A DNA stretch of 64,000 nt, taken from contig CALVKI010000010.1 of the NCBI GenBank assembly GCA_944332635.1, positions 21,579 to 85,578 of the forward strand, read 5' to 3'. The position numbers were made by a program, and so were the translations under genes. Below, piece by piece: positions 1-64,000 of this stretch. The DNA comes from an uncultured Bacilli bacterium. GTDB lineage: Bacteria > Bacillota_I > Bacilli_A > RF39 > UBA660. Below the pieces are notes generated by a model. The model did no database searches and was not told the DNA's origin. It saw nothing but the letters and a program-made list of their open reading frames with translations. Each line of letters begins with the position of its first letter. The stretch's first letter is position 1.

Positions 1-534
1 GAAGTAGGAAATAAATTTAGTAAAACATCTTATATTTTTATTTTAATATTTGTAGTATCTCAATTTATTGCAGTATTTAAAGAAACTAATATAGGTGTAA
101 TCATTACAGCTTGGTTAGCAAATCTATTGGAACACTTAGAATTTAGTGGTATCCCATTAATTATTATTACGCTAATAATTATAGCTTTATCAAATTTAGT
201 GTTGACAAGCCCTACAACTAAGTGGATGATATTTTCACCTATTGTAGTTCCTATGTTTATGCAAACAAATATTTCTCCTCAATTTGCACAAGTAGTTATG
301 AGAATAGGAAATTCTATGACCAATGGATTTACTCCAATATTAGCATCCTTTGTAATTTATGTAGGATATTTAAATATATATAATTTAAATAAAAATAAAC
401 CATATACTATTAGAAAATGTCTAAAAATAATTACACCATATTTCTTAATTATATTTGCTACTTGGATTTTAATAGTGATAGGATGGTATATTACTGGATT
501 ACCACTCGGACCAGGAGTATTTCCAACATTATAA
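1..534 (+). CDS. AbgT-family transporter-like membrane protein, C-terminal portion (5' end outside window)
   Basis: Frame 1 is open from nt 1 to the stop at 534. The product is hydrophobic and TM-rich. The motif RIGNSMTNGFTPILASF resembles the AbgT/MtrF C-terminal region. Confidence 0.5.
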   Translation, partial: EVGNKFSKTSYIFILIFVVSQFIAVFKETNIGVIITAWLANLLEHLEFSGIPLIIITLIIIALSNLVLTSPTTKWMIFSPIVVPMFMQTNISPQFAQVVMRIGNSMTNGFTPILASFVIYVGYLNIYNLNKNKPYTIRKCLKIITPYFLIIFATWILIVIGWYITGLPLGPGVFPTL

Positions 535-704
535 ACACCAAAGGTGTTTTTTTTATAAATAAATAACATATAATAGCTTATTATGATATTAGAAGATAAT
601 TAAATGGCGTTAATCTTAATTATATATATAGGGCAAAATTTAAATCTCAAATTAGCAAAAAATCAATTTGATGTGATATAATAAAAAAAGAAAAGAGGTA
701 TATT

Positions 705-1805
705 ATGAGTTTAACAGCAGGAATTGTAGGATTGCCTAATGTAGGTAAATCAACACTTTTTAATGCAATTACAAATCAAAAAATATTAGCAGAAAATTAT
801 CCCTTTGCAACTATAGAGCCAAATGTAGGGGTAGTAACAGTGCCAGATGAGAGAATGGAAAAATTAAAAGAAATGTATGAACCTAATAGATTCATACCAA
901 CAGCATATGAATTTACAGATATTGCTGGTCTTGTAAAAGGTGCATCGCAGGGAGAAGGTTTAGGAAACAAGTTTTTATCACATATTAGAGAGGTAGATGC
1001 TATAGTAGAAGTTGTGAGATGCTTTGAAGATGGAAAAATTATTCATGTAGATGGAAATATTAACCCAGTAAGAGATATAGAAACTATTAATTTAGAGCTT
1101 GCAATTGCAGATTTAGATGTAATTAACAATAGATTAGAACGAGTATCCAAGAAAGCACGTACAACTAAAAATAAAAACGATTTAACAGAATTAGAGGCTT
1201 TAAAAAAAGCAAAGATTGCTTTAGAACAAAATAAAGCCTTAAGGCAAGTAAGATTTACAGAAGATGAGTTAAAATCACTAAAATCATATAGTTTTTTAAC
1301 ACTAAAACCAATTATATATCTAGCAAATATTAAAGAAAGTGAATTAGGAAATCCTGATAATGAGTATGTAAAAGAAGTAAAAAAATATGCAACAAACGAA
1401 AATGCAAAAGTGGTAAGTTTATGCGCAAAGGTAGAAGAAGATTTAAGCGAATTAACTAAAGAAGAAAAAGAAGAAATGTTAGAAGCATTAGGACTAGAAG
1501 GTTCAGGAATAGATAATTTAATTAAAGCAACTTATGATATTTTAGGACTAGCAACTTACTTTACTGTTGGAAAAGATGAAGTTAGAGCTTGGACATTTAA
1601 AAAAGGAATGAATGCAAAACAGTGTGCAGGAATTATTCATACGGATTTTGAAAAAGGATTTATACGTGCCGAAGTAATATCATATAATGATTTAATGAAA
1701 TATGGGAATGAATTAAAAGTCAAGGAAGCAGGACGTGCTAGACTTGAAGGAAAAGAATACATTATGGAAGATGGAGATATTTGTCACTTTAGATTTAACG
1801 TCTAA
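705..1805 (+). CDS. ychF: Ribosome-binding ATPase YchF (Obg-like GTPase family)
   Basis: 366 aa with a G1 P-loop GLPNVGKSTLFNA, a C-terminal TGS domain and an RBS GAGG upstream. Confidence 0.9.
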   Translation: MSLTAGIVGLPNVGKSTLFNAITNQKILAENYPFATIEPNVGVVTVPDERMEKLKEMYEPNRFIPTAYEFTDIAGLVKGASQGEGLGNKFLSHIREVDAIVEVVRCFEDGKIIHVDGNINPVRDIETINLELAIADLDVINNRLERVSKKARTTKNKNDLTELEALKKAKIALEQNKALRQVRFTEDELKSLKSYSFLTLKPIIYLANIKESELGNPDNEYVKEVKKYATNENAKVVSLCAKVEEDLSELTKEEKEEMLEALGLEGSGIDNLIKATYDILGLATYFTVGKDEVRAWTFKKGMNAKQCAGIIHTDFEKGFIRAEVISYNDLMKYGNELKVKEAGRARLEGKEYIMEDGDICHFRFNV

Positions 1806-1825
1806 TATTGTGAGGCGAACTTATT

Positions 1826-2620
1826 ATGAATAAATATAGACTAATAATATTTGAAAGTAATAAAAAAGATGGATGTATGAGTTTAGCAAAAAAATTTTAT
1901 CCAAAAGGAACTACTGAAGATGAAATAAAATTAAAATTATCAGAAATAAAAAATAAAATAGGAAAAAAATATCATTTTGATGGTAAACATATTATTCAAC
2001 CATGTCAAAAAGATGTGGAATTGAATGTTGATTACCCAGATGGTGCATATACTAAAATATCACAAAAAAAATTAACACAAAAAGATTATTGGTATGAAAA
2101 ATTCCCTTGTGATATTCTTTTAATTGATACCAAATGTCCTAATATTGTAATAGGACATAGAATGGCTGATTGCCCTGTCATAATTGCAGAAGATATAAAA
2201 AATCAAGTAGTAGCAGTTTCACATTGTGGTGCAAAACAAATAAATAGAGAAGTTCCAAAATGGACTATAAAAGCCTTAAAAAAAGAAGTAAATAGTGATT
2301 CTAAAAATATAAAAATATATATAGGAAGTTGTATAAAAAGAAAAAATTATCAATATAACCAATATCCCAAATGGGCTACTAATAAAAAAGTATGGAAAGA
2401 AAGCATCACTAAAGAAGGAAATATTTATTATATAGACTTAGTATCTTCAATAAAAAGTCAATTAATAGAAGAAGGGATAAAGGAAGAAAACATAAAAGAA
2501 AGTCCTATAGATACATACAGTAATAAAAATTATTACTCACATACAAAAGAAATAAGAGATAACGAAAAAGACATAGGGCAAAATTTTGTTGGTTGCTTTT
2601 ATCAAGAAATAAGTGAATAA
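1826..2620 (+). CDS. YfiH/PgeF (LACC1) family laccase-domain protein, divergent
   Basis: Contains the motif HRMADCPVII...AVSHCGAKQ, matching the Cys/His pattern of the PgeF family, in a 264-aa protein. Confidence 0.5.
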   Translation: MNKYRLIIFESNKKDGCMSLAKKFYPKGTTEDEIKLKLSEIKNKIGKKYHFDGKHIIQPCQKDVELNVDYPDGAYTKISQKKLTQKDYWYEKFPCDILLIDTKCPNIVIGHRMADCPVIIAEDIKNQVVAVSHCGAKQINREVPKWTIKALKKEVNSDSKNIKIYIGSCIKRKNYQYNQYPKWATNKKVWKESITKEGNIYYIDLVSSIKSQLIEEGIKEENIKESPIDTYSNKNYYSHTKEIRDNEKDIGQNFVGCFYQEISE

Positions 2621-2709
2621 TTCAATTATTCACTTATTTCATTTTTTTTACACAATAAATTCACTAATTTGACACATATATTTTATAAACTGTATTAAAG
2701 GAGAAATTT

Positions 2710-3686
2710 ATGAAGAGAATTGTATATTTCGACAACATAAAAGGCATTTTAATATTATTTATTATTTTAGCTCATGTACTAAGTCTTTGCTCAAAATATT
2801 ATAACTACAATGATGACTTTTTTAAATTTGCTTCCTTATTTATGCTTCAATGTTTCTTTTTTATATCCGCCTATTTTTCATCTAAAAATAAAGAAAAAAA
2901 TGTAAAAGAATAATAAATTTATTAAAAACTTATCTCTTATGGCAAACTATTATTACCATTTATTATGCATATATTTTACGAATAATAGATTTTAGCTTTA
3001 ACTATTTTATACCAAGATATACATTATGGTTTCTTATTACTATGACTTTATATAATATATTTGAATTTATCTTAGAAAGAGCTGATTATAAAACAATGAT
3101 ACCACTTTCTATTGTAATAGGAATATTAGTGGGATTTATCCCTTGGATAGGTTCTGAACTATCTTTATCCAGAACTTTTGTGTTTTTTCCATTTTATGTT
3201 ATTGGTTATTATGCAAAAGAATTAAACATATTACCAAGAATAAATACAAAAAAGGTAAGACATATTACAATTATTGTATCCATATTAATTTTGATATTAA
3301 TTTTAAACTATAATGATATTTTATCAATTAAAATACTGAAAGGAAAATATAGTTATTATGATATTGGAAATATAAAACCGATTATAGCATGTATAGAACG
3401 TATATTATTTTATATGTTCAGTATTATTGTAAGTATAAGTTTTTTAAATCTAGTTCCTAGAAAAGAAGGAATATTAACTATATTAGGTAGAAATACATTA
3501 TATATATATCTAACACAGGGAATGATTTTAAAAACATTTATAACAGAAAAAATATTGTTTAATAATAAAGTTATTGGAACATTATTTTTATTTATATGTG
3601 CAATTATTATGACGATAATATTAACAAAAATGATAAAAGAGATAAAGAAAGGTAAAATTTATAGATTGGAGGAAGTAAATGGATAA
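2710..3686 (+). pseudogene. Acyltransferase-3 (OatA-like) family membrane protein, split by a -1 frameshift in an A7 tract (2894-2900)
   Basis: The N-terminal ORF (2710-2913) starts MKRIVYFDNIKGILILFIILAHV and has an FFFISAYF motif typical of acyltransferase_3. A different frame is open from 2892 and continues through 3686 as a multi-TM protein. A8 instead of A7 would restore a roughly 325-aa protein. Confidence 0.7.
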
Positions 3687-4926
3687 AAAATTTCGAGAAT
3701 TCAAAAAACAATTAAACAGAATATATACCAATAATAAAATTTATCATAAAAAAATGCAGGAAAAACATCTAATGCCTAATGATATTACTGACTGGAATGA
3801 TATAAAAAAATTACCTTTAACAACAAAAGAAGATTTACTTAAAGATTATCCTAATGGATGGAACTGTGTTGATGAAGAAAAAATTAAAATATATCATGCA
3901 TCTAGTGGAACAACTGGCAAACCATTAATTGTAGGATTAACAGAAAAAGATATATTATTACGTGAAGATACAATTATAACAAATGCTATGTTTGCAGGAA
4001 TTACAAAAAACGATATCGTTCAAATATGTTATGGTTTTGGAATGTTTACAGGAGGATTTAGCTTTTATGATGGATTAAAAAAATTGGGATGTAAAATAAT
4101 TCCAACAGGAACATTATCAACGCAAATGCAATTATTTTATATGAAAAAATTAAATCCAACGGTATTAATAACAAGTCCATCTCATGCTATGCATTTATAT
4201 GAAAAAGCAAGACAATTAGAAATCGACATAAAAAAAATACCATTAAGAATCATACGTGTAGGAAGTGAATTATTAACAGAAACAATGAGAAAGAAAATAA
4301 AAAAAGCGTGGGGTGAAAGGGTAAGTGTAACACAGGACTATGGTATGACAGAAACACTAGGTCCAGGACTAGGAATGGAATGTCAACATGAAAATGGAAT
4401 GCATTTAAATGATAGTTATTATTTTGAATTAATAGATCCTATAACTAAAAAGCCAACTACTAGCAATGTAGGAGAATTAGTAGTAACAACAATTTATAAT
4501 GAATGTTTTGGCTTGATTCGTTATAAGACAAATGATTTGGTTGAAATAAGTACAGAAAAATGTAGTTGTGGAAAGGAAAGTCCTAGAATAATTAAATTTA
4601 TAGGAAGAACGGATGATATGTTGAAAGTAAAGGGTGTAAAAGTGTTTGTAAGTCAAATAGAAGATTTTCTTTTTACCTACCCTTATTTTTCTCATCAATA
4701 TGAAATTGTTCTTTCAAATGAAAACTACAAAGATATTTTAACTATAAATATAGAAACCAAAGAAGAAGTGATTGCTGAAGTAAATAACAATAAAAAATTA
4801 GTAGAACAAGAATTTAAAAACAAATTTGGCATTACAAGTGAAATTAATATATTAGAAAGTAATACATTATCAACAAAATTGGGAAAAGTAAAAAGAGTAA
4901 AAGATTTGCGTGGAGTAAAAATATAA
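3679..4926 (+). CDS. PaaK-like adenylate-forming enzyme (phenylacetate-CoA ligase / CapK family)
   Basis: Has the AMP-binding motif YHASSGTTGKPLIV, is 415 aa, and overlaps the upstream acyltransferase by 8 nt, suggesting an operon. Confidence 0.75.
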   Translation: MDKKFREFKKQLNRIYTNNKIYHKKMQEKHLMPNDITDWNDIKKLPLTTKEDLLKDYPNGWNCVDEEKIKIYHASSGTTGKPLIVGLTEKDILLREDTIITNAMFAGITKNDIVQICYGFGMFTGGFSFYDGLKKLGCKIIPTGTLSTQMQLFYMKKLNPTVLITSPSHAMHLYEKARQLEIDIKKIPLRIIRVGSELLTETMRKKIKKAWGERVSVTQDYGMTETLGPGLGMECQHENGMHLNDSYYFELIDPITKKPTTSNVGELVVTTIYNECFGLIRYKTNDLVEISTEKCSCGKESPRIIKFIGRTDDMLKVKGVKVFVSQIEDFLFTYPYFSHQYEIVLSNENYKDILTINIETKEEVIAEVNNNKKLVEQEFKNKFGITSEINILESNTLSTKLGKVKRVKDLRGVKI

Positions 4927-5028
4927 AATAATGCTAGACAAAGAAATAAATAGTTGCTATAATACTAACGAGTATTTTAAATACTCCTTGCTACTATGTA
5001 GCCAATAGTCCAAAAGGAGGTGTTAGAA

Positions 5029-5316
5029 ATGAGAAAGTATGAAATTATGTTCATCGTAAGACCAGATATGGAAGAAACTGAAATTAATAAAACAGCAGAA
5101 AATTTAAAAAAGGTTTTAGAAGATGGAAAATCAAAAATGTTAGAAGAAAAGGCAATGGGTCCTAGAGAATTGGCATATGAAATAAAAAAATTCAAAACAG
5201 GATATTATTACTTATTCGTAGTAGAGGCAACTCCAGAAGCAGTTGCTGAATTCGACCGTGTTGTAAGAATTAATGAAAATTTACTTCGTCACTTAATTGT
5301 AAAAGTAGAAGACTAA
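5029..5316 (+). CDS. rpsF: 30S ribosomal protein S6
   Basis: The sequence MRKYEIMFIVRPD is typical of S6. An RBS AAGGAGG lies 9 nt upstream of the ATG at 5029. The ORF-track start at 5020 is a GTG inside the RBS spacer. Confidence 0.9.
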   Translation: MRKYEIMFIVRPDMEETEINKTAENLKKVLEDGKSKMLEEKAMGPRELAYEIKKFKTGYYYLFVVEATPEAVAEFDRVVRINENLLRHLIVKVED

Positions 5317-5330
5317 AAAAGAGGTAGAAT

Positions 5331-5822
5331 ATGAATAAAGTATTTTTAATAGGAAGATTAACTAGAGACCCAGAATTAAGATATACAGGAAGCAATACTG
5401 CTGTTGCCACATTTTCCTTAGCAGTAAATAGAAATTTTAGCAATGCAAATGGAGAAAGAGAAGCTGATTTTATAAATATTGTTGTTTGGAGAAAACAAGC
5501 TGAAAATGTAAAAAACTACTTATCTCAAGGAAGCCAAGTGGCAATTGATGGACGCATTCAAACAAGAAGTTATGACGACCAAAACGGTCAAAAAAGATAT
5601 GTAACTGAAGTTGTAGCAGATAATGTTGAATTCTTAAGTTCCAAAGGGTCATCTAATAATGTAAATGCAAGTAGCAACGCACAATATTCATCAAACAATG
5701 CAGGGCCTACACCATACGATTTTGGTTCTGATAATGAGCCAAAAGGAACAGATGTAGATAGCAATCCTTTTGTTGATTTCGGATCTAGTATCGAAATAAG
5801 TGATGATGAATTACCATTCTAA
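5331..5822 (+). CDS. ssb: Single-stranded DNA-binding protein
   Basis: Has an OB-fold N-terminus, a Gly/Asn/Ser-rich linker and the acidic tail DDELPF. Confidence 0.9.
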
Positions 5823-5838
5823 AAAAGGAGGAAATAAA

Positions 5839-6054
5839 ATGGCAGAATTTGGACGTAAAAAGAAAAAAGTATGTATGATGTGTACTGGTGCAACAGTTGA
5901 CTATAAAAATCCAGAAACATTAAAAAGATATATAAATGAAAAAGGAAAAATTGTTTCAAGAAGAATAACTGGTAATTGTGCTGAACATCAAAGACATATT
6001 TCACAACAAATAAAAAGAGCAAGAGCAATCGCTTTGATGCCTTATACAAGATAA
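5839..6054 (+). CDS. rpsR: 30S ribosomal protein S18
   Basis: Begins [17 protein letters not shown]. An RBS AAGGAGG precedes the ATG at 5839. Confidence 0.9.
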
Positions 6055-6060
6055 TTAATT

Positions 6061-6085
6061 GAGTTCTTTTAAGAACTCTTTTTTC
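6061..6085 (+). terminator. Rho-independent terminator of rpsF-ssb-rpsR
   Basis: Stem GAGTTCTT / AAGAACTC with a 2-nt loop, followed by TTTTTT. Confidence 0.7.
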
Positions 6086-6142
6086 ATTTTACAAACACAT
6101 GAAAGTATTATATAATAAGAAAGAGAAATACAGGAGGAAACG

Positions 6143-7132
6143 ATGAAGATTATAGAGCAGAGAAAACAGTTAAATAAACGTATAAAAAAAGCAAAGATTA
6201 TCTTCCTAATGGCTCATAAAGATTTAGATTTAGATGCATTAGGCAGTTGTATTGGTTTAAGCCTAATCTTAAAGCAAAGAAAAAAAACTTGTTATATAAT
6301 TGTAGACGATAAAACTCATGAATTGGGTGTTGAAAAAATATTAAAAGAATTAGATGGCTGTATTCCAATTATTCACGGAGAAGAATTAGACAAATATCTT
6401 TATCCCAATAACAAGAAAAATCTTTTGATTATATTAGACACAAATAAAGTAGAATTATTACAGAATAAAGATATACTAAAAAAAATAGATGAAAAAATTA
6501 TAATTGATCATCATGACATAGGAAAATCTACTGTCAAGGATGCATTGATAATCCATGATTCTGAAGTGTCTAGCACTTGTGAGATGATTACAGAATTAAC
6601 AGAATTTTACGATGTAGAATTAGATCCATATTATGCTACTGTATTATTATCTGGAATTGTATTAGATACTAACAACTTTACTTTAAAGACAAGTGCTGAA
6701 ACATATTATGCAGCATATTATTTAGCTAATTTAGGTGCTAGTGCTAAAAAAGTTCAATATTTATTAAAACAAGATGTAGAAGAGTATACTGAACGTCAAA
6801 AGTTGTTAACTGATATTGAAACAATTAATAAAAAAATTGCTTTTACAAAAGCTAGTCCATATACAATATATAGAAGAGAAGATTTGGCTAAAGTTGCTGA
6901 TACATTACTTTTCTTTAATAATATTGAAGCTTCATTTGTCATTGGAAAAGTTGGAAAAGATACAATTGGAGTAAGCGCAAGAAGTCTAGGAAACTTTAAT
7001 ATAACTAAAATTCTAGAATCCTTAGGTGGAGGCGGAGATGATTATAACGGAGCTGCTAGAATTGAAAAAACAACAATCAGTAAAGTAGAACAAGAATTAA
7101 AGAAAGCTATTGCGAAAGAAGAAGGTGAATAA
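6143..7132 (+). CDS. DHH/DHHA1 family phosphoesterase (short GdpP/NrnA-like)
   Basis: Has the DHH motif IIIDHHD and the DHHA1 motif GGGGDDYNGAARIE. It sits between rpsR and rplI, where Bacillus carries gdpP. Confidence 0.7.
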   Translation: MKIIEQRKQLNKRIKKAKIIFLMAHKDLDLDALGSCIGLSLILKQRKKTCYIIVDDKTHELGVEKILKELDGCIPIIHGEELDKYLYPNNKKNLLIILDTNKVELLQNKDILKKIDEKIIIDHHDIGKSTVKDALIIHDSEVSSTCEMITELTEFYDVELDPYYATVLLSGIVLDTNNFTLKTSAETYYAAYYLANLGASAKKVQYLLKQDVEEYTERQKLLTDIETINKKIAFTKASPYTIYRREDLAKVADTLLFFNNIEASFVIGKVGKDTIGVSARSLGNFNITKILESLGGGGDDYNGAARIEKTTISKVEQELKKAIAKEEGE

Positions 7133-7133
7133 A

Positions 7134-7574
7134 ATGGAAGTAATTTTTATTAAAGACTTAAAAAATCAAGGTAAAAAAGGACAAATAAAAAAGGTAAAAG
7201 ATGGTTATGCTGAAAATTTTTTAATTAAAAATGGTTATGCAGTCATTAAAAATAAAGAAAATATGGCGAAATTAGAAAAAGAAAAAAAAGCAAAAGCTGC
7301 CACAGATGCTAAAAATAAAAAAGAAGCAGAAGAATTAAAAAAAGAATTAGATAAATTAATATTAGAATTTAAAGTAAAAACAGGAGAAGGAGACAAGGTG
7401 TTTGGCAGTGTCAGTATCAAACAAGTAAGAGATGAATTAACAAAATATGGCTATAAAATAGAAAAAAGTCAAATAGAATTGACAACAGCGATGGCAAGTC
7501 TTGGATTCCATCATATAGATATTAATCTATATCCAGGCGTAAAAGCAACTATAAAAGCACATATCATAAAATAG
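7134..7574 (+). CDS. rplI: 50S ribosomal protein L9
   Basis: Begins MEVIFIKDLKNQGKKGQIKKVKDGYAENFLI. The ATG at 7134 has an RBS GAAGGTGA upstream. Confidence 0.9.
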   Translation: MEVIFIKDLKNQGKKGQIKKVKDGYAENFLIKNGYAVIKNKENMAKLEKEKKAKAATDAKNKKEAEELKKELDKLILEFKVKTGEGDKVFGSVSIKQVRDELTKYGYKIEKSQIELTTAMASLGFHHIDINLYPGVKATIKAHIIK

Positions 7575-7584
7575 AGGTGAAATA

Positions 7585-8934
7585 ATGCCAATAAAAACGT
7601 TACCAAATAACATCGAAGCAGAGGAATCTGTTTTAGGTGCATGCTTTTTATCAAAATATGCATTACAAAAAGCCTGTGAAAACTTATCTCCAGACTCTTT
7701 TTATGATGAAAAAAATGGTAAGATATTTGCTGCGATGAATGCTTTAGTAGAAGAAAAAACTCCAATTGACATCACAACGGTGACTGGATATTTGAAAAAA
7801 AATAATCAATTAACTGAAATTGGAGGAGTAGAATATTTAACAGAAGTATTAAACTTTGTTCCTACAGCAAGTAATATAGATTACTATATAAAAAATGTAG
7901 AAGATGCTTCTATTTTAAGAAAATTAATTGAAACAGCAACAGATATTGCATCAGAAGGATATCGAACAGATGAGACGGTAAATGAGATTTTAGATAATTC
8001 AGAGAAAAAGATTTTAAATATTGTAAAAAATAGAAAATCAAGCGAATTTAGATCAATAAAAGATATATTACAAAAAACTCAATTAGATTTAGAAAGATTA
8101 TCAGAGCATAAAGGAGAAGTAACAGGTCTTGCTACTGGATGGTATGATATAGATAAATTAACAACAGGATTGCATCCAAATGAACTAATTATAATAGCAG
8201 CAAGGCCTGCCATGGGAAAAACTGTTTTTGCTCTAAATCTAGCTACTCACGCAGCTATGACACAAGATAAGTCAGTAGCACTATTTAACTTAGAAATGAG
8301 TGCAGAGCAATTAGCGATGCGTATTATTTCTTCTTTAGGTCAAGTGGATGGCTTTAAACTACGTACAGGAAATTTAATGAATACAGACTGGAAAAGAATA
8401 AATGAAGCGATATCACAATTATCTAATACTAATTTGGTGATGGATGATACACCAGGTATCACAATTGGAGAAATTAGAGCCAAGTGTCGAAGATTAGCAT
8501 CCAGTGAAAAAGGATTATCTTTAGTAGTAATCGATTACTTACAATTAATATCTGGTGGTAAAAATTATGGTGCTAACAGACAGCAAGAAGTATCAGATAT
8601 ATCTAGAAGTCTAAAAACATTGGCCATGGAGCTACAAGTACCAGTAATAGCTTTATCACAATTATCTCGTAGTGTAGAGGCTCGTGAAGATAAAAGACCA
8701 ATTATGAGTGATTTACGTGAGTCTGGATCTATTGAACAAGATGCTGACATTGTTGCATTTTTATATAGAGATGATTATTACAAAAAAGAAGCAAGAAATG
8801 AAGATAATACAAGTATAGTAGAATTAATCATAGGAAAACATCGTAATGGTCCAACTGCAACGGTGGAATTACTATTTAAAAAAGATACTTCTACTATGCT
8901 TAATTTAAGCAAAGGAAATAGGGGTGAAGAATAA
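7585..8934 (+). CDS. dnaB: Replicative DNA helicase DnaB
   Basis: 449 aa with a Walker A motif AARPAMGKT and RecA-like fold motifs. Confidence 0.9.
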   Translation: MPIKTLPNNIEAEESVLGACFLSKYALQKACENLSPDSFYDEKNGKIFAAMNALVEEKTPIDITTVTGYLKKNNQLTEIGGVEYLTEVLNFVPTASNIDYYIKNVEDASILRKLIETATDIASEGYRTDETVNEILDNSEKKILNIVKNRKSSEFRSIKDILQKTQLDLERLSEHKGEVTGLATGWYDIDKLTTGLHPNELIIIAARPAMGKTVFALNLATHAAMTQDKSVALFNLEMSAEQLAMRIISSLGQVDGFKLRTGNLMNTDWKRINEAISQLSNTNLVMDDTPGITIGEIRAKCRRLASSEKGLSLVVIDYLQLISGGKNYGANRQQEVSDISRSLKTLAMELQVPVIALSQLSRSVEAREDKRPIMSDLRESGSIEQDADIVAFLYRDDYYKKEARNEDNTSIVELIIGKHRNGPTATVELLFKKDTSTMLNLSKGNRGEE

Positions 8935-10421
8935 TGAATAAGAAAATATCTAGAATATTAATAGTACTAATTTTAGCCATTACTCTTCCATTATTATCAG
9001 CTTATACCAACGTAACACCCAAAAGCTTATATCGTGTCTATTTACATGGTAAATCAATTGGATTAATAGAATCTAAAAAAGAATTAGAAAACTATATTGA
9101 TAAAAAGCAAAAACAGATAAAAGAAGAATTTGGTGTAAATAAAGTATATTTACCAGAGGATTTAGATATAGAAAAAGAGATAACTTTTGATAACAATATT
9201 TTATCAGTAAGAGAAGTTTATAATAAAATTAAAGATATCTCTCCGTTTACTATAAAAGGCTATGCTATAACAATTGGAGCAGTAGATTCTCAAGCAGTAG
9301 ATGGAACAGAAGTAAAAGGAAAAAAACAAACTATTTATGTGTTAGATAAAAAAATTTTTAAAGAATCAATAGATAATATAGTACATTCTTTCATATCAGA
9401 AACAGATTATGAAAATTATGCGAACGATACCCAAGAAGAAATAAAAGATACTGGAAAAAGAGTGGATGAAATATATATAGAAAATAAAATAACAATCAGT
9501 AAGAAAAATATTCCTGTTGATAAAACTATTTACCAAGATACAAATTCATTGAGTCGTTATTTAATGTTTGGTACGACAAAAGATCAACAAAAATATACAG
9601 TACAAGCAGGCGATACAATAGAACAAATAGCCTTTAGTAACAAAATATCAACTGAAGAATTTTTAATTGCTAATCCAGAATTTAGTAGTGCAAATACATT
9701 GTTATATGTTGGACAGACAGTAACATTAGGAATATTAAAACCACAAATTAGTGTTGTAGAAATTGATCATGTTGTTTTGGATGAAGAAACCAACTATCAA
9801 ACGGAAACACAATATGATAATAATAAAGAAGTTGGTTATAGTGAAATAATTCAATCAGGTGTAAAAGGAATTACTAGAAAAACTCAAAAGGTTAAGAAAA
9901 TAAATGGAGCAACTGTATCGGTAACACCAGTAGGTAATGGAGAAGTATTGAAAGAACCAGTCAATGAAATTGTAGTAAAAGGTGGTAAAAAGTCAAGTTA
10001 TTCTGGTTATGGTACAGTAGTAGCAACACCAGGAGAATGGGGATGGCCTGCTACATGTTCTTCTGTATCAAGTCCATTTGGATATAGGTGGGGAACTTTA
10101 CATGATGCCATTGATATAGCTGGATGTGGTTATGGATCAAATATATTTGCAGCAAAAGATGGTATTGTAGTTCAATCTTCATATAAATACGATAATGGAG
10201 AGTTTGTAACAATTGATCATGGAAATGGTTATTATTCACTATATGCACATATGGTATCTGGCTCAAGAAAAGTTAAAGTAGGTGACTATGTAGTAAAGGG
10301 ACAAATTATAGGAAGTATGGGAATGACTGGAGCAGCAACAGGAGTACATGTACACTTTGCTATCTGGCGAGGTTATCCATATCGTGGTGGAACACCTTTA
10401 AATCCATTAGCATTCTACTAA
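8934..10421 (+). CDS. Secreted M23 (LytM) peptidase with LysM and G5 domains
   Basis: Has a signal peptide or TM anchor, a LysM segment YTVQAGDTIEQIA and a G5-like block. The C-terminal LytM motifs are HDAIDIAG and GVHVHFAI. Confidence 0.8.
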   Translation: MNKKISRILIVLILAITLPLLSAYTNVTPKSLYRVYLHGKSIGLIESKKELENYIDKKQKQIKEEFGVNKVYLPEDLDIEKEITFDNNILSVREVYNKIKDISPFTIKGYAITIGAVDSQAVDGTEVKGKKQTIYVLDKKIFKESIDNIVHSFISETDYENYANDTQEEIKDTGKRVDEIYIENKITISKKNIPVDKTIYQDTNSLSRYLMFGTTKDQQKYTVQAGDTIEQIAFSNKISTEEFLIANPEFSSANTLLYVGQTVTLGILKPQISVVEIDHVVLDEETNYQTETQYDNNKEVGYSEIIQSGVKGITRKTQKVKKINGATVSVTPVGNGEVLKEPVNEIVVKGGKKSSYSGYGTVVATPGEWGWPATCSSVSSPFGYRWGTLHDAIDIAGCGYGSNIFAAKDGIVVQSSYKYDNGEFVTIDHGNGYYSLYAHMVSGSRKVKVGDYVVKGQIIGSMGMTGAATGVHVHFAIWRGYPYRGGTPLNPLAFY

Positions 10422-10422
10422 A

Positions 10423-11178
10423 ATGAAAGTAAAAACAATTGCTAGTGGATCAAAAGGAAATTGTTCAATAGTATTATGTGAGAATACAAGTATAATTATA
10501 GATATGGGAATTTCCTACTTGACTCTGAAAAGGAGTTTAGAAGAAAATTCCCTTTCTTTTGAACAATTTTCTGGTATTTTAATTACACATAGTCATAAGG
10601 ATCATATAAACGGATTAAAATCAGCTATAAATCATACAAATTTGGCTGTCTATATACCAGAAAAGATGTATGAGGAATTAGAAGAGATAGTACCGAGATA
10701 TCGTTGTATATTTATACAAGATAAATTTGCAATACAAGATGTGGAAATAGAATTAATTCACACCTCACATGATACAAATTGCTCTGTTGGATATATAATA
10801 TCTTACAACAATAAATCACTTGTTTATGTAACAGATACCGGTTATATAAACAGAAAATATTTAGCAAAAATGACAGGAAAAGACATCTATATTATAGAAG
10901 CGAATCATGATGAAGTAATGTTAATGGATGGACCATACCCCCGATTCTTAAAGGAAAGAGTAATTAGTGATAAAGGACATTTATCCAATAAAACAACAGC
11001 TAAATATCTAAAGAAAATAATTGGAAAAAATACTAAATATATAGTATTAGCCCATCTAAGCGAAAAAAATAATACAGAAGACAAAGCATTAGAAGCAGTT
11101 TGCGAAGAGTTGGGAGATACAAAAATACAGATACTAATTGCTAGACAGTCAGAAGAAAGTCCAATGTTAGAGGTGTAA
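10423..11178 (+). CDS. MBL-fold metallo-hydrolase (YycJ/WalJ-like)
   Basis: Has the metal-binding motif HSHKDH. It is adjacent to rlmH, as in the Bacillus yycJ-yydA arrangement. Confidence 0.7.
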   Translation: MKVKTIASGSKGNCSIVLCENTSIIIDMGISYLTLKRSLEENSLSFEQFSGILITHSHKDHINGLKSAINHTNLAVYIPEKMYEELEEIVPRYRCIFIQDKFAIQDVEIELIHTSHDTNCSVGYIISYNNKSLVYVTDTGYINRKYLAKMTGKDIYIIEANHDEVMLMDGPYPRFLKERVISDKGHLSNKTTAKYLKKIIGKNTKYIVLAHLSEKNNTEDKALEAVCEELGDTKIQILIARQSEESPMLEV

Positions 11179-11179
11179 T

Positions 11180-11635
11180 ATGATAAAAATAATTGCTGTA
11201 GGAGCATTAAAAGAAAAATATTTAAAAGAAGCTGTAGAAGAATATCAAAAAAGAATAAGAAAATATACGGATATAGAAATAATTGAGATAAAAGATGAAG
11301 GACTATTACCACCTATCCAAGCAATGGAAAAAGAATCAGAAAAAATAAAAAAACATATATCCGAAAAAGAGTATATAATTACTTTAGAAATTGATGGCAA
11401 ACAATTTACTTCAGAAGAATTTTCAAAGAAAATAGAAGATATACAAATGATTAATAGTAATATTACATTTATTATAGGTGGAAGTTATGGAATTGATCAA
11501 AGTATAAAAGAAAAAACAAAAATGCATCTTTCTTTTTCCAAAATGACTTTTCCGCACCAACTATTTAGAGTGTTATTACTAGAACAAATATATAGAGCAT
11601 TTAAAATAATGAATAACGAAAGTTATCATAAATAG
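11180..11635 (+). CDS. rlmH: 23S rRNA (pseudouridine1915-N3)-methyltransferase RlmH
   Basis: 151 aa of the SPOUT family, beginning MIKIIAVGALKEKYLKEAVEEYQKRI. Confidence 0.85.
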   Translation: MIKIIAVGALKEKYLKEAVEEYQKRIRKYTDIEIIEIKDEGLLPPIQAMEKESEKIKKHISEKEYIITLEIDGKQFTSEEFSKKIEDIQMINSNITFIIGGSYGIDQSIKEKTKMHLSFSKMTFPHQLFRVLLLEQIYRAFKIMNNESYHK

Positions 11636-11645
11636 AGGTAGAAAT

Positions 11646-12203
11646 ATGAAGTATCTTAAAGTAATGGATAATATCCAATCAAATGCTAACCCAAAAGTAG
11701 TTTATAAAATTAATGAAGTAAATGTTGCACAAAATTGGAATAAAAATGCCACAACACCAGAGAAAATGGGAGGTTTTAACTTTTCCACAGAAGACAAAAT
11801 TTTAAGATGGTTACTAAGAGGAAATACCATTTATGAGGTAATAATTCCAGAAGGGGCAGAAGTAATTGAATGTGAGTCACCTTCTGCTCCACATGGAGTA
11901 TTTAGAACTAATAAAATAATAATAAAAAATCCAAAAGAAATAACAGACGATGTAGCTCTAGATTTGTATAAAAAATCTGATTTACCATGGAAGTCTTATA
12001 TTCAAATATTATCTTATCTAGCTGCATCTAATTACAAAAATACATCATATAAAATAGTAGAAGAAAAAATAAATCAGATTAATGCTACAGAAGCATTAGA
12101 AATATATGATACTTTTCTAAAAAGAAAAATGGATCCAATGCCGGAACTTTATTTAGAAGTAAAAGAAAAAATAAAGAGCTTGCAAAATGAGAAAGAGGGA
12201 TAA
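11646..12203 (+). CDS. Hypothetical protein
   Basis: 185-aa ORF with an RBS. No family was recognised. Confidence 0.4.
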   Translation: MKYLKVMDNIQSNANPKVVYKINEVNVAQNWNKNATTPEKMGGFNFSTEDKILRWLLRGNTIYEVIIPEGAEVIECESPSAPHGVFRTNKIIIKNPKEITDDVALDLYKKSDLPWKSYIQILSYLAASNYKNTSYKIVEEKINQINATEALEIYDTFLKRKMDPMPELYLEVKEKIKSLQNEKEG

Positions 12204-12204
12204 A

Positions 12205-12867
12205 ATGATAGGCAATAACTGGGATGAATTATTAAAGCAAGAATATCAAAAGGAATACTTTAAAAACCTAATGGACTTTATTAAAGAAGAATATAAAATA
12301 AAAACTGTATATCCTAAACAAAGTGATGTTTTTAATGCCTTCCGTTATACAGATTTTGACAATGTAAAAGTTGTAATACTAGGGCAAGACCCATATCATG
12401 GACCAAATCAAGCAGAAGGATTATCTTTCTCAGTAAGTAACGAAGTATTAAAACCCCCATCATTAAAGAACATTTTTAAAGAACTAGAAAGTGATTTGGG
12501 AATCTTATTTCCAGAACATAACTCACTTAAGCCCTGGGCAAAAGAAGGTGTGCTACTATTAAATGCTGTATTAACAGTAGAAGCACACACACCAACATCA
12601 CATAAAAATCATGGCTGGGAACAATTTACGGATCAAGTGATAGAAATAATTAATAAAAAAACAACACCAGTAGTATTTATTCTCTGGGGCAGCTATGCTA
12701 GAGCAAAAAAGAAACTAATTACAAATCCTATTCATTATGTAATAGAGTCAGCTCATCCATCTCCATTTTCCGCATACAACGGATTTTTTGGTAGTAAACC
12801 ATTTTCTAAAACAAATAATTTTCTAAAAAGTAAAGGATTAAAACCAATTAATTGGAGAGTAGAGTAA
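12205..12867 (+). CDS. ung: Uracil-DNA glycosylase (family 1)
   Basis: Has the motifs GQDPYHGPNQA and HPSPFSA. The ATG at 12205 has an RBS AGAGGGA. The ORF-track start at 12187 overlaps the upstream gene. Confidence 0.9.
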   Translation: MIGNNWDELLKQEYQKEYFKNLMDFIKEEYKIKTVYPKQSDVFNAFRYTDFDNVKVVILGQDPYHGPNQAEGLSFSVSNEVLKPPSLKNIFKELESDLGILFPEHNSLKPWAKEGVLLLNAVLTVEAHTPTSHKNHGWEQFTDQVIEIINKKTTPVVFILWGSYARAKKKLITNPIHYVIESAHPSPFSAYNGFFGSKPFSKTNNFLKSKGLKPINWRVE

Positions 12868-12918
12868 ATGTTTGTTTTCAAAAAAATAGAATTATTCAAG
12901 ATAATTCATCACAAAAAT

Positions 12919-12942
12919 AAGGAAGTTATAAACAACTTCCTT
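12919..12942. terminator. Bidirectional rho-independent terminator between ung and pta
   Basis: Stem AAGGAAGTT / AACTTCCTT with a 6-nt loop and T-rich flanks on both strands. Confidence 0.6.
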
Positions 12943-13938
12943 TTATTTATTTTGTGCTTGAACAGCAGTAATAGCAACTACTCCAACAATATCATCTGCA
13001 GAGCATCCTCTTGATAAATCATTGACAGGAGCAGCGATTCCCTGCGTAACAGGACCATAAGCTTCTGCTTTTGCAAGTCTTTGTACTAATTTATATCCAA
13101 TATTTCCAGCATCTAAATCTGGAAATACTAATACATTAGCATGTCCAGCAACTTTACTGTTAGGAGCTTTAGAAGCAGCTACTTCTGGAACAATAGCAGC
13201 ATCTAATTGTAATTCTCCATCGATTTTATATTGTGGATAATTTTCTTTTGCGATTTTTACTGCCTCAACAACTTTATCAACATCAGGATGAGAAGCACTT
13301 CCCATAGTAGAATGAGACAACATTGCAACGATAGGTTCTTTTTGTACTAATAATTCGAATGTTTCAGCGCTAGAAGCAGCAATTGCAGCTAATCTCTCAG
13401 GAGTAGGATTTTGTTCTAAACCACTATCAGCAAAGATAAAAGTTCCATGCTCTCCATAATTACAATCTGGAACAACAATTAAGAAAAAGGCTGAAACTAA
13501 CATCGTCCCTGGTTTTGTCTTTATAATTTGTAAAGCTGGTCTTAACGTATTAGCAGTAGAATGACAAGCACCACTAACAACACCATCAGCTCTACCAGTT
13601 TTAACCAACATACATGCGTAATACATATAATCTTCTAATAATAATTTTTTAGCCTCTTCATGTGTAAGACCTTTATTTTTACGTATTTCTACTAATTTTT
13701 CAATTAATTCATCAGTTAAAGGAGAAGTAAATGGATTAATAATAGTAGCTTTATTAATATCAAAACCTTTACTACTTTCTTCTATTTCTTCATCTCTACC
13801 AATTAATATAATATCTGCTATATCATCTTTTAATATTTTTTGTGTAGCTTCCATAATACGACGATCCATCGTTTCTGGTAAAACAATTGTTTTTTTATCA
13901 CTTTTTGCTCTCTCTTTTATAGTATCAATAAATGACAT
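12943..13938 (-). CDS. pta: Phosphate acetyltransferase
   Basis: 331 aa beginning MSFIDTIKERAKSDKKTIVLPE, with Pta/PTA_PTB family signatures. Confidence 0.9.
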   Translation of the reverse strand: MSFIDTIKERAKSDKKTIVLPETMDRRIMEATQKILKDDIADIILIGRDEEIEESSKGFDINKATIINPFTSPLTDELIEKLVEIRKNKGLTHEEAKKLLLEDYMYYACMLVKTGRADGVVSGACHSTANTLRPALQIIKTKPGTMLVSAFFLIVVPDCNYGEHGTFIFADSGLEQNPTPERLAAIAASSAETFELLVQKEPIVAMLSHSTMGSASHPDVDKVVEAVKIAKENYPQYKIDGELQLDAAIVPEVAASKAPNSKVAGHANVLVFPDLDAGNIGYKLVQRLAKAEAYGPVTQGIAAPVNDLSRGCSADDIVGVVAITAVQAQNK

Positions 13939-13952
13939 ACTAAACCTTCTTT

Positions 13953-14489
13953 CTAATTATCTTTTAAAATTTCATAGATTTCTCTTTTTTCATGATTATA
14001 AAACTCTTTTCTTCTATATCCAAAAAATAATCGAATAATATTAGATGGAAAAGATACAATAAGTTGATTAAAGGTAACAACCGTATCATTATAAAACTTA
14101 ATTGAAGCAACTAGGTCAATTTCATTAGCATTTAAATCATCAATAATATGTACTAAAGACTCACTTTTAAATAGCTTTTCATTATCGTCTAAAATTTGAA
14201 ATAATTCATTATAAGACTTTTTTAATAAATCATTTAATTCAAAATGATTTAAATCAGGAACAATTTCACTATCTAATTGATCTAAAAAATCTTCCAACTT
14301 TAATTCTTTAATAATAACTTGTCTAGCTCTTTTTAGTAAATCTAATTTCCTTTGTAAAAATAAGTCGATATTATTCTCTGCTTCTTCCATTTTAACAATA
14401 GAGATACGAAATTTATTATGATATGAAATAAATATAATTCCTATCAATGCAACCACAACAATACAGCCTAAAACAACTTCTATCATCAT
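13953..14489 (-). CDS. LemA family protein
   Basis: Has an N-terminal TM helix. The C-terminal FYNDTVVTFNQLIVSFPSNIIRLFFGYRRKEFYN matches the LemA consensus. Confidence 0.65.
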   Translation of the reverse strand: MMIEVVLGCIVVVALIGIIFISYHNKFRISIVKMEEAENNIDLFLQRKLDLLKRARQVIIKELKLEDFLDQLDSEIVPDLNHFELNDLLKKSYNELFQILDDNEKLFKSESLVHIIDDLNANEIDLVASIKFYNDTVVTFNQLIVSFPSNIIRLFFGYRRKEFYNHEKREIYEILKDN

Positions 14490-14754
14490 ATCACCTCATC
14501 ATTATCATTATATCAAACAAACCCTTAAAAAGAAATATAGCAATAAATAAAACCAAAAAATTTCTTATTTTTATTTTTATAATAAGTTTTAATCTTTTCT
14601 CTACTTACTTCTATTTCTTGATCTGTCATTACTCCTTGGAATCTACTTTGTTCTGTAGAATAGATTGGTAAATCTTTAATTATTTGATCTTTAGTAAGGT
14701 GATAAACAGTAGAAGTATCTAGTTTAGTTTTGCTATCCGAATTTGTAGTATTAA

Positions 14755-16016
14755 TTAGATTACTACGTTTAGTACACTTCTCTTGTTTTTGTGAGTTCCT
14801 AACTTTTTTGGTAATTTGTTTTTTCTTTTTAAAATAGCTAACTGTAATGACTTTTTAGTAGCTAGATAATTTTCAGCAATATCCTTAAAAGAAGAAGCTA
14901 AAGAACACTCTAAATCTTTGTGAGAGATAGTAAAAGCTTTTTTAACCCCTTTTCTATAGGAAATTTCAATATCGTTAAATTTAAAAGACTTATTTAAAAT
15001 TCCTGATAATAATTCTTTTTTTATTGCAGAAAACATCATATTTAAAAATTTTTTATTTTTTAAATCCCTAGGTTTAAGACAAAAATATTCCTTTAATTGT
15101 TTCCTATCAAGTCTAGATAAATAATCAATTTTTTCATCAACAACATTAGAACTTACTAAATCAACTAATGTCATTCTTTCATCATCCTGCTTTAAAGGTA
15201 CTCTTGGTTGGTCAGCAACCATTCTTTTAAATACTTTAGAAAAAATATGATGAGTAATCTCTTCAGCTTTTTTACTATTAGCATGATTAGCAGATTCGTA
15301 TCCAATCCATCCATCAACAACCCCACTAAAAACTGGAGGATGATAAATATGTTTCTTTAAGTCGTCATCATCTTTTACTATCTCTTGTAATATTTGATAA
15401 TAGTCAGGAAGATGTTCTGAATCAGAATTAATAGTAAAGGAATTATCACAGCCGCATTTACTACAAGCATTAAATAAATATGGAATATTTTTTTCTTCAC
15501 ATTTATCTAAAAACTTTGTAGCAATTTTATGAAGATAATCTAAATCAACATTAACATATAAAATATGTTCTATATCAAAAGGTGAACGTTTAGTATTTCT
15601 ATCCTGTTCGTGAATATCAACAGAACTAGTTTGGTGACTGTTGTGAGAAATATCAAATAACGTATTTGAATATTTTGCTCTTCGTTTATATTGAAAAGCT
15701 ACAACGGCATCTTTCCATGTTGTAACATCTTTTACATTTTTAAAATATTGTTGAATTGAATATAATGAACTTGTACGAGGAATCTTTACTGTTGTTAAGT
15801 TCTTTTTCCAATAATTAAAAATTATAGTGTAAAAAGTGTTAAAATCATCACGATAATAAACATTACTTCCTTGTGAATAAACATGACCAATATTGACATT
15901 ATATTCAGAATCTAAAAATTATGTTTTGCATATGCAGTAATCAACGCATCGAAATTCTTGTAATCAAGAATTGGATTTTGAATTTTTTTATAAAATTCTT
16001 CTAAATTAGTTATCAT
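14755..16016 (-). pseudogene. Hypothetical ~420-aa protein, split by a -1 frameshift in a T5/A5 tract (plus-strand 15914-15918)
   Basis: The N-terminal frame (ATG at 16016, RBS AGGTGGA) reads MITNLEEFYKKIQNPILDYKNFDALITAYAKHNF and then stops. A second frame is open from about 15920 to 14755 and continues LDSEYNVNIGHVY...MVADQPRV. A T6 run would fuse the two frames. Confidence 0.55.
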
Positions 16017-16073
16017 AATAATCCACCTATAAATAACGCGTATATTACACCCAAAAAAAATAAAAAATGTCAA

Positions 16074-18047
16074 TTAAGTAGGCTTGACATTTTCCACTTT
16101 AGAGTCGAACACTTCCTGATCAGTACTAACAGGTTCTGTTCCCTTAATAAAATACATCATTTTTTTCTTTTTATCGCTATCTGTTGCTAAGCGTCCAGAA
16201 ATTGGTTCTACTAATACAGCAGATACATTTTTTGGCATTTCATACCATTCATCTCCAGGTGTAATATTTCGTTCGTAATACTCAATAGATTTATACCATA
16301 TATCTTGAGCATATTTATATTCGCTTGTTTTTAAAGCTTGATTATCATCATATCCAACCCAAACAGCACAAACTATATTATTGTTAAAGCCAATGTCCCA
16401 ATTATCTGTTTGAGTGGTACCACTCTTCAAAGCATATTTATGTGTAAGTTTAGGAGCAAGACCAATAGCCGTAGGGTAGTTATAATCTATATAATCACTA
16501 TCATAAGTAGCTGTTAATAAGTTATTTAAAATAAAAGTAATACTAGGATTTAATACTGCTTCTTTAGAATTTTTTGCCTCATATAAAACAGTACCATCCG
16601 AATCTTCTACTTTTTCAATAAAATGTGGAGTAACTTTGTTTCCTAAATTAGCAAATGCAGAATATCCAGCCGCCATTTCCAAAATATTAATCTCATTAGT
16701 ACCTAATGGAAGAGATGGGACATTTTCTAATTTGGAAGTAATACCGACACGCCTAGCAACATTAATTAGTGCATCACCACCTAAAAAAAGATGAGTTTTA
16801 ACTGCATAAATATTTTCTGAGTACGCAATAGCTGTACCCATAGAAATTGGTTTGTTTCCATAGGTTTTATTATAGTTTTGTGGAGTGTAATCTTCCTGAT
16901 CATTAAAAACAAAAGTAGTTTCTTCACTAGTAAAAGCGGAGCTAGAGGTAAAACCGTTCTCTAAAGCTGCATAATATAAATAGGGCTTCATAGTAGAACC
17001 CACCTGTCGAAAAGAATCTGTTGCTCGATTAAAAGCAGATTCATTATAATCTTTTCCTCCTACTAAAGACAAAACTCCACCTGTATTTGGATCCATCAAT
17101 ACAACAGATGTTTGAATTTTAGAATCTTCTGGAATAGCTTGTTTAATATTTTCTTCCACTTTTTTTTGTAAATCTAAATCTAAATTAGTATAAATTTTTA
17201 ATCCGCTAGTATCAGAATAAGATTTAGGTATACTATCTATAGATTCTAATTCATCCATAACAGCATCATGATAAAACATAACGGTAGTCAATTCATCTCT
17301 TTCCTTTTCACCAATAAATGTTAATTCTTCATTATAAGCATTTTCTTTTTCTTCTTGTGTAATAACACCATTTTCCACTAGTAAGTTTAAAATAAGTAAT
17401 TGCCTATTTTTAGCGGCTTCTAAATTGATAAGAGGAGAAAAATTTGAAGGTGATTTAGGAATGCCAGTTAATATGGTTGCTTCCGCTAAACTTAAATCTT
17501 TTGCGCTCTTTCCAAAATAGTAATTACTAGCATTTTCAATTCCATACATTCCATGTCCGTAATTAATTGTATTAAGATAGCCTTCTAATATTTCATCTTT
17601 AGAGTAAGTAGACTCAATTTTTATGGTATACCACATCTCATCCCATTTTCTTTTCCAAGTTTTATCAAAAGATAAAAACAGATTTTTTGCATACTGTTGA
17701 GTAATAGTTGAAGCTCCCTGCTTAGTAGTTCCACTAGTTAAGTTAATATAAAAAGCTTTTAGAATTCTAAGATAATCAAAACCATGATGTTTGTAAAAAT
17801 TTTTATCCTCTGTATAAATAGTAGCATCAACAACATAAGGTGAAATATCATCAAGAGATACCCATTCTTTTTCATCATTTCCTTGAAAAAAGACTTCATT
17901 ATTCTTATCGTATAGAAAAACACTATTTGTAGTATTAATAACTACCTTAGGAGAAAGTTTAACATAAAGCTGTATTCCTAAATAACAAAGAAAAATAATA
18001 ATAATAACAAAGCCAAAAACTTTTGCAAGTTTTTTTAAAATACGCAT
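16074..18047 (-). CDS. Penicillin-binding protein 1A family (bifunctional GT51 transglycosylase/transpeptidase)
   Basis: Has an N-terminal TM helix, the GT51 motifs EDKNFYKHHGFD and the transpeptidase SxxK motif GSTMKP. Confidence 0.9.
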   Translation of the reverse strand: MRILKKLAKVFGFVIIIIFLCYLGIQLYVKLSPKVVINTTNSVFLYDKNNEVFFQGNDEKEWVSLDDISPYVVDATIYTEDKNFYKHHGFDYLRILKAFYINLTSGTTKQGASTITQQYAKNLFLSFDKTWKRKWDEMWYTIKIESTYSKDEILEGYLNTINYGHGMYGIENASNYYFGKSAKDLSLAEATILTGIPKSPSNFSPLINLEAAKNRQLLILNLLVENGVITQEEKENAYNEELTFIGEKERDELTTVMFYHDAVMDELESIDSIPKSYSDTSGLKIYTNLDLDLQKKVEENIKQAIPEDSKIQTSVVLMDPNTGGVLSLVGGKDYNESAFNRATDSFRQVGSTMKPYLYYAALENGFTSSSAFTSEETTFVFNDQEDYTPQNYNKTYGNKPISMGTAIAYSENIYAVKTHLFLGGDALINVARRVGITSKLENVPSLPLGTNEINILEMAAGYSAFANLGNKVTPHFIEKVEDSDGTVLYEAKNSKEAVLNPSITFILNNLLTATYDSDYIDYNYPTAIGLAPKLTHKYALKSGTTQTDNWDIGFNNNIVCAVWVGYDDNQALKTSEYKYAQDIWYKSIEYYERNITPGDEWYEMPKNVSAVLVEPISGRLATDSDKKKKMMYFIKGTEPVSTDQEVFDSKVENVKPT

Positions 18048-18141
18048 GGAATCATTCCTTTCTTTAGTATTATCTCTACTTAGAAAAAAAATATGTATAT
18101 AACTAAAGAAATTAAAAATAATAGGAAAAATAAGACTTTTA

Positions 18142-18150
18142 TGTTATAAT
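18142..18150 (+). promoter_or_regulatory. Extended -10 promoter element TGTTATAAT upstream of the DUF1934-argS operon
   Basis: A TGnTATAAT match lies about 30 nt upstream of the start at 18180. Confidence 0.4.
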
Positions 18151-18179
18151 CTAAACTAGAAATTGAAGGGAATAAAAAT

Positions 18180-18536
18180 ATGCCAAAAATTAATGTAAAA
18201 ATAACTTTAACAACAGCAGATAAAGTTATAGAAAAAATATATAATGCTATTTTTCATCCAACCGAGCAAGAAGTTATATATCAAGAAGAAGATAAAACAA
18301 AAGTAAAAATTAATTTAAAAGAAATGAAGCTCAGGCGAGAAAATAAAGAATTGTGGATGGAGTATACATTTGAACAAAAAAAATCAACAATAGGAATAAT
18401 AAAAATAAAACAAATTAATAAAGAAATAATGCTAAAAATAAAAACAAAAAAAATTTCTAAAAAGAATAAAAACATAAAAATAGAATATCAATTAGAAGAT
18501 GAAAATTATCAATATGAATTAGAGGTGATATCATGA
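18180..18536 (+). CDS. DUF1934 (YwiB-like) protein
   Basis: 118 aa, translationally coupled to argS as in the Bacillus ywiB-argS pair. Confidence 0.55.
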   Translation: MPKINVKITLTTADKVIEKIYNAIFHPTEQEVIYQEEDKTKVKINLKEMKLRRENKELWMEYTFEQKKSTIGIIKIKQINKEIMLKIKTKKISKKNKNIKIEYQLEDENYQYELEVIS

Positions 18537-20281
18537 GTATAATAAAAAAGTTAAACACAGATTTAGAAAAATTGGTAGAGAGTGCCGGATACAGTGTAGA
18601 AAATTTAGTATTGCAGCCCTCTGGAAGAAGAGATCTAGGACAGTTCCAATTAAATGACGCCATGACATTATCAAAAATTTATAAAAAAGCTCCAAGACTG
18701 ATAGCTGAAGATATTATTAAAGTTATAGAACAAGACAACAGATTTACAAACATAAATATCGCCGGACCAGGATTTATTAATATAACATTAACAGATGAGT
18801 ATTTGGCTGAACTATTGACAGAAATCTATAATGATAATAGTTTGAATATTGATAAAAGAACAAAAAAGAAAATAGTGTTAGACTACGGAGGAGCAAACGT
18901 TGCAAAAGCGCTACATGTAGGACATTTAAGAAGTGCAAATATTGGAGAAGCCTTAAAACGTTTAGCAATATTACTTGGATATGAAGTAATAGGTGATGCT
19001 CATCTTGGTGATTATGGAAGACCATTAGGTCTTGTGGTTTTAGAAATCAAAAAAAGATATCCAAATCTTGTATATTTTGATAAAACATATACTGGAGACT
19101 TTAGTGAAGTAGAACCTCCAATTACAAATGCAGATTTAGAAGCACTATATCCATACGCATCTAATAAAGCCAAAGAAGATGCCATGTATCTAGAAGAAGC
19201 AAGGGAAATAACTTTTAAAATACAAAATCATGAAAGAGGCTATTATGATTTATGGAAAAAGGTTGTGGAAATATCAAAAAGAGACATTAAGCAAGTCTAT
19301 GATACATTAAACGTAAATTTTGAATTATGGTTAGGCGAAAGTGATGCGACAGAATATCTAAATGAATTGGATGAAATATATAAAAACAGTCATGTTTTAA
19401 CAAATAGTGAAGGTGCTCAGATAATCGAAGTAAAAGAAGAAAGTGATACTTCTCCTATGCCACCATTATTATATAAACGTTCAAATGGTACAGTATCCTA
19501 TGAAACTACGGATTTAGCAACAATATTACAACGTAAAAAAGAATTAAATCCAGATGAAATATGGTATTGTGTAGATGCAAGACAATCTTTACATTTTGAT
19601 CAGGTGTTTCGTGCAGCCAGAAAAGTAAAATTAGTAGAAGATAGAGTGGAACTAGAGCATATAGGATTTGGGACTATGAATGGTAAAGATGGAAAACCAT
19701 TTAAAACAAGAGATGGAGGTGTAATGAGTCTAAAGGGATTAATAAATTTAGTTGAGCAAGAAACAAAAAAGAAAATTAACCCAGATACAGTAGAAGAAAA
19801 CAAAAGAGAAGAAGTTGCGAAAATCGTTGCTATTGCAGCTCTAAAATATGCTGATCTTTTACCATTTAGAGGAACAGATTATATATTTGAACCAGAAAAA
19901 TTTGCAGATTTAGAAGGAAAAACAGGACCATATCTTTTATATTCCACAATTCGTATGAAATCACTTTTAAAAAAAGGTGTAAATGAAAATATAGGAAAAA
20001 TAACTAAATTTAAAACGGAAACAGAAAAAGATATTGCATTAACAATTATAAGGTTGCCAATTATTTTAAATAAAGCCTTTGATTCTAGAAGTTTAAATGA
20101 TATTACAGAATATATCTACAAATTGACATCTCTATATAACAAATTTTATACAGAAAATAAAATTTTAACTGAGGAAGATAAAGAACTAAAAGAATCTTGG
20201 TTAACATTAACAAAAATTGTCTATGATATAAACATGATGCTATTAGATGTATTGGCAATAAAAGTTCCAGAAAAAATGTAA
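18533..20281 (+). CDS. argS: Arginine--tRNA ligase
   Basis: 582 aa with a class I HIGH-type motif HVGHLRS and an anticodon-binding C-terminus. Confidence 0.9.
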   Translation: MSIIKKLNTDLEKLVESAGYSVENLVLQPSGRRDLGQFQLNDAMTLSKIYKKAPRLIAEDIIKVIEQDNRFTNINIAGPGFINITLTDEYLAELLTEIYNDNSLNIDKRTKKKIVLDYGGANVAKALHVGHLRSANIGEALKRLAILLGYEVIGDAHLGDYGRPLGLVVLEIKKRYPNLVYFDKTYTGDFSEVEPPITNADLEALYPYASNKAKEDAMYLEEAREITFKIQNHERGYYDLWKKVVEISKRDIKQVYDTLNVNFELWLGESDATEYLNELDEIYKNSHVLTNSEGAQIIEVKEESDTSPMPPLLYKRSNGTVSYETTDLATILQRKKELNPDEIWYCVDARQSLHFDQVFRAARKVKLVEDRVELEHIGFGTMNGKDGKPFKTRDGGVMSLKGLINLVEQETKKKINPDTVEENKREEVAKIVAIAALKYADLLPFRGTDYIFEPEKFADLEGKTGPYLLYSTIRMKSLLKKGVNENIGKITKFKTETEKDIALTIIRLPIILNKAFDSRSLNDITEYIYKLTSLYNKFYTENKILTEEDKELKESWLTLTKIVYDINMMLLDVLAIKVPEKM

Positions 20282-20390
20282 AAAAAGTGTTGCATGTCTA
20301 ATAGATATATGTTATAAGTTTATTGGTATTTTTTTTACCATAACAAATTTGAAATTTTAGCATATAATGTTTTGAATATAGGAGGGCATT

Positions 20391-20831
20391 ATGAGTCTTA
20401 GTAAAATGAACAAAGAAGATTTAGAATTATTGTCAAATAAAGATATCACTAACTTAATCTTAGAAGAAAGTAAAACGTCTATGAATACAGCAGAATTATT
20501 TAAAGAGATAATTAGATTATTAGAATTACCAGATAGTGTTTTTGAAACTAAAATTGGTGATTATTATACAGCACTTTCTACAGATAAAAGATTTATTTTA
20601 TTAGATGATGGAAAATGGGATTTAAGAAGTCGTCACACATCGGATAAAGTTGCAAAGATAATAGAAGAAGATGAAGAAGAAGAATCTGAAAATGAACCAG
20701 AAAAAGAAGAAATAGAAGAAATTGATGAAGACAACTATGATGATACAGAAGAAGAATACGATGAAGATGCGAATGAAGAATTAAAAGATTTAGTGGTAAT
20801 AGATGAAGATGAATTAGAACTAGAACAATAA
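20391..20831 (+). CDS. rpoE: DNA-directed RNA polymerase subunit delta
   Basis: Has an N-terminal HARE-HTH with DKRFILLDDGKWDLRS and a long acidic Glu/Asp-rich C-terminal tail. Confidence 0.8.
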   Translation: MSLSKMNKEDLELLSNKDITNLILEESKTSMNTAELFKEIIRLLELPDSVFETKIGDYYTALSTDKRFILLDDGKWDLRSRHTSDKVAKIIEEDEEEESENEPEKEEIEEIDEDNYDDTEEEYDEDANEELKDLVVIDEDELELEQ

Positions 20832-20894
20832 TCTAGTTTTTTTCTTCATGAAATTATGTTATAATACCAGTGATTACCAAGAAAGGGTGAGAAT

Positions 20895-21962
20895 ATGATT
20901 GAGCGATTAGAAGCTACACTAGCAAAGTATAACTATTTACAAGAAGAACTAACAAAGACAGAAATTTTAAGCGACATAAAAAAAACAAGAGAATATTCTA
21001 AAGAGATAGCTTCCTTAGAAGATGTTGTGAATTGTTATAAAAGATATAAAAAAGTCTTAGAGGAAATAGAAAGTACAAAAGAAATGATAAAAGATCCAGA
21101 ATTAGGAGAAATGGCTAAAGAAGAACTTAAGGAATTAGAATCAGAAAAAGAAAAGTTAGATGGAGAATTGGAAGTTCTTTTGATTCCTAAAGACCCTAAT
21201 GACGATAAGAATGTTGTTATTGAAATTCGTGGTGCAGCTGGAGGGGATGAAGCAAATATATTTGCTGGAGATCTATTCAGAATGTATACAAGATATGCAG
21301 AAAAAAAAGGTTTTTCATATCAAGTATATAATTCAGTAGATGGTACAGCCGGAGGATTTAGTCAAATTGAATTTATTGTTAAAGGGAAAAATGCATATTC
21401 ATTATTAAAATATGAAAGTGGCTCTCATAGAGTACAAAGAGTTCCTGTGACAGAAGCTAACGGAAGACTTCAAACATCAACGGCAACAGTATTAGTAATG
21501 CCTGAAGCTGATGAAGATATAGAAATAGAAATTAATCCCAATGATTTAAGAATCGATATTTATCGTTCTAGTGGTTGTGGAGGCCAAGGAGTAAATACAA
21601 CTGACTCTGCTGTAAGAATTACTCACCTACCAACCAACACAGTGGTTACTTGTCAAAATGAAAGAAGTCAGATACAAAATAAAGAGCAAGCAATGAAAGT
21701 ATTAAAAACTAGACTTTATGAGATGCAATTAAGGGAGCAACAAGAAGCAGCTGGAGCAGAAAGAAGAAGCAAAATTGGTACGGGTGATCGTGCTGAAAAA
21801 ATTAGAACTTACAATTATCCACAAAATAGAGTAACTGATCATAGAATAGGGTTTACTACTAAAAACTTAGATAGAGTTATGGATGGAGATTTAGATGACG
21901 TTATTAATGCGTTGATTCAGGAAGATCAAAAGAGAAAATTGCAAGGAGAAACAGAAGCATAA
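20895..21962 (+). CDS. prfA: Peptide chain release factor 1
   Basis: Has the GGQ motif SGCGGQGVNTT and the RF1-type PxT region. Confidence 0.9.
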   Translation: MIERLEATLAKYNYLQEELTKTEILSDIKKTREYSKEIASLEDVVNCYKRYKKVLEEIESTKEMIKDPELGEMAKEELKELESEKEKLDGELEVLLIPKDPNDDKNVVIEIRGAAGGDEANIFAGDLFRMYTRYAEKKGFSYQVYNSVDGTAGGFSQIEFIVKGKNAYSLLKYESGSHRVQRVPVTEANGRLQTSTATVLVMPEADEDIEIEINPNDLRIDIYRSSGCGGQGVNTTDSAVRITHLPTNTVVTCQNERSQIQNKEQAMKVLKTRLYEMQLREQQEAAGAERRSKIGTGDRAEKIRTYNYPQNRVTDHRIGFTTKNLDRVMDGDLDDVINALIQEDQKRKLQGETEA

Positions 21963-22786
21963 TGACAGTAGAAGAGCTTCTGTTTTTTGCTAAACAGCAT
22001 ATTCATTCAGATCATGCTAAGATTTTAATTGCTGAACTTTTAGGATGTAACCCTCTAGAATTATTAAATCATTTAGACGAAATAGTAATAAATAACAAAG
22101 TAGAATTATTAAAAGAAGAAGTACTTGCAATCAAAAACAATAAACCTCTACAGTATGTATTAGGAAATGTTAATTTTTATGGAAATAAATTTTACATAGA
22201 TGAAAGAGTTCTGATACCAAGATTTGAGACAGAAGAGCTTGTGGAAAATACTATTATATATATTAAAGAGTTTTTCACAAGTCCTGTGGATATTATAGAT
22301 TTAGGATGTGGCAGTGGAGTAATTGGTTTGACTTTAGAAAAAAAAGTTTCCACAAAAACGGTGGATTTAATTGATATAAGCGGAGAAGCCTTAGAAGTAA
22401 CTAAGAAAAACTGTATAAAGTTAAAATCCACTGCAAACATCATTAAAAGTGATATGTTTGAAAATGTAAATAAAAAATATGATGTAATTATCAGTAATCC
22501 TCCATATATAAAAACAACAGAAGAAATAGAAGATATTGTTAAGGAAAATGAACCATCATTGGCCTTATATGCTGGAGAAGATGGAATGGACTGTTACAAA
22601 AAAATATTTAAAAACATAAAAGAACACATGAAAGAAAAATGTCTTGTAGCTTTTGAAATTGGTATGACACAAGCAGATGATATTCAAAAATTAGTAGATA
22701 AATATTTACCAGGTACAAAAACAAAAGTAAAAAAAGATATGTCAGAAAAAAACAGAATGTTTTTTATATTTTTTGGAATAAATTAA
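21962..22786 (+). CDS. prmC: Release factor glutamine N5-methyltransferase
   Basis: Has the NPPY motif VIISNPPYI and overlaps the prfA stop codon. Confidence 0.85.
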   Translation: MTVEELLFFAKQHIHSDHAKILIAELLGCNPLELLNHLDEIVINNKVELLKEEVLAIKNNKPLQYVLGNVNFYGNKFYIDERVLIPRFETEELVENTIIYIKEFFTSPVDIIDLGCGSGVIGLTLEKKVSTKTVDLIDISGEALEVTKKNCIKLKSTANIIKSDMFENVNKKYDVIISNPPYIKTTEEIEDIVKENEPSLALYAGEDGMDCYKKIFKNIKEHMKEKCLVAFEIGMTQADDIQKLVDKYLPGTKTKVKKDMSEKNRMFFIFFGIN

Positions 22787-22843
22787 AATTTATGAATAAA
22801 AAAAACTATTTTCTTTCACTATATAGATGAAAGGAAGATAGGA

Positions 22844-23362
22844 ATGAAAAAATTAATCATTATACTAGCAATAATCGTATCTATATTGGTCATAAATAAA
22901 GAAGAAAAAATAATAATACCAAAAGAATCAATCCGTTTTAGAGTGATTGCGAACAGTGATAGTGATAATGACCAAATTATAAAAAAGAAAGTAGTAAATA
23001 ATTTAAATGAAGAAATAAGAAAAATAACTACGTTAAATAACTCACTAACAAATTCTAGAAAAAATATAAAAGAAGAAATACCAACATTTGCAAATGTAGT
23101 AAAAAAAACTTTAGAAGAACAAGAGACTAATCAAACATTTACCATAGATTATGGAATGAATTATTTTCCTGAAAAACAATATAAAGGAATAGTTTATGAA
23201 GAAGGAGAATATGAATCATTAGTAATTACATTAGGAAATGGTTTAGGAGAAAATTTTTGGTGTGTATTATTTCCTCCGTTATGTCTATTGGATACAGAAG
23301 AGGAAGCAGAAAATGTAGAATATACATCTTTTGTAAAAGAATTAATAGACAAGTATTTTTAA
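22844..23362 (+). CDS. spoIIR: Stage II sporulation protein R
   Basis: Has the motifs IRFRVIANSDSDNDQ and WCVLFPPLC conserved in SpoIIR. It sits next to prmC, as in B. subtilis. Confidence 0.8.
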   Translation: MKKLIIILAIIVSILVINKEEKIIIPKESIRFRVIANSDSDNDQIIKKKVVNNLNEEIRKITTLNNSLTNSRKNIKEEIPTFANVVKKTLEEQETNQTFTIDYGMNYFPEKQYKGIVYEEGEYESLVITLGNGLGENFWCVLFPPLCLLDTEEEAENVEYTSFVKELIDKYF

Positions 23363-23396
23363 ATGGTAAAATAAATAAAATATATAAGGTGATATT

Positions 23397-23930
23397 ATGA
23401 ATGACAACTTTATATATTTTTTTATGGCTATAGGATTGAGTATGGATGCCTTTTCTTTGGCATTGGCATATGGGACTACAAAAATACCAATAAATAAAAA
23501 AATAATATTAAGTCTAACTGTAGGAATATTTCATTTTTTTATGCCTAAGATTGGGGGAATATTATCAACAGAACTGTTGTTGAATTATGTAGCTAAAGCC
23601 AATTATATAGTAGGAATAATATTTATAATTTTAGCTATAGAAATGTTTTTATCAAAAAATGATAAAAAAAAGGGAACAATAACTAATATAATATCGATTA
23701 TTATTTTTGCTTTTACGGTAAGTATTGATAGTTTCTCTGTAGGTATAGCATTATCATTGACAACTAAAAATATTAGTACTGCATGTTTTATTTTTGCGAG
23801 TGTAAGTACAATATTTACATTTTTAGGAGTAGAATTAGGAAATAAGATTGCCCAAAAGTTTGAAAGTAAAGCCGAATATATAGGAATTATAATTTTATTA
23901 CTATTAGGAATAAAATATTTTTTGTTTTAA
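23397..23930 (+). CDS. DUF204 membrane protein (MntP manganese efflux pump / YtaF-like)
   Basis: Begins FFMAIGLSMDAFSLALAYG and has six predicted TM helices. Confidence 0.7.
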   Translation: MNDNFIYFFMAIGLSMDAFSLALAYGTTKIPINKKIILSLTVGIFHFFMPKIGGILSTELLLNYVAKANYIVGIIFIILAIEMFLSKNDKKKGTITNIISIIIFAFTVSIDSFSVGIALSLTTKNISTACFIFASVSTIFTFLGVELGNKIAQKFESKAEYIGIIILLLLGIKYFLF

Positions 23931-23983
23931 AACTATAAAAAATATGATAACATAAACATATAAACAATCAGAAGGAGTGACCT

Positions 23984-24571
23984 ATGAATAAACTAGAAGC
24001 GGAAATTATATATAATAATGCAAAAGAAAATAGTATTGGAGGAGAAAAAAAATCCCCAGCAAAAAGATATAAAATAAATGTTCCTTTATCTGTTACAACA
24101 GCAACATTAATAAGCATAATCACAATTGCTGGTTGTATTGCAATTAATAATGATAAACAAACAAACCCTACAGATATACAACAAGAAATTAGTTATCTAA
24201 CCGAAATTGATGGATACAGTATAAGTGACTTAAGCATTTATCAAAATTTAAGGGTATATGATTTATTGGATAAAAATGGTTTTACTGATTACGAAGGTAG
24301 TGGATATAATAGGACATATAATTATACAAAAGAAGATTTTCAAAAGTTAAAAGGAATAGACGAAAATTATTTATATGGATTTTACTGTGCAACATCAGAG
24401 GATAATTTTAAGGATATATTAAGTGTAATAGGATATGATTCACTTGACAGTTATTTAATACATAGAAATTATGTGGATAATCAAGGCAATCCTAGCATAG
24501 AAGCTTGGAATAATTCAACTATGCAAGAAATGGCCAATCTATTAAAATCAGAAAAGGGGAAAGTAAAATAA
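23984..24571 (+). CDS. Hypothetical membrane-anchored protein
   Basis: 195 aa with a single TM helix around residues 40-60. Its stop overlaps the downstream start. Confidence 0.4.
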   Translation: MNKLEAEIIYNNAKENSIGGEKKSPAKRYKINVPLSVTTATLISIITIAGCIAINNDKQTNPTDIQQEISYLTEIDGYSISDLSIYQNLRVYDLLDKNGFTDYEGSGYNRTYNYTKEDFQKLKGIDENYLYGFYCATSEDNFKDILSVIGYDSLDSYLIHRNYVDNQGNPSIEAWNNSTMQEMANLLKSEKGKVK

Positions 24572-24804
24572 TGGAACAAGAAATGGTAGTACTGGAAAAT
24601 GGAAAAAAATGTATAATAATAGCTGAAATTTTCTCCGATAATACTAAATATATATATCTAACTAACATAGAAAACAGTAAAGACTATACAATTAGAAAAG
24701 AAGAAAACGATAGTTTAGTTGGGTTAGATAATGAAAAAGAATTTTTAAAGGCAATGAATTTATTAATAAAAAAAACATTAACAGAAGAAAAATTACAAAA
24801 TTAA
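24571..24804 (+). CDS. DUF1292 family protein
   Basis: 77 aa containing VVLENGKKCIIIAEIFSDNTKYIYLTNIE, typical of DUF1292. Confidence 0.55.
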   Translation: MEQEMVVLENGKKCIIIAEIFSDNTKYIYLTNIENSKDYTIRKEENDSLVGLDNEKEFLKAMNLLIKKTLTEEKLQN

Positions 24805-24817
24805 GGAGAATAATAAT

Positions 24818-26743
24818 ATGAATAAGATAAATGTAGATATTAAAGTAAATAACATTGATATGAAAAATTTGTTTAATTCAAAAGTTATTGAAATAAATGA
24901 TAATTTAAATTTATCTAATAATTCTTCGATAATATCAAGTAAATCTATTAATTCTAATGTAATTGAAACATTGGATATATATGAAAATAACAATAAGATA
25001 GAAGACTTAAAAATAACGGATAATGAACAAGAAAATTCTCAAACAAAAAAATATTCTCCTAATTCATATTCAGATAAAGACAATATATATATAAACAAAC
25101 TCTCAGATATAATGACATGTGTAAAAAATGATTTAGGAGAAGAAAATTATAAAATATATACAAAATATTTAGAAGGAAAAAAAATATCAGAAATTTGTAC
25201 TAATGATGATAAATTAAGTTTAATTACTGATGAATTAATAATAACCAAGATTTTAAAAGAAATGCAAATTGATAAAGATGCTCATCAAGTGATGAAAGAA
25301 ATAAATCAAGTGTTACAAAATAGTTCTTTTGATGGAAGTACCTTGAGTACAGAAATGAAAAATTCCACAATTATAGAGGTAGAAAGTACTGATAGTGGAT
25401 ATGATGCTTTTGTATTAAAAAATTCAGTAGATAATTATGTAATTGTTAATTCATGTACAAATGGTAATACTGCAGAGGATATTGCTACTATTGTTTATAT
25501 ATTATCGTTACAACTAGTAGGTGATGAAGAATTAATATCCTTGGCGATAAACAATATTTTACCAACTATAAAAAATAACAATATAGAAAGTGCTGATTTT
25601 GCCAGTATTTTAATAAACGGAGGCACAGATTATTTAAAAGAAAAAAGTCAAGGCCAATTACAAGATAATAAAAAATTAATAGAAAAATATGCAATAAAAG
25701 CTCAAGAAGAAGGAACAAAGATAGAATTAAATGGTTATTCGTTAGGTGGGGGCATTCAATTAGCAGCATATAGTCAGATATGTATTGAAAATCCAAATAT
25801 AGAAAATATAATAGAATCTGTTTCAGTATTTAATCCTTTTATATCTTTTGTAGAACAACAGAAAAGAAATACAGGATTTTTAAAAAAAATATTTGATAAC
25901 AATCTTAAAGAACCTAATCTAATTGAATATTTAGCATCATCAGAAAAATTAACAATATATGCATGTCAAGAGGATATGGTATCAACCTTTAATACAAGTA
26001 TAGAAGAATTGAAAGATAAGTTTGTTTTTTTGAATGCAAAAGATATTGAAGAAGGAACTGTTCAAGACATAACACAATTAACTAAGATTGTTTTAGGAGA
26101 GGAAAGTAATCACGACTTTAGTGCTATAAATCAAGAATATTTTAATGAAACTGGGAATATTATAAAAGCTGGTGAATATATTCCAATTACTGAAACTGTG
26201 GCAGATGCAACAAATCAACAAACTATTTTAACAAATATGGCAAAGCCAGTAAATAAAAAAATATATGATACAAACTACGAATATTTATCTAAGGAAATAT
26301 TATCATTAGCAGGAATAACTGATGGGATACAAAATATAGATCCTAGTGCTAAATTAATAGCAATGGAAGTAATGAATTATATAGAAAATAATATAGGAAA
26401 TATAAGTTATGCCGGGTTAGCAGACAGTATAACTAATGGATGTTGGTATGCAATTAAAGATAAAATTAATAATGAATGGTACAGTTTTTTAGGTACTTTT
26501 GCTAATGAAAATACATTTAAAGAGTCGATGAATCAATGGTTGAATGAAGAAGGAACTAAGGAAAGAATAATAGAGATAATAAGTAATTTACAAGCAAATA
26601 ATAATGAAGCTGCAAAAGAAGGCATTCAAGAATTGATAAATAAATTAGATGAAACATATTCCAATAAAATATGGGGAATAGACTTGGTGAATAATACTAT
26701 AAAAAATGAATTTATCAATCAACTAAAAAATATGTTTATATAA
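24818..26743 (+). CDS. Large alpha/beta-hydrolase-like protein (DUF2974/Mbeg1-like lipase-type nucleophile elbow GYSLGG)
   Basis: 641 aa with a GxSxG elbow in ELNGYSLGGGIQLAAY, no signal peptide, and long N- and C-terminal extensions. Confidence 0.45.
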   Translation: MNKINVDIKVNNIDMKNLFNSKVIEINDNLNLSNNSSIISSKSINSNVIETLDIYENNNKIEDLKITDNEQENSQTKKYSPNSYSDKDNIYINKLSDIMTCVKNDLGEENYKIYTKYLEGKKISEICTNDDKLSLITDELIITKILKEMQIDKDAHQVMKEINQVLQNSSFDGSTLSTEMKNSTIIEVESTDSGYDAFVLKNSVDNYVIVNSCTNGNTAEDIATIVYILSLQLVGDEELISLAINNILPTIKNNNIESADFASILINGGTDYLKEKSQGQLQDNKKLIEKYAIKAQEEGTKIELNGYSLGGGIQLAAYSQICIENPNIENIIESVSVFNPFISFVEQQKRNTGFLKKIFDNNLKEPNLIEYLASSEKLTIYACQEDMVSTFNTSIEELKDKFVFLNAKDIEEGTVQDITQLTKIVLGEESNHDFSAINQEYFNETGNIIKAGEYIPITETVADATNQQTILTNMAKPVNKKIYDTNYEYLSKEILSLAGITDGIQNIDPSAKLIAMEVMNYIENNIGNISYAGLADSITNGCWYAIKDKINNEWYSFLGTFANENTFKESMNQWLNEEGTKERIIEIISNLQANNNEAAKEGIQELINKLDETYSNKIWGIDLVNNTIKNEFINQLKNMFI

Positions 26744-26747
26744 TCTT

Positions 26748-26790
26748 AAAAAGAAAGATTAATAGAATTTTTATCTTTCTTTTTCTTTTG
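26748..26790 (+). terminator. Rho-independent terminator
   Basis: 12-bp stem AAAAAGAAAGAT / ATCTTTCTTTTT followed by a T-rich tail. Confidence 0.5.
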
Positions 26791-26837
26791 ACAAACAATA
26801 GAATATTGCTTATGATATATATGAAAGGTGGCACATT

Positions 26838-27683
26838 ATGTTAGTAAATTTTAATGAAATGTTAATAAAAGCAAAAAAGGGAAAATATGCAATTCCACAT
26901 TTTAATATAAATAATTTGGAATGGACAAAATATATTTTAGAGAAATGTAATGAGTTACAAATTCCTGTAATATTAGGAGTTAGTGAAGGAGCAGCAAAAT
27001 ATATGGGAGGATTTGATTCAATTACTGGTATGGTAAAAGGTTTACTAAAAGATTTAAATATATCAATTCCTGTATGTTTGCATATAGATCATGGGAGCAA
27101 TAAAGAAATATGTAAAAAAGCAATAGACGCTGGTTTCACTTCAGTAATGATTGATGCATCACATCATGAATTAGAAGAAAATATAAGAATTACTAAGGAA
27201 GTTGTTGAATACGCACATAAAAAAGGAGTAAGTGTAGAAGCAGAGGTAGGACATATTGGTGGAACAGAAGATAATGTTGTTTCAAGCACCACTAATGCCA
27301 CATTAGAAGACTGTATAACTATGTATGAAAATACAGGAATAGATGCTTTAGCTCCTGCACTAGGAAGTGTCCATGGATTTTATAAAGGAGAGCCTAATTT
27401 GGATTTTAATACTATGGAAATTATTAATAAAAATTTAGCAATCCCTTTAGTATTACATGGTGGCACTGGAATTCCTGAAGATAAGATTAAAAAAGCGATA
27501 TCTTGTGGAATCTCAAAGATAAATATTAATACAGATTTACAATCAGTATGGAGTAAAGCTGTAAGGCATTTTTTGGAAACAAACAAAGAAGTTTATGATC
27601 CAAGAAAAATTATTGGAAGTGGAGAATTAGCTATAAAGAATCGCATTGAGGAAATAGTAACCCTATTTGGTACAAAACGATAA
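26838..27683 (+). CDS. fba: Class II fructose-bisphosphate aldolase
   Basis: Has FBA_II/TBP-aldolase motifs [13 protein letters not shown] and CLHIDHG. Confidence 0.85.
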
Positions 27684-27712
27684 AATATAGTAAAACAACA
27701 AGGAGGTAAAAA

Positions 27713-28966
27713 ATGAAAATAATGGAGATAGAGGGCAACAGAGAATTAAATGGAACAATACGAATTAGTGGAGCTAAAAATGCAACTGTTGCATTAATAC
27801 CAGCTGCAATTTTAACTGATGAGGAAGCTACTATCTGTAATATTCCAGAAATTACGGATACAGAAGCATTATGTGATATATTAAATGAGTTAAACGTAGA
27901 TGTAAAAAGAGCAAGTGAAAGTATAGTAATAAATCCTCAAAACATGAAAAATGTAGAAATAGAAGAAAAATTTTCAAAAAAATTACGTGCATCATATTAT
28001 TTTATGGGGGCATTACTAGGTAAATACAAGAAAGCGGTAATGTATTTTCCTGGTGGTTGCTCTATAGGCGCAAGACCCATCGATTTACATCTAAAAGGGT
28101 TTGAGGCATTGGGTGCAACAGTAAAAAATGAAAAAAATAAATATATTGTAGAAGCAAAAGAACTTCATGGAGCTAATATTTATTTAGATATTGCATCCGT
28201 TGGTGCAACAATAAATATTATCTTAGCAGCAGTAAAAGCTAAAGGAATAACAGTAATCGATAATGCTGCAAAAGAACCAGAAATAGTCAATGTTGCTACA
28301 TTTTTAAATAACATGGGAGCACGCATCAGTGGGGCAGGAACATCAACTATTAAGATTGAAGGAGTAGAAAAGTTACATAAGTGTTTTCATGAAGTAATAC
28401 CAGATAGAATAGAAGCAGGAACTTATATTATTATTGGAGCTTTGTGTGGAAAAAATCTAAAAATAGATAATATAATACCAGAACATCTAGACTCACTGCT
28501 TTCAAAATTAGAAGAAATTGGTACAGAATTAGAAGTAGGAACAGACTATGTGATGATTTCTAAATCGGATGATTATAAGTCAACTACAATAAAAACATTA
28601 GTATATCCTGGTTTTCCAACAGACTTACAACAACCATTTACAGTTTTACTAACTCAATGTAATGGCAAATCAAAAGTGACAGAGACCATCTGGGAAAACC
28701 GTTTTATGCATATCCCCTATTTAAAAGATTTAGGTGCAGATGTTACAGTAAAAAATCAAACTGCAACAATTATTGGACCAACTAAGTTGACAGGAACCTC
28801 AGTAGTTGCAACCGATTTACGCGCCGGTGCGGCTATGGTAGCAGCTGGACTACTGGCTGAGGGAACTACTACAATAACTAATGTAGAACATATATTAAGA
28901 GGATACGAACAAATAATAGAAAAATTAACCAGTGTTGGTGCTAAAATAACCATACGAGAAATATAA
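27713..28966 (+). CDS. murA: UDP-N-acetylglucosamine 1-carboxyvinyltransferase
   Basis: 417 aa of the EPSP-synthase fold beginning MKIMEIEGNRELNGTIRISGAKNA. It is downstream of fba, as in the Bacillus fbaA-murAB arrangement. Confidence 0.9.
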   Translation: MKIMEIEGNRELNGTIRISGAKNATVALIPAAILTDEEATICNIPEITDTEALCDILNELNVDVKRASESIVINPQNMKNVEIEEKFSKKLRASYYFMGALLGKYKKAVMYFPGGCSIGARPIDLHLKGFEALGATVKNEKNKYIVEAKELHGANIYLDIASVGATINIILAAVKAKGITVIDNAAKEPEIVNVATFLNNMGARISGAGTSTIKIEGVEKLHKCFHEVIPDRIEAGTYIIIGALCGKNLKIDNIIPEHLDSLLSKLEEIGTELEVGTDYVMISKSDDYKSTTIKTLVYPGFPTDLQQPFTVLLTQCNGKSKVTETIWENRFMHIPYLKDLGADVTVKNQTATIIGPTKLTGTSVVATDLRAGAAMVAAGLLAEGTTTITNVEHILRGYEQIIEKLTSVGAKITIREI

Positions 28967-28967
28967 T

Positions 28968-28990
28968 GAAATAGTTATATTTCTTTTTTT
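28968..28990 (+). terminator. Rho-independent terminator of fba-murA
   Basis: Stem GAAATA / TATTTC followed by TTTTTTT. Confidence 0.6.
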
Positions 28991-29001
28991 ATGGAGGTAT
29001 T

Positions 29002-29742
29002 ATGATAAAAAAACATTATAAGTTGATTATATTTTTACTAATAATTCTTTTGATTTTTTTAATTTATAAAACAAATCATAATAATTATATTAACTATACA
29101 TCATTAGGCGATGGTTATGCATTAGGAATAAATTCTTATGGAAACGAAGATTATGGATATAGTGATTTTATTAAAGATGAATTACAAAAAGAAAGTAAAT
29201 TAAATATTTATACAAAAAAATTTGCTGAAAAAGACCAATCAATTAACCATTTATACGAAAAGATAGTAACTAATGAAAGAATTAATGTAGGTAAAGCAGA
29301 AAAAAATATAAAGCAAACATTAAGAGAATCAGATTTAATTACTATGACAATTGGTTTAAACGATCTTATTTATCAAATATCTATTACTCCTAATATGAAC
29401 GATTATAAACTTAAAGGAATAATTAATGAATTACAAAAGGATATAAAAATTTTGATAAAAGAAATAAAAGCTTATTATCCAAAACAAATATTAATAATAG
29501 GTTATCCTGAAATACCAATAAAAAACGACTATATAAAAAAAGGAATCAAAATGTTGAATAAAATATATAAAAATCAAGATGATATTATATACATTTCAAC
29601 TGAAGATATAATTAATAATAAAGATTTCCTATATTCAGAAAGTTTTTATTTATCGAAAGAAGGATATAAAAAAATTGCAGATAAAGTAATAAAAAACTTG
29701 AAAAAAAAAAATATATATGATACACTAATAACGCTAATTTAA
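29002..29742 (+). CDS. SGNH/GDSL-like hydrolase family protein, membrane anchored
   Basis: Has an N-terminal TM helix and a block III-like GLND motif. The block I Ser is in SLGDG. The canonical C-terminal DxxH is not evident. Confidence 0.45.
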   Translation: MIKKHYKLIIFLLIILLIFLIYKTNHNNYINYTSLGDGYALGINSYGNEDYGYSDFIKDELQKESKLNIYTKKFAEKDQSINHLYEKIVTNERINVGKAEKNIKQTLRESDLITMTIGLNDLIYQISITPNMNDYKLKGIINELQKDIKILIKEIKAYYPKQILIIGYPEIPIKNDYIKKGIKMLNKIYKNQDDIIYISTEDIINNKDFLYSESFYLSKEGYKKIADKVIKNLKKKNIYDTLITLI

Positions 29743-29783
29743 TTACTATGATTTTTTAAAATCATGGCGGAAGGAGAGATAGT

Positions 29784-30002
29784 ATGAAAAAAGGAATACA
29801 TCCAGAAGTAAAAGAATGTACAGTAACATGTGCGTGTGGAGAAACATTTACTTGCAAGTCAACTAAAAATAATATCAATGTTGAAGTGTGCTCTAAATGC
29901 CATCCATTTTATACAGGAAAACAAGGTAGAGCATCTCGTGCTGGACGTGTTGACAAATTTAATAAAAAATATGGATTTGATAAACAAGAAACTGCTGAGT
30001 AA
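29784..30002 (+). CDS. rpmE: 50S ribosomal protein L31 (type A, zinc-binding)
   Basis: Has the Zn-ribbon motifs CACGETFTC and [12 protein letters not shown]. Confidence 0.9.
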
Positions 30003-30014
30003 TAGCAGTTTTTA
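29991..30014 (+). terminator. Rho-independent terminator of rpmE
   Basis: Stem ACTGCT / AGCAGT overlapping the stop codon, followed by TTTTT. Confidence 0.55.
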
Positions 30015-30335
30015 ATTTCATTAAAATCTTCTATGACAAAAAGTTAAATACAAATTCATCAATCAAATGAATAAGTTTACATAAAATATAAAAAGCGCAA
30101 TCCAAAACTAATAAAAAGAAATAATAATATAATAAAATAAATGAAAAAAAATTAAAGAAGTGATATAATAAAATCAATAAATTATAATTATAAAACAATA
30201 TTCAACTAATATTAAATATTAAAAGATAAAATGAATAAAAGAGTTTAAAATTTTGAAAAATAATTATTAAAATTAGTAAATAACTAGAAAATTAAGATTT
30301 TAATGAGAAAACATAAAAAGAAAGAAGGAATTTAT

Positions 30336-30782
30336 ATGATAAAAATAGGAATAGCGAGTGATCATAGAGGCTATGTTTTGAAGCAACAAATTATAGATAG
30401 ATTAATAAATCAATATGATATTACAGATTGTGGAACCACATCTATGGAATCTGTAGATTATCCAGATTATGCTTTTAAACTTGGAAATTTAGTAGCAAAA
30501 AAGGAAGTAGATTTTGGAATAGCAATTTGTGGAACCGGAATAGGAATTAGTATAGCTTGTAATAAAGTAAGAGGGATACGTTGTGCCAAGGTAGATACTT
30601 TAGAAGAAGCAATCGCTACAAGAAATGATAATGATTCAAATATTATAGCCTTTGGAGAAAATACACCACTAGATAAGGCGATAAAACTAATAACTACATT
30701 TGTAAAGACTAAATCATCAACTGATGCAAAACATGTACGTCGAAGAAACAAAATTGCAGAATATGAGGCAGAAAAATGCTAG
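30336..30782 (+). CDS. rpiB: Ribose-5-phosphate isomerase B (RpiB/LacA/LacB family)
   Basis: Begins MIKIGIASDHRGY and has GICGTGIGISIA. The ATG at 30336 has an RBS AAGGA. The ORF-track start at 30303 is upstream of that RBS. Confidence 0.8.
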   Translation: MIKIGIASDHRGYVLKQQIIDRLINQYDITDCGTTSMESVDYPDYAFKLGNLVAKKEVDFGIAICGTGIGISIACNKVRGIRCAKVDTLEEAIATRNDNDSNIIAFGENTPLDKAIKLITTFVKTKSSTDAKHVRRRNKIAEYEAEKC

Positions 30783-30973
30783 GTAAATTATTATTATATA
30801 CATTTGTAACAATAATTGTTATTTGGTCAATGGATGCAGTAAATATTAACCAAATATTCAAAAAAAATCATATAATTCAAGCAAGAGTATTTTATTTTTT
30901 ATTAGGTGTTTCAATTATTTATTTAGTTACTAATTTTTTGATGGATTTATTTATTTCTTCAAAATTATTTTAA
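30776..30973 (+). CDS. Small hydrophobic protein (65 aa), hypothetical
   Basis: Overlaps the rpiB stop and has two predicted TM helices. No homology was recognised. Confidence 0.25.
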   Translation: MLGKLLLYTFVTIIVIWSMDAVNINQIFKKNHIIQARVFYFLLGVSIIYLVTNFLMDLFISSKLF

Positions 30974-31024
30974 AATAAGTATAATTCTTTTTTTTTTGTC
31001 AAAACTTATAATGAGGTGAAAAAA

Positions 31025-31669
31025 ATGAGAAGAATAAAATTGAAACCATATGTCTTACCTACTCTAATGATTGTAGCAATTGTCAGTGTAATGTTTGGAA
31101 CTGCAATAATAAGAACTAATTTAAAAAAGAATAATACAGAAGATGAATTAACAAGTTATGTAACAAGCACAGTTTTAGAAGAAAAAGAACCAGTAATAAA
31201 AGAAAGTACAATGATTGTTAATCCTTACACAGATACAACCGTTAGCATAGGGAAAAATTACTATGATTATAAAGCAGATTCTGCTACTCAAGAAAAGTCA
31301 ATTATATATCATGATAATACATATATGCAAAACTCTGGTACTGATTTTATAGGAGAAAAAACTTTTGATATTGTATCAGTGTTAGATGGCAGTGTTACAG
31401 ATGTTAAAGAAGATGAAACTTTAGGAAAAGTAGTAGAAATAAAACATGATAATGGATACGTTAGTATTTATCAGAGTTTATCTGAGGTGAATGTAAAAAA
31501 AGGAGATATGGTAACACAAGGGCAAGTAATAGGAAAAAGTGGTACCAATGAATTAGACAAAGATATGGGAAATCACTTGCACTTTGAATTATATATAAAT
31601 GGTAAAGTAGTAGATCCAATTCTTTACTTAAATAAAGAATTACAAACTTCTGAAAATAAAGAGCAATAG
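31025..31669 (+). CDS. Membrane-anchored M23 (LytM) peptidase, possibly SpoIIQ-like
   Basis: Has an N-terminal TM helix and the motifs KHDNGYVSIYQSL and HLHFEL. An RBS GAGGTGA precedes the ATG at 31025. It lies immediately upstream of mbl/mreB. Confidence 0.75.
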   Translation: MRRIKLKPYVLPTLMIVAIVSVMFGTAIIRTNLKKNNTEDELTSYVTSTVLEEKEPVIKESTMIVNPYTDTTVSIGKNYYDYKADSATQEKSIIYHDNTYMQNSGTDFIGEKTFDIVSVLDGSVTDVKEDETLGKVVEIKHDNGYVSIYQSLSEVNVKKGDMVTQGQVIGKSGTNELDKDMGNHLHFELYINGKVVDPILYLNKELQTSENKEQ

Positions 31670-31767
31670 ACTCTTTTTTTTTTTTTATTTAAAAAATATG
31701 AATATATTCTATTATAAAATTGAAATTTTATGATAAAATATTAATGACAGAAAAGGAAGTGACATAT

Positions 31768-32763
31768 ATGTGGTCTAAAGATATTGGAATCGACTTAGGA
31801 ACAGCAAATGTTTTAATATATGTTAAAGGGCAAGGAATAGTATTAAATGAACCAAGTATAGTTGCAATAGATACTGATTCCAAAAGTGTTATTGCAGTAG
31901 GAACGGAAGCAAACGAAATGTTAGGAAGGACGCCTGGAAAAGTTAAAGCAATTAAACCAATGAAAGATGGTGTTATTGCAGATTTTGAAATTACAGAGAT
32001 TATGTTAAATGCATTTATCAAAAAAATTAAAGCCAAGAAACTATTTTCTAGACCTAGAATTTTAATATGCTGCCCAACCAATATTACTCCAGTAGAAAAA
32101 AATGCTATCAAAGAGGCTGCTGAAAGAACAGGAGCAAGAAAAGTATATATTGAAGAAGAACCAAAAGTTGCTGCTATTGGGGCTGGAATGGATATTTCTA
32201 AACCAACAGCAAATATGGTGATAGATATCGGTGGAGGAACAACAGATATTGCAATTTTATCTTTAAATGATATTGTGTCGTCTACTTCTATAAGGATTGC
32301 TGGAAATGTATTTGATCAAGATCTTATTAAGTATATAAAAGAAAAATATAAATTATTAATTGGTGAAAGAACTGCGGAAGACATAAAAATAGAATTTTCA
32401 AATATATATAATCCAAGTAAAAAAGAAAAACTTGAAGTAAGAGGAAGAAATCTAATTACGGGATTACCAGATACCATAGAAATAACACAGGAAGAAACGA
32501 AACTAGCTTTAGAGGAAAGTATACAAAAAATTGTAAAAGCAACAACTAATGTTTTAGAGCAAACACCACCAGAATTATCCGGTGATATTGTAGAGAAAGG
32601 CATTATTTTAACTGGTGGAGGTGCAATATTACGTGGATTACCGGAAATACTGGAAAAAGAATTACAAGTGCCTATCCTAATTGCAGAATCTCCATTGACT
32701 TGTGTTGCAGAAGGAACAGGAACATTATTAAATAATATTACATTATTAGAAGAAGACCAATAA
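31768..32763 (+). CDS. mreB: Rod-shape determining actin homolog MreB/Mbl
   Basis: Begins MWSKDIGIDLGTANVLIYVKGQGIVLNEPS. The ATG at 31768 has an RBS AAAGGAAGTGA. Confidence 0.9.
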   Translation: MWSKDIGIDLGTANVLIYVKGQGIVLNEPSIVAIDTDSKSVIAVGTEANEMLGRTPGKVKAIKPMKDGVIADFEITEIMLNAFIKKIKAKKLFSRPRILICCPTNITPVEKNAIKEAAERTGARKVYIEEEPKVAAIGAGMDISKPTANMVIDIGGGTTDIAILSLNDIVSSTSIRIAGNVFDQDLIKYIKEKYKLLIGERTAEDIKIEFSNIYNPSKKEKLEVRGRNLITGLPDTIEITQEETKLALEESIQKIVKATTNVLEQTPPELSGDIVEKGIILTGGGAILRGLPEILEKELQVPILIAESPLTCVAEGTGTLLNNITLLEEDQ

Positions 32764-32825
32764 ATTGGTTTTTTTCTTTTCTATTAAAAATAATTTTGAT
32801 ATAATTTTAATAGGAAGTGACAAGA

Positions 32826-33920
32826 ATGAAAGAACAAGTTCTAGATGCAAGTAAAATAGTCTTGATTACATTTTTATTTACTGCAATAATAATGCCGGTG
32901 ATAAAAAATATTGCTATTCATATTGGTGCAATAGATGTCCCACGCCTCGATGAAGGTCATAGACATATCCATAAGAAAGCAACACCAATGCTAGGAGGAG
33001 TAGGAATATTTTTAGGCTTTTTGTTTGGATATATGTTATTTGGAGAACAAAGTATTAGAATGAATTCTATACTAATTGGAAGCTTCATTATTATATTGAC
33101 TGGAATTATTGATGATATAAAGCCTATCAGAGCCTACCAAAAACTGATAGGACACATAGTAGCTGCATGTATCATAGTATTTTATGGACAAATAACATTA
33201 AATAATATAACTGCATTTGGTTTTTCTTTATCCTTTGGCATAATAGCACCATTGATTACAATTTTGTTTATTGTAGCCTGTACTAATATTATAAATTTGA
33301 TAGATGGCGCGGATGGATTAAGTGGTGGAGTATGTTCTATATTTTATCTGACTATAGGTATTATTGGATTCTATCAAGGAAGAGGAGGAAGTTTAGTTAT
33401 GATTTTAACATTTATTATGTTAGGATCTACATTAGGCTTTTTGCTACATAATTTTTATCCTGCCAAAATATTTGCCGGAGATTGTGCAACTTTCATGGGA
33501 TTTATAATATCAATAATAACATTATTAGAATTTAAAGGACCTGCTTTGACATCTTTCTTTGTTCCAATTATGATTTTAGGCATACCCATTTTAGACACAT
33601 TATTTGCTATTATAAGAAGACTTTTGAAAGGGCAACCTCCATTTCAAGCTGACAAAAAACACCTTCATCATCAATTATTAGGCATGAATTTTTCACAAAG
33701 AACTACCGTTCTAATTATCTATGGTATAAATCTATTATTTGCAGCAGCATCAATTCTTTATACAATTAAAGACCCTGTTTTAGGAAAAATAGTCTATATC
33801 ATCATATTTATTATTGTATTATGGTTTGTTTTACATACTACAATAATTTCTGATAAAACACCTACAAGAACAAAGAAAATAGAAGAAAGAATCACTTTCT
33901 TTAAAAGAAAAAAATCCTAA
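32826..33920 (+). CDS. tagO: Undecaprenyl-phosphate GlcNAc-1-phosphate transferase (GT4 MraY/WecA/TagO family)
   Basis: Has the motifs NLIDGADGLSGG and DDIKPI and multiple TM helices. The ATG at 32826 has an RBS AGGAAGTGA. Confidence 0.8.
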   Translation: MKEQVLDASKIVLITFLFTAIIMPVIKNIAIHIGAIDVPRLDEGHRHIHKKATPMLGGVGIFLGFLFGYMLFGEQSIRMNSILIGSFIIILTGIIDDIKPIRAYQKLIGHIVAACIIVFYGQITLNNITAFGFSLSFGIIAPLITILFIVACTNIINLIDGADGLSGGVCSIFYLTIGIIGFYQGRGGSLVMILTFIMLGSTLGFLLHNFYPAKIFAGDCATFMGFIISIITLLEFKGPALTSFFVPIMILGIPILDTLFAIIRRLLKGQPPFQADKKHLHHQLLGMNFSQRTTVLIIYGINLLFAAASILYTIKDPVLGKIVYIIIFIIVLWFVLHTTIISDKTPTRTKKIEERITFFKRKKS

Positions 33921-33923
33921 GAC

Positions 33924-33955
33924 AAAACTGCTAACAAAAGCAGTTTTTCTTTTTA
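33924..33955 (+). terminator. Rho-independent terminator of tagO
   Basis: Stem AAAACTGCT / AGCAGTTTT followed by TCTTTTT. Confidence 0.65.
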
Positions 33956-33992
33956 TAAATACTGGAAAAAATTGGAAAAAAAGGAGATTAAT

Positions 33993-34724
33993 ATGATAAA
34001 TTTTATAATTTGTGAAGATGAACAAGAATTATTGAGAGAATATAAAAATCAAATTGATAAATTTATGATGAAATATGACACTGAATATAAATGCCATACC
34101 TTTACATGTTATGATAAACATTGGGATTATGAAATAAAGAAGATAAAAGGTTTCAAAATATATTTATTAGATATAAAAACTGATACGGGATCTGGAATAA
34201 ATGCAGCGAGAAAAATTAGAGAAGAATATGATGATTGGGTATCAATGATTATAATGATTTCTGGATATGCAGAGTACAAATATGAAGCCTTGGGAAAGAG
34301 ACTAATGCTTGTGGATTTCATTAATAAATTAGATCACTCGGAAAAGAAGCTACAAGATGCCTTATTAATTTGTATTAAAAATTATGATAATAAATATAAT
34401 ACATTAAAATATACATATAGAAATATCGCTTATAATGTAGAATATAGAAGTATTATAAAAATAGAAAAAGAGATGGATAGCAAGAGATGCATAATACATA
34501 CAGAAGAAGACGATTATCCAATTCAAGGGACTTTAAATGATGTGTTAAAAAAATTGGATAAAAGATTTTTTAAATGTAATAGAGCAATCGCTATTAACAT
34601 AGAGCAAGTACAATACTATAATCTTAGTAAAAATGTAGCAGTTCTAAAAAATGGAGAAGAATTTAACGAAATATCAAGAAGTAGAAAAAAGGAGATGTTT
34701 AATCGTGTTAGAGGTGTTTATTAG
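33993..34724 (+). CDS. Two-component response regulator, REC + LytTR DNA-binding domain (AgrA/VirR-like)
   Basis: Begins MINFIICEDE and has the phosphoacceptor in YLLDIKTD. The C-terminal LytTR block is RCIIHTEEDDYPIQGTLNDVLKKLDKRFFKCNRAIAINIEQV. The ATG at 33993 has an RBS AAGGAGA. Confidence 0.85.
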   Translation: MINFIICEDEQELLREYKNQIDKFMMKYDTEYKCHTFTCYDKHWDYEIKKIKGFKIYLLDIKTDTGSGINAARKIREEYDDWVSMIIMISGYAEYKYEALGKRLMLVDFINKLDHSEKKLQDALLICIKNYDNKYNTLKYTYRNIAYNVEYRSIIKIEKEMDSKRCIIHTEEDDYPIQGTLNDVLKKLDKRFFKCNRAIAINIEQVQYYNLSKNVAVLKNGEEFNEISRSRKKEMFNRVRGVY

Positions 34725-36006
34725 AATCTTTTGTGCAATCATTTTAGTGTTGAGTGGAGATTATATAATAAGAATGATTGTAAATCCTTATAAAAAAATT
34801 GAAATATATAAAAAAATTATACTCATATTAGCACTAGTAATATTATTAGTAGTAACATATCAAACTGATTATAAAGGATTAAATTCAGTAATGTTTTTTA
34901 TTTTGGGAATCATAGTTTGTAAATATATTTATCAAATATCTATAGAAGAAAGTACAATAATATTTGCAATTTTAGTATTAATGATAGCATTAAGTGATAT
35001 AGTAACATCGTTGCTTTTTATGTCCAGATTTACTGTAACAGAAATTAGAACCAATGAAATAATATTTTTATTTTCTAATATAACAGTTAATGTTATAACA
35101 ATAATCATAATTAATATTAAGATAATAAGAAATTCTTTAAATAAATTTTATAATACGATTTTACAAAAGAGCTCAATAACAAATATTATATTTTTTATAT
35201 TATTAATAATAGGGTTCAGTTATTTATTATATAATATAGGAATATCTCAATTTTTTAATAAAGATTATATTATAAGTTTTACAGTCTTTATTATATTTAC
35301 AATAATCACATGTATATTCATTGAAAATCAAAATAAATATAAAAAATTAGAAGAAGAGTATGATGTACTTTTTAATTATATTCAAACATTTGAAGAATGG
35401 ATAGAAAAAGAACAACTTAATCGTCACGAATATAAAAATCAACTTGCAGTTTTGCGTTGCTTAGCAAAAGAGAAGAAGGTAAAAGAAAAAATAGATGAAA
35501 TTTTAGAAGATAACATAAATATTGAGGGACAAGCAGTAACGAATTTGAAAAATTTACCAAAAGGAGGGATTAAAGGATTAATGTACTACAAAGCTGCAAT
35601 TGCTCAAAAATTTAAAATTAATTTAACTACAGATGTATGTATTGAAGAAGATGGAATATTAAGTAAATTATCCGAAAAAAATATCAGAATTTTATGTAAA
35701 TTAATTGGAATATATTTTGATAATGCAATAGAGGCTGCTTCTGAAAGTAGAAAGAAAAATCTTACAATAGAGGTATATGAATTTAGAGAAAAAGTAAAGT
35801 TTGTATTTTCTAATACTTTTAAAAAACATAAAAATATGAAAGACAGAAATAAAAAAGGAATTTCATCAAAGGGAACAGGAAGGGGAAATGGATTGTATTT
35901 TGCTTCTAAATTAATTAAAGAAAATAAATGGTTAGAAGAAAAGCAAGAAATAATAGATAATTATTATATTCAAGAAATTATTATAAAAAAAGAACAATCT
36001 TTATAA
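34705..36006 (+). CDS. AgrC/VirS-like sensor histidine kinase (HPK10, HATPase_c_5) with polytopic N-terminal sensor
   Basis: Has 6-7 predicted TM helices, then an H-box NRHEYKNQL, an N-box LIGIYFDNAIEA and a G-box GTGRGNGLYFASKL. A GTG start at 34705 with an RBS GGAGA overlaps the end of the response regulator. Confidence 0.8.
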   Translation: MLEVFIRIFCAIILVLSGDYIIRMIVNPYKKIEIYKKIILILALVILLVVTYQTDYKGLNSVMFFILGIIVCKYIYQISIEESTIIFAILVLMIALSDIVTSLLFMSRFTVTEIRTNEIIFLFSNITVNVITIIIINIKIIRNSLNKFYNTILQKSSITNIIFFILLIIGFSYLLYNIGISQFFNKDYIISFTVFIIFTIITCIFIENQNKYKKLEEEYDVLFNYIQTFEEWIEKEQLNRHEYKNQLAVLRCLAKEKKVKEKIDEILEDNINIEGQAVTNLKNLPKGGIKGLMYYKAAIAQKFKINLTTDVCIEEDGILSKLSEKNIRILCKLIGIYFDNAIEAASESRKKNLTIEVYEFREKVKFVFSNTFKKHKNMKDRNKKGISSKGTGRGNGLYFASKLIKENKWLEEKQEIIDNYYIQEIIIKKEQSL

Positions 36007-36550
36007 AATGTTCAACAGGAGTATATTATAAATATAGTTGGTAAAATATTTACCTCTGTACAAAAATCAAATTTGATAGAATAAATATTTAAAATCAAAT
36101 ATTTGGGAATAAAATGGATATACATAAATTTAAATATTAAAAGCAATAATATTCATATTATATATAATAAACTATATTCCACATTATAAGTGTAAAATAT
36201 TAATAAATTATAGAATTTTATCTTTTATATAATAATTATTACTTTTCCTTATAGTTCGTAAATAGAACTTTCATAATAAAATCTGTAATACTAGTTTTAT
36301 TTGCTAAAATGATTTTAAGTATATAAAATTGTACAATAAGATAAAAAATACATCTTTCATAGTTATGAAAAATCAAAAAGTCCTATTAGTATTATAAAGT
36401 AATAATTAGATATATTAAAAAGGAGTTAAACATGAAACAAATCTCAAAAATATCCATAAAATATTAAATATTATTATGATAATAGAATAAATAGTCAATT
36501 AAATTTGTTTTGGATATATAAAATGTATAACTTTTTTGAGGTTATTTTTA

Positions 36551-36589
36551 ATTAAAACGAACGAAAAAGGGTGATGTAAAATCACCCTT
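36551..36589 (-). terminator. Rho-independent terminator downstream of agrD (minus strand)
   Basis: A perfect 9-bp stem AAGGGTGAT / ATCACCCTT with a 5-nt loop, followed on the minus strand by TTTTTCGTTCGTTTT. Confidence 0.65.
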
Positions 36590-36644
36590 AAATATTGATG
36601 CCTTTATAAAATTATTGCTATCAACACTATTTGTTAACGAATCT

Positions 36645-36767
36645 CTAGTCTTGAAATAAATTGTTACTAGTAGGTTCTTCCATTACAAATAAAATACACC
36701 CTAGACTAGCAGATCCTGTTACTAATATAGCAAGTGCCATCAATATCTGTGATAATCTTTTTTTCAT
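36645..36767 (-). CDS. agrD: AgrD-like autoinducing peptide precursor (40 aa), not in ORF track
   Basis: The product is MKKRLSQILMALAILVTGSASLGCILFVMEEPTSNNLFQD. It has an N-terminal amphipathic helix, a single Cys followed four residues later by the conserved E-E-P motif, and a charged tail. It lies 44 nt downstream of agrB on the same strand, with RBS AAAGGAG. Confidence 0.7.
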   Translation of the reverse strand: MKKRLSQILMALAILVTGSASLGCILFVMEEPTSNNLFQD

Positions 36768-36811
36768 ATTAATTCATACACTCCTTTATAAAAATAATAT
36801 ATTAAACGCCT

Positions 36812-37413
36812 TTAGGCGTTTAACCCTTTGTAATTATTGTATGGTTGTTTAAATAACCAATATGTGATTGGACTAACTATAATAGCTTGAACAATTAATG
36901 CTGATAAAAAAATAGCAGTCCAATATTTATCTTGTAATAAAATAATTAATAATGTATAAATGAAACCAATCATAACGGTAATAATCTTACGAATGATTCT
37001 CTTTCTTTTATTTGAAAGAGGTCTTTTTTTGTATCCGCTGGTGCAAAAAACAAATAATGTAAAATGCAAATTGCACAAATGACACATATAGAAAAATTAG
37101 ATAATTGTATATGTAACAATAAAAATGGTATTACAATAAAGTTAAAAGTAGAAAACAATAAGCACTGATAACTTTTCTCAGCATGAAATCCGAAACCGGT
37201 ATAACGAATGACATTAAAACAAATGATAACCAAAATAAGTTCTCTTAACATATCTAAAATAATTGCAAGAATAATTAATATTACCATTTTTGAAATAGTA
37301 AGATAAAGTCCTTCTAAACCGTATTTTATCCTCTTTTTATCGTAGTCAGAAATGGATTGGTATTTACTAATAAAATTCATGCTACAATCTAAAAATAATC
37401 GTTTCATAAACAA
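36812..37413 (-). pseudogene. agrB: AgrB family AIP-processing membrane peptidase, -1 frameshift in an A7 tract (plus-strand T7 at 37024-37030)
   Basis: The N-terminal frame (37413-36970) contains IRYTGFGFHAEKSYQC and FAPADTKK, matching the AgrB catalytic His/Cys region and the APAATKKKPI motif. The second frame (37087-36812) continues KKRPLSNKRKRIIRKIITVMIGF, like the AgrB C-terminus. A8 would fuse the two into a roughly 198-aa protein. Confidence 0.8.
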
Positions 37414-37653
37414 TCACCATAACCTCTAACAAAACAATTATACAATTAAACAAATATTAGAACAAAAAAATCCATAAATTGTAAAAAAAAATAAATTCTT
37501 TGTCGAATTTTGTCGAAAATTAGGAAAATATTACCAAATAAGTTAATCATATAATCAATTAGAGGAATTTTTATCAAAATAATGATAAAAATTGGTATTA
37601 TTAAAACACCAAGAGGCATGGTATGTAATTGGTAGAAATGAGGTGTAAGCAAG

Positions 37654-37872
37654 ATGGTTGGACGCGTAAAGTGGTTCAATAATGATAAAGGATACGGCTT
37701 TATAGAATACAAAGAAAATGAAGATGTATTTGTTCATTACTCTGCTATAGAGTTAGAGGGTTATAAGACTTTATCAGAAGGACAACTAGTAGAATTTAAA
37801 TTGGTAGAAACAAGCAAAGGATACCAAGCTTTAAATGTAAAATTAGTTAAAGAAGCTGCTACTGTTAAATAG
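37654..37872 (+). CDS. cspA: Cold-shock protein (CspA family)
   Basis: Begins [19 protein letters not shown] and has RNP motifs. An RBS GAGGTG is 8 nt upstream. Confidence 0.9.
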
Positions 37873-37884
37873 TAGTTTTTTTTT
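37858..37884 (+). terminator. Rho-independent terminator of csp
   Basis: Stem GCTACT / AGTAGT overlapping the stop codon, followed by T9. Confidence 0.6.
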
Positions 37885-37923
37885 CTAAATTATGTTATAA
37901 TAAAAATATAAGGAGGTGATAGT

Positions 37924-38454
37924 ATGGAAATTATTATTCATGGGGATAAACTAAAAGTTACTGATGCTATGAAAGAGTATATTGAAGAAAAACTAGAAAA
38001 ATTAAATAAATACTTAGAAAATAGCGAAAGTATTCGCGCATCTGTCATAGTTAAAGTAAAAAATCACGAACAACGAGTAGAAATTACCATACCACTAAAA
38101 GCATATATTTTAAGATCAGAAGAATCTAAAGAAGACTTCTATGCTGCTGTTGATAAAACAGTAGATAAGCTAGAAAGGCAAATAAGGAAAAATAAAACTA
38201 AAATTATGTCAAAACAAGTAAAAACAAATCGTGACTTTTCTATATCTGCATTTGCTGATGAAGAAGATTCGGATGACAAAAAGGTCTTAAAGAGAAAGAA
38301 AGTTGAAGTAAAACCGATGAATGAAGAAGAGGCAATACTTCAAATGGAGCTCTTAGGTCACCAATTCTATATGTATAAAGACAGAGATACAGACCAAGTT
38401 GCAGTTGTATACAAGAGAACAGATGGAAACTATGGCGTAATTGAATCTGAATAA
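37924..38454 (+). CDS. hpf: Ribosome hibernation-promoting factor (long HPF/YvyD)
   Basis: 176 aa with an N-terminal RaiA fold and a C-terminal dimerisation domain. It lies upstream of secA, as in B. subtilis. Confidence 0.85.
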   Translation: MEIIIHGDKLKVTDAMKEYIEEKLEKLNKYLENSESIRASVIVKVKNHEQRVEITIPLKAYILRSEESKEDFYAAVDKTVDKLERQIRKNKTKIMSKQVKTNRDFSISAFADEEDSDDKKVLKRKKVEVKPMNEEEAILQMELLGHQFYMYKDRDTDQVAVVYKRTDGNYGVIESE

Positions 38455-38465
38455 TAAGAAAAAGG

Positions 38466-38497
38466 AAGAATAATCTTTTATTCTTTCTTTTTTTTTG
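38466..38497 (+). terminator. Rho-independent terminator of hpf
   Basis: Stem AAGAATAA / TTATTCTT with loop TCTT, followed by a T-rich run. Confidence 0.6.
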
Positions 38498-38526
38498 ATA
38501 AAATAAATAGTTAAGGAGATGTCAGA

Positions 38527-41019
38527 ATGAAATTATTTAGAAAAATTTTTGATCATGAATACAAAGAATTAAAAAAATTTGCAGTTTTGGCAGATAAAAT
38601 TATAGATTTAGATGAAGAATATTCAAAATTAACCGATACAGAATTAAAAGCTAAAACTGAAGAATTTAGAGAGAGATTACAAAACGGAGAAACATTAGAG
38701 GATATTTTAGTAGAAGCTTTTGCAACAGCAAGAGAAGCGTCTTTCCGTATCTTAGGAGAAAAGCATTTTTATGTACAAATCCTTGGCGGTTTAGCGATTC
38801 ATTATGGTAATATAGCAGAGATGAAAACAGGCGAAGGAAAAACATTGACTTGTGTACTTCCTGGTTATTTAAATGCATTAACTGGTGAAGGTGTTCATGT
38901 CATTACCGTCAATGAATATTTAGCGGGGCGTGATGCAGAGTGGATGGGAGATATCTATCGTTTTCTAGGGTTGACTGTTGGCGTTAATACAAGAGAATTA
39001 AGTGCCAAAGAAAAACAAGAAGCATATAATTGTGATATTTTATATTCTACTAATAACGAAATAGGATTTGACTATTTAAGAGATAACATGGTAATTAGAA
39101 AAGAAGATCGTGTTCAAAGACCTTTAAATTTCGCAATTATCGATGAAGTGGATTCTGTTTTAATAGATGAAGCCCGAACACCTTTAATTATTTCAGGTGG
39201 CCAAATGAATAGTGCTAACTTATATTTAGATGCAGATCACTTTGCAAAAGGATTAAAAGCTGAAGATGATTATGTGTATGATGAGAAAACAAAAGCTGTA
39301 ACTCTAACTGAAAAAGGTAGTGAAAAAGCAGAAAAATCATTCCATGTAAAAAATCTATATGATATTGAAAATGCATCCTTAGTACATTATATCAATCAAG
39401 CATTGCGTGCAAATTATGCAATGAAAAATGATGTTGACTATGTAGTACAAGATGATGAAGTAGTAATTGTTGATCAATTTACTGGACGTTTGATGAAAGG
39501 TCGTGCATATTCAGATGGGCTTCATCAAGCTATAGAAGCAAAAGAAGGAGTAACTATCAACCAAGAAACTAAAACTTTAGCAACAATAACTTTCCAAAAT
39601 TTATTCAGAATGTATAAAAAATTATCTGGTATGACAGGTACTGCAAAAACAGAAGAAGAAGAATTTAGAAACATCTATAATATGTATGTTATAGAAATCC
39701 CAACAAATAAAGAAGTAATTCGTATTGATGCACCAGATTTAGTATATGCAACTAAGGAAGCTAAATATAAAGCAATTATACAATTTGTTAAGGAACGTTA
39801 TGAAAAAGGGCAACCAGTCTTGATTGGTACGATTGCAATCGAAACAAGTGAATTAATTAGTGATTTATTGAAAAAAGCACATATTCCACATGAAGTTTTA
39901 AATGCTAAAAATCATGCCCGTGAAGCAGAAATTATTTCAAAAATAGGACAACAAAAATCTGTAACAATTGCAACTAATATGGCTGGACGTGGAACTGACA
40001 TAAAGTTATCTGACGATATACGTAAGTTAGGTGGCCTTTGTGTAGTTGGTACAGAGCGTCATGAATCGCGTCGTATTGACAATCAGTTACGTGGTCGTTC
40101 TGGACGACAAGGAGATCCAGGATATACCCAGTTCTTTGTATCCATGAAAGATGATTTAATGGTTCGCTTTGGTTCTGATAGAATCGGGGAAATGATGAAA
40201 TCTATGGGACTTGGGGAACAAGCTATTCAGAGTAAAACTTTCACAAGATCTATTGGAACTGCACAAAAACGTGTAGAGGGAAATAACTTTGATATTCGTA
40301 AACAATTACTACAATACGACGATGTTATGAATGATCAAAGAGAAATAATGTACGCAAAAAGAAATAGAATTTTAGATAGTGAATCAATTCATGAAATGGT
40401 TTTAGACACTTTCCGTCACCACATAGAGGATTTAGTAAAATCACATTTAGCCCCAGAAGGTATTTTAGGAAAGCAAGACTATGAAGAAATAGCAGAGTAT
40501 GTAAACGAAAATTTACTAAAAAAAGATATAAAGGTAACAGAGATAGATGGATTATCAGATGAAGAGACAATAGATGTGTTAGTAAAGAAGATTACTAGCG
40601 AGTACGAAGAAAAAATAAAAGAAATTCCATCAGAAGTAACTGATGAATTTGAAAAAGCAATTACTTTACAAGTAGTAGATAATTATTGGATGGAACACAT
40701 TAACACAATGTCGCATTTAAGAGAAGGTATTCATCTAAGAGGATATGCACAGGAGGATCCACTTAGAGCTTATACAATGGAAGGATATAACATGTTTGAT
40801 GAGATGTTACAAAAAATTGATAAAGATGTAACAACTTTCTTATTAAGAGCAGAAATAAGACAAAATATTGAACGCAAAGAAGTATCAAAAAAGAAAATAA
40901 CTAACGAAGGTGGAAAAGAACCTGCAAAAAAAACACCCAAAAGAGTAAAAAAGATTGGTCGAAATGATCCTTGCCCATGTGGCTCAGGGAAGAAATATAA
41001 ACAATGTTGTGGTAAATAG
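38527..41019 (+). CDS. secA: Preprotein translocase ATPase SecA
   Basis: 830 aa with DEAD-like motor motifs and a C-terminal zinc-binding tail CPCGSGKKYKQCCG. Confidence 0.95.
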   Translation: MKLFRKIFDHEYKELKKFAVLADKIIDLDEEYSKLTDTELKAKTEEFRERLQNGETLEDILVEAFATAREASFRILGEKHFYVQILGGLAIHYGNIAEMKTGEGKTLTCVLPGYLNALTGEGVHVITVNEYLAGRDAEWMGDIYRFLGLTVGVNTRELSAKEKQEAYNCDILYSTNNEIGFDYLRDNMVIRKEDRVQRPLNFAIIDEVDSVLIDEARTPLIISGGQMNSANLYLDADHFAKGLKAEDDYVYDEKTKAVTLTEKGSEKAEKSFHVKNLYDIENASLVHYINQALRANYAMKNDVDYVVQDDEVVIVDQFTGRLMKGRAYSDGLHQAIEAKEGVTINQETKTLATITFQNLFRMYKKLSGMTGTAKTEEEEFRNIYNMYVIEIPTNKEVIRIDAPDLVYATKEAKYKAIIQFVKERYEKGQPVLIGTIAIETSELISDLLKKAHIPHEVLNAKNHAREAEIISKIGQQKSVTIATNMAGRGTDIKLSDDIRKLGGLCVVGTERHESRRIDNQLRGRSGRQGDPGYTQFFVSMKDDLMVRFGSDRIGEMMKSMGLGEQAIQSKTFTRSIGTAQKRVEGNNFDIRKQLLQYDDVMNDQREIMYAKRNRILDSESIHEMVLDTFRHHIEDLVKSHLAPEGILGKQDYEEIAEYVNENLLKKDIKVTEIDGLSDEETIDVLVKKITSEYEEKIKEIPSEVTDEFEKAITLQVVDNYWMEHINTMSHLREGIHLRGYAQEDPLRAYTMEGYNMFDEMLQKIDKDVTTFLLRAEIRQNIERKEVSKKKITNEGGKEPAKKTPKRVKKIGRNDPCPCGSGKKYKQCCGK

Positions 41020-41045
41020 TGATAAATAAAGGGTTTGCGAGGATT

Positions 41046-41163
41046 TTGTCCACGTAAAAAAACTCCAAAAAAGGCTATTTGTCCACATTTTATCCACGTA
41101 AATTAAATATTGTGGACAAAAAATCATGATTTATATAAAAATTTAGTATATTAATGTGGACAA
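41046..41163. promoter_or_regulatory. Cluster of five DnaA-box-like 9-mers
   Basis: The boxes are TTGTCCACG (41046-54, +), TTGTCCACA (41079-87, +), TTATCCACG (41090-98, +), TGTGGACAA (41111-19, -) and TGTGGACAA (41155-63, -). Each is within one mismatch of TTATCCACA. Confidence 0.5.
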
Positions 41164-41233
41164 ACATGTTGGATAAAGTCATCAAATTTGATGGCTTTTT
41201 TGTTTACCAAAATTTAGGAAAGAGGTATAAAAA

Positions 41234-41311
41234 ATGGTAAGCGTAAGAAAACGTGATAAGGTATATGAATACAGAATCGAAATAGCATCAATTGATGGAG
41301 TAAGAAAGTGA
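41234..41311 (+). pseudogene. Tyrosine recombinase (phage-type integrase) N-terminal stub, 25 codons
   Basis: MVSVRKRDKVYEYRIEIASIDGVRK followed by TGA. This is the canonical integrase arm-binding N-terminus (M..RKRG..W.YRI). It has an RBS GAAAGAGG. All frames downstream are closed. Confidence 0.5.
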
Positions 41312-41633
41312 ATTAAAACAAAATAGAATTCACAAAAAATTGAATTAGCAAGCTGACAAAACTGTGTTAAAATTAAATAGTTCTTTTGATATAATTAAAA
41401 CATCTATAATAAAAAGACTTACACAATGACAACAAATTAATTAAAAAAATAAAACATTATACAAATTTATTTAATAAATAATTAATAATAAATAAGGAAT
41501 AAAAAGATAATTTACATGATTTTTTAAAGAGGAAAAACATGTAAAGTGACAATCAAAAATAAAGCTTTCTATTTTAAAAAAAGAATAAATAAGAAAACTA
41601 ATGATATAATAAAAATATGAAAGGTAGGTAAAA

Positions 41634-42689
41634 ATGAAAGGACTAAATATATTTCAATATGGAGTAGGAAAGATGAGCGTTTATACTATGCGATATGTAA
41701 TAGAAAATGGAGGAACTATTGTAGGAGCAGTTGACATCAATCCTCAGGTTATAGGAAAAGATATTGGAGAAGTAATGAAGACAGAAAATACAGGTATAAA
41801 AGTTGAAAGTGTTGATAAAGCTGAAGAACTATTAAAAAAATTAAAACCTGACTGTGTTATTGTAACTACGATGAGCTTACTTGCTGATGTGGAGGATGCA
41901 TTAATGCTTTGTGCTAAATGTGGAGTAAATGCAATCACCACATGTGAAGAAGCATTTTTTCCAATGAATTCTAATCCAACATTAACAACAAAGATTGATA
42001 AACTTGCAAAAGAAAATAATTGTACTATTACGGGTAGTGGTTATCAAGATGCCTTTTGGGGTAATTTAATCACAACATTGGTAGGATCTAGTCATAATAT
42101 ATCAAAGATAAAAGGTAGTTCTTCCTATAATGTAGAAGATTATGGAATAGCATTAGCAAAAGCACATGGAGCAGGATTAACAAAAGAAGAATTTGACCGG
42201 GAAGTTGCTAGTGCTGATGACATAACTGATGAAGATAGACAGAAAGTAATAGAAAGTGGAAAATATGCACCTTCATATATGTGGAATGTAAATGGATGGA
42301 TATGTGATAAATTAGGGTTAACAGTAATAAGTCAAAAACAAAAATGTGTACCACAATTTAACGATTATGATATTGAATCCAGCACGTTAGGTATGACTGT
42401 AAAAGCAGGAATGGCAACAGGAATGAGTGCTGTAGTAACAACAGAAACAAAAGAAGGCATCACGTTAGAAACTGAATGTATAGGAAAAGTATATAATAAA
42501 GATGAATTTGATAGAAATGAATGGACTGTCTATGGAGAACCGAATACAACACTTACAATAGAAAAGCCAGCAACAGTAGAATTGACATGCGCAGCTATTG
42601 TTAATAGGATACCAGATGTTATAGCATCAAAGCCTGGATTTATTCCTACTTCTCGCATGGGTGAATTAAAATATATTAATAAAAAATAA
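41634..42689 (+). CDS. DapB-like NAD(P)-binding oxidoreductase (2,4-diaminopentanoate dehydrogenase Ord-like)
   Basis: 351 aa with an N-terminal Rossmann GxGxxG-like YGVGKMS...GAVDIN and a DapB-like architecture. Confidence 0.45.
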   Translation: MKGLNIFQYGVGKMSVYTMRYVIENGGTIVGAVDINPQVIGKDIGEVMKTENTGIKVESVDKAEELLKKLKPDCVIVTTMSLLADVEDALMLCAKCGVNAITTCEEAFFPMNSNPTLTTKIDKLAKENNCTITGSGYQDAFWGNLITTLVGSSHNISKIKGSSSYNVEDYGIALAKAHGAGLTKEEFDREVASADDITDEDRQKVIESGKYAPSYMWNVNGWICDKLGLTVISQKQKCVPQFNDYDIESSTLGMTVKAGMATGMSAVVTTETKEGITLETECIGKVYNKDEFDRNEWTVYGEPNTTLTIEKPATVELTCAAIVNRIPDVIASKPGFIPTSRMGELKYINKK

Positions 42690-42990
42690 AGTATAGAAAA
42701 AATCTATACTTTTTAATTAGAACATCAATAATAAATTATATATAGTTAGAATTATTATGAAATTAACATTTCAAGAACAAAATAGGAGTCAAAAATGACT
42801 CCTATATCTATTTACAGAGGATCTTCACACGTAACAGTGAACCTTCCTCATTTATAATATATGCAAGACATATAAATATATACAAAAATATTCAAATATA
42901 TTGAGAAAAGATAAAAAATATGTTACTTTATCATTGAATTTAAGAAAGAATAGAAAATAAAAATTAGTACAAACTATAAAGGAGAACAAA

Positions 42991-44089
42991 ATGGAATTAA
43001 AAGAAATAAAAGAACAATTAAATCAAAGTAATAAGCAACTAAAAGAATTATGGAGGTCACTTTGACATAGATAATAGAAAAAATCAAGTAAAAGAATTAG
43101 AAGAAAAAGTAAATGATATTAATTTCTGGAATGATAGAGAAAAAGCCGAGAAAATAATTAAACAATTGAACTCTGAAAAAGAGATAGTAGAAAGTATAGA
43201 AAAGCTATTGATACAAGCAACAGAAAACCTAGAACTAGCTGATTTATTAGAAGTAGAAAATGATGTGGAAAGTAAACAAGAATTAGAACAAGAAACTGTG
43301 AGTATAAAACAAAAAACAGAAGAAATAAGCTTATTTTTACTGTTAGATGGTCCATACGATAAGAATGATTGTATTCTAGAGATTCATCCAGGAGCAGGGG
43401 GGACAGAATCTTGTGATTGGGCATTAATGCTATATAGAATGTATACAAGATGGTGTGAAAAGAAGAAATATAAAATAGAAATATTAGACTATCAAGATGG
43501 GGATGAAGCCGGAATTAAAAATGTTTCAATTAGAGTTAAAGGCCAAAATGCTTATGGCTATCTAAAAAGTGAAAAAGGAGTTCATAGATTAGTTAGACTA
43601 TCACCGTTTGATTCTAATAATAGACGCCATACATCATTTGCTTCAGTGGAAATCACTCCAGAAATAGAACAAGATAATGATATTCAAATAGATGAAAAAG
43701 AATTAAAAATAGATGTCTATCGTTCAACAGGAGCAGGAGGACAAGGTGTTAATACTACAGATTCAGCAGTAAGAATTACACATCTACCAACTAAAATTGT
43801 GGTAACTTGCCAGAATGAAAGAAGTCAAATTCAAAATAAAGAACAAGCTTTAAAAGTTTTAAAGAGCAAGTTATTATTAAATAAAATAGAAAAACAAGAG
43901 CAAGAATTAAATGAAATAAAAGGAGAACAATCAAATATTAATTTTGGCTCACAAATTAGAAGTTATGTTCTGCATCCATATTCAATGGTAAAAGATCATA
44001 GAACTAATGTAGAAACCAGTAATGTTAGTAAAGTATTAGATGGAGATATAGATGAATTTATTGAGGCACAATTAAAACATAAAAAATAA
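42991..44089 (+). CDS. prfB: Peptide chain release factor 2, with programmed +1 ribosomal frameshift at CTT TGA C (43060-43066)
   Basis: Frame 0 reads MELKEIKEQLNQSNKQLKELWRSL and stops at TGA 43063-65. An SD-like GGAGG sits 3 nt upstream of the CTT codon. The +1 frame continues DIDNRKNQVKEL through to the GGQ motif STGAGGQGVNTT. Confidence 0.9.
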
Positions 44090-44103
44090 AGTGAGGGGTG
44101 TAT

Positions 44104-44985
44104 ATGAGTTTTTTGTCAAGAACAAAATATCTAAAGATATTAGAAGAAATTAATTCCAGATCAACTATAAAAAGACATCTTCAATTTGTTTTAGGTTGTT
44201 TTTTAATAGCTGTTTCTTATAATTTGTTTTTAGCACCAAATAATATTGTAGCTGGAGGAGTGGGCGGTCTTGCAATTATTTTAAATTATTTAACAGGACT
44301 AGAAAACTTTGTAGTGATTTTAATTGCTGATGTGATGCTATTAATTTTAAGTTACTTTTTATTAGGAAAGAAAAAGACAAAAGCAACAATTCTTGGTTCA
44401 ATATTATTTCCTTTATTTGTTAGTTTAACTAGTGATATTAGTAGAATCATAGATATAGATACTAATCAGTTATTATTGATATCTGTCTTTGGTGGTGTGG
44501 TATATGGATTTGGAGCCGGGATGATTTACAAAGCAGGATTCACCACAGGTGGAACGGATATAATAAATCAAATTTTATCTAAATATTTAAAGATTAGTAT
44601 GGGAAATAGTATGTTATATTGTGATGGAACAATTGTACTGTTGACAGCTTTTGTTTTTGGACCGACCCACTTTATGTATTCAATTATTGTTTTATATGTA
44701 ATTAGTTTCATATCAGATAGAGTTATTTTAGGTGTGTCAGATAGTAAAGCATTTTATATCGTAACTCAAGAGGAAAGCAAAATAAAAGAGTATATTATAA
44801 AATATTTAAATCATGGAGTAACAGTATTTAATGCAAAGGGAGGATACGCCAAAGAAAATCAAACAGTCTTAATGTGTGTATTACCTACAAAAGATTATTA
44901 TAGATTAAAAGAAGGAATTCATCAGATTGATCCAAATTCGTTCTTTGTAGTAACAGATGCCTATGAGGTCTTTGGAGGTGAATAA
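44104..44985 (+). CDS. YitT family membrane protein (DUF161/DUF2179)
   Basis: Has the motif AGGVGGLAIILNYL. An RBS GTGAGGGG precedes the ATG at 44104. Confidence 0.7.
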   Translation: MSFLSRTKYLKILEEINSRSTIKRHLQFVLGCFLIAVSYNLFLAPNNIVAGGVGGLAIILNYLTGLENFVVILIADVMLLILSYFLLGKKKTKATILGSILFPLFVSLTSDISRIIDIDTNQLLLISVFGGVVYGFGAGMIYKAGFTTGGTDIINQILSKYLKISMGNSMLYCDGTIVLLTAFVFGPTHFMYSIIVLYVISFISDRVILGVSDSKAFYIVTQEESKIKEYIIKYLNHGVTVFNAKGGYAKENQTVLMCVLPTKDYYRLKEGIHQIDPNSFFVVTDAYEVFGGE

Positions 44986-45851
44986 TGGATAATCTTTTTG
45001 AAGAAATAATAAAAAAAGTAAAAAAGAAAGGTATTATTCGTCGTATAATTACATTAGTAATAGCATTGTTCACTCTATCCCTAGTATATAATCTATTTTT
45101 GCTACCAAGTGGTTTAGTAACTGGAGGTATTAATGGTATTGCCATAATTACAAATTATGTTTATGAAATAGATTCTTCAATCATGATTTTTTTAATATCA
45201 GCAACCTGTTTATTATTTAGTTTTATGTACTTAGGCAAGGAAAGAACAGCTGGTTCAATTATAGCTACATTACTCTACCCACTATTCGTAAAAATAACTA
45301 GTTTAATTACACAAAATATTAGTTTAAATTATGAAGATACATTTTTAATGATTATTTTTGCTGGAGTAATAGGTGGATTATCTAATGGCTTTATTTATAA
45401 AACCGGATTTAGTAACGGAGGCCTTCCTATTATTAGTCAAATTTTATATAAATATTTTAAAATTCCTATAACAAAATCAAGTATGGTGATTAATTCCATA
45501 ATTATTATCATTGGAAGCTTTTTCTTTGGATGGTCTATGCTGATGTATGCAATTATTCTCCTTTTTATAAATAATCTAATGATTGATAAAGTACTATTAG
45601 GAATATCTAAAAATAAAGCTTTTTACATTGTAACTAATAAAGAACAAGAAATAAGAGAATATATAGTGAATAAATTACATCATACAACAACAGTTTTTAA
45701 TGTAAAAGGAGCCTTTTTTGAAAGAAGAAAAGTCTTATTAGTAGTAATACCAACAAGAGATTATTATAGAGTAACGGAAGGACTCAAATTAATTGATCCA
45801 GATATATTTTTTGTAGTAGAAGATGCTTATGAAGTAAAAGGTGGAAAATAG
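44985..45851 (+). CDS. YitT family membrane protein (tandem paralog)
   Basis: Has the motif TGGINGIAIITNYV and the same architecture as the upstream gene. Confidence 0.7.
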   Translation: MDNLFEEIIKKVKKKGIIRRIITLVIALFTLSLVYNLFLLPSGLVTGGINGIAIITNYVYEIDSSIMIFLISATCLLFSFMYLGKERTAGSIIATLLYPLFVKITSLITQNISLNYEDTFLMIIFAGVIGGLSNGFIYKTGFSNGGLPIISQILYKYFKIPITKSSMVINSIIIIIGSFFFGWSMLMYAIILLFINNLMIDKVLLGISKNKAFYIVTNKEQEIREYIVNKLHHTTTVFNVKGAFFERRKVLLVVIPTRDYYRVTEGLKLIDPDIFFVVEDAYEVKGGK

Positions 45852-45937
45852 TGTTAATAAGAGGAGATTTCATAAAACTCCTCTTTTGTTATGTCGAAAA
45901 ATATGGTATAATTAAATATACTAAAGTGGAGGTAATT

Positions 45938-46636
45938 ATGGACTTAATAAGATTAAAAAATGTAGAAAAAAAATACAAAAATGGTGTAACAGCAATTTAT
46001 GATTTAAATCTTGCTATTGAAAAAGGGTCTTTTACTTTCGTAATTGGTGGTTCTGGTAGTGGTAAGAGTACCTTAATTAAAATGCTATATCGCGAAGAAA
46101 AACCTACTAAAGGACAGATTATAGTAGGGGGATTAGATGTAGCAAAACTTAGGAATTCTAAAGTTTATAAATTAAGAAGAAAGTTAGGAATAGTATTTCA
46201 GGATTATCGTTTATTACCTAAACTTACAGTGTATGAAAATGTTGCTTTTGCTATGGAAGTAATTGGTGCGACAAAAGAGGCGACCAGAAAAAATGTATTA
46301 CGTGCTTTAGAAGAAGTAGGATTAAAAAATAAAGTTCATAACTATCCAGATCAATTATCAGGAGGAGAACAACAACGAGTAGCAATTGCTAGAGCAATCG
46401 TAAATAACCCTAAATTATTGTTATGCGACGAGCCAACAGGTAACTTAGATCCTGAAAGAAGTATGGAAATTATGAAGGTACTAGAAGATATTAATAAAAC
46501 AAGAGGAACAACAATAATTATGGCAACTCATGATAAAGAAATTGTAAACAGAATGAAAAAGCAAGTTGTCACTTTAAAAGATGGTCATTTGGTTAACTTT
46601 AAGAAGAAAGGAACATATGTAGATGAAAATATTTAG
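45938..46636 (+). CDS. ftsE: Cell division ATP-binding protein FtsE
   Basis: Has Walker A GGSGSGKST and the signature LSGGEQQRVAIARA. The ATG at 45938 has an RBS GGAGG. The ORF-track start at 45851 is a GTG overlapping the upstream gene. Confidence 0.9.
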   Translation: MDLIRLKNVEKKYKNGVTAIYDLNLAIEKGSFTFVIGGSGSGKSTLIKMLYREEKPTKGQIIVGGLDVAKLRNSKVYKLRRKLGIVFQDYRLLPKLTVYENVAFAMEVIGATKEATRKNVLRALEEVGLKNKVHNYPDQLSGGEQQRVAIARAIVNNPKLLLCDEPTGNLDPERSMEIMKVLEDINKTRGTTIIMATHDKEIVNRMKKQVVTLKDGHLVNFKKKGTYVDENI

Positions 46637-47522
46637 AATGTTAGGAAGAAGCATTAGAGATGCATTTAAAAGTGTAATCCGAAACTTTAGCTTATCTTTA
46701 GCATCAATATCGTGTATTACAATTACATTAATTATAGTTGCAATCGCAATAATGGCATCGTTTAATGTTCAAAATTTTACTAAAGAAATAGAAAAAGATT
46801 TAACAATAGTTGTGTTTATGGATAATGATGCTACAGAAGAAGACATCAATCAAATGAAGCAACTTCTAGATACAAAAAAAAATATTGCAAAATATACTTT
46901 TGAAAGTAAAAATGCAGTAAGAAAAGATATGATGGAAGAAAATGATGTTTTTAATTCTGTAATGAAAGACTGGGAAAATGATGAAAATCCATTAAGAGAC
47001 ACTTTCAAAATAAAAGTAAACAATGTAGATAATATGGGCAAAACAGCTGATGCATTGAAAAAAATGGAAAAAGTAGATACTGTTCAATATGGAGAAGGAA
47101 TGGTAGAAAGATTAGTTAATGCTTTTTCGTCAATAGAAAAAGTAGCTTATGGTGTAGTAATAGCCTTAGTAATTGTAACAATTTTCTTGATTATTAATAC
47201 TATTAAGTTAACAATTTTCTCAAGAAAAAGAGAAATTGGAATTATGAGATTAGTAGGAGCTAGTAACTTTGCGATTAAAGTACCATTTATTATTGAAGGA
47301 ATGATTTTAGGTTTTTTTGGAGCAATCATCCCAGTAGTATTGATAACTTATGGATATTTAGCATTCTATAATCATTTTGAAGGTCATTTATTTACTCAAT
47401 TAATCGAATTAATTCAGCCAGAACCATTTATTTATCAAGCATCTTTAATAGTTATTATTATTGGTATAATTGTTGGTATGATTGGTAGTGCTGGAGCTGT
47501 AAGAAAGTATTTAAAGGTGTAA
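46623..47522 (+). CDS. ftsX: Cell division permease FtsX
   Basis: 299 aa with four TM helices and a large extracellular loop. It overlaps the end of ftsE. Confidence 0.85.
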   Translation: MKIFRMLGRSIRDAFKSVIRNFSLSLASISCITITLIIVAIAIMASFNVQNFTKEIEKDLTIVVFMDNDATEEDINQMKQLLDTKKNIAKYTFESKNAVRKDMMEENDVFNSVMKDWENDENPLRDTFKIKVNNVDNMGKTADALKKMEKVDTVQYGEGMVERLVNAFSSIEKVAYGVVIALVIVTIFLIINTIKLTIFSRKREIGIMRLVGASNFAIKVPFIIEGMILGFFGAIIPVVLITYGYLAFYNHFEGHLFTQLIELIQPEPFIYQASLIVIIIGIIVGMIGSAGAVRKYLKV

Positions 47523-47523
47523 T

Positions 47524-48678
47524 ATGAAGAAAATAAAATTAATAATAGTTTTATTGTGTATAGGTGTATTAATTTTACCATCTGCAACACAAGCTGTAAC
47601 ACTTAAAGAATATGAAGATATGGTAGAAAAATATACTAAAGAACTAAAAGAAAAAGAAGCAAAAATGGCAAAAAATGATGAAGAGGTAGCCGAAATAAAA
47701 GCAAAAATTGTAGATATAGAAGTTGAAATCACAAAAGCAGAAGAAGAAATAGAAAATTTAAAGATTGAAATTGAGAAAAGTAATGAAGAAATAAAAGACA
47801 AAGAAAAAGAAAGTAAAAGATTAGTTCAATATTTTCAAGTTATTAGCAATGAAAATACATATTTAGAATATATATTTGAAGCAGATAGCATTACAGATAT
47901 GATTTATCGTGTTTCTGTGGTGGAACAGCTGACTGACTATAATAAAGAAATTATGGATGATTTAGAAAAATTAATTCAAGAAAATCAGCAGAAAACAGAG
48001 GAGTTAGATAAAAAGAATGATGAGTTAGCTGATTTGAAAAAGGAACTAAACTCTGAAAAGGAAAGAATAGAAACAGAAAATAGAGAAATAGAAGGAACTA
48101 TCCCAAGTACTAAAGGACAAATAGAATACTACCAAAAGCAAGTTGATTACTATAAGAGTAAAGGATGTAAATCAAACGATGTTATAGGAGTAACCTGTGA
48201 TAAACCACCAGTTTCTGGAGGTGGAGGAAATTCTGACGGAGGTGCAGGTGCAATTATTGGAGCTAATGGTTTTAGACGACCAATTGTAGGAGGAAGAATA
48301 AGTTGGTATTATGGTAATGGACATAAAGGCGTTGACTATGCCGCAGGATGTGGTACTCCGATATATTCTGTAGCAACAGGTAGAGTATATTATGTCGGAA
48401 ACACATTAGATGCTTGGGGAGCTAAAATGGTATTAATAGTCCATAATTATAATGGTCGATTGGTATTCTCTCAATATGCACATTTACAAGGATATAATGT
48501 TAGTGTAGGACAAAATGTAGGTATTGGTGATGTCATTGGATACGTAGGTTCAACAGGAAACTCTAGTGGTTGTCACTTACATTTAGAAATGTCAGAAGAT
48601 TATGGATGGGTATACAACGGAACATATAGTCAGTATACATCACATATCATTAATCCTTTTAAATATGTACCAAATTAA
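47524..48678 (+). CDS. Coiled-coil M23 peptidase (EnvC/PcsB-like FtsEX-associated murein hydrolase)
   Basis: Has a signal peptide, a long coiled coil, and a C-terminal LytM region with HKGVDYAAGCGT and GCHLHLE. Confidence 0.75.
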   Translation: MKKIKLIIVLLCIGVLILPSATQAVTLKEYEDMVEKYTKELKEKEAKMAKNDEEVAEIKAKIVDIEVEITKAEEEIENLKIEIEKSNEEIKDKEKESKRLVQYFQVISNENTYLEYIFEADSITDMIYRVSVVEQLTDYNKEIMDDLEKLIQENQQKTEELDKKNDELADLKKELNSEKERIETENREIEGTIPSTKGQIEYYQKQVDYYKSKGCKSNDVIGVTCDKPPVSGGGGNSDGGAGAIIGANGFRRPIVGGRISWYYGNGHKGVDYAAGCGTPIYSVATGRVYYVGNTLDAWGAKMVLIVHNYNGRLVFSQYAHLQGYNVSVGQNVGIGDVIGYVGSTGNSSGCHLHLEMSEDYGWVYNGTYSQYTSHIINPFKYVPN

Positions 48679-49457
48679 AATAAAAAATATAATTTTATTA
48701 CACATCATTTACAATTATAGAACCAACAAAAATAAAAAAATCATGGACTTGTTCAAAGTATATCTAAAAAAATTAGTATGATGGAAAACTTAAAACAGAA
48801 ATATATATGGTTATATTTATTATTATAACTATGATAGAAACAAAGAGAAGGATTGTAACCTGTAATTTGCAGATTACAATCCTTTAATTAGATACTATTT
48901 ATAAACCGCCCAACTTTTGAAGTTCAGTTTATTTTTACCATTTATATTTATCTCACAACTTCATTTTTTATACATGATTTTACTTTCTTTTTTAGTTTAA
49001 CTGTATTTATAATTTTTCTAAATCTGAACTATGTTCCCTATTTCTTCTCAAAGATTCACCTATAGGTATCAATTTTTCACAACGAAAAAAAGTATATCAA
49101 TTTCCGTTGTTAATTTATTACCAATCGCAAACGAACATATCTTATCCTCTTTTTTGGCTATATTATAAAAGATAAAAAAGAAAAGACATTCTTCAACTAT
49201 AGTTATACAATAAATGTGTTCTCTTTTTATATAAAAAGTCGAAAGTGTAAATTGTATTGACATAATAAAAAATATTCGTTATTATGAAAAACAAGTGAAA
49301 ATAGGGAAAACATTAAAGCAATAAATAAAGAATACTAAAGACATATATGAAGTTAATCTAAGAAAAATAATTGTCTTTTTTATTAAAGGCATATGAACAA
49401 AAATATTTCAAGGTTAAACATAATAAATAGATAGAATATGTTCTAAAAAGAAAGAAA

Positions 49458-50273
49458 GTGATAAAAATAACAACATATGAAACGGTTCAAAAACTATTAG
49501 AGCAAGATAATGCCCACGAATTTTATAGATTTCAAGGTCATAATAGTTTTGAATATTATAATATTAGAACAAATAGATTTGAAGATGAGGAAAGTCATTA
49601 TGTATACTTTTCTAGAACTATTAACCATCATTATTATTTTACAATAAGAAGAATAAGACAGTTAATTAATACAACCATTTTGAGGGATACTCCGTATAAT
49701 ATTTCAAGAAAGCACTTAAAAAATCAAAATAGCTTTTTGAATATAAAAAACTTGATAATTAATTCTGAAAAGATAAGAAAACTTAATAGTATAGCATTAG
49801 TATGTGATAATATTTACTATGACTTGATAATGGACAACAGTATTAATAACATGAAAAAGACATATCCAAGTATTGTAGAAAGAGTAGATAGAAGGGTTTA
49901 TGGGGGAGGATATGGGATTACTGGAGCTTGGCTTGATTTATTTAATGATTTAGTATATTTTACTTGTTGTACGAGAATTAATATTCAAGATGTAGTGAAT
50001 TTATTAGAACAAATGAGAAGAGGAACTAGTCAATTAAGTCCAATGCTAATACAAAATATTATGGATACTAAAATAAGAACATATAGTATATCAGAAACTT
50101 TGTATGATGACTTTCACAAATATAAAATTATGGAAGATTTAAACAGAATAGAAGAAGAAAAATTGTGGATTCCTGGGAGTGAATTTTCTAAAAATCCTAA
50201 AGAAACAAAAAAGAAAATATTATCAGTATATCAACAAAAAAGAAATCAAATATTATTAAATTATCATAAATAA
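49458..50273 (+). CDS. Hypothetical protein (271 aa), accessory
   Basis: The ORF follows a long AT-rich intergenic region. No family was recognised. Confidence 0.4.
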   Translation: MIKITTYETVQKLLEQDNAHEFYRFQGHNSFEYYNIRTNRFEDEESHYVYFSRTINHHYYFTIRRIRQLINTTILRDTPYNISRKHLKNQNSFLNIKNLIINSEKIRKLNSIALVCDNIYYDLIMDNSINNMKKTYPSIVERVDRRVYGGGYGITGAWLDLFNDLVYFTCCTRINIQDVVNLLEQMRRGTSQLSPMLIQNIMDTKIRTYSISETLYDDFHKYKIMEDLNRIEEEKLWIPGSEFSKNPKETKKKILSVYQQKRNQILLNYHK

Positions 50274-50290
50274 AAAATCCTAATCATAGT

Positions 50291-51323
50291 TGAAGTTGTC
50301 AATTAAAAGTAGATAATAAAAAACACTTATTCAAACCCTGATTGATGTCTATACTCAATTGGGGTTTTATAATCTAATGAAAAACTAGGTCTTAGATAAT
50401 TATGATCATATATAATTAAATTTATATAGTCTTCAACAGTTTCGAAAGTCTTCTTGATTAAAATCAATGTACATTTCTTTCATAAACCAACCATTTTTTG
50501 ATTCAATAATTGGATTACCTGTTGGTATACCGATTCTCGACATAGACCTAATTATGTTATAATCTTTATGTGCATTATTAAATGCCAATGAGGAATATAT
50601 TGTGCCTTGATCTGAGTGAAAAATAGTTTCTTGGCTTTTATATCCTCTTTTTACTTTATTTTGTAACATATTATTTAAAGCATTTCTATGATTAGACATA
50701 CTTACTCCATGATAAAAAGGTTTAATATCTGATCCTATTATAGAATCATCAAATGCATCTACGTAATATGTCCAATCATATCTTTGTTTTTTAAACCAAA
50801 TCGTTTTTATATCGGACGTTATTTTCTCAAAAGGTCGATAAGTTTTCCAATTGTTATTTATAAGATTAGGATATTTTATTGATTCTTCACCTGTTTTTTT
50901 ATAAATGATTATAATATTTTGCTTTACTTCTAATTTTTAGTATTTTGCAAATATTGTGTACTAAATTATCAGATACATACCATCCAATTTCTCGCCTACT
51001 ACAACTGTACCATCTGCTTTCACTAGATAACCTTTTTTCTCGTTCGTTCTAAATCTTTAATCTCATATTTTCATATTTTAGTTATTCTATTTCTGTTAAT
51101 TTTTTTTCGTTTGAATATTTGCATAAATGATTTTCAGGTTTCTTTTTGTTTTTTAAGGATGATCCACCATTTAAAACTTCTTTAATTAATTTTAATTTTT
51201 CTTTTTTTTTGCTCAATACCTACTAGGTTCTTTTCTTATTCTTGCCATATTGTTATACCTACAATTTTATTGTAATTGTAAAAAATGTAGACATATTTTG
51301 CCTACATTTATTTTACAACTTCA
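50291..51323 (-). mobile_element. Decayed IS3-family (IS150-like) insertion sequence with imperfect terminal inverted repeats; orfA and orfB are fragmented by multiple frameshifts
   Basis: The right end TGAAGTTGTCAATTAAAAGTAG (50291-) matches the reverse complement of the left end, TGAAGTTGTAAAATAAATGTAG (51302-51323). OrfB fragments include HSDQGTIYSS (rve DDE core, 50433-50699), ITSDIKTIWFKKQRYDWTYYVDAFDDSIIGSDI and the C-terminal DYKTPIEYRHQSGFE in another frame. OrfA fragments are MARIRKEPSRY and LTEIE..LKYENMRLKIENEREKK. Confidence 0.75.
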
Positions 51324-51342
51324 TAATTATAATTATAGTATT

Positions 51343-51675
51343 TTATCTTGTTAAACGCTTTGTAAAAGGAACTTCATAAGTATTATTAAAAGCACCAATA
51401 TCATTAGTTCCATTATTTAAAAAGCATGTATCAATACCTAAATTATATGCTAAAATTAATCTTTCTGGAGATTGAGAAATATATAAAGTGGGTATATTTT
51501 GTATGCTTTCTAGTAAATTTCGAAATTCTTGAAGATTTGATTGAGGAACAATTTTCATAGAACTACAAGTAACAGACATATGACCTTTTAGAAGATTTTG
51601 GACATTCTCAGCTATCATCTCATCTATCAAAAGAAAATTATAAGTACCAAAAGTATGTTGTTTATTATTTTTCAC
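51343..51675 (-). CDS. Hypothetical protein (110 aa); its 3' end abuts the IS element
   Basis: An ORF with no recognised family. It may be a remnant truncated by the IS insertion 20 bp away. Confidence 0.3.
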   Translation of the reverse strand: MKNNKQHTFGTYNFLLIDEMIAENVQNLLKGHMSVTCSSMKIVPQSNLQEFRNLLESIQNIPTLYISQSPERLILAYNLGIDTCFLNNGTNDIGAFNNTYEVPFTKRLTR

Positions 51676-52270
51676 TATATTCGCCTCCTTACGTGTTCTT
51701 CCATTATAAATAAAAGTGATAGAAAAGTAAAGATTTTTAAATGAGATTACAAAAGAAAATACTTATTTTTCATGTCATTTATATAAGAAGATTAAAATCA
51801 AAATAAAGGTTTATTACATACTAGACATTGCTAAATTAGTTAGATATAATAGCAATGAATTGAGTGTGATATTACCAGTATGAAAAAATTAATACATTTT
51901 TAGATAAATTGATATCTCAGATTATTATAATATGAAGAGTTTATTTATTACTATGAAAACTTCACTCAATAGTATCAGATAAAAACCAAATAAACTAGTT
52001 GATAGATTGTTATTTTAAAAGAACATATCTTCTATTTTGATATCTATAATTTACTTTGTTACAACAGTAGAAAAAGTGTGTATATGATACATGAAATTCT
52101 GAACTTGTAATTATAGTATTATTTGATTTTAACTAATAAGATATATTTCATTAAAATATAATCAGTATGTACAAACAGTAAAGCAGTAAATAAAATAATC
52201 TATATCATATAACTACCAAAAATAAATCTTATATTATCAATTAAGGTATAATTAAGAAAGGAGAAAAAAT

Positions 52271-54223
52271 ATGTTTAAATTAGTATCCAAATTTAAACCT
52301 TCTGGAGATCAACCTAAAGCTATTAATGAATTAGTAAAAGGTATTAAAGAGGGAAAAAAAGAACAAGTGCTGTTGGGAGCGACTGGTACCGGAAAAACAT
52401 TTACAATTGCAAATGTAATAAAAGAAGTCAACAAACCGACATTAGTACTTGCGCATAATAAAACATTAGCAGGGCAATTATACTCAGAATTAAAAGAACT
52501 TTTTCCGGAAAACAGAGTGGAATATTTTGTTTCATATTATGACTATTATCAACCAGAAGCTTACGTCCCTTCAACTGATACATATATTGAAAAAGATTCT
52601 TCTATCAATGATGAGATTGATGAATTACGTCATGCTGCTACTAGTAGTTTATTGTCGCGTGATGATGTAATTGTTGTTGCGAGTGTTTCTTGTATCTATG
52701 GTATTGGAGAAGTAGATGAATATAGAAATAAAATGTTAACGCTATCTGTTGGCGAAGAAGTTGAAAGAAACGCTATTTTAGCGAAACTAGTAGAAATGAT
52801 GTATGAAAGAAACGACTTAGATTTTAAACGTGGAACATTTAGAGTTCGTGGTGATATTATAGAAATAATACCAGCTTATCAAAATACAACAGGATATCGA
52901 GTAGAATTTTTTGGAAATGAAATAGATAGAATTAGTGAAATAGATACTTTAACTGGAGCAATAATCTCTAATAAAAAAAATGTTAGCTTATTTCCTGCAA
53001 GTCATTTTGTTGTAAGTGATGATAAGTTAAAAGCAGCAATCATTCGTATTAAAGAAGAATTAAAAGAAAGATTACAAGAGCTAAAAGAAAATAATAAATT
53101 ATTAGCTGCAGAGAGACTAGAACAAAGAACAAACTATGATATTGAAATGTTAGAAGAAACAGGTTTTTGTTCAGGAATTGAAAATTATTCTGCACCAATG
53201 GCAGGTAGAAAAAAAGGGGAAACTCCGACAACATTAATGGATTTTTTTCCACAAGATTATTTATTAGTAGTAGATGAATCACATGTTACACTACCACAGG
53301 TAAGAGGAATGTATAATGGTGATAGAGCAAGAAAAATGAATCTTGTTGAGTACGGCTTCCGACTTCCTAGTGCATTGGACAATAGACCATTAATGTATGA
53401 TGAGTTTGAAAAGAAAATTAATCAAGCAATTTACGTATCAGCAACACCAGGAGATTTAGAGCTTAAACATACAGGTGGAAAATTTGTAGAACAAATCATT
53501 CGTCCAACTGGATTATTAGATCCAACAATTGAAGTTAGAAAGACAGAAGGACAAATTGATGATTTAGTTGGTGAAATTAAAGATAGAATTGAAAAGAATG
53601 AAAGAATATTAGTTACAACACTAACAATACGAATGTCAGAAGAATTAACAAATTATCTAAAAGAATTAGATATCAAAGTGGCTTATCTTCATTCTGAAAT
53701 CAAAACACTAGAACGACTTCAAATAATTCATGACTTACGTGTAGGAAAATATGACGTGGTTGTTGGAATAAACCTATTACGTGAAGGAATTGATATTCCA
53801 GAAGTATCACTTATTGCTATACTAGATGCTGATAAAGAGGGATTCTTACGTAGTACTAGAAGCCTAATTCAAACAGTAGGACGTTGTGCGAGAAATGCTA
53901 ATGGTCATGTTATCATGTATGGAGATAAAATTACTGACTCTATGAAAGAAACAATAGAAGAAACAGCGAGACGTAGAAAGATTCAAGAAGAATATAATGA
54001 AAAGCATGGAATTACACCTAAAACTATTAATAAAGAAATTAGAGAAGTAATTAGTAACGTAGATGAGAAAACAGTAGAAAAGCCAAAGAAGATGACGAAA
54101 AAAGAATTTGCTAAAACAGTGGAGGCAATTGAGCAAGAGATGAGAGAAGCAGCAAAAGCATTAGACTTTGAACGTGCAATGGAATTAAGAGATATTCTTT
54201 TTGAAATGAAATCAGGAAACTAG
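52271..54223 (+). CDS. uvrB: Excinuclease ABC subunit B
   Basis: 650 aa with helicase motifs GATGTGKT and a C-terminal UVR domain. Confidence 0.95.
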
Positions 54224-54224
54224 T

Positions 54225-55064
54225 ATGGATAAGTATAAAAAAGTATATATAGAAATAACTAATATTTGTAATCTTAATTGTTCATTTTGTTCACCAATAA
54301 GAAAACAAAAACGATTTATGGAAGAAAAAGAATTTGAACACATTCTAAAACAAATATCAAAAGTAACCAAAGTAATTTATCTTCATGTTAAAGGCGAACC
54401 TTTATTACATCCAAAAATAATCAATTTTTTACGAATTGCTGAAAAATATAACGTAAATGTAAATTTAACAACAAACGGAATTTTATTTCCTACGTTAGTA
54501 GAAAAATTAAAAGACTGTAAATCATTACATAAGATAAATTTTTCTCTTCATTGTGAACAAAACATTCCTAACTATGAAGAAGCAATATTTAAAAATGTAG
54601 AAAAATTATCCCCAAATACTGTGATTATTTACCGATTATGGACATTAAAAGATAATAAATTAGATGAAAAGTCTATAAAAACAGTGAAAAAATTAGAAAG
54701 ATATTATAATTTATCCACAGAAACAGTGGAAAAATTAAAAACAGAAAACAATGTAAAGATTTCTTCCACAATATATGTGGATAAAGATAATGAGTTTAAA
54801 TGGCCAGAAATTACAAATCACAAGAGTTGTGGATATTGTCATGGGCTAAAAACTCAACTGGCAATTTTAGTAGATGGAACAGTAGTACCATGTTGTCTTG
54901 ATAGTGATAGCATTATTAATTTAGGAAATATATTTAATGAAACAATAGAAGAAATTCAAAAAAAGGAAAGATATAAAAAATTAAAAAAATCATTTCAAGA
55001 TAGAAAGCCAAGTGAAGCTCTGTGCCAATCATGCACGTTTAAGGAAAGGGATATAAAATGTTAA
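54225..55064 (+). CDS. Radical SAM enzyme with C-terminal SPASM/twitch auxiliary-cluster domain
   Basis: Has the radical SAM motif CNLNCSFC, the GGEPLL-like VKGEPLL, and C-terminal cysteines CGYCHG...VPCCLDSD...GN...CQSC. Confidence 0.75.
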   Translation: MDKYKKVYIEITNICNLNCSFCSPIRKQKRFMEEKEFEHILKQISKVTKVIYLHVKGEPLLHPKIINFLRIAEKYNVNVNLTTNGILFPTLVEKLKDCKSLHKINFSLHCEQNIPNYEEAIFKNVEKLSPNTVIIYRLWTLKDNKLDEKSIKTVKKLERYYNLSTETVEKLKTENNVKISSTIYVDKDNEFKWPEITNHKSCGYCHGLKTQLAILVDGTVVPCCLDSDSIINLGNIFNETIEEIQKKERYKKLKKSFQDRKPSEALCQSCTFKERDIKC

Positions 55065-56242
55065 AAATATATGAAAAGGTATCAAAAACACAAAATAATT
55101 TATTAGGGATTGTAGAAAGAGAAAAGAATAAATCTTTAATAGGAGAGGAACCGTGCTTATTATGTATCTCAGCTCAAACTATGCATCCTAAATCTGTTTT
55201 TGGAATAATAAGAGAAGGAATGCAAGCCGCCAGATTAAGAACAACAGAAGAAATTGGAGCTGGTTATGATATTAAAGATTTTCCTGTGCATTTTTTAGGA
55301 ATGACTTTCCAATCAGATGAACATTATAAAAATCCAGGTCAGGAATTAGCGGAAACACAATTTTTTCCATTATTAGAAGAAGAAGGAAAAAGATTAACAG
55401 AAGAGCAAGTAAAAAATAAGTTTAGAAACATCAATATACTAACCTATTGTAATGGAACGGAAACATATTTAGAAGCTGAAAAACAAACAAAAAAAAGAAT
55501 GGAAGAATTAGGATATAGTCAAGAAGAACAAAATAACATTTTATCCCAAATATCAGTAGTTGCTATAGCAACAATGTCTGATGTTAGTGAAATAAATGCT
55601 TCATGTACTACATTTATTGATGTGAATGATAGTGAAATATGGACACCATTGATAGAATCGTTACAAGAAAGATTAGAAGATGGTCAAAAGAAAATAGATC
55701 AACTACCAATTTCTCTGACAAGCAAGATATGCTATTTCAATGGAAGTGGAACACACTCAATTAAGGAATACTTATTAGACTCATCACTAGCAAAAGCACC
55801 AATCTGTATTTCAATAATATGCAGCTTAAATAATAGCCTCCACAATAAAAAACAAACAGAAAAGCACCCTTATCAACAAGATAATATGTTTTTTAACACA
55901 ACGTTACATTACTATAATAAAATGAAAATATCTCCAGAAGAAATAATTAAAAGGTTAGATAAAAGTGTAGAGTATGAAGGGGTGACTCCAAAAAGCCAAG
56001 AAGTAATAGAATTGTTAAACCACCAAGATAGTTTATGTAAAACAATGTATTATTTACAACAAGAAAATGAATATTTGAGGAAAAAGGAAAAGAGAACATC
56101 AGATAAGTTAGATAGTCTAGTTTCAACAATGTCAGACACATTACCAAAGGACACTTACTACGATATCTTAGTAAAAGGGATAGGTTTTCAAATTCCAGCA
56201 GGAGAACATATAGAAACCGAATTAGGAAAAGGAAAAAAATAA
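55058..56242 (+). CDS. Hypothetical protein (394 aa), co-transcribed with the radical SAM gene
   Basis: Overlaps the radical SAM stop codon. No family was recognised. Confidence 0.4.
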   Translation: MLKIYEKVSKTQNNLLGIVEREKNKSLIGEEPCLLCISAQTMHPKSVFGIIREGMQAARLRTTEEIGAGYDIKDFPVHFLGMTFQSDEHYKNPGQELAETQFFPLLEEEGKRLTEEQVKNKFRNINILTYCNGTETYLEAEKQTKKRMEELGYSQEEQNNILSQISVVAIATMSDVSEINASCTTFIDVNDSEIWTPLIESLQERLEDGQKKIDQLPISLTSKICYFNGSGTHSIKEYLLDSSLAKAPICISIICSLNNSLHNKKQTEKHPYQQDNMFFNTTLHYYNKMKISPEEIIKRLDKSVEYEGVTPKSQEVIELLNHQDSLCKTMYYLQQENEYLRKKEKRTSDKLDSLVSTMSDTLPKDTYYDILVKGIGFQIPAGEHIETELGKGKK

Positions 56243-56262
56243 TCTTTCTTTTTTTTGTTTAA

Positions 56263-56291
56263 TTGACGAACAAATGTTTTTTGCTATAAAA
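56263..56291 (+). promoter_or_regulatory. Putative uvrA promoter (-35 TTGACG, 16-nt spacer, -10 TATAAAA) overlapped by a Cheo-like LexA box CGAACAAATGTTTT (56267-56280)
   Basis: The box matches CGAACRNRYGTTCG at 12 of 14 positions. A second extended -10 TGTTATAAT lies at 56329-56337. Confidence 0.4.
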
Positions 56292-56355
56292 TAATTATGC
56301 AAAATTTGAATAAAAAAAATAAAAAATATGTTATAATATGTGGCAGGTGAAATAT

Positions 56356-59169
56356 ATGGATAAAATTATTGTAAAAGGTGCAAGAGAAAACAATTTAAAA
56401 AATGTAAATATAGAATTACCCAAAAATAAACTAATTGTTATGACTGGGGTATCAGGAAGTGGAAAAAGTAGTCTTGCTTTTGATACTATTTATGCAGAAG
56501 GTCAAAGAAGATATGTGGAAAGTTTATCTGCATACGCTAGACAATTCTTGGGTGGAAGTGAAAAACCAGATGTTGATAGTATCGAAGGATTATCCCCAGC
56601 TATTAGTATTGATCAAAAAACAACTAATAATAATCCTAGATCAACAGTTGGAACTGTAACAGAAATATATGATTATTTGAGGCTTATCTTTGCTCGCGCT
56701 GGTGTGCCATATTGCCCTAATCACAATATTCCTATATCAAGTCAAAGTGTTGAAGAAATGACTAATAAAATATTAGAATATCCAGAAGGAACAAAAATAA
56801 TTGTTATGGCTCCAGTTGTGCATGGAGAAAAAGGAACACAGAAAGATTTATTAGAAAGATTACGCAAAGAAGGTTATATCAGAGTAAGAATAGATGAAGA
56901 AATGATGGATTTATCTGAAGAAATAGTATTAGATAAAAATAAAAAACATAAAATGGATGTTATTATTGACCGCTTAATTATTAAAGAGGGAATAAGATCA
57001 AGAATTTTTGAGGCGATTGAATCCGCTACAAAGTTAGCAGAAGGAAAAGTTGTAGTAGATGTGCTTGGGGAAAATAAAAAAGAAATTGTTTTATCTGAAT
57101 CATTTGCTTGCCCATACTGCGAATATTCATTACCAGAATTAGAACCTAGAATATTCAGTTTTAATGCTCCATATGGGGCTTGTCCAGATTGCAAAGGTTT
57201 AGGAATAAAATTGCAAATAGATGCAGATTTAGTAATACCAGATAAAGATAAATCTATTAGAGAAGGATGCATCAAAACATTAACAGATGATCCGGAAGGT
57301 TTAGATTATCAAAAGCTAGAATGTGTATGCAAGCATTATAAGATTGATATGACAAAACCGTGGAAAAGTTTAACTAAAAAGCAAAAGGATGTCATTCTTT
57401 ATGGTTCGGACGAAATAATTCATTTTCAATATTCTTCTAAAAGTGGTAATAAATATAATAGTAAAGACTTCTATGAAGGGATTATTAATAATTTAGAAAG
57501 AAGATATATGGAAACCAGTTCTACATGGATTAGAGATTGGTTAGAAAACTATATGGTAGAACACACCTGCGAAACTTGTCATGGAGCACGACTTACGGAC
57601 GACGTGTTATCCGTAAAGGTAAACGGGAAAAATATATATGAAGTAACGACAATGAGTATAAAAGAATTAATTCCATTTTTTGATAATTTAGAGTTATCAG
57701 AAGAAAAGAAGGAAATTGCAAAACTTGTTATTAAAGAAGTACAAGATAGATTACATTTCTTGAAAAATGTAGGATTAGAATATTTAACTTTAAGCAGAAG
57801 TGCTGGCACCTTATCCGGTGGAGAAGCCCAACGTATTCGATTAGCAACGCAAATTGGATCACATTTAACAGGTGTTTTATATGTTTTAGACGAGCCTAGT
57901 ATTGGATTGCATCAAAGGGATAACGAAAAATTAATTAATTCTATGTTAGAAATGCGAGACTTAGGAAACACACTAATTGTAGTAGAACACGATACAGATA
58001 CAATGTTAGCATGTGATTATTTAGTGGATATTGGACCTGGAGCGGGTGATCATGGTGGACAAATTGTCGCAGCTGGTACACCAGAAGAAGTTATGAAAAA
58101 TGAAAATAGCTTAACAGGACAATATTTGAGTGGAAAGAAATGTATTGATGTACCAAATACAAGAAGAAAAGGGAATAAAAAGTTCTTAAAAATAAAAGGT
58201 GCCGCAGAACACAATTTAAAAAATATTGATGTTGATATTCCACTAGGTACATTTACATGTATAACTGGAGTATCCGGAAGTGGAAAGAGTAGTTTAGTAA
58301 ATGAGATACTTTGTAAAGAAGTAGCTTCTAAACTATATAATTCAAAAGAACGTCCTGGAAAGCATAAAAAGATTTTGGGATTAGATAATATTGATAAATT
58401 AGTTGCCATCTCGCAGAACCCAATAGGTAGAACACCACGTTCAAATCCAGCAACATATACTGGAGTATTTGATGATATTCGTACTCTTTTTACAACGACA
58501 AAAGAAGCAAAAATGTACGGATTTGAAAAGAACAGATTTTCCTTTAATGTAAAAGGTGGAAGATGTGAAGCATGTCGTGGAGATGGTGTGAAAAAGATAG
58601 AAATGCACTTTTTACCAGATGTTTATGTCCCATGTGAGGTTTGTCATGGAACTAGGTATAATAGAGAGACTTTAAACATAAAGTATAAAGGAAAAAATAT
58701 TGCAGAAGTACTAGATATGAGAGTCTCTGAAGCTTTAGAATTCTTCTCAAATGTTCCAAAAATAAAAAATAAACTCCAGGTGCTAGAAGATGTAGGTCTA
58801 GGTTATATAAAATTAGGACAAAGTGCACCAACTTTATCTGGTGGAGAGGCAGAACGTGTAAAGTTAGCAAAAGAATTACAAAAAAAAGCAACGGGTAAAA
58901 CATTATTTGTACTAGACGAACCTACAACGGGATTACATACAGATGATATTAAGCGCTTACTTGCAATTTTGCAGAAAATAGTAGATAATAAAGACACAGT
59001 AGTAGTAATTGAACACAACTTAGATGTAATTAAGGTTGCTGATTACATTATTGATTTAGGACCAGAAGGTGGAGACGAAGGTGGACAAATTGTTGCCACT
59101 GGAACACCAGAAGAAGTATCTAAGGTGAAAGAATCTTACACTGGACAGTTTCTAAAAAAAATCTTATAA
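56356..59169 (+). CDS. uvrA: Excinuclease ABC subunit A
   Basis: Has two ABC ATPase modules with Walker A motifs GVSGSGKSS, plus zinc fingers. The ATG at 56356 has an RBS AGGTGA. Confidence 0.95.
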   Translation: MDKIIVKGARENNLKNVNIELPKNKLIVMTGVSGSGKSSLAFDTIYAEGQRRYVESLSAYARQFLGGSEKPDVDSIEGLSPAISIDQKTTNNNPRSTVGTVTEIYDYLRLIFARAGVPYCPNHNIPISSQSVEEMTNKILEYPEGTKIIVMAPVVHGEKGTQKDLLERLRKEGYIRVRIDEEMMDLSEEIVLDKNKKHKMDVIIDRLIIKEGIRSRIFEAIESATKLAEGKVVVDVLGENKKEIVLSESFACPYCEYSLPELEPRIFSFNAPYGACPDCKGLGIKLQIDADLVIPDKDKSIREGCIKTLTDDPEGLDYQKLECVCKHYKIDMTKPWKSLTKKQKDVILYGSDEIIHFQYSSKSGNKYNSKDFYEGIINNLERRYMETSSTWIRDWLENYMVEHTCETCHGARLTDDVLSVKVNGKNIYEVTTMSIKELIPFFDNLELSEEKKEIAKLVIKEVQDRLHFLKNVGLEYLTLSRSAGTLSGGEAQRIRLATQIGSHLTGVLYVLDEPSIGLHQRDNEKLINSMLEMRDLGNTLIVVEHDTDTMLACDYLVDIGPGAGDHGGQIVAAGTPEEVMKNENSLTGQYLSGKKCIDVPNTRRKGNKKFLKIKGAAEHNLKNIDVDIPLGTFTCITGVSGSGKSSLVNEILCKEVASKLYNSKERPGKHKKILGLDNIDKLVAISQNPIGRTPRSNPATYTGVFDDIRTLFTTTKEAKMYGFEKNRFSFNVKGGRCEACRGDGVKKIEMHFLPDVYVPCEVCHGTRYNRETLNIKYKGKNIAEVLDMRVSEALEFFSNVPKIKNKLQVLEDVGLGYIKLGQSAPTLSGGEAERVKLAKELQKKATGKTLFVLDEPTTGLHTDDIKRLLAILQKIVDNKDTVVVIEHNLDVIKVADYIIDLGPEGGDEGGQIVATGTPEEVSKVKESYTGQFLKKIL

Positions 59170-59183
59170 AAAAGAGGTAATGT

Positions 59184-59969
59184 ATGGAAAAAGTAGCGCT
59201 AGATTTAGGACCAATTCAAATATATTGGTATTCAATATTTATTTTCATAGGAATGCTAATAGCCTGCATAGTAATTTATAAAGAAGCGAAAAAAAAAGGA
59301 ATTGAAGAAGATTTTTTAGTAAATTTGACATTTAATACAATTATTTTTGGTATTATAGGAGCGAGACTTTATTATGTTCTATTTAACTTATCCTACTATA
59401 TGAATAATCCAATAGAAATTTTACAGGTTTGGAATGGAGGACTTGCAATTCATGGAGGTATTATTGCTGGGTTACTATTTGTAATTTATTATTGTAGAAA
59501 ACATGAAGTAAACTTATGGAAAATGCTAGATATCATCGTTGTGGGATTAATTATTGCTCAAGCAATTGGAAGATGGGGAAATTTTTTCAATAGTGAAGCC
59601 TATGGTCCAGTAACAACAGCAGAAAAATTAGAATCACATGGAATACCAGATTTTATAATTAGTGGTATGTATATTTTAGGAGACTACCGTCAGCCAACAT
59701 TCTTTTATGAATCTATGTGGTGCTTATTTGGTTTTTTAGCAATGCTAATAATACGAAAATATAAAAAATTAAAAATAAGTCAATTAACTAGTTTTTATCT
59801 AATTTGGTATGGAGCTATTAGATTTATTATAGAGGCTATGAGAACAGATTCATTAATGCTAGGACCATTAAAAATAGCTCAGTTTGTGTCAGTGATTTTT
59901 ATTATTTCGGGAATAATAATTTTTATTAAGAGTATAAAAAAAACAGAACAGGAATTATATAATGTGTAA
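59184..59969 (+). CDS. lgt: Prolipoprotein diacylglyceryl transferase
   Basis: Has the Lgt signature GARLYYVLFN...WNGGLAIHGGIIAG. Confidence 0.9.
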   Translation: MEKVALDLGPIQIYWYSIFIFIGMLIACIVIYKEAKKKGIEEDFLVNLTFNTIIFGIIGARLYYVLFNLSYYMNNPIEILQVWNGGLAIHGGIIAGLLFVIYYCRKHEVNLWKMLDIIVVGLIIAQAIGRWGNFFNSEAYGPVTTAEKLESHGIPDFIISGMYILGDYRQPTFFYESMWCLFGFLAMLIIRKYKKLKISQLTSFYLIWYGAIRFIIEAMRTDSLMLGPLKIAQFVSVIFIISGIIIFIKSIKKTEQELYNV

Positions 59970-59983
59970 ATAGGAGGGAAAAA

Positions 59984-60937
59984 ATGCATAAAAAAATTGT
60001 AGTTTTTGGAGGAGGAACAGGAATTTCTTATCTATTAAAAGGATTAAAAGATTTCCCATTAGATATTACAGCCGTTATTACCGTATCAGATAATGGAAGA
60101 TCAACAGGAAAGTTAAGGAAAGAGTTTAATACTCCTGCTGTAGGAGATATTAGAAAGGTTATTACAGCATTATCAGAAATAGATGACCCAATAAAAAAAA
60201 TGGTAGAATATCGATTTAATACATCAAGTGATCTAAATGGACATGCCGTAGGTAATTTGATATTAACGGCGATGCTAGATATAACAGGTTCATTAAAGGC
60301 ATCAATTTCTTCATTATGTAAATTATTTGACGTTAAACATACAGTCTTACCTATATCAGAAGATTCTTCTTTAACATTGATGGGATTAGATAAAGATGGA
60401 AACGTTATTGAAGGAGAAGAAGAAATTACACAATCCCATCACCAATTTCAAAAAATATATTATAAAGAAGAACCAAAAGTGTTACCTGAAGTAATAAATG
60501 CAATTCAAAATGCCGATCTAATTGTATTTAGCATGGGTAGTCTTTACACTAGTATTTTACCAAATGTAATTTGCAATGAAGTAAAAAGCGCATTAAAGGA
60601 AACTAAAGCTCCAATAATGTATTTATGTAATGCTGTTACTCAGCCAGGTGAAACAGATAATTTTACAGTTAGTGATCATATAAAATTATTAAATAAGTAT
60701 TTAGATTTTAGAAAAATTGATGTAGTTATTGCAAGTAATACAAAAATTGAAAAGAAAATAGCCGAAAAATATGCTACAGCTGAACAAAAAGATCCAGTAA
60801 AAATTGATTATACAGCTATTGAGAATCTTGGAACAGAACTTATAGAAGAAGACTTAATCACAATAGAAGATAATACTTTAAGACATAATAGTTTGAAGTT
60901 AAGCTCTTTGGTGTTTAATTATTTAATGAGGAATTAA
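59984..60937 (+). CDS. yvcK: Gluconeogenesis factor YvcK (UPF0052/CofD-like)
   Basis: Begins KIVVFGGGTGISYLLKGLK. It is followed by whiA, as in the Bacillus yvcJKL arrangement. Confidence 0.85.
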   Translation: MHKKIVVFGGGTGISYLLKGLKDFPLDITAVITVSDNGRSTGKLRKEFNTPAVGDIRKVITALSEIDDPIKKMVEYRFNTSSDLNGHAVGNLILTAMLDITGSLKASISSLCKLFDVKHTVLPISEDSSLTLMGLDKDGNVIEGEEEITQSHHQFQKIYYKEEPKVLPEVINAIQNADLIVFSMGSLYTSILPNVICNEVKSALKETKAPIMYLCNAVTQPGETDNFTVSDHIKLLNKYLDFRKIDVVIASNTKIEKKIAEKYATAEQKDPVKIDYTAIENLGTELIEEDLITIEDNTLRHNSLKLSSLVFNYLMRN

Positions 60938-61876
60938 ATGTCATATACGACAGATATAAAAGAAGAAATATCTAAAAACATTGGTTCCAAATCTGAAATA
61001 ATCGCTGAATTGTCGGGGTATATTAGAAATAATGGACATCATACTTTAAATGGGTTTCAATTAACAACAGAAAATCCTTTAATATGTGATAAAATAGAAC
61101 AGCAAATGGAAACTTTATATGAGGTGAATATAAAAAAAGAAATAAAAGATAGCCTAAATTTCAGTAAAAAAGATTTATTTGTATTAACAATTGAAGAAAA
61201 AAAAGACTTTATTTTAGAAGATATTGGCTATCAAGATAAAAAGGGAAATTATCTGCATATACCACCACAATACATTATAGGAGCTAATGAAGAGATAAGA
61301 GCATATTTAAAGGGTGTGTTTTTAAGTTCTGGAAGTATAAATGATCCAAAAACATCAAGATACCATATGGAACTTTTAATAGAAGAACCGAGCGAAGCAG
61401 TCTTTGTTCAAAAATTATTAAATCTATTTGATTTAAATGTAAAAATATTAACAAGAGATAAAGGGTATATGCTATATATAAAAGAGGCAGATAAAATTAG
61501 TGATTACTTAAAAATTATCAGAGCAAATAATGCAGTGCTATATTTTGAAAACCAAAGAATTTATCGTAATCAAAAAAATCAAGCTAATCGTTTAAATAAT
61601 TGCGAACAAGCTAATATGGATAAAATAGTCGCAACAGCAACAGCTCAATTAGATGACATTGTAATTATAGAAGAAAACTTAGGAAAAAGCTTATTAGATG
61701 AAAAAACACAACAAGCTCTAGAATATAGAAAGAAATATCCAGAGGCTTCGTTGAAAGAATTAAGTGAAATTATTTCCATAGAAACTGGGATTAAGATTAC
61801 AAAATCAGGATTAAATCATAGATTTAGAAAGATTAAAGAATTAGCAATCAGATTTAAAAATTTAGAAAAAAAATAG
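60938..61876 (+). CDS. whiA: DNA-binding protein WhiA
   Basis: 312 aa with a LAGLIDADG-like N-terminal domain and a C-terminal HTH. Confidence 0.85.
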   Translation: MSYTTDIKEEISKNIGSKSEIIAELSGYIRNNGHHTLNGFQLTTENPLICDKIEQQMETLYEVNIKKEIKDSLNFSKKDLFVLTIEEKKDFILEDIGYQDKKGNYLHIPPQYIIGANEEIRAYLKGVFLSSGSINDPKTSRYHMELLIEEPSEAVFVQKLLNLFDLNVKILTRDKGYMLYIKEADKISDYLKIIRANNAVLYFENQRIYRNQKNQANRLNNCEQANMDKIVATATAQLDDIVIIEENLGKSLLDEKTQQALEYRKKYPEASLKELSEIISIETGIKITKSGLNHRFRKIKELAIRFKNLEKK

Positions 61877-62397
61877 AACTATCAATAAAACAATTAATAA
61901 GAATAGAAACATTATAAAAAAACGATTGGTTAAAACCATAATTCAATTTTATGATGTGAACACTATTCGATAAACATTTATAAAAAAATCCACACGAAAA
62001 AAATCATTTTCGTGTATGAAAATTTATGTTAACGACATCTATACACGTTATTTGAAACTTATGATAGTTTCTTTTTTTATTTTGAACACCAAAATATAAT
62101 GTACACTCATAGTATTGTTTATTTTCTTAAAAGAAAGTTGTTTTTAACAAAATAACTTAAAATAATTTACCTATGACATTAATTATACTGAATTAAATTA
62201 CTAAAATTTTAGTAATATCTTACTGGACTTTTATTTGTAATATTTGGCTTTTCATTCTTTCAATATTGTATATTATATTTTCACTTAAAATTTCATATAA
62301 ATATTTAATGTAAAAACTCAAACATTTTTCATTAACATTTGACTACATATCTTTTTACTGTATTGATTTAATGACTTATAATGTAACTTTATTATCA

Positions 62398-62973
62398 CTA
62401 TTTTTTAATTACTTTATCTATCAAACCATATAAAACGGCTTCATCTGCATCTAAATAATAGTCTCTTTCAGTATCTTTTTCTATTTTTTTTAAAGGCTTT
62501 TTAGTATTTTTGGATAGAATTTTATTTAATTTTTTGCGAAGTAAGATAATTCTGTCAGCTGCAATTTTAATATCACTAGCTTGACCTTCAGCTCCTCCTA
62601 AAGGTTGATGAATCATAATATCTGCATTTGGCAAAGAATATCTTTTGCCAGGAGTACCACTAGAAAGTAAAAAGGCCCCCATACTAGCTGCCATACCAAT
62701 GCAAATAGTAGAAACATCACTAGCAATAAATTGCATTGTATCATAAATTGCGAATCCAGACGAAACACTACCACCTGGAGAATTAATATAAATAGAAATG
62801 TCATTATGATTAATTGAATCTAAATAAAGCAAGGAAGCAACAACGGTATTTGCTAAAGAATCATTAATTTCCCCACTAATAAATATAATACGTTCTTTTA
62901 ATAATCTAGAAAAAATATCATAACTACGTTCACCATCAAACTCTTTATCAATAACAACAGGAACTAAACTCAT
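62398..62973 (-). CDS. clpP: ATP-dependent Clp protease proteolytic subunit
   Basis: Has the catalytic-Ser motif [11 protein letters not shown] and the His motif IMIHQPLGG. Confidence 0.95.
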
Positions 62974-63078
62974 CTAAATCACCTAGTTTTAGTATAAGTG
63001 TAAAGCAAAAAAAATATGCATATTCTAAAACGACAAAGTATGATATAATAATAAGAGAAAATATAGAGGGTGAAAGAA

Positions 63079-64000
63079 ATGATAGAAACAATTGAAGTGG
63101 AAATAAAAGGTAAAAAATATCAAATAAGTAAAGGAATGACATTAGAAGAAATTTCTACGGAATTTCAAAAACATTTTAAGTATCCTATATTATTAGCAAA
63201 AGTTAATAACAGATTAAAAGAATTAACAAAGACAATAGAAGAATATTCTGTAATCGAATTTTTAGATTTAACGTCAAAAGAAGGAAATAGTACACATATC
63301 AGTGGACTTACCTATGTATTACTTTATGCGGTAAAAAAATTATTTGGTGAAAATGCAGACATTATTGTCCAGCATTCATTAGATAAAGGCGTTTATATAG
63401 AAACAACATTTAAATTAACTGAAAATAAAATTAAAAATATAAAAGAAACGATGATAAAAATAATTGATGCTGACACTCCTATCATTAGGAGCACCGTAGA
63501 TAGATCAGAAGCAATAAAATATTTTAAAAGTAAAAATGATGATTCCAAAGCCGGTGTATTATCATATACAACAAATGGATATGTAACTTTATATAGATTA
63601 GGAAATTGTTATAATTATTTTTATAATCACATGCCAACATCAACAGGAAAAGTAAAAGATTTTGATTTAACATATATAAAAGAAAATGGATTTGTATTGC
63701 AATTTCCAACTGTTTTTCAACCAGATAAAATCCCAACTTATAAACACCATCCACATATGTTTGAGGTTTTTCAAGAATATAGAGATTGGGCTAAGATTAT
63801 AGGTGTGGAAAATTCTGTTGATTTAAATAGATTAGTGTCATTAGGAAAAATTAATGATTTAATTCGCATAGATGAAACATTACAAAGTAATCGGTTACTG
63901 AACTTAGCAAAAGAAATTAATAAGAGAAGAAAAGAGATAAAAATAGTTTTAATGGCTGGTCCTTCTTCATCGGGAAAAACAACAACTTCAAGAAAATTAA
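63079..64000 (+). CDS. TGS-domain / uridine kinase family fusion protein (3' end outside window)
   Basis: Frame open from the ATG at 63079 to the window end. Has an N-terminal ThrRS/TGS-like region and a P-loop VLMAGPSSSGKTTTSRKL at the start of the Udk/PRK-like kinase domain. An RBS AGAGGGTGA lies upstream. Confidence 0.55.
   Translation, partial: MIETIEVEIKGKKYQISKGMTLEEISTEFQKHFKYPILLAKVNNRLKELTKTIEEYSVIEFLDLTSKEGNSTHISGLTYVLLYAVKKLFGENADIIVQHSLDKGVYIETTFKLTENKIKNIKETMIKIIDADTPIIRSTVDRSEAIKYFKSKNDDSKAGVLSYTTNGYVTLYRLGNCYNYFYNHMPTSTGKVKDFDLTYIKENGFVLQFPTVFQPDKIPTYKHHPHMFEVFQEYRDWAKIIGVENSVDLNRLVSLGKINDLIRIDETLQSNRLLNLAKEINKRRKEIKIVLMAGPSSSGKTTTSRKL

What the first reader, a model, noticed from the sequence alone, without database searches (positions are those of the whole stretch)
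33993..37413. Complete, unannotated agr-type peptide quorum-sensing module: VirR/VirS-like RR-HK pair facing a convergent agrB-agrD
The four components of an accessory-gene-regulator system are all present. A REC-LytTR regulator (33993-34724) and an AgrC/VirS-like HPK10 kinase (34705-36006) lie on the plus strand. On the minus strand lie an AgrB-family processing peptidase (36812-37413) and a 40-aa AgrD-type precursor (36645-36767). The layout is tail-to-tail, with the RR before the HK, rather than the staphylococcal agrBDCA order. Neither agrD nor full-length agrB appears in the ORF track. The predicted pheromone core CILFV is not one I recognise from characterised AIPs. A sporulating AT-rich Firmicute carrying a private thiolactone/lactone peptide signal plus its sensor is a plausible regulator of sporulation, toxin production or biofilm formation.
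Basis: partly seen in the sequence, partly recalled or inferred. Interest (0 to 1): 0.85.

Follow-up and report, generated by a model that had tools for sequence, protein, structure and literature searches.

The report
Agr peptide quorum-sensing locus, agrB frameshifted
This is a genuine agr-type peptide signalling locus (signal precursor, processing enzyme, membrane sensor and regulator) from an uncultured, probably spore-forming gut bacterium. It is an ordinary member of a well-known kind, but its processing gene is broken by one missing base in this assembly, and a conserved binding site for the sporulation master regulator lies in front of it.

Summary
All four agr components are at the stated coordinates. 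They are a REC-LytTR regulator (33993-34724,+), an AgrC-like kinase (34705-36006,+), a 40-aa AgrD (36645-36767,-) and AgrB (36812-37413,-).

Its 602 nt are split at an A7 run (37024-37030). Six other assemblies of the same species give a full-length AgrB (three checked at DNA level carry A8). The break is probably a homopolymer error, less likely a real agr-null variant.

The layout csp<-|agrB-agrD->|<-HK<-RR<-tagO recurs in 45 species-level MAGs of uncultured gut Bacilli. The peptide core and the kinase sensor are hypervariable, which is the classic agr pattern.

The follower motif [DE]EP lines up with S. aureus DEVEVP. That makes a six-residue ring, CILFVM, more likely than CILFV.

A new observation is an invariant tandem TGTCGAA-N3-TGTCGAA (consensus Spo0A boxes) about 93 bp upstream of agrB. 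SpoIIR and a SpoIIQ-like gene are in the window. This suggests Spo0A controls signal production. No LytTR-type autoinduction site was found.

Verdict: a new member of a known kind, of moderate interest.

The parts
33924..33947 (+). Terminator-like hairpin ending the upstream tagO/Glycos_transf_4 gene. It insulates the RR-HK operon from that gene.
   Evidence: Terminator scan. The position is conserved in related loci.
33963..33979 (+). Conserved direct repeat TGGAAAA-N3-TGGAAAA just upstream of the RR gene. It is the likely RR-HK promoter region: in relatives the second copy reads TGgTAAAAT, an extended -10.
   Evidence: Found in all loci where the tagO-RR spacer could be read. Its function is inferred.
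33993..34724 (+). AgrA-like response regulator (REC + LytTR), 243 aa.
   Evidence: Pfam LytTR 1.5e-13 (51 bits against a cut-off of 22.6). REC 25.3 bits, below the cut-off of 30.2. NCBIfam AgrA model aligned over residues 4-229. The only PDB hits are the S. aureus AgrA LytTR domain.
34705..36006 (+). AgrC-like HPK10 sensor histidine kinase, 433 aa. It has about 7 hydrophobic segments in residues 1-206, then the H-box (NRHEYKN) and the ATPase domain. It overlaps the RR gene by 20 nt.
   Evidence: NCBIfam AgrC aligned over residues 35-424 to model positions 23-413 of 414, E 1.1e-13. PF14501 HATPase_c_5 is precomputed on the identical protein. The only PDB hits are S. aureus AgrC, 6e52 at 1.9e-10. 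Hydropathy.
36007..36644 (.). 638-bp species-specific spacer, 18% G+C, between the two convergent operons. No recognisable gene or RNA. It contains a tiny 11-aa ORF with a ribosome-binding site at 36432 (+).
   Evidence: Similarity only in the same species, apart from one 43-bp match to L037, where the spacer's small-ORF RBS/start resembles the RBS and start of L037's agrD. No Rfam hit above threshold. In relatives the spacer ranges from about 30 bp to a few hundred bp.
36567..36589 (-). Intrinsic terminator of the agrBD transcript, 55 nt after the agrD stop codon.
   Evidence: Terminator scan: 9-bp stem followed by a T run.
36645..36767 (-). agrD: 40-aa AIP precursor MKKRLSQILMALAILVTGSASLG-CILFVM-EEPTSNNLFQD (leader, core, follower).
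   Evidence: Good ribosome-binding site. The identical ORF was called in 5 other assemblies. An orthologous ORF lies downstream of agrB in nearly all related loci whose contig extends that far. 25 of 34 orthologues match TIGR04223 AgrD and 7 of 34 match PF05931.
36801..36824 (-). Conserved stem-loop between agrB and agrD. The agrB stop codon lies in the loop.
   Evidence: Covariation across 23 loci: 88% of cells paired, 15 double changes against 4 expected, 0 of 500 shuffles reach this. Role unknown.
36812..37413 (-). agrB, interrupted. The 5' part (37407/37413 down to the A run) encodes residues 1-128, including the catalytic H75 and C82. The 3' part (37023-36812) is in the -1 frame.
   Evidence: The repaired protein matches Pfam AgrB at 7.8e-32. 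H75 and C82 are invariant in 47 sequences.
37024..37030 (-). A7 homopolymer where one base is missing. It lies inside the conserved APADTKKRP motif.
   Evidence: A8 in L001, L002 and L004, which are the same species at 99.7-99.9% identity. Six full-length versions against one 147-aa version in the protein cluster.
37501..37517 (-). Tandem consensus Spo0A boxes. On the + strand they read TGTCGAA-TTT-TGTCGAA. They are oriented TTCGACA towards agrB and lie 93 bp upstream of the agrB ATG.
   Evidence: Unique in the window, with 0 of 100 shuffles giving a match. Tandem box present in 35 of the 45 related species-level loci (exact in 24, 1-3 mismatches in 11), always in the same orientation. Elsewhere the same 17-mer lies upstream of spo0A, abrB-like genes and orphan kinases.
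37478..37506 (-). Candidate agrB promoter: -35 TCGACA (inside the proximal 0A box), 17-nt spacer, -10 TACAAT.
   Evidence: Promoter scan, 10 of 12 matches. The -10 is only moderately conserved. Alternative candidates are TGGTAATAT at 37528-37536 (-) and the conserved TATAAT about 25-30 nt before the agrB start codon.

Best explanation
The locus is a chromosomal agr-type autoinducing-peptide quorum-sensing system of an uncultured, low-G+C, probably endospore-forming gut member of the Bacilli. Relatives are deposited under names such as 'Mycoplasma sp. CAG:877', 'uncultured Tenericutes' and 'Candidatus Faecimonas'.

Shown:
- Four genes in two convergent operons. agrB-agrD lie on the minus strand; an AgrA-like REC-LytTR regulator and an AgrC-like kinase lie on the plus strand.
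- The layout is inherited vertically at one fixed site, between csp and tagO, in 45 species.
- The AgrD core and the kinase sensor domain are hypervariable, while everything around them is conserved.

Inferred by homology:
- AgrB (catalytic H75/C82) removes the [DE]EP... follower and cyclises AgrD through Cys24.
- Because the follower aligns without gaps with S. aureus DEVEVPKEL, the ring is most likely the six residues CILFVM. The exocyclic tail length is unknown. If there is no tail, the peptide may rearrange to a homodetic cyclopeptide, as in clostridia.
- The peptide is sensed by the polytopic kinase, which phosphorylates the LytTR regulator.

Inferred from a conserved site:
- agrBD transcription is controlled by Spo0A~P through a tandem consensus 0A box rather than by classical AgrA autoinduction. 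This would tie signal production to the decision to sporulate.

In this particular assembly agrB carries a 1-nt deletion in an A8 tract. This is most likely a homopolymer sequencing or assembly error.
For: Family assignments:
- AgrB: Pfam 7.8e-32 and NCBIfam 5.4e-31.
- Kinase: AgrC model aligned end to end; only AgrC among PDB hits.
- Regulator: LytTR 1.5e-13; only AgrA among PDB hits.
- AgrD: orthologues hit TIGR04223 in 25 of 34 cases.
- AgrB H75/C82 are invariant.

Synteny and intactness: the layout is conserved and agrB is intact in 45 MAGs.

Hypervariability: among congeners the kinase sensor is 27-55% identical, whereas the catalytic half is 82-88% and TagO 90-94%. AgrD always has exactly 5 variable residues between Cys and [DE]EP.

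Ring size: six-membered rings are known in C. acetobutylicum and R. cellulolyticum (PMC10301443, PMC8251862).

0A box:
- Unique in the window.
- Invariant inside an otherwise variable spacer.
- The same motif lies upstream of spo0A in 10 metagenomic loci and upstream of an abrB-like gene and kinases.
- SpoIIR (1e-42) and a SpoIIQ-like gene (9e-48) are in the window.
- These uncultured Bacilli orders include predicted sporulators (PMC10868615).

Autoregulation: clostridial agr systems are generally not autoregulatory (PMC10602386).

Frameshift as an error:
- Other assemblies carry A8.
- All three indels relative to L001 are shorter homopolymers in the window.
- A second gene is split at another A7 run.
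Against: - The window's own AgrD peptide hits no AgrD profile at E<=1.
- My Pfam scan of the kinase returned no HATPase_c_5 hit, although one is precomputed for the identical protein.
- The kinase and regulator scores lie far below NCBIfam's equivalog cut-offs, so these proteins are agr-like, not orthologues of the staphylococcal ones.
- No spo0A gene is in the window, and I could not link one to this lineage.
- The 0A box sits between divergent genes and could serve csp. Its distance to both genes changes between clades, and about 10 distant loci lack it.
- Three promoter candidates give opposite predictions, activation or repression.
- Ring size and the mature structure are predictions only.
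- Nothing shows expression.
Confidence: 0.72

Rival explanations
1. The agrB frameshift is real. This strain would be a natural signal-negative (agr-defective) variant created by slipped-strand mispairing in the A8 tract. It could still sense the peptide made by its neighbours, making it a 'cheater' or phase-variant state.
For: - The break is in a homopolymer, the kind of site where agr-null variants arise in S. aureus. From my own knowledge, an A7->A8 slip in agrA was described by Traber & Novick in 2006.
- The truncated 147-aa product is what is deposited at NCBI for this contig.
- The catalytic H75/C82 part remains open.
- The RR, HK and agrD are intact.
Against: - Six other assemblies of the same species are full length.
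- All three indel differences to L001 in 12 kb are 1-nt contractions of homopolymers in the window, two of them intergenic. Against them there are only about two substitution events, which is an unnatural indel-to-substitution ratio.
- A second, unrelated gene is broken the same way at an A7 run.
Confidence: 0.22
2. The tandem TGTCGAA repeat does not control agrBD. It would regulate the divergent csp gene, or be the operator of another protein such as the locus's own LytTR regulator.
For: - The repeat lies 136 bp from the csp start, and in a second clade only about 80 bp from csp and about 203 bp from agrB.
- An unrelated low-G+C contig (L119) has the same tandem box overlapping the promoter of a csp gene with no agrB nearby.
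- An invariant site next to a quorum-sensing operon would classically be the AgrA box.
Against: - The likely csp promoter, a conserved extended -10 TGGTATTAT at 37593-37601, puts the boxes near -90.
- The orientation (TTCGACA towards the gene) and the distance of 80-98 bp to the agrB ATG match what is seen at spo0A genes in L080 and L111, at 79 and 94 bp.
- Known LytTR sites are repeats spaced about 21 bp centre to centre, not 10 bp (my own knowledge of the AgrA, ComE, VirR and RgaR sites; RgaR repeats at -51/-72 in PMC10602386).
- The sequence is a perfect match to TGNCGAA.
Confidence: 0.25
3. The adjacent HK-RR pair is not the receptor of the AgrD peptide. The circuit would be uncoupled, as with C. 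difficile RgaS-RgaR and Agr1, and the kinase would sense something else.
For: - Uncoupled clostridial systems exist (PMC10602386).
- No LytTR-type repeat was found upstream of agrB or of the RR gene.
- One species (L036) lacks the RR.
Against: - The four genes stay together in more than 30 species.
- The sensor domain is the fastest-evolving part of the locus along with the AgrD core. This is the pattern expected of a co-evolving ligand-receptor pair.
- The sensor region aligns with the AgrC model.
Confidence: 0.1
4. The frameshift is bypassed on purpose. A programmed -1 ribosomal slip on A_AAA_AAA, or transcriptional slippage, would restore AgrB and act as a translational throttle.
For: A -1 slip on ACA AAA AAA G gives exactly the conserved ...ADTKKRPLS... 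junction.
Against: All 45 related species, and the other assemblies of the same species, are simply in frame with A8 or its equivalent. There is no conserved downstream stimulator. A7 is short for efficient transcriptional slippage.
Confidence: 0.02

Closest known systems
Staphylococcus aureus agr (agrBDCA, with RNAIII)
   Same: - The same four protein families.
- AgrB catalytic His/Cys.
- AgrD divided into leader, Cys core and acidic follower; DEPECPKSL in relatives lines up with DEVEVPKEL.
- Polytopic HPK10 kinase and LytTR regulator.
- Hypervariable core and sensor between lineages.
   Different: - Two convergent operons with the RR before the HK, rather than one agrBDCA operon.
- No RNAIII-like effector detected.
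- No AgrA-type direct repeats upstream of agrB.
- A six-residue ring is predicted rather than five.
- Sequence identity is low; scores lie far below NCBIfam's equivalog cut-offs.
Clostridial agr systems that govern sporulation: C. acetobutylicum agrBD/agrCA (R6T0 peptide) and Ruminiclostridium cellulolyticum Rc-AIP1 (CWFWSY)
   Same: - The hosts are spore-forming anaerobes.
- agrBD and the two-component genes are separate transcription units.
- Six-membered rings.
- Cores rich in Trp and hydrophobic residues in relatives (CWWWTV, CEWWIF, CAWWFN).
- A link to sporulation.
- These systems are generally not autoregulatory (PMC10301443, PMC8251862, PMC10602386).
   Different: - In those species agr acts upstream of sporulation. 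Here the evidence is a Spo0A box upstream of agrBD, implying control in the other direction or a feedback loop.
- The host is an uncultured Bacilli lineage, not a member of the Clostridia.
- There is no LanM-like effector gene downstream.
C. difficile Agr2 (R20291)
   Same: A complete four-gene agr locus whose gene order differs from that of S. aureus (PMC8534292).
   Different: I did not verify the exact orientation of Agr2. Agr2 is strain-variable, whereas this locus is fixed across a whole lineage.
Bacillus subtilis abrB and spoIIG promoters (tandem 0A boxes)
   Same: A direct tandem of TGNCGAA heptamers with a 3-bp spacer, that is, a 10-bp period. From my own knowledge this is the arrangement bound by Spo0A dimers at abrB. 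The boxes lie either just downstream of one candidate promoter (as at abrB, giving repression) or over the -35 of another (as at spoIIG, giving activation).
   Different: The target is a quorum-sensing operon. Neither binding nor the sign of regulation has been tested.

Membership tests
AgrB (PF04647, NF002210) | Full-length profile match above the family threshold | tested here: met
   After restoring one A, Pfam gives 110.6 bits against a cut-off of 23, covering residues 10-176. NCBIfam PRK01100 gives 107.9 bits, which is below its equivalog cut-off of 282. The protein is therefore a family member, not an equivalog.
AgrB (PF04647, NF002210) | Catalytic His and Cys (S. aureus H77/C84) | tested here: met
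AgrB (PF04647, NF002210) | Intact open reading frame in this sequence | tested here: not met
   The 602-nt interval is split at the A7 run 37024-37030. It is intact in all other assemblies and species examined.
AgrD (PF05931, TIGR04223) | Profile match | tested here: inconclusive
   The window peptide gives no hit at E<=1. Among positional orthologues, 25 of 34 hit TIGR04223 (best 1.1e-7) and 7 of 34 hit PF05931. The window peptide is 53-63% identical to the close orthologues.
AgrD (PF05931, TIGR04223) | Short ORF directly downstream of agrB, with a hydrophobic leader, a Cys/Ser-containing hydrophobic core and an acidic follower containing E-P | tested here: met
   leader MKKRLS...ATGAASxG, nearly invariant Cys24, 5 variable residues, E31 invariant and P32 nearly invariant within a [DE]EP motif.
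AgrD (PF05931, TIGR04223) | Processed to a cyclic (thio)lactone peptide | not testable with these tools
   Needs expression and LC-MS. Predicted [M+H]+ is 707.362 for cyclo-CILFVM and 576.321 for cyclo-CILFV.
AgrC / HPK10 kinase | Polytopic N-terminal sensor (6-7 TM) joined to an HPK10-type DHp and HATPase_c_5 domain | tested here: met
   About 7 hydrophobic segments in residues 4-206. The AgrC model aligns over residues 35-424. PF14501 is precomputed on the identical protein. The only PDB hits are AgrC. Caveat: my own Pfam scan did not return PF14501.
AgrC / HPK10 kinase | Conserved phospho-accepting His in the H-box | tested here: met
   NRHEYKNQL aligns with S. aureus AgrC FRHDYVNIL in the 6e52 alignment.
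AgrC / HPK10 kinase | Activated by the cognate AIP | not testable with these tools
   Indirect support only: the sensor domain and the AgrD core are the hypervariable parts of the locus.
AgrA / LytTR response regulators | REC domain plus C-terminal LytTR DNA-binding domain | tested here: met
   LytTR 51.2 bits against a cut-off of 22.6. REC 25.3 bits, below the cut-off of 30.2 but aligned over residues 5-113. The AgrA model covers residues 4-229. PDB hits are the AgrA LytTR domain only.
Staphylococcal-type agr circuit | Autoinduction through paired LytTR direct repeats (about 9 bp, 12-13 bp spacer) upstream of agrB | tested here: not met
   Phylogenetic footprinting of the csp-agrB spacer shows only one invariant element, the 10-bp-period tandem TTCGACA. 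No LytTR-like pair lies upstream of the RR gene either.
Staphylococcal-type agr circuit | Single agrBDCA operon with a divergent RNAIII effector | tested here: not met
   The locus has two convergent operons. Rfam finds no RNAIII or other RNA at threshold in 33800-37800.
Spo0A regulon member (0A box) | Consensus TGNCGAA box or boxes in the promoter region | tested here: met
   Two perfect TGTCGAA boxes at 37501-37507 and 37511-37517. The tandem is unique in the window, with 0 of 100 shuffles matching, and is conserved in 35 of 45 loci.
Spo0A regulon member (0A box) | Spo0A encoded by the organism, and binding to or regulation of the site | not testable with these tools
   There is no spo0A in the window. 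SpoIIR and a SpoIIQ-like gene are present. Spo0A is common in low-G+C 'Bacilli bacterium' MAGs, but I could not tie one to this lineage.

The most novel reading that the evidence does not exclude
Across a whole order-level lineage of uncultured, genome-reduced gut Bacilli, production of a species-specific six-residue cyclic peptide is wired directly to the sporulation master regulator Spo0A through a tandem 0A box, rather than to AgrA autoinduction. Quorum signalling and entry into sporulation would then form a feedback loop. A few members would replace the ring Cys by Thr, giving a possible Thr-lactone AIP.
Probability: 0.35. Interest if true: 0.55.

Novelty: new member of a known kind. Interest (0 to 1): 0.4.

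Why it matters
Agr systems are well known, and large-scale mining of AIPs from gut genomes has already been published (PMC11953309). The locus itself therefore adds a new member, not a new principle.

Three things give it modest value.
1. It is a fixed, vertically inherited and rapidly diversifying signal-receptor pair in a lineage with no cultured representative. The predicted peptides can be synthesised and might be used to probe or manipulate sporulation and growth of these organisms.
2. In clostridia agr promotes sporulation through unknown routes. A conserved Spo0A box in front of agrBD offers a concrete, testable link in the opposite direction.
3. The AgrD family here is missed by the Pfam and NCBIfam models for the window's own peptide, so such loci are easily under-annotated.

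The frameshift is a caution: a single homopolymer error hid the key gene from the ORF track.

Tried and rejected
- A literature search for 'CILFV' found nothing relevant.
- I looked for LytTR/AgrA-type direct repeats upstream of agrB and of the RR gene by aligning 17-28 orthologous spacers. None was found.
- I first took the invariant TTCGACAAAATTCGACA to be a candidate AgrA box. I rejected that after a metagenome scan showed it in genomes of 17-66% G+C upstream of spo0A, abrB-like genes, parA/soj, ComK-like genes and orphan kinases. It is the Spo0A box.
- I checked the 638-bp spacer for a second agrBD relic or an RNAIII-like RNA. It holds only a 43-bp match resembling the ribosome-binding site and start of a distant agrD, no AgrB remnants and no Rfam family.
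- I tried to show that spo0A is present in this lineage. tblastn of the window was negative. A search with a low-G+C Spo0A from a motif locus returned thousands of 'Bacilli bacterium' Spo0As, but none could be tied to these MAGs.
- I tried to recover the NCBI source record of the window through the truncated AgrB. It was not on record.
- I considered a programmed frameshift and rejected it, because all relatives are in frame.
- I looked for papers on convergent agr gene order. None was useful.

Full report
**Observation.** The ORF list and the sequence confirm three of the four genes exactly as described. A 243-aa regulator starts at the ATG at 33993. A 433-aa kinase starts at the GTG at 34705 and overlaps the regulator gene by 20 nt. 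A 40-aa ORF lies at 36645-36767 on the minus strand behind a good ribosome-binding site. An independent gene caller made the same three calls on a 96-kb metagenome contig (L001) that is 99.9% identical.

The fourth gene is not as described. The interval 36812-37413 is 602 nt long. It holds two overlapping ORFs in different frames, of 147 aa and 91 aa, which meet at an A7 run; on the + strand this is T7 at 37024-37030. Adding one A gives a 198-aa protein.

**Family assignments.**
- AgrB: the repaired protein matches Pfam AgrB over its whole length (E 7.8e-32, 110.6 bits against a cut-off of 23) and NCBIfam's AgrB-like model (5.4e-31). An alignment of 47 sequences keeps H75 and C82 invariant. 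The motif APADTKKRP, in which the frameshift lies, is also conserved.
- Kinase: it aligns with NCBIfam's AgrC model from residue 35 to 424 (1.1e-13). In the whole PDB it matches only S. aureus AgrC (6e52 at 1.9e-10; 4bxi), with the H-box His aligned. It has about seven hydrophobic segments in its first 206 residues. My own Pfam scan gave no HATPase_c_5 hit, although PF14501 is precomputed for the identical protein. I treat this as an effect of composition and filtering.
- Regulator: it has a LytTR domain (1.5e-13) and a weak REC match. In the PDB it matches only the AgrA LytTR domain.
- AgrD: the 40-aa peptide hits no AgrD profile on its own. However, 25 of 34 positional orthologues hit TIGR04223 'AgrD family cyclic lactone autoinducer peptide' (best 1.1e-7), and 7 hit PF05931.

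**The frameshift.** Three other assemblies of the same species (L001, L002, L004) carry A8 and encode an intact AgrB. The 90%-identity cluster holds six full-length versions (198-207 aa) and one 147-aa version from an NCBI contig of 90 kb, which is the window's product. All 45 related species are intact.

Over 12 kb the window differs from L001 by three indels. All three are one-base contractions of homopolymers in the window (41195, 38487, 37023), against roughly two substitution events. A second, unrelated gene, an acyltransferase-3-like gene at 2690-3686, is split in the same way at another A7 run.

I therefore judge the break to be a homopolymer sequencing or assembly error, with probability about 0.7. 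A genuine slipped-strand agr-null variant is the main alternative, at about 0.2. A programmed -1 slip on A_AAA_AAA would restore the protein, but it is not needed in any relative, so I consider it very unlikely.

**Organism and conservation.** AgrB homologues at 80% identity are abundant in gut metagenomes. NCBI names one of them 'accessory gene regulator B family protein [Candidatus Faecimonas intestinavium]'.

A scan of one genome per species found 45 loci. All come from uncultured MAGs labelled Bacilli, Tenericutes, Mycoplasmatota, 'Mycoplasma sp. CAG:877' or Erysipelotrichaceae; a few carry Muribaculaceae labels, which I take to be binning errors. Wherever the contig is long enough, the order is csp <- | agrB -> agrD -> | <- HK <- RR <- tagO. 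The locus is therefore old, chromosomal and vertically inherited.

The window also encodes SpoIIR (TIGR02837, 1.1e-42) and a SpoIIQ-like M23 protein (9.2e-48). The uncultured orders related to Mycoplasmatales (RF39, RFN20, ML615J-28) are predicted to include sporulators (PMC10868615). I did not establish which of these orders the window belongs to.

**Signal and receptor.** All orthologous AgrDs share the leader MKKRLSxLLxAVAMLATGAASxG. After it come a nearly invariant Cys, exactly five highly variable and mostly hydrophobic or Trp-rich residues, then [DE]EP and a short follower.

In the more distant clade the follower reads DEPECPKSL. This aligns without gaps with S. aureus DEVEVPKEL, which follows directly after the ring (AIP-I is YSTCDFIM; my own knowledge).

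Six-membered rings are documented or predicted for C. acetobutylicum (R6T0) and R. cellulolyticum (CWFWSY, which controls sporulation and rearranges to a homodetic cyclopeptide) (PMC10301443, PMC8251862). The tail length cannot be predicted.

Among congeners whose TagO is 90-94% identical and whose kinase catalytic half is 82-88% identical, the kinase sensor domain is only 27-55% identical. This is the classic signature of agr specificity divergence and supports the view that the adjacent kinase is the receptor.

**Regulation.** Aligning the csp-agrB spacer from 17 species shows one invariant island in otherwise variable DNA: TTCGACAAA[A/T]TTCGACA, at window 37501-37517 on the minus strand. 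It is unique in the window, with 0 of 100 shuffles matching. A tandem box is present in 35 of the 45 loci, exact in 24 and with 1-3 mismatches in 11. It is always oriented towards agrB and lies 80-98 bp from the agrB ATG in the main clade.

On the other strand it reads TGTCGAA-N3-TGTCGAA. That is two perfect Spo0A '0A boxes' (consensus TGNCGAA) in the tandem arrangement known from abrB (my own knowledge). A metagenome scan supports this reading. The same 17-mer occurs in genomes of 17-66% G+C. Ten hits lie next to a spo0A gene (mostly directly upstream). Others lie upstream of an AbrB-like gene, parA/soj, ComK-like genes and membrane HisKA orphan kinases. At two low-G+C spo0A genes (L080, L111) the orientation and the distance to the start codon (79 and 94 bp) match those at agrB (93 bp).

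By contrast, no LytTR-type repeat pair is conserved upstream of agrB or of the RR gene. This agrees with the view that clostridial agr systems are generally not autoregulatory (PMC10602386).

My working model is that Spo0A~P directly controls agrBD. The sign of that control is open.
- If the promoter is TCGACA-17-TACAAT, the boxes overlap -35/-45, which resembles spoIIG and suggests activation.
- If the promoter is the extended -10 TGGTAATAT ten nucleotides upstream of the boxes, they lie at about +3 to +21, which resembles abrB and suggests repression.
- The boxes could instead serve the divergent csp gene. One unrelated contig has them on a csp promoter. Here, however, the likely csp promoter (TGGTATTAT at 37593-37601) puts them near -90.

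I could not demonstrate spo0A in this lineage.

**Other features.**
- A 9-10-bp hairpin between agrB and agrD, with the agrB stop codon in its loop, is conserved with compensatory changes. 88% of cells are paired, there are 15 double changes against 4 expected, and 0 of 500 shuffles reach that level. Its role is unknown.
- agrBD ends at a clean terminator at 36567-36589.
- The RR-HK operon follows the tagO terminator and a conserved TGGAAAA-N3-TGG[A/T]AAAA element.
- The 638-bp spacer between the operons (18% G+C) is species-specific and empty.

**Comparison and verdict.** The locus works like an agr system and belongs to the AgrB, AgrD, HPK10 and LytTR families. It is not an orthologue of the staphylococcal operon. 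It has a different operon structure, no RNAIII, no AgrA boxes and probably a six-membered ring.

Its closest functional analogues are the clostridial agr systems tied to sporulation. Variation in gene order is already known (C. difficile Agr2, PMC8534292), and AIPs from gut genomes have been mined at scale (PMC11953309).

I class it as a new member of a known kind. The candidate Spo0A wiring and the lineage-wide conservation are the only points that go beyond routine annotation. Interest is 0.4.

Noticed in passing
window 36801-36824 (minus strand): A stem-loop lies between agrB and agrD, with the agrB stop codon in its loop. It is positionally conserved in about 23 related loci and shows compensatory base changes in the upper stem. 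It may be a partial terminator or an mRNA-stabilising or processing element that sets the AgrB:AgrD ratio.
   Followed up: partly
window 33963-33979 (+): A direct repeat TGGAAAA-N3-TGGAAAA lies immediately upstream of the RR gene and is conserved in every related locus. In relatives the second copy reads TGGTAAAAT, like an extended -10. In three distant loci it is replaced by the palindrome TGGAAnnnnnTTCCA.
   Followed up: partly
window 2690-3686 (+), A7 run at 2894-2900: A second gene, an acyltransferase-3-like membrane protein, is split by a one-base deficit in an A7 run. Adding one A gives a continuous 332-codon frame. This suggests a systematic homopolymer undercall in the assembly.
   Followed up: partly
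window 14480-16080 (minus strand): A long open frame of about 387 codons has no early start codon; only a 155-aa ORF is listed at 14755-15222. It may be another damaged gene.
   Followed up: no
L040, L048, L049 (agrD, about 50-100 bp downstream of agrB): Three distant orthologous AgrD peptides have Thr instead of Cys at the ring-forming position: ...STFTWWLLADEP, ...STCTLWWYLDEP and ...GTMFTIWIWTDEP. This hints at Thr-lactone AIPs. L048 also has a Cys one residue earlier.
   Followed up: no
L024 6760-8180; L020 6824-9447; L036: L024 carries an IS3-like transposase inserted between agrD and the kinase gene. L020 has two tandem kinase copies that are 99.5% identical, either a recent duplication or an assembly artefact. 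L036 has the kinase but no regulator gene.
   Followed up: partly
L155 2786-6230: An unrelated low-G+C metagenome contig has the same RR->HK-> <-agrB convergent layout (AgrB 37% identical). It also has a tandem 0A box about 570 bp beyond agrB that points at a membrane HisKA orphan kinase gene.
   Followed up: no
L119 9100-9200: In another low-G+C contig the same tandem 0A box overlaps the promoter (TTCGAC-16-TACAAT) of a csp gene 71% identical to the window's, with no agrB nearby. Cold-shock protein genes may therefore be Spo0A targets in some lineages.
   Followed up: partly
window 36432-36467 (+): A tiny ORF, MKQISKISIKY, sits behind a strong ribosome-binding site (AAAGGAG) inside the 18%-G+C spacer. 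Its start region resembles the ribosome-binding site and start of a distant agrD (43 bp, 86% identity to L037). Nothing else supports it as a gene.
   Followed up: partly
window 22844-23362 and 31016-31669 (+): Sporulation genes are present: SpoIIR (1.1e-42, just under the equivalog cut-off) and a membrane-anchored M23 protein that best matches SpoIIQ (9.2e-48). A weak YtaF/MntP-like protein lies at 23397-23930.
   Followed up: partly
L171-L182 (spo0A loci of low-G+C 'Bacilli bacterium' MAGs): In these MAGs spo0A is embedded among glycolytic genes (pgk, a GT4 glycosyltransferase, tpiA, spo0A, a DAG-kinase-like gene, gpmI) rather than next to spoIVB/recN.
   Followed up: no

What the first reader, a model, noticed from the sequence alone, without database searches (positions are those of the whole stretch)
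36645..36767. AgrD precursor with conserved Cys-x4-EEP architecture and novel predicted AIP sequence
The translation is MKKRLSQILMALAILVTGSASLGCILFVMEEPTSNNLFQD. It has an amphipathic N-terminal leader, a single Cys, and the invariant Glu-Glu-Pro located four residues after the Cys. This mirrors C. perfringens AgrD (...SACLWFTHQPEEP...), where AgrB cleaves to leave a five-membered thiolactone (CLWFT). By analogy the ring here would be C-I-L-F-V, possibly with a short N-terminal tail (G or LG). At 40 aa the ORF is below the 60-aa cutoff of the ORF track.
Basis: partly seen in the sequence, partly recalled or inferred. Interest (0 to 1): 0.8.

Follow-up and report, generated by a model that had tools for sequence, protein, structure and literature searches.

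The report
AgrD quorum-sensing peptide precursor gene
The 40-codon gene is a real quorum-sensing peptide precursor (AgrD type) from an uncultured gut bacterium, but its ring is probably six residues (CILFVM) rather than five, its leader looks like a secretion or lipoprotein signal, and the gene for its processing enzyme is frameshifted in this assembly.

Summary
It lies 44 nt downstream of agrB. An AgrC-like kinase and a LytTR regulator converge on it. The same about-40-aa ORF follows agrB in 77 of 80 related species-level gut genomes (Candidatus Faecimonas and "uncultured Bacilli/Tenericutes"). The other three contigs end before it.

The family pattern is MKKR-hydrophobic-ATGAAS[LM]G-C-x5-[DE]EP-x7-D. 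Cys, Glu and Pro are held by purifying selection, and the five residues after Cys are hypervariable. The kinase sensor domain diverges in step with them (26-54% identity, against 73-79% for the kinase part). A leave-one-out family HMM finds the window ORF at E 2e-20.

- The spacing is Cys-x5-EEP, not Cys-x4.
- The leader is a uniformly hydrophobic, signal-peptide or lipobox-like segment, not an amphipathic helix.
- The register matches Clostridium acetobutylicum AgrD (C-x5-YEPK, six-residue ring). It also fits S. aureus, where AgrB cleaves immediately before the D33-E34 pair. The likely macrocycle is therefore C-I-L-F-V-M.

In this window agrB is split by a 1-nt shortfall in an A-run (A7, against A8 in three other assemblies). 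This is either an assembly artefact or a real slip. Overall this is a solid but fairly ordinary agr locus, in an AgrD subfamily that the searched literature does not describe.

The parts
36645..36767 (-). agrD: 40-aa precursor MKKRLSQILMALAILVTGSASLG-C-ILFVM-EEP-TSNNLFQD. Residues 1-23 form a signal-peptide-like leader, C24 is the cyclisation Cys, 25-29 are the hypervariable core, 30-32 are the [DE]EP motif, and 33-40 are the follower.
   Evidence: Translation. Leave-one-out family HMM, E 2.2e-20. Orthologous ORF in 77 of 80 related loci. Codon-level selection pattern.
36781..36787 (-). Shine-Dalgarno-like AAAGGAG, 13 nt upstream of the agrD ATG. A 2-codon mini-ORF (ATG AAT TAA, 36769-36777) lies in between.
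   Evidence: Read from the sequence. AGGAG(G) precedes the orthologous start codon in almost all relatives.
36567..36589 (-). Intrinsic-terminator-like hairpin and T-run that ends the agrBD transcript.
   Evidence: Terminator scan: 4 found in the region against 0.6 expected from shuffles.
36801..36824 (-). Conserved hairpin (10-bp stem here) that spans the agrB stop codon, with a T-rich tail, between agrB and agrD.
   Evidence: The stem is retained in relatives, with changes on both sides in 3 of 5 consensus pairs. Its function is not established.
36812..37407 (-). agrB (PF04647), split in this assembly into two overlapping ORFs (36970-37413 and 36812-37087). Catalytic His75 and Cys82 lie upstream of the break.
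   Evidence: Pfam AgrB: E 2.9e-24 for profile positions 5-140 and 5.4e-5 for positions 117-180. NCBIfam AgrB-like hit. The intact 198-200 aa version is present in L001, L002 and L004. Invariant R, G, H and C. Hydrophobic-segment map.
37024..37030 (-). A7 homopolymer on the coding strand. This is the frameshift site in agrB, after residue 128; A8 restores ...PADTKKRPLS...
   Evidence: All three indels between the window and L001 are one-A shortfalls in A-runs of the window.
37499..37518 (-). Tandem direct repeat TTTCGACAAA-ATTCGACAAA (10-bp period). Candidate operator of the agrBD promoter.
   Evidence: Invariant in 17 of 17 aligned close relatives. Unique in the window. At most 4 mismatches in 55 of 80 loci, always 97-118 nt upstream of agrB.
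37437..37442 (-). Conserved TATAAT, a candidate -10 box for agrBD, with a weak -35.
   Evidence: Conserved column block in the upstream alignment. The assignment as a -10 box is an inference.
34705..36006 (+). AgrC-like histidine kinase (433 aa), convergent with agrBD. It has about 7 hydrophobic segments in residues 1-207 and an H-box HEYKN at residue 241.
   Evidence: NCBIfam AgrC, E 7.2e-13, below its cut-off. PF14501 is recorded for the identical gene in L001. Hydropathy and H-box. Sensor domain 26-54% identical against 73-79% for the kinase part.
33993..34724 (+). LytTR-family response regulator (243 aa from the ATG; the ORF opens at TTG 33972).
   Evidence: Pfam LytTR, E 1.5e-13; Response_reg, E 2e-5. 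NCBIfam AgrA, E 1.6e-13, below its cut-off. Syntenic in all related loci that are long enough.

Best explanation
The ORF encodes a genuine AgrD-type precursor of a cyclic autoinducing peptide. It belongs to a distinct, well conserved subfamily found in uncultured gut Bacilli (Candidatus Faecimonas and relatives, labelled 'Tenericutes/Mycoplasma sp. CAG' in several records).

Proposed mechanism (inferred unless stated):
1. agrB and agrD are transcribed together from a weak promoter that lies downstream of a conserved TTCGACA-N3-TTCGACA repeat.
2. The hydrophobic leader places the 40-aa peptide in the membrane.
3. AgrB (His75/Cys82) cuts between Met29 and Glu30, immediately before the conserved acidic pair [DE]-E followed by Pro.
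4. AgrB transfers the acyl group to Cys24. This gives a six-residue macrocycle, C-I-L-F-V-M.
5. The leader is then removed at or near the invariant G|C junction. S at -3 and G at -1 fit a signal peptidase site.
6. A tail-less thiolactone would be expected to rearrange by an S-to-N acyl shift into a head-to-tail cyclic hexapeptide, as shown for clostridial AIPs.
7. The peptide is sensed by the polytopic sensor domain of the convergent AgrC-like kinase, which signals through the LytTR regulator.

Shown here: the ORF, its family, the conservation pattern, the gene context, and the co-divergence of the sensor.
Inferred: the cleavage sites, the ring size, the final chemistry and the regulatory loop.

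In this particular assembly agrB carries a 1-nt frameshift in an A-run. The peptide may therefore be unprocessed in this strain, unless the frameshift is an assembly error or is bypassed by slippage.
For: ORF and translation.

Context. agrB (PF04647) ends 44 nt upstream, and the LytTR regulator and AgrC-like kinase are adjacent.

Conservation. 77 of 80 related species-level loci carry the ORF in the same place, and the other three contigs end before it. A-4, G-1, C0, E+7 and P+8 are invariant in 78 sequences. Positions +1, +3, +4 and +5 have 2.5-3.2 bits of entropy.

Codon changes across pairs of 48 orthologues:
- Cys: 46.7% synonymous, 0% amino-acid-changing.
- [DE]EP: 32.9% against 9.7%.
- Core: 7.2% against 74%.

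Family membership. The leave-one-out HMM gives E 2.2e-20. TIGR04223 (AgrD family) matches 51 of 77 orthologues, best E 9.6e-8.

Synteny. The order hpf-csp | agrBD | HK-RR-GT4 is conserved. The kinase sensor domain is hypervariable and the kinase core is conserved.

Ring register. hhalign aligns CILFVMEEPTSNNLF with C. acetobutylicum CVLVTLYEPKMPEEL without gaps (E 0.0013). The six-residue R6T0 peptide is the synthetic AIP used as the active signal in that species (PMC10301443; PMC4916163). S. aureus AgrB cuts M32|D33, and D33 and E34 are essential (PMC10196373). AgrB residues R70, G75, H77 and C84 are invariant in this family (numbering of P0002).

Tail-less thiolactones rearrange to lactams in clostridia (PMC8251862).
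Against: The window peptide itself gets no hit from Pfam AgrD or from TIGR04223, even at E 10.

The sampled subfamily members that hit TIGR04223 score below its 19-bit cut-off (12-18 bits).

The leader is unlike the amphipathic leaders of characterised AgrDs.

Ring size rests on motif register alone. Most characterised AIPs have five-residue rings (PMC4916163, PMC10482373), and position +5 is as variable as the ring positions, which does not discriminate between five and six.

The same Cys sits in a lipobox-like context, so it could be lipidated instead of cyclised (PMC13056109).

agrB is interrupted in this window.

The operator repeat has a 10-bp period, not the 9-bp repeats spaced by 12 bp of S. 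aureus AgrA sites (PMC10482373).

There are no expression or mass-spectrometry data.
Confidence: 0.75

Rival explanations
1. AgrB cleaves after Val28 to give a five-residue thiolactone, C-I-L-F-V, possibly with a G or LG tail. Met29 is the first residue of the follower.
For: Five-residue rings are by far the commonest among characterised AIPs (PMC4916163; PMC10482373). With a five-residue ring, the conserved acidic residue falls at P2', which is the position of the essential E34 in S. aureus. A hydrophobic residue then falls near P9' (L37), similar to the essential L41 in S. aureus.
Against: The invariant E (+7) and P (+8) and the frequent K (+9) are in exactly the register of the C-x5-YEPK class, whose active AIP has a six-residue ring. 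In S. aureus the cut lies directly before the D-E pair, which corresponds here to the Met29|Glu30 bond. The C. perfringens analogy is out of register.
Confidence: 0.25
2. The peptide is handled by the lipoprotein pathway. Lgt attaches diacylglycerol to Cys24 and signal peptidase II removes residues 1-23. This leaves a membrane-anchored 17-aa lipopeptide. AgrB might then trim its C-terminus, or lipidation and cyclisation might be competing fates.
For: 75 of 78 family members satisfy a PROSITE-like lipoprotein signal rule. Mollicute lipoprotein signal models hit weakly: NF038029 hits 15 members (best E 0.0017), and NF038030, TIGR04547 and Pfam LPAM_1 also hit. G-1 and C0 are invariant. PMC13056109 reports that a subset of AIP precursors carry canonical SPII signals and leaves open whether they are lipidated.
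Against: The motif is S-[LMV]-G-C, without the usual Leu at -3. 47 of 78 members have only this one Cys, so lipidation would abolish thiolactone formation. Despite that, agrB, with intact catalytic residues, accompanies the ORF in every locus that extends far enough (catalytic residues checked in 13 representative AgrB proteins). The [DE]EP follower motif is under purifying selection. The hypervariable core and the co-diverging sensor are typical of a diffusible ligand. The presence of Lgt and Lsp in this genome was not tested.
Confidence: 0.1
3. In this strain the locus is a decaying or phase-off agr system. The agrB frameshift is real, so AgrD is made but not processed and the predicted AIP is not produced.
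For: The window has A7 where three independent assemblies of the same species have A8. The break removes the last two hydrophobic segments of AgrB. Only 2 of 146 homopolymer runs of at least 7 nt in the window split an ORF, so the assembly is not riddled with such errors. Frameshift inactivation of agr recurs in S. aureus (title and abstract of PMC8768832).
Against: All three indels against the 99.93%-identical contig L001 are one-A shortfalls in long A-runs, two of them intergenic. That pattern looks like systematic homopolymer under-calling. A second gene is split at another A7 run. The rest of the locus is identical and intact. A -1 slip on A_AAA_AAA, or transcriptional slippage, would restore the wild-type protein (inference from established knowledge of slippery A-runs).
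Confidence: 0.35
4. The ORF is a chance open frame in AT-rich DNA and is not a gene.
For: Short ORFs are abundant here: 75 ORFs of at least 30 aa lie in 13 kb. No Pfam or NCBIfam model hits this exact peptide.
Against: Conserved position, length and motif in 77 related genomes. A synonymous-only pattern at the Cys and EP codons. HMM E 2.2e-20. An SD sequence and a terminator.
Confidence: 0.01

Closest known systems
Clostridium acetobutylicum AgrD (CA_C0079) and the clostridial C-x5-YEPK group (six-residue-ring AIP, R6T0)
   Same: The distance from Cys to the conserved E-P-(K) is identical, and the core plus follower align over 15 ungapped columns. A Gly lies close before the Cys. agrBD and agrCA are separate transcription units (PMC10301443). 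A tail-less AIP is expected.
   Different: The leader there is a long, hydrophilic, amphipathic segment of about 32 aa (mean KD -0.82). Here it is a 23-aa hydrophobic signal-peptide-like segment. The position after the ring is Tyr there and Asp or Glu here. No LanM-like gene follows the locus here. The follower is shorter here (11 aa against 15 aa). The host is a small-genome, uncultured gut lineage.
Staphylococcus aureus agrBDCA (AgrD-I; AgrB C84/H77)
   Same: An AgrB with invariant R, G, H and C catalytic-site residues. A Cys-containing precursor with an acidic pair directly after the presumed scissile bond (PMC10196373). A hypervariable core together with a hypervariable receptor sensor domain. 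A LytTR regulator and an HPK10-like kinase with the H-box near residue 240 (PMC10482373).
   Different: The spacing is C-x5, not C-x4. There is no variable exocyclic tail, because the residues before Cys are conserved. The leader is signal-peptide-like. The kinase and regulator converge on agrBD and are not in the same operon. The candidate operator is a 10-bp-period repeat, not 9-bp repeats 12 bp apart. No RNAIII-like divergent transcript was detected.
Clostridium perfringens AgrD
   Different: The EEP motifs are therefore not homologous positions and cannot set the ring size.
'SPII-signal-containing AIP precursors' noted in PMC13056109 (2026)
   Same: AgrD-like precursors with a lipoprotein-type signal peptide. 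Many have a single Cys, so lipidation and thiolactone formation would compete for it. This is exactly the situation in this family.
   Different: That paper gives only a preliminary bioinformatic remark. Its supplementary sequences are not held here, so I could not verify whether this family is among them.

Membership tests
AgrD (NCBIfam TIGR04223 / Pfam PF05931) | The sequence matches the curated family model above its cut-off. | tested here: not met
   The window peptide gets no hit at E<=1 or at E<=10. Among its 77 orthologues, 51 match TIGR04223 at E<=10 (best 9.6e-8), and the sampled ones score 12-18 bits against a 19-bit cut-off. PF05931 matches 1 of 77.
AgrD (NCBIfam TIGR04223 / Pfam PF05931) | A small ORF (about 40-55 aa) encoded immediately downstream of agrB on the same strand. 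| tested here: met
   44 nt downstream of the agrB stop. The arrangement is the same in 77 of 80 related loci.
AgrD (NCBIfam TIGR04223 / Pfam PF05931) | A conserved Cys (or Ser), then a short variable core, then a conserved acidic and Pro-containing follower recognised by AgrB. | tested here: met
   C-x5-[DE]EP. C, E and P are invariant in 78 sequences and the core is hypervariable.
AgrD (NCBIfam TIGR04223 / Pfam PF05931) | An N-terminal amphipathic leader helix. | tested here: not met
   The leader is uniformly hydrophobic and signal-peptide-like: mean KD 1.69 and helical moment 0.82, against -0.82 and 1.25 for C. acetobutylicum.
AgrD (NCBIfam TIGR04223 / Pfam PF05931) | Processed to a secreted (thio)lactone or lactam macrocycle. 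| not testable with these tools
   Needs mass spectrometry.
AgrB (Pfam PF04647) | HMM match and catalytic His/Cys. | tested here: met
   E 2.9e-24 and 5.4e-5 for the two fragments. His75 and Cys82 are present. R, G, H and C are invariant in the family.
AgrB (Pfam PF04647) | An intact reading frame. | tested here: not met
   Frameshift at the A7 run 37024-37030. The gene is intact (A8) in L001, L002 and L004.
AgrC/AgrA-type two-component system | A LytTR DNA-binding response regulator. | tested here: met
   PF04397, E 1.5e-13. NCBIfam AgrA, E 1.6e-13, far below the equivalog cut-off.
AgrC/AgrA-type two-component system | An HPK10-type kinase with a polytopic sensor domain. | tested here: inconclusive
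   NCBIfam AgrC, E 7.2e-13, covers nearly the whole model but is far below its cut-off. PF14501 is on record for the identical L001 gene, but my Pfam scan did not list it. About 7 hydrophobic segments and an HEYKN H-box at residue 241.
AgrC/AgrA-type two-component system | The receptor sensor domain co-diverges with the peptide core. | tested here: met
   Sensor domain 26-54% identical, against 73-79% for the cytoplasmic part, in 11 close relatives that all have different cores.
AgrC/AgrA-type two-component system | A single agrBDCA operon with LytTR sites (9-bp repeats 12 bp apart) at its promoter. | tested here: not met
   HK-RR converge on agrBD. The conserved upstream repeat has a 10-bp period. 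The S. aureus layout is from PMC10482373.
Six-residue-ring AIP class (C. acetobutylicum type) | Cys followed by five residues, then x-E-P-K. | tested here: met
   Ungapped hhalign alignment, E 0.0013. Comparison sequences are from PMC10301443 Table S2.
Six-residue-ring AIP class (C. acetobutylicum type) | A LanM-like gene immediately downstream of the agr cluster. | tested here: not met
   The neighbours are csp/hpf/secA on one side and GT4/mreB on the other.
Bacterial lipoprotein precursor (SPII/lipobox) | A basic n-region, a hydrophobic h-region and a lipobox ending in Cys. | tested here: inconclusive
   75 of 78 members meet a PROSITE-like rule, but the box is S-[LMV]-G-C, without Leu at -3. 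Weak hits to mollicute lipoprotein signal models.
Bacterial lipoprotein precursor (SPII/lipobox) | Lgt and Lsp present in the genome, and Cys lipidated. | not tested
   Neither gene was looked for beyond this window. Lipidation needs experiments.

The most novel reading that the evidence does not exclude
In this subfamily one invariant Cys is both the +1 residue of a lipoprotein or Sec-type signal-peptide cleavage site and the nucleophile for AgrB-mediated cyclisation. The most novel reading not excluded is that the general secretion or lipoprotein machinery (signal peptidase I or II, with or without Lgt) has replaced the dedicated leader protease (MroQ or SpsB type). Cleavage exactly at G|C would then release an N-terminal-Cys thiolactone. 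This would self-convert into a head-to-tail cyclic hexapeptide. Alternatively, lipidation and cyclisation could be competing fates that give a cell-bound lipopeptide and a diffusible signal from one gene. The system would be universal and syntenic in a small-genome, uncultured gut lineage.
Probability: 0.15. Interest if true: 0.7.

Novelty: new variant of a known kind. Interest (0 to 1): 0.42.

Why it matters
agr-type peptide signalling is well understood in staphylococci, listeriae and clostridia. This locus shows it as a core, syntenic feature of a widespread uncultured gut lineage (Candidatus Faecimonas and relatives; hosts include humans, ruminants, rabbits, mice and chickens). No paper in the searchable library links these organisms to agr.

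The subfamily gives a clean test case for a question left open in 2026: what happens when an AIP precursor carries a lipoprotein-type signal whose Cys is also the cyclisation residue (PMC13056109).

The practical consequence for this finding is concrete. Anyone synthesising the signal should make the six-residue macrocycle CILFVM, as both thiolactone and lactam, and not only CILFV. They should also use an intact agrB (the A8 allele) for heterologous production.

The 78 distinct cores and the co-diverging sensors offer a natural library of ligand-receptor pairs. Otherwise the finding is an expected kind of gene in an expected context.

Tried and rejected
- A word-index protein search with the peptide alone found only its exact copy. 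Relatives appeared only through agrB-anchored loci and then a profile search.
- Pfam, NCBIfam and PDB searches with the peptide or with the family profile gave nothing useful beyond TIGR04223.
Ring size therefore rests on motif register.
- Searching papers for AgrD sequence strings found nothing, because the sequences are in figures. The supplements of PMC11953309 and PMC13056109 are not held. I could not check whether this family is among their AIP families or SPII-type AIPs.
- The 638-nt spacer between agrD and the kinase was examined for an RNAIII-like RNA or a gene. It has 18% GC, no credible ORF, no Rfam hit and no conservation in relatives.
- The isolated TTTCGACAA match at 2727-2735 lies inside a coding sequence and is taken as chance.
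- The plus-strand ORF 36661-36852, antisense to agrD, was dismissed because the substitution pattern fits the minus-strand frame.
- I looked for other lipobox-bearing ORFs in the window to calibrate the organism's lipobox. Apart from one implausible TTG-start ORF (63736, minus strand), agrD is the only match.
Full report
**1. The observation**

Window 36645-36767 is closed by stops on the plus strand.
- The ORF starts at ATG 36767, immediately after an in-frame stop.
- AAAGGAG lies upstream, with GGAG 13 nt from the ATG.
- A terminator-like hairpin follows at 36567-36589.

Short ORFs are common in this 28% GC DNA: 75 ORFs of at least 30 aa lie in 13 kb. The ORF alone therefore proves nothing.

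Three statements in the finding are inaccurate.
- Five residues (ILFVM), not four, separate Cys24 from E30-E31-P32.
- The leader is not amphipathic. It has a basic MKKR, an unbroken hydrophobic run and a small-residue S-L-G before Cys. Mean hydropathy is 1.69 and the helical moment is 0.82.

**2. Context**

Two overlapping ORFs lie directly upstream on the same strand: 36970-37413 and 36812-37087. They match the N- and C-terminal parts of Pfam AgrB, E 2.9e-24 for profile positions 5-140 and E 5.4e-5 for positions 117-180. NCBIfam gives the same picture.

They are joined by a -1 shift at an A7 run (37024-37030). With eight A's the frame reads ...FAPADTKKRPLSNKRKR...

Two genes on the plus strand converge on agrBD:
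- a LytTR response regulator (33993-34724; PF04397, E 1.5e-13);
- a 433-aa kinase (34705-36006) that matches NCBIfam AgrC over nearly the whole model (E 7.2e-13, far below the equivalog cut-off). It has about seven hydrophobic segments in its first 207 residues and an HEYKN H-box at residue 241.

On the other side lie csp, hpf and secA.

**3. Relatives**

A word-index search with the peptide found only an exact copy (P0001, held by NCBI, ENA and Logan). That copy sits on contigs 99.7-100% identical to the window (L001-L005). In L001, L002 and L004 agrB is intact (198-207 aa as called) with A8.

The repaired AgrB has 595 relatives. The 80%-identity tier is named Candidatus Faecimonas intestinavium or 'Bacilli bacterium'.

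A scan of one genome per species returned 80 loci. They come from uncultured gut Bacilli, 'Tenericutes' and 'Mycoplasma sp. CAG:877', from human, goat, sheep, rabbit, mouse, deer and chicken samples.
- 77 of the 80 loci carry an ORF of about 40 aa (38-41 aa; one copy cut by the contig end) whose start lies about 35-75 nt downstream of the aligned end of agrB. It starts with ATG, GTG or TTG and is preceded by AGGAG(G).
- The three exceptions are contigs that end at most about 125 nt after agrB.
- The gene order hpf-csp | agrB-agrD | HK-RR-GT4 is conserved throughout.
- A profile of the 77 peptides finds 536 database proteins, all about 40 aa and none named by any source.

**4. Anatomy of the family**

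All 78 sequences are different.

| Position | Content |
|---|---|
| -4, -1, 0, +7, +8 | A, G, C, E, P; all invariant |
| +6 | D in 68, E in 9, G in 1 |
| C-terminal residue | D in 67 of 68 |
| +2 | W in 59 of 78 (L in the window) |
| +1, +3, +4, +5 | 2.5-3.2 bits of entropy |

Codon comparisons over 48 forty-codon orthologues:

| Region | Synonymous-only differences | Amino-acid-changing differences |
|---|---|---|
| Cys codon | 46.7% | 0% |
| [DE]EP | 32.9% | 9.7% |
| Five core codons | 7.2% | 74% |

This pattern shows a translated gene with a constrained scaffold and a diversifying core.

An HMM built without the window sequence scores the window ORF at 68 bits, E 2.2e-20. The next best of 1048 open frames in the window has E = 1.

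The kinase shows the matching pattern. Against 11 close relatives, its sensor domain is 26-54% identical and its cytoplasmic part 73-79% identical.

**5. Is it an AgrD?**

The window peptide itself matches neither Pfam AgrD nor TIGR04223.
- 51 of its 77 orthologues match TIGR04223 at E<=10, the best at 9.6e-8.
- The sampled members score 12-18 bits against a 19-bit cut-off. C. acetobutylicum AgrD scores 38.8 bits.

The defining features are therefore mixed.
- Met: position after agrB; a Cys followed by a variable core and a conserved acidic/Pro follower; a hypervariable core with a co-diverging receptor.
- Not met: a curated-model hit for this exact sequence; an amphipathic leader.

I file it as an AgrD-type precursor of a divergent subfamily.

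**6. Ring size**

In S. aureus, AgrB Cys84 cuts AgrD-I between M32 and D33, and D33 and E34 are essential for cleavage (PMC10196373). The acidic pair thus directly follows the scissile bond. In the present family the [DE]-E pair sits at +6/+7. This places the cut after +5 and gives a ring of six residues.

Independent evidence comes from C. acetobutylicum. Its AgrD is ...GKCVLVTLYEPKMPEELLKENIDK, and the six-residue R6T0 peptide is used as the active AIP. Related clostridia share C-x5-YEPK (PMC10301443 text and supplement; PMC4916163). hhalign aligns CILFVMEEPTSNNLF with CVLVTLYEPKMPEEL over 15 ungapped columns (E 0.0013).

Five-residue rings are the norm. A five-residue reading would put the acidic residue at P2', also a critical position in S. 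aureus. Position +5 is as variable as the ring positions, which does not discriminate.

**7. The leader and the lipobox question**

- 75 of 78 members satisfy a PROSITE-like lipoprotein signal rule, although the box is S-[LMV]-G-C and lacks the usual Leu at -3.
- Mollicute lipoprotein signal models hit weakly: NF038029 in 15 members, best E 0.0017.
- S at -3 and G at -1 also fit a signal peptidase I site. This is established knowledge of the (-3,-1) rule and was not tested here.
- 47 of 78 members have only this one Cys.

A 2026 paper notes that a subset of AIP precursors carry canonical SPII signals, and that for those with one Cys it is unclear whether lipidation occurs or is blocked by thiolactone formation (PMC13056109). 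I could not check whether this family is in their set.

Four observations bear on which fate is likelier:
- agrB accompanies the ORF in every locus that extends far enough;
- the follower motif is under purifying selection;
- the core is hypervariable;
- the sensor domain co-diverges with the core.

I therefore consider cyclisation the main fate. Leader removal at or near G|C would give a tail-less product. By analogy with clostridial AIPs, that product would rearrange to a homodetic cyclopeptide (PMC8251862).

**8. The agrB frameshift**

Over 12.1 kb the window differs from L001 by six substitutions and three indels. All three indels are a missing A in a run of at least seven A's, and two of them are intergenic.

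Of 146 homopolymer runs of at least 7 nt in the window, only two split an ORF: agrB, and an acyltransferase-3-like gene at 2894-2900.

The pattern is compatible with homopolymer under-calling or with real slippage, and I cannot decide without reads. The truncated product would keep His75 and Cys82 but lose the last two hydrophobic segments. A -1 slip on A_AAA_AAA, or transcriptional slippage, would restore the wild-type sequence (inference).

**9. Regulation**

A tandem repeat, TTTCGACAAA-ATTCGACAAA (37499-37518, minus strand), is invariant in 17 of 17 aligned relatives. It is unique in the window. It is present with at most 4 mismatches in 55 of 80 loci, always 97-118 nt upstream of agrB.

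A conserved TATAAT lies about 60 nt downstream of it.

The 10-bp period of the repeat differs from the S. aureus AgrA layout of 9-bp repeats 12 bp apart (PMC10482373). Which protein binds it is unknown.

A hairpin with a T-rich tail spans the agrB stop codon (36801-36824). It is conserved, with changes on both sides in 3 of 5 consensus pairs. It may set the agrB:agrD transcript ratio, but this was not tested.

**10. Novelty and verdict**

No paper in the searchable library links agr or AgrD with RF39 (RF39 is the order to which I recall these genomes being assigned, which was not checked here). A gut-microbiome AIP mining paper does not mention these organisms in its main text (PMC11953309).

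The system is a recognisable agr system. The peptide is a new sequence in a subfamily with three distinctive traits: a signal-peptide-like leader fused directly to the cyclisation Cys, C-x5 spacing, and a convergent two-component system.

I rate it a new variant of a known kind, of moderate interest (0.42). Its structural prediction and several descriptive details do not.

Noticed in passing
window 37024-37030 (-), within agrB 36812-37407: agrB is split by a one-base shortfall in an A-run: A7 here, against A8 in three other assemblies of the same species. A -1 slip on A_AAA_AAA would restore the normal protein.
   Followed up: yes
window 2710-2913 and 3042-3686 (+), A7 run at 2894-2900: An acyltransferase-3-like gene (MKRIVYFDNIKGILILFIILAHV...) seems to be split at another A7 run. 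Adding one A merges the open frame from 264 to 332 codons.
   Followed up: partly
window 36801-36824 (-): A terminator-like hairpin with the agrB stop codon in its loop and a T-rich tail lies between agrB and agrD. The stem is conserved in relatives, with compensatory changes. It may explain the conserved ...L-N C-terminus of AgrB.
   Followed up: partly
window 37499-37518 (-): Tandem direct repeat TTTCGACAAA-ATTCGACAAA at a fixed distance (about 100 nt) upstream of agrB in 55 of 80 related loci. It occurs once in the 64-kb window. Its 10-bp period is unlike the classical LytTR site spacing.
   Followed up: partly
window 36007-36644: A 638-nt non-coding spacer with 18% GC lies between the convergent 3' ends of agrD and the kinase gene. 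It is not conserved in relatives (some have about 77 nt there) and has no Rfam match or credible ORF.
   Followed up: partly
window 36769-36787 (-): The Shine-Dalgarno GGAG is 13 nt from the agrD ATG, and a two-codon mini-ORF (ATG AAT TAA) sits between them. The stop of the mini-ORF is one base before the agrD ATG. Nearest relatives have similarly long spacing (13-15 nt) but no mini-ORF.
   Followed up: no
window 31682-31689, 38497, 41202: Compared with the 99.93%-identical contig L001, the window has a cluster of five substitutions that creates a long A-run (31682-31689). It also has two further one-A shortfalls in intergenic A-runs. These may be low-quality homopolymer calls.
   Followed up: partly
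L043 (agrD about 66 nt downstream of agrB, which ends at 4379): A distant relative (AgrB about 50% identical) has the core CILFVA, which shares the first five residues with the window's CILFVM. If the ring had five residues the two species would make the same signal.
   Followed up: no
window 37721-37798 (+): A sub-threshold Rfam match to the cspA thermoregulator (34.5 bits against a gathering score of 78) lies inside the csp coding region (ORF 37654-37872). It probably reflects csp sequence conservation.
   Followed up: no
L004 about 880-900: One Logan contig of the same species has an extra T just before the agrB stop. This changes the AgrB C-terminus and the 5' arm of the intergenic hairpin. 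It may be an assembly error.
   Followed up: no

What the first reader, a model, noticed from the sequence alone, without database searches (positions are those of the whole stretch)
41020..42990. Insertion between secA and prfB: DnaA-box cluster, integrase N-terminal stub, AT-rich tract and an Ord-like dehydrogenase gene
secA and prfB are normally adjacent. Here about 2 kb intervenes, containing four elements in order. First are five 9-mers within one mismatch of the DnaA box (TTGTCCACA x3, TTATCCACG, TTGTCCACG) packed into 118 bp (41046-41163). Second is a 25-codon ORF (41234-41311) that is a textbook tyrosine-integrase N-terminus (MVSVRKRDKVYEYRI...) ending abruptly. Third is about 300 bp of >85% AT ORF-free DNA (41312-41633). 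Fourth is a DapB/Ord-like oxidoreductase gene. The combination looks like the scar of an integrated element with its replication or arm-site region, or a DnaA-titrating box cluster of the kind B. subtilis carries at six chromosomal sites.
Basis: partly seen in the sequence, partly recalled or inferred. Interest (0 to 1): 0.6.

Follow-up and report, generated by a model that had tools for sequence, protein, structure and literature searches.

The report
Mobile-element scar downstream of secA
The "DnaA boxes" after secA are most likely the integrase-docking repeats at the left end of a decayed mobile element that inserts into the tail of secA in uncultured gut Bacilli. The scar itself is ordinary, but in the element family behind it the repeat word changes together with the integrase N-terminus.

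Summary
Window ~40975-41311 is the left junction (attL) of a decayed integrative element that inserts into the last ~45 nt of secA.

- **Intact relatives.** The same secA tail, five-word cluster, terminator hairpin and gene start recur at the same offsets in many gut-Bacilli contigs. There they are followed by an intact 435-aa tyrosine integrase with an N-terminal arm-binding domain. The window keeps only codons 1-25.
- **Horizontal origin.** Identity to one such element (host SecA 78% identical) jumps to 93-100% inside the secA tail.
- **Variable word.** Homologous elements carry at least 12 other words at the same positions (TGTGCAC, TGTTCGC, TGTTTCC and others). The word tracks the integrase N-terminal 45 residues. 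One integrase pair is 98% identical elsewhere but 72% identical there, and it has different words.
- **Both arms.** In complete units the same word recurs as a doublet about 125-165 nt before a second secA-tail copy (attR).

The 9-mers are therefore best read as arm-type integrase sites. TTGTCCACA resembles a DnaA box by coincidence. The Ord-like gene is a resident neighbour, not cargo. The window has no attR. This is an ordinary scar from an apparently undescribed secA-targeting element family.

The parts
38527..41019 (+). secA. The last ~45 nt are chimeric, supplied by the element.
   Evidence: Pfam SecA domains. Identity to L061 jumps from about 55-80% to 93-100% at ~40970.
40975..40982 (+). 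Approximate crossover region of attL (CCATGTGG, codons Pro-Cys-Gly of the SEC-C motif).
   Evidence: All downstream secA-tail remnants in relatives begin at C[AT]TGTGG. The identity jump against L061 falls here. The exact crossover point is inferred.
40983..41045 (+). Element-borne replacement secA tail, stop codon, and the conserved ATAAATAAAGGGTTTGCGAGGATTT motif.
   Evidence: 93-100% identical to L061/L062 although the hosts differ. The motif recurs after secA in many loci.
41046..41054 (+). Word 1, TTGTCCACG. Putative arm-type integrase site on the P' arm.
41079..41087 (+). Word 2, TTGTCCACA.
41090..41098 (+). Word 3, TTATCCACG. It is TTGTCCAC in all relatives. With word 2 it forms an 11-nt-spaced doublet.
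41111..41119 (-). Word 4, TTGTCCACA, inverted.
41155..41163 (-). Word 5, TTGTCCACA, inverted.
41175..41204 (+). Terminator hairpin plus T-run. It now ends the secA transcript and insulates int.
   Evidence: Terminator scan. A hairpin plus T-run occupies the same position in every element subtype, with different sequences.
41217..41311 (+). RBS GGAAAGAGG (41217-41225) and the integrase stub (41234-41311, 25 codons). The deletion joint is at 41310/41311.
   Evidence: 24/25 identical to L061 Int residues 1-25, with nothing beyond. Divergence point shown.
41312..41633 (.). AT-rich spacer, 83.2% A+T. Its right part (~41408-41633) is the native region upstream of the Ord-like gene. The origin of 41312-41407 is unknown.
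   Evidence: Weak 64-68% homology to Ord-upstream DNA of L064, L063 and L053. No secA-tail remnant found.
41634..42689 (+). Ord/DapB-like NAD(P) oxidoreductase. A resident gene, not part of the element.
   Evidence: 83-87% identical homologues sit between secA and prfB in L007, L053, L058, L059, L063 and L064. In L059 it lies distal to the last secA remnant.
42782..42805 (+). Bidirectional terminator hairpin after the Ord-like gene.
42817..42858 (+). Conserved dyad GAGGATCTTCAC-N8-GTGAACCTTCCTC overlapping a promoter-like site for prfB. A side observation, not part of the element.
42991..44089 (+). prfB with the +1 frameshift site CTTTGAC at 43060-43066.

Best explanation
Window ~40975-41311 is the left junction (attL plus P' arm plus the 5' end of int) of a dead integrative, probably mobilizable, element. 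The family inserts into the last ~45 nt of secA in uncultured gut Bacilli.

**How intact members work (inferred by analogy with lambda- and Tn916-type integrases; no binding or recombination was tested).**
- The element carries its own copy of the secA tail, so integration restores secA.
- The displaced original tail is left at the right end of the element as attR.
- Downstream of the new tail lie 3 direct and 1-2 inverted copies of a short word, here tTTGTCCACr.
- These are followed by a terminator that stops secA read-through, and then by int.
- The words are arm-type sites bound by the integrase N-terminal arm-binding domain. A matching doublet about 125-165 nt inside the right end forms the P arm.
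- Together the arm sites would assemble the intasome and set the direction of recombination, with an HTH_17 excisionase.

**State in the window.** A deletion removed everything from int codon 26 through attR. What remains is the chimeric secA tail, the orphan arm sites, the terminator (probably now the secA terminator) and a 25-codon stub. The resemblance of TTGTCCACA to a DnaA box is coincidental.

**What is shown and what is inferred.** Shown: element origin, homology to intact elements, the target site, and covariation between word and N-terminus. Inferred: physical binding of the integrase to the words, the exact crossover point, and the terminator's role.
For: 1. **Same architecture in relatives.** The same offsets (30, 63, 74, 95 and 139 nt after secA) occur in L003, L006, L019, L025, L033, L035, L061 and L062, whose SecA is 78-95% identical. 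In loci whose contig extends far enough and is not interrupted (L006, L019, L033, L061, L062), a 435-aa integrase follows (truncated by the contig end in L019), with Phage_integrase, SAM_3 and Arm-DNA-bind_4 domains. Arm-DNA-bind_4 matches 7 of 8 representatives, best E-value 2.9e-7.
2. **Horizontal origin.** Identity between the window and L061 jumps to 93-100% at ~40970 inside secA and ends at 41310.
3. **Target duplication.** At least 18 loci carry 1-2 extra copies of the last ~44 nt of secA, 0.7-9 kb downstream. All begin at C[AT]TGTGG.
4. **Variable word at fixed positions.** All 81 integrases of 55-85% identity that had enough upstream sequence to check lie directly after a secA tail. 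80 of them have a word with at least 3 copies, falling into 12 classes.
5. **The word tracks the N-terminal 45 residues.**
   - At matched identity in the rest of the protein, different-word pairs are much less alike in the N-terminus: 0.74 vs 0.98 at 90-100% identity, and 0.69 vs 0.86 at 80-90%.
   - L147 and L148 are 98% identical downstream of residue 45 and 72% identical in the N-terminus. Their words are TGTTTGT and TGTTTCC.
   - All 33 distinct TGTCCAC-class integrases share RKRGKVYEYR, as does the window stub (RKRDKVYEYR).
6. **Words on both arms.** In 5 of 15 units bounded by two secA tails, the left-end word recurs as an 11-12-nt-spaced doublet 124-164 nt before the right tail. One of these is a TGTCCAC unit, L021. 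Word density there is 3.0 per kb against 0.24 per kb in the interior.
7. **Other element proteins do not track the word.** L033 (TGTCCAC) and L046 (TGTGCAC) share a 92%-identical Xis and a 77%-identical winged-helix protein.
8. **Mobile-element backbone.** It includes HTH_17 Xis and a Mob_Pre relaxase.
Against: - No binding data exist. The arm-site assignment rests on architecture and covariation.
- The words adjoin the int 5' end, so part of the covariation could be simple linkage. The distant P-arm doublets and the matching motif in a second integrase about 4 kb away argue against linkage alone.
- Only 5 of 15 bounded units show a P-arm doublet. Many units are decayed or composite.
- TGTCCAC-class elements with int next to secA were never seen complete within 8 kb, so their own right ends were not observed. 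L021, the TGTCCAC unit with words on both arms, has a more distant, fragmented integrase.
- The window lacks attR, so integration here is inferred from homology.
- TTGTCCACA is one mismatch from a DnaA box, so incidental DnaA binding cannot be excluded.
Confidence: 0.8

Rival explanations
1. The cluster is a chromosomal DnaA-box cluster. It would titrate DnaA or regulate neighbouring genes, like the six non-oriC clusters of B. subtilis.
For: - Four 9-mers within one mismatch of TTATCCACA, plus one with two mismatches, lie within 118 bp of intergenic DNA. This is far above background.
- TTGTCCACA is a DnaA-box consensus in some bacteria (own knowledge).
- B. subtilis has such clusters (PMC3245932).
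Against: - The cluster lies on horizontally acquired element DNA.
- It is absent from the closest relatives L001, L002, L004 and L005, yet present in distant ones.
- Every copy deviates from the low-GC consensus at the same position. The family word is TTTGTCCACr, and the only A at position 3 is a window-specific mutation.
- Homologous elements have at least 12 non-DnaA words at the same offsets, and these track the integrase N-terminus.
- The word also marks the far end of complete units.
Confidence: 0.05
2. The words are operators or iterons for another element-encoded DNA-binding protein rather than the integrase. Candidates are the winged-helix HTH_36/DnaD_N-like protein and the excisionase. 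The sites would control int expression or replication of the excised circle.
For: - Elements encode a winged-helix protein with weak DnaD_N and Phage_rep_O similarity, and an HTH_17 protein.
- The words lie upstream of int.
- Direct plus inverted arrangements resemble iteron or operator arrays.
Against: - L033 and L046 have a 92%-identical Xis and a 77%-identical winged-helix protein but different words (words).
- L147 and L148 differ essentially only in the integrase N-terminus and the word, and share no similarity downstream of int.
- Elements with unrelated cargo share the word whenever they share the N-terminus, for example L061 and L033.
- A terminator separates the words from int.
- Doublets at lambda-like distances on both arms fit arm sites.
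Confidence: 0.1
3. The segment is vertically inherited chromosomal DNA. The stub would be a chance small ORF or a domesticated fragment, and the 9-mers an unrelated repeat.
For: The window has no attR and no other element gene.
Against: - 95% nucleotide identity over 325 nt to an element in a host whose SecA is only 78% identical.
- The stub is 24/25 identical to intact integrases.
- The distribution among relatives is mosaic.
Confidence: 0.02

Closest known systems
Lambda-type attP/attL organisation with arm-type sites (lambda Int P1, P2, P'1-3; prophage order attL-int-xis)
   Same: - int lies next to attL.
- Several short arm words sit tens to about 190 nt from the core on the int side, with a doublet about 125-165 nt from the core on the other arm.
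- The integrase has an N-terminal arm-binding domain.
- A small HTH excisionase is present.
   Different: - The core lies in the 3' coding end of secA, not in an intergenic or tRNA site.
- The P' arm mixes direct and inverted words.
- A terminator lies between the arm sites and int.
- No binding or recombination data exist.
IntTn916-subgroup tyrosine recombinases, with a three-stranded-sheet AB domain (PMC8138268; Tn916 Int N-domain NMR structure cited there)
   Same: Pfam Arm-DNA-bind_4, Phage_int_SAM_3 and Phage_integrase architecture. Weak PDB sequence hits include Tn1549 Int, 6emy/6en0. The host is a Gram-positive lineage.
   Different: Sequence identity to solved integrases is low. Subgroup membership was not tested phylogenetically. 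Unlike Tn916, this family is site-specific for the secA tail.
Integrative mobilizable elements of Firmicutes that insert in the 3' end of conserved genes and accumulate in tandem (streptococcal IMEs, ICESt3 and CIME accretion; own knowledge)
   Same: - A tyrosine integrase plus Xis plus a Mob_Pre-type relaxase, with no conjugation machinery seen.
- The elements rebuild the target gene's 3' end.
- Tandem arrays of decayed units, including units without an integrase, are bounded by att copies.
   Different: - The target (the secA tail) was not found in the literature searched.
- The hosts are uncultured gut Bacilli.
- The family shows an unusually broad set of arm-site words on one shared core.
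B. subtilis non-oriC DnaA-box clusters (PMC3245932)
   Same: A tight intergenic cluster of 9-mers close to TTATCCACA.
   Different: It is located on mobile DNA and is not conserved by descent. In sister elements the word is replaced by unrelated words. There is no evidence of DnaA binding.

Membership tests
DnaA-box cluster / DnaA titration site | Several 9-mers matching TTATNCACA (at most 1 mismatch) clustered in non-coding DNA | tested here: met
   Four sites with at most 1 mismatch and one with 2 mismatches lie within 118 bp. All deviate at position 3 or 9.
DnaA-box cluster / DnaA titration site | A chromosomal feature conserved by descent at the same locus in related genomes | tested here: not met
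   It is mosaic among relatives, lies on horizontally shared DNA, and is replaced by at least 12 other words in homologous elements.
DnaA-box cluster / DnaA titration site | DnaA occupancy in vivo or in vitro | not testable with these tools
   Needs ChIP-seq or EMSA.
attL of an element driven by an arm-binding-domain tyrosine integrase | An adjacent tyrosine recombinase gene with AB, core-binding and catalytic domains | tested here: met
   Intact in relatives. The window retains only codons 1-25, which are 96% identical.
attL of an element driven by an arm-binding-domain tyrosine integrase | The target sequence is duplicated at both element ends (attL and attR) | tested here: inconclusive
   Met in at least 18 related loci. 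Not met in the window, which has no second secA tail, as expected for a deletion remnant.
attL of an element driven by an arm-binding-domain tyrosine integrase | Repeated arm words on both arms at set distances from the core | tested here: met
   The P' cluster is present in all classes. P-arm doublets lie at -124 to -164 nt in 5 of 15 bounded units, including the TGTCCAC unit L021.
attL of an element driven by an arm-binding-domain tyrosine integrase | Arm-word specificity is determined by the AB domain | tested here: met
   Covariation at matched C-terminal identity, and the L147/L148 natural swap. This is correlative evidence only.
attL of an element driven by an arm-binding-domain tyrosine integrase | The integrase binds the words and catalyses integration and excision | not testable with these tools
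   Needs EMSA and recombination assays.
Integrative mobilizable element (IME) | A relaxase or oriT is present without a conjugative transfer apparatus | tested here: inconclusive
   A Mob_Pre relaxase is present in L033 and L101 units and no T4SS genes were seen. Only two units were annotated, and nothing of this survives in the window.
2,4-diaminopentanoate dehydrogenase (Ord) | Reaches the NCBIfam equivalog cut-off (NF040740, 400 bits) | tested here: not met
   127.5 bits. The Pfam DAP_DH_C domain is present at 37.9 bits against a 23.3-bit cut-off.

The most novel reading that the evidence does not exclude
The secA-tail elements form a natural series of at least 12 mutually orthogonal pairs of arm-binding domain and arm word, all using one shared core site. 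Under this reading, diversification of the arm code lets many elements, including two-integrase composites whose integrases share one code, pile up in tandem at the same attB without cross-excising each other. The window's TTGTCCACA class is one code word. It happens to mimic a DnaA box and might additionally recruit DnaA.
Probability: 0.4. Interest if true: 0.5.

Novelty: new member of a known kind. Interest (0 to 1): 0.3.

Why it matters
**For this window: a correction.**
- An apparent DnaA-box cluster should not be annotated as a replication-control element.
- The last 14 codons of secA and its present terminator are element-derived.

**More broadly.**
- The secA tail appears to be an undescribed integration hot spot in uncultured gut Bacilli.
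- It breaks metagenome assemblies: about 25 of 80 contigs end within 600 nt of secA.
- It accumulates tandem, decaying elements carrying Abi, Schlafen/AlbA, Fic and hydrolase cargo.

**Possible use.** The clean covariation between the integrase N-terminal strand motif (YEYR, YQYR, YQYQ, YQYK, YQYY and others) and the arm word gives a ready-made data set. It could be used to study how arm-binding domains read DNA, and to choose orthogonal integrase/attP pairs.

Tried and rejected
- **Rfam.** Gathering thresholds over the whole window and E-value mode on 40950-43050 found nothing relevant.
- **Stub against phage records.** tblastn of the 25-aa stub found no match. The query is too short.
- **IMG/VR scan with the integrase alignment.** Only integrases of 46% identity or less were found, without the word architecture. 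The family is not evidently phage-borne.
- **Search for attR in the window.** A scan of 41030-43000 for a second secA tail found nothing above background.
- **Origin of 41312-41407.** This stretch matches nothing specific. Only AT-rich noise and weak Ord-upstream homology from about 41408 onward were found.
- **Crossover in a terminator loop.** I first considered that the crossover lay in the loop of a secA terminator hairpin (CCTCGCAAACCC-TTATAAAATAA-GGGTTTGCGAGG). I dropped this because the duplicated segment at every attR is the secA coding tail starting at C[AT]TGTGG. The role of the half-hairpin motifs remains unexplained.
- **Literature.** Searches for integration at secA returned nothing relevant.
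- **Second apparent box cluster.** The one at 54606-54836 lies inside a coding sequence and was not pursued.
- **Structure prediction of the AB domain.** Not possible: tool rules restrict input to window-encoded proteins, and the stub is shorter than 30 aa.
Full report
**1. What is there.** The window comes from a ~27% G+C genome. The order on the + strand is hpf (37924-38454), secA (38527-41019), the finding region, and prfB (42991 onward, with the usual CTTTGAC +1 frameshift site).
- The five 9-mers are at 41046(+), 41079(+), 41090(+), 41111(-) and 41155(-). Four are within one mismatch of TTATCCACA, and TTGTCCACG has two mismatches.
- The window as a whole has 38 hits with at most one mismatch, against 22.8 expected. 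Four within 85 bp is far beyond chance.
- A terminator-like hairpin with a T-run lies at 41175-41198.
- It is followed by the RBS GGAAAGAGG and the 25-codon ORF 41234-41311.
- 41312-41633 is 83.2% A+T.
- 41634-42689 encodes an Ord/DapB-like oxidoreductase. It matches Pfam DAP_DH_C at 1.9e-9 and scores 127 bits on NCBIfam ornith_Ord, below the 400-bit cut-off.
- Rfam finds nothing relevant.

**2. Relatives.** A scan of one genome per species with SecA returned 80 loci. Nearly all are uncultured gut Bacilli MAGs, with SecA 71-97% identical (taxonomy).
- About 25 of these contigs end within 600 nt after secA. This marks a repeated or strain-variable region.
- The word cluster recurs at the same offsets (30, 63, 74, 95 and 139 nt after secA) in L003, L006, L019, L025, L033, L035, L061 and L062, whose SecA is 78-95% identical. 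It is absent from the closest relatives L001, L002, L004 and L005.
- In L006, L019 (truncated by the contig end), L033, L061 and L062 the hairpin is followed by MVSVRKRGKVYEYR..., the start of a 435-aa tyrosine integrase.
- That integrase has Phage_integrase, Phage_int_SAM_3 and Arm-DNA-bind_4 domains.
- The window stub is 24/25 identical to it. It ends where TGG has become TGA and the sequences diverge (41309-41311). No other integrase fragment exists in the window.

**3. The segment is mobile DNA and the target is the secA tail.**
- Against L061 (SecA 78% identical), nucleotide identity is about 55-80% through secA. It jumps to 93-100% from ~40970 to 41310.
- At least 18 loci carry one or two extra copies of the last ~44 nt of secA, 0.7-9 kb downstream. 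Every copy begins at C[AT]TGTGG and is preceded by unrelated element ends.
- The elements therefore insert into the SEC-C codons of secA, bring a replacement tail, and leave the old tail at attR. Successive insertions build tandem arrays.
- The window has no second tail. A deletion therefore removed int from codon 26 through attR.

**4. The 9-mers are one of many words.**
- Loci with the same architecture carry different words at the same positions. Examples are TTGTTTCC (L002, L005, L009), TAGATACGT (L001) and TGTGCACA (L017, L046).
- A metagenome scan with an alignment of eight integrases gave 80 more loci.
- All 81 integrases of 55-85% identity that had enough upstream sequence to check sit directly after a secA tail. 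80 of them have a word with at least 3 copies. The 12 classes are TGTCCAC, TGACCAC, TGTGCAC, TGTGTGC, TGTTCGC, TGTTTGC, TGTTTGT, TGTTTCC, TGACA[GT]C, TGTCAAC, TGT[TC]GCC and CCTCAT.
- Words are confined to the ~120-bp cluster and, in complete units, to the right end.

**5. The word follows the integrase N-terminus.**
- Each class has its own N-terminal strand motif:
  - YEYR with TGTCCAC
  - YQYR with TGTGCAC or TGTGTGC
  - YQYQ with TGTTCGC or TGTTTGT
  - YQYK with TGTTTGC or TGTTTCC
  - YQYY with TTGACAT
- At matched identity in residues 46 to the end, different-word pairs are much less alike in residues 1-45: 0.74 vs 0.98 at 90-100% identity, and 0.69 vs 0.86 at 80-90%.
- L147 and L148 are 98% identical after residue 45 and 72% identical before it. 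They carry TGTTTGT and TGTTTCC respectively, and share nothing downstream of int.
- L033 (TGTCCAC) and L046 (TGTGCAC) share a 92%-identical Xis and a 77%-identical winged-helix protein. Those proteins are therefore poor candidates for reading the word.
- Composite units carry a second integrase about 4 kb away that is only ~40% identical. Its strand motif matches the first integrase in 17 of 19 loci.

**6. Words occur on both arms.**
- In 5 of 15 units bounded by two secA tails, the left-end word recurs as an 11-12-nt-spaced doublet 124-164 nt before the right tail. These units are L001, L021, L078, L101 and L152.
- Word density is 3.0 per kb there, against 0.24 per kb in unit interiors.
- L021 is a TGTCCAC unit with TGTCCACATTTTGTCCACA at -161/-150. 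Its integrase is distant but has the YEYR motif.
- This layout matches lambda-type attP geometry and the known role of AB domains (PMC8138268).

**7. Element type.**
- The L101 unit (7.7-16.5 kb of that locus) encodes, in order: int1, a conserved ~220-aa protein of unknown function, an alpha/beta hydrolase, a winged-helix HTH_36 protein, HTH_17 Xis, int2, a Mob_Pre relaxase and a Fic protein.
- L033 and L061 carry AlbA_2/HATPase_c_4 and Abi_2 cargo respectively.
- This fits an integrative mobilizable element.
- IMG/VR holds only integrases of 46% identity or less, without the word architecture.
- No paper on integration at secA was found.

**8. What is not part of the element.**
- The Ord-like gene lies between secA and prfB in L007, L053, L058, L059, L063 and L064, at 83-87% protein identity.
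- In L059 it follows the last secA remnant and its terminator. It is therefore a resident gene.
- The right part of the AT-rich tract (~41408-41633) is weakly homologous to Ord-upstream DNA of relatives.

**9. Verdict.** The 'element scar with arm-site region' reading is supported. The DnaA-cluster reading (compare PMC3245932) fails the conservation test and is displaced by the word/AB-domain covariation. Physical binding, the crossover point and the terminator's function remain inferred.

Noticed in passing
window 42817-42858: A conserved dyad, GAGGATCTTCAC-N8-GTGAACCTTCCTC, overlaps the -35 of a promoter-like site (GTAACA...TATAAT) upstream of prfB. Most of the nine other loci match at 81-91% identity (L044 about 75%), although their PrfB is only 64-85% identical. 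There is one compensatory pair, in L044, and no Rfam match. It could be an operator or an RNA hairpin.
   Followed up: partly
L001-L080, downstream of secA: About 25 of 80 contigs end within 600 nt after the secA stop. This is an assembly-break hot spot caused by variable or tandem elements at this site.
   Followed up: partly
L101 7992-13538; also L033, L046, L084-L097, L104, L105, L123, L124, L152, L159: Composite units carry two arm-binding-domain integrases: int1 at attL, and int2 directly after the HTH_17 Xis and before a Mob_Pre relaxase. The two are only ~40% identical, but their N-terminal strand motif matches in 17 of 19 loci.
   Followed up: partly
L003 2868-3593: In a close relative (SecA 95% identical), the same word cluster and terminator are 97.6% identical to the window up to 41204. 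They are then followed by an IS200/IS605-type TnpA (155 aa) with flanking hairpins instead of int.
   Followed up: partly
L001 10461-12884; L078 10461-12764: Units bounded by two secA tails have matching words on both arms but no integrase gene. They resemble non-autonomous, cis-mobilizable elements.
   Followed up: no
window 54606-54836: Four DnaA-box-like 9-mers, including two perfect TTATCCACA in convergent orientation (54711+, 54776-), lie inside CDS 54225-55064. This is probably chance.
   Followed up: no
window 41020-41045, and the equivalent position in most loci: Half-hairpin motifs (ATAAAATAAGGGTTTGCGAGG after the secA stop, and GCAAACCCTTATAAAATAAGG inside many word clusters) recur across element classes. 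Their role is unexplained. They could be a terminator fossil, a bending-protein site or a secondary att site.
   Followed up: partly
window 43060-43066: prfB has the canonical programmed +1 frameshift site CTTTGAC preceded by an SD-like GGAGG. UGA is therefore a stop codon in this Mollicutes-like lineage.
   Followed up: no
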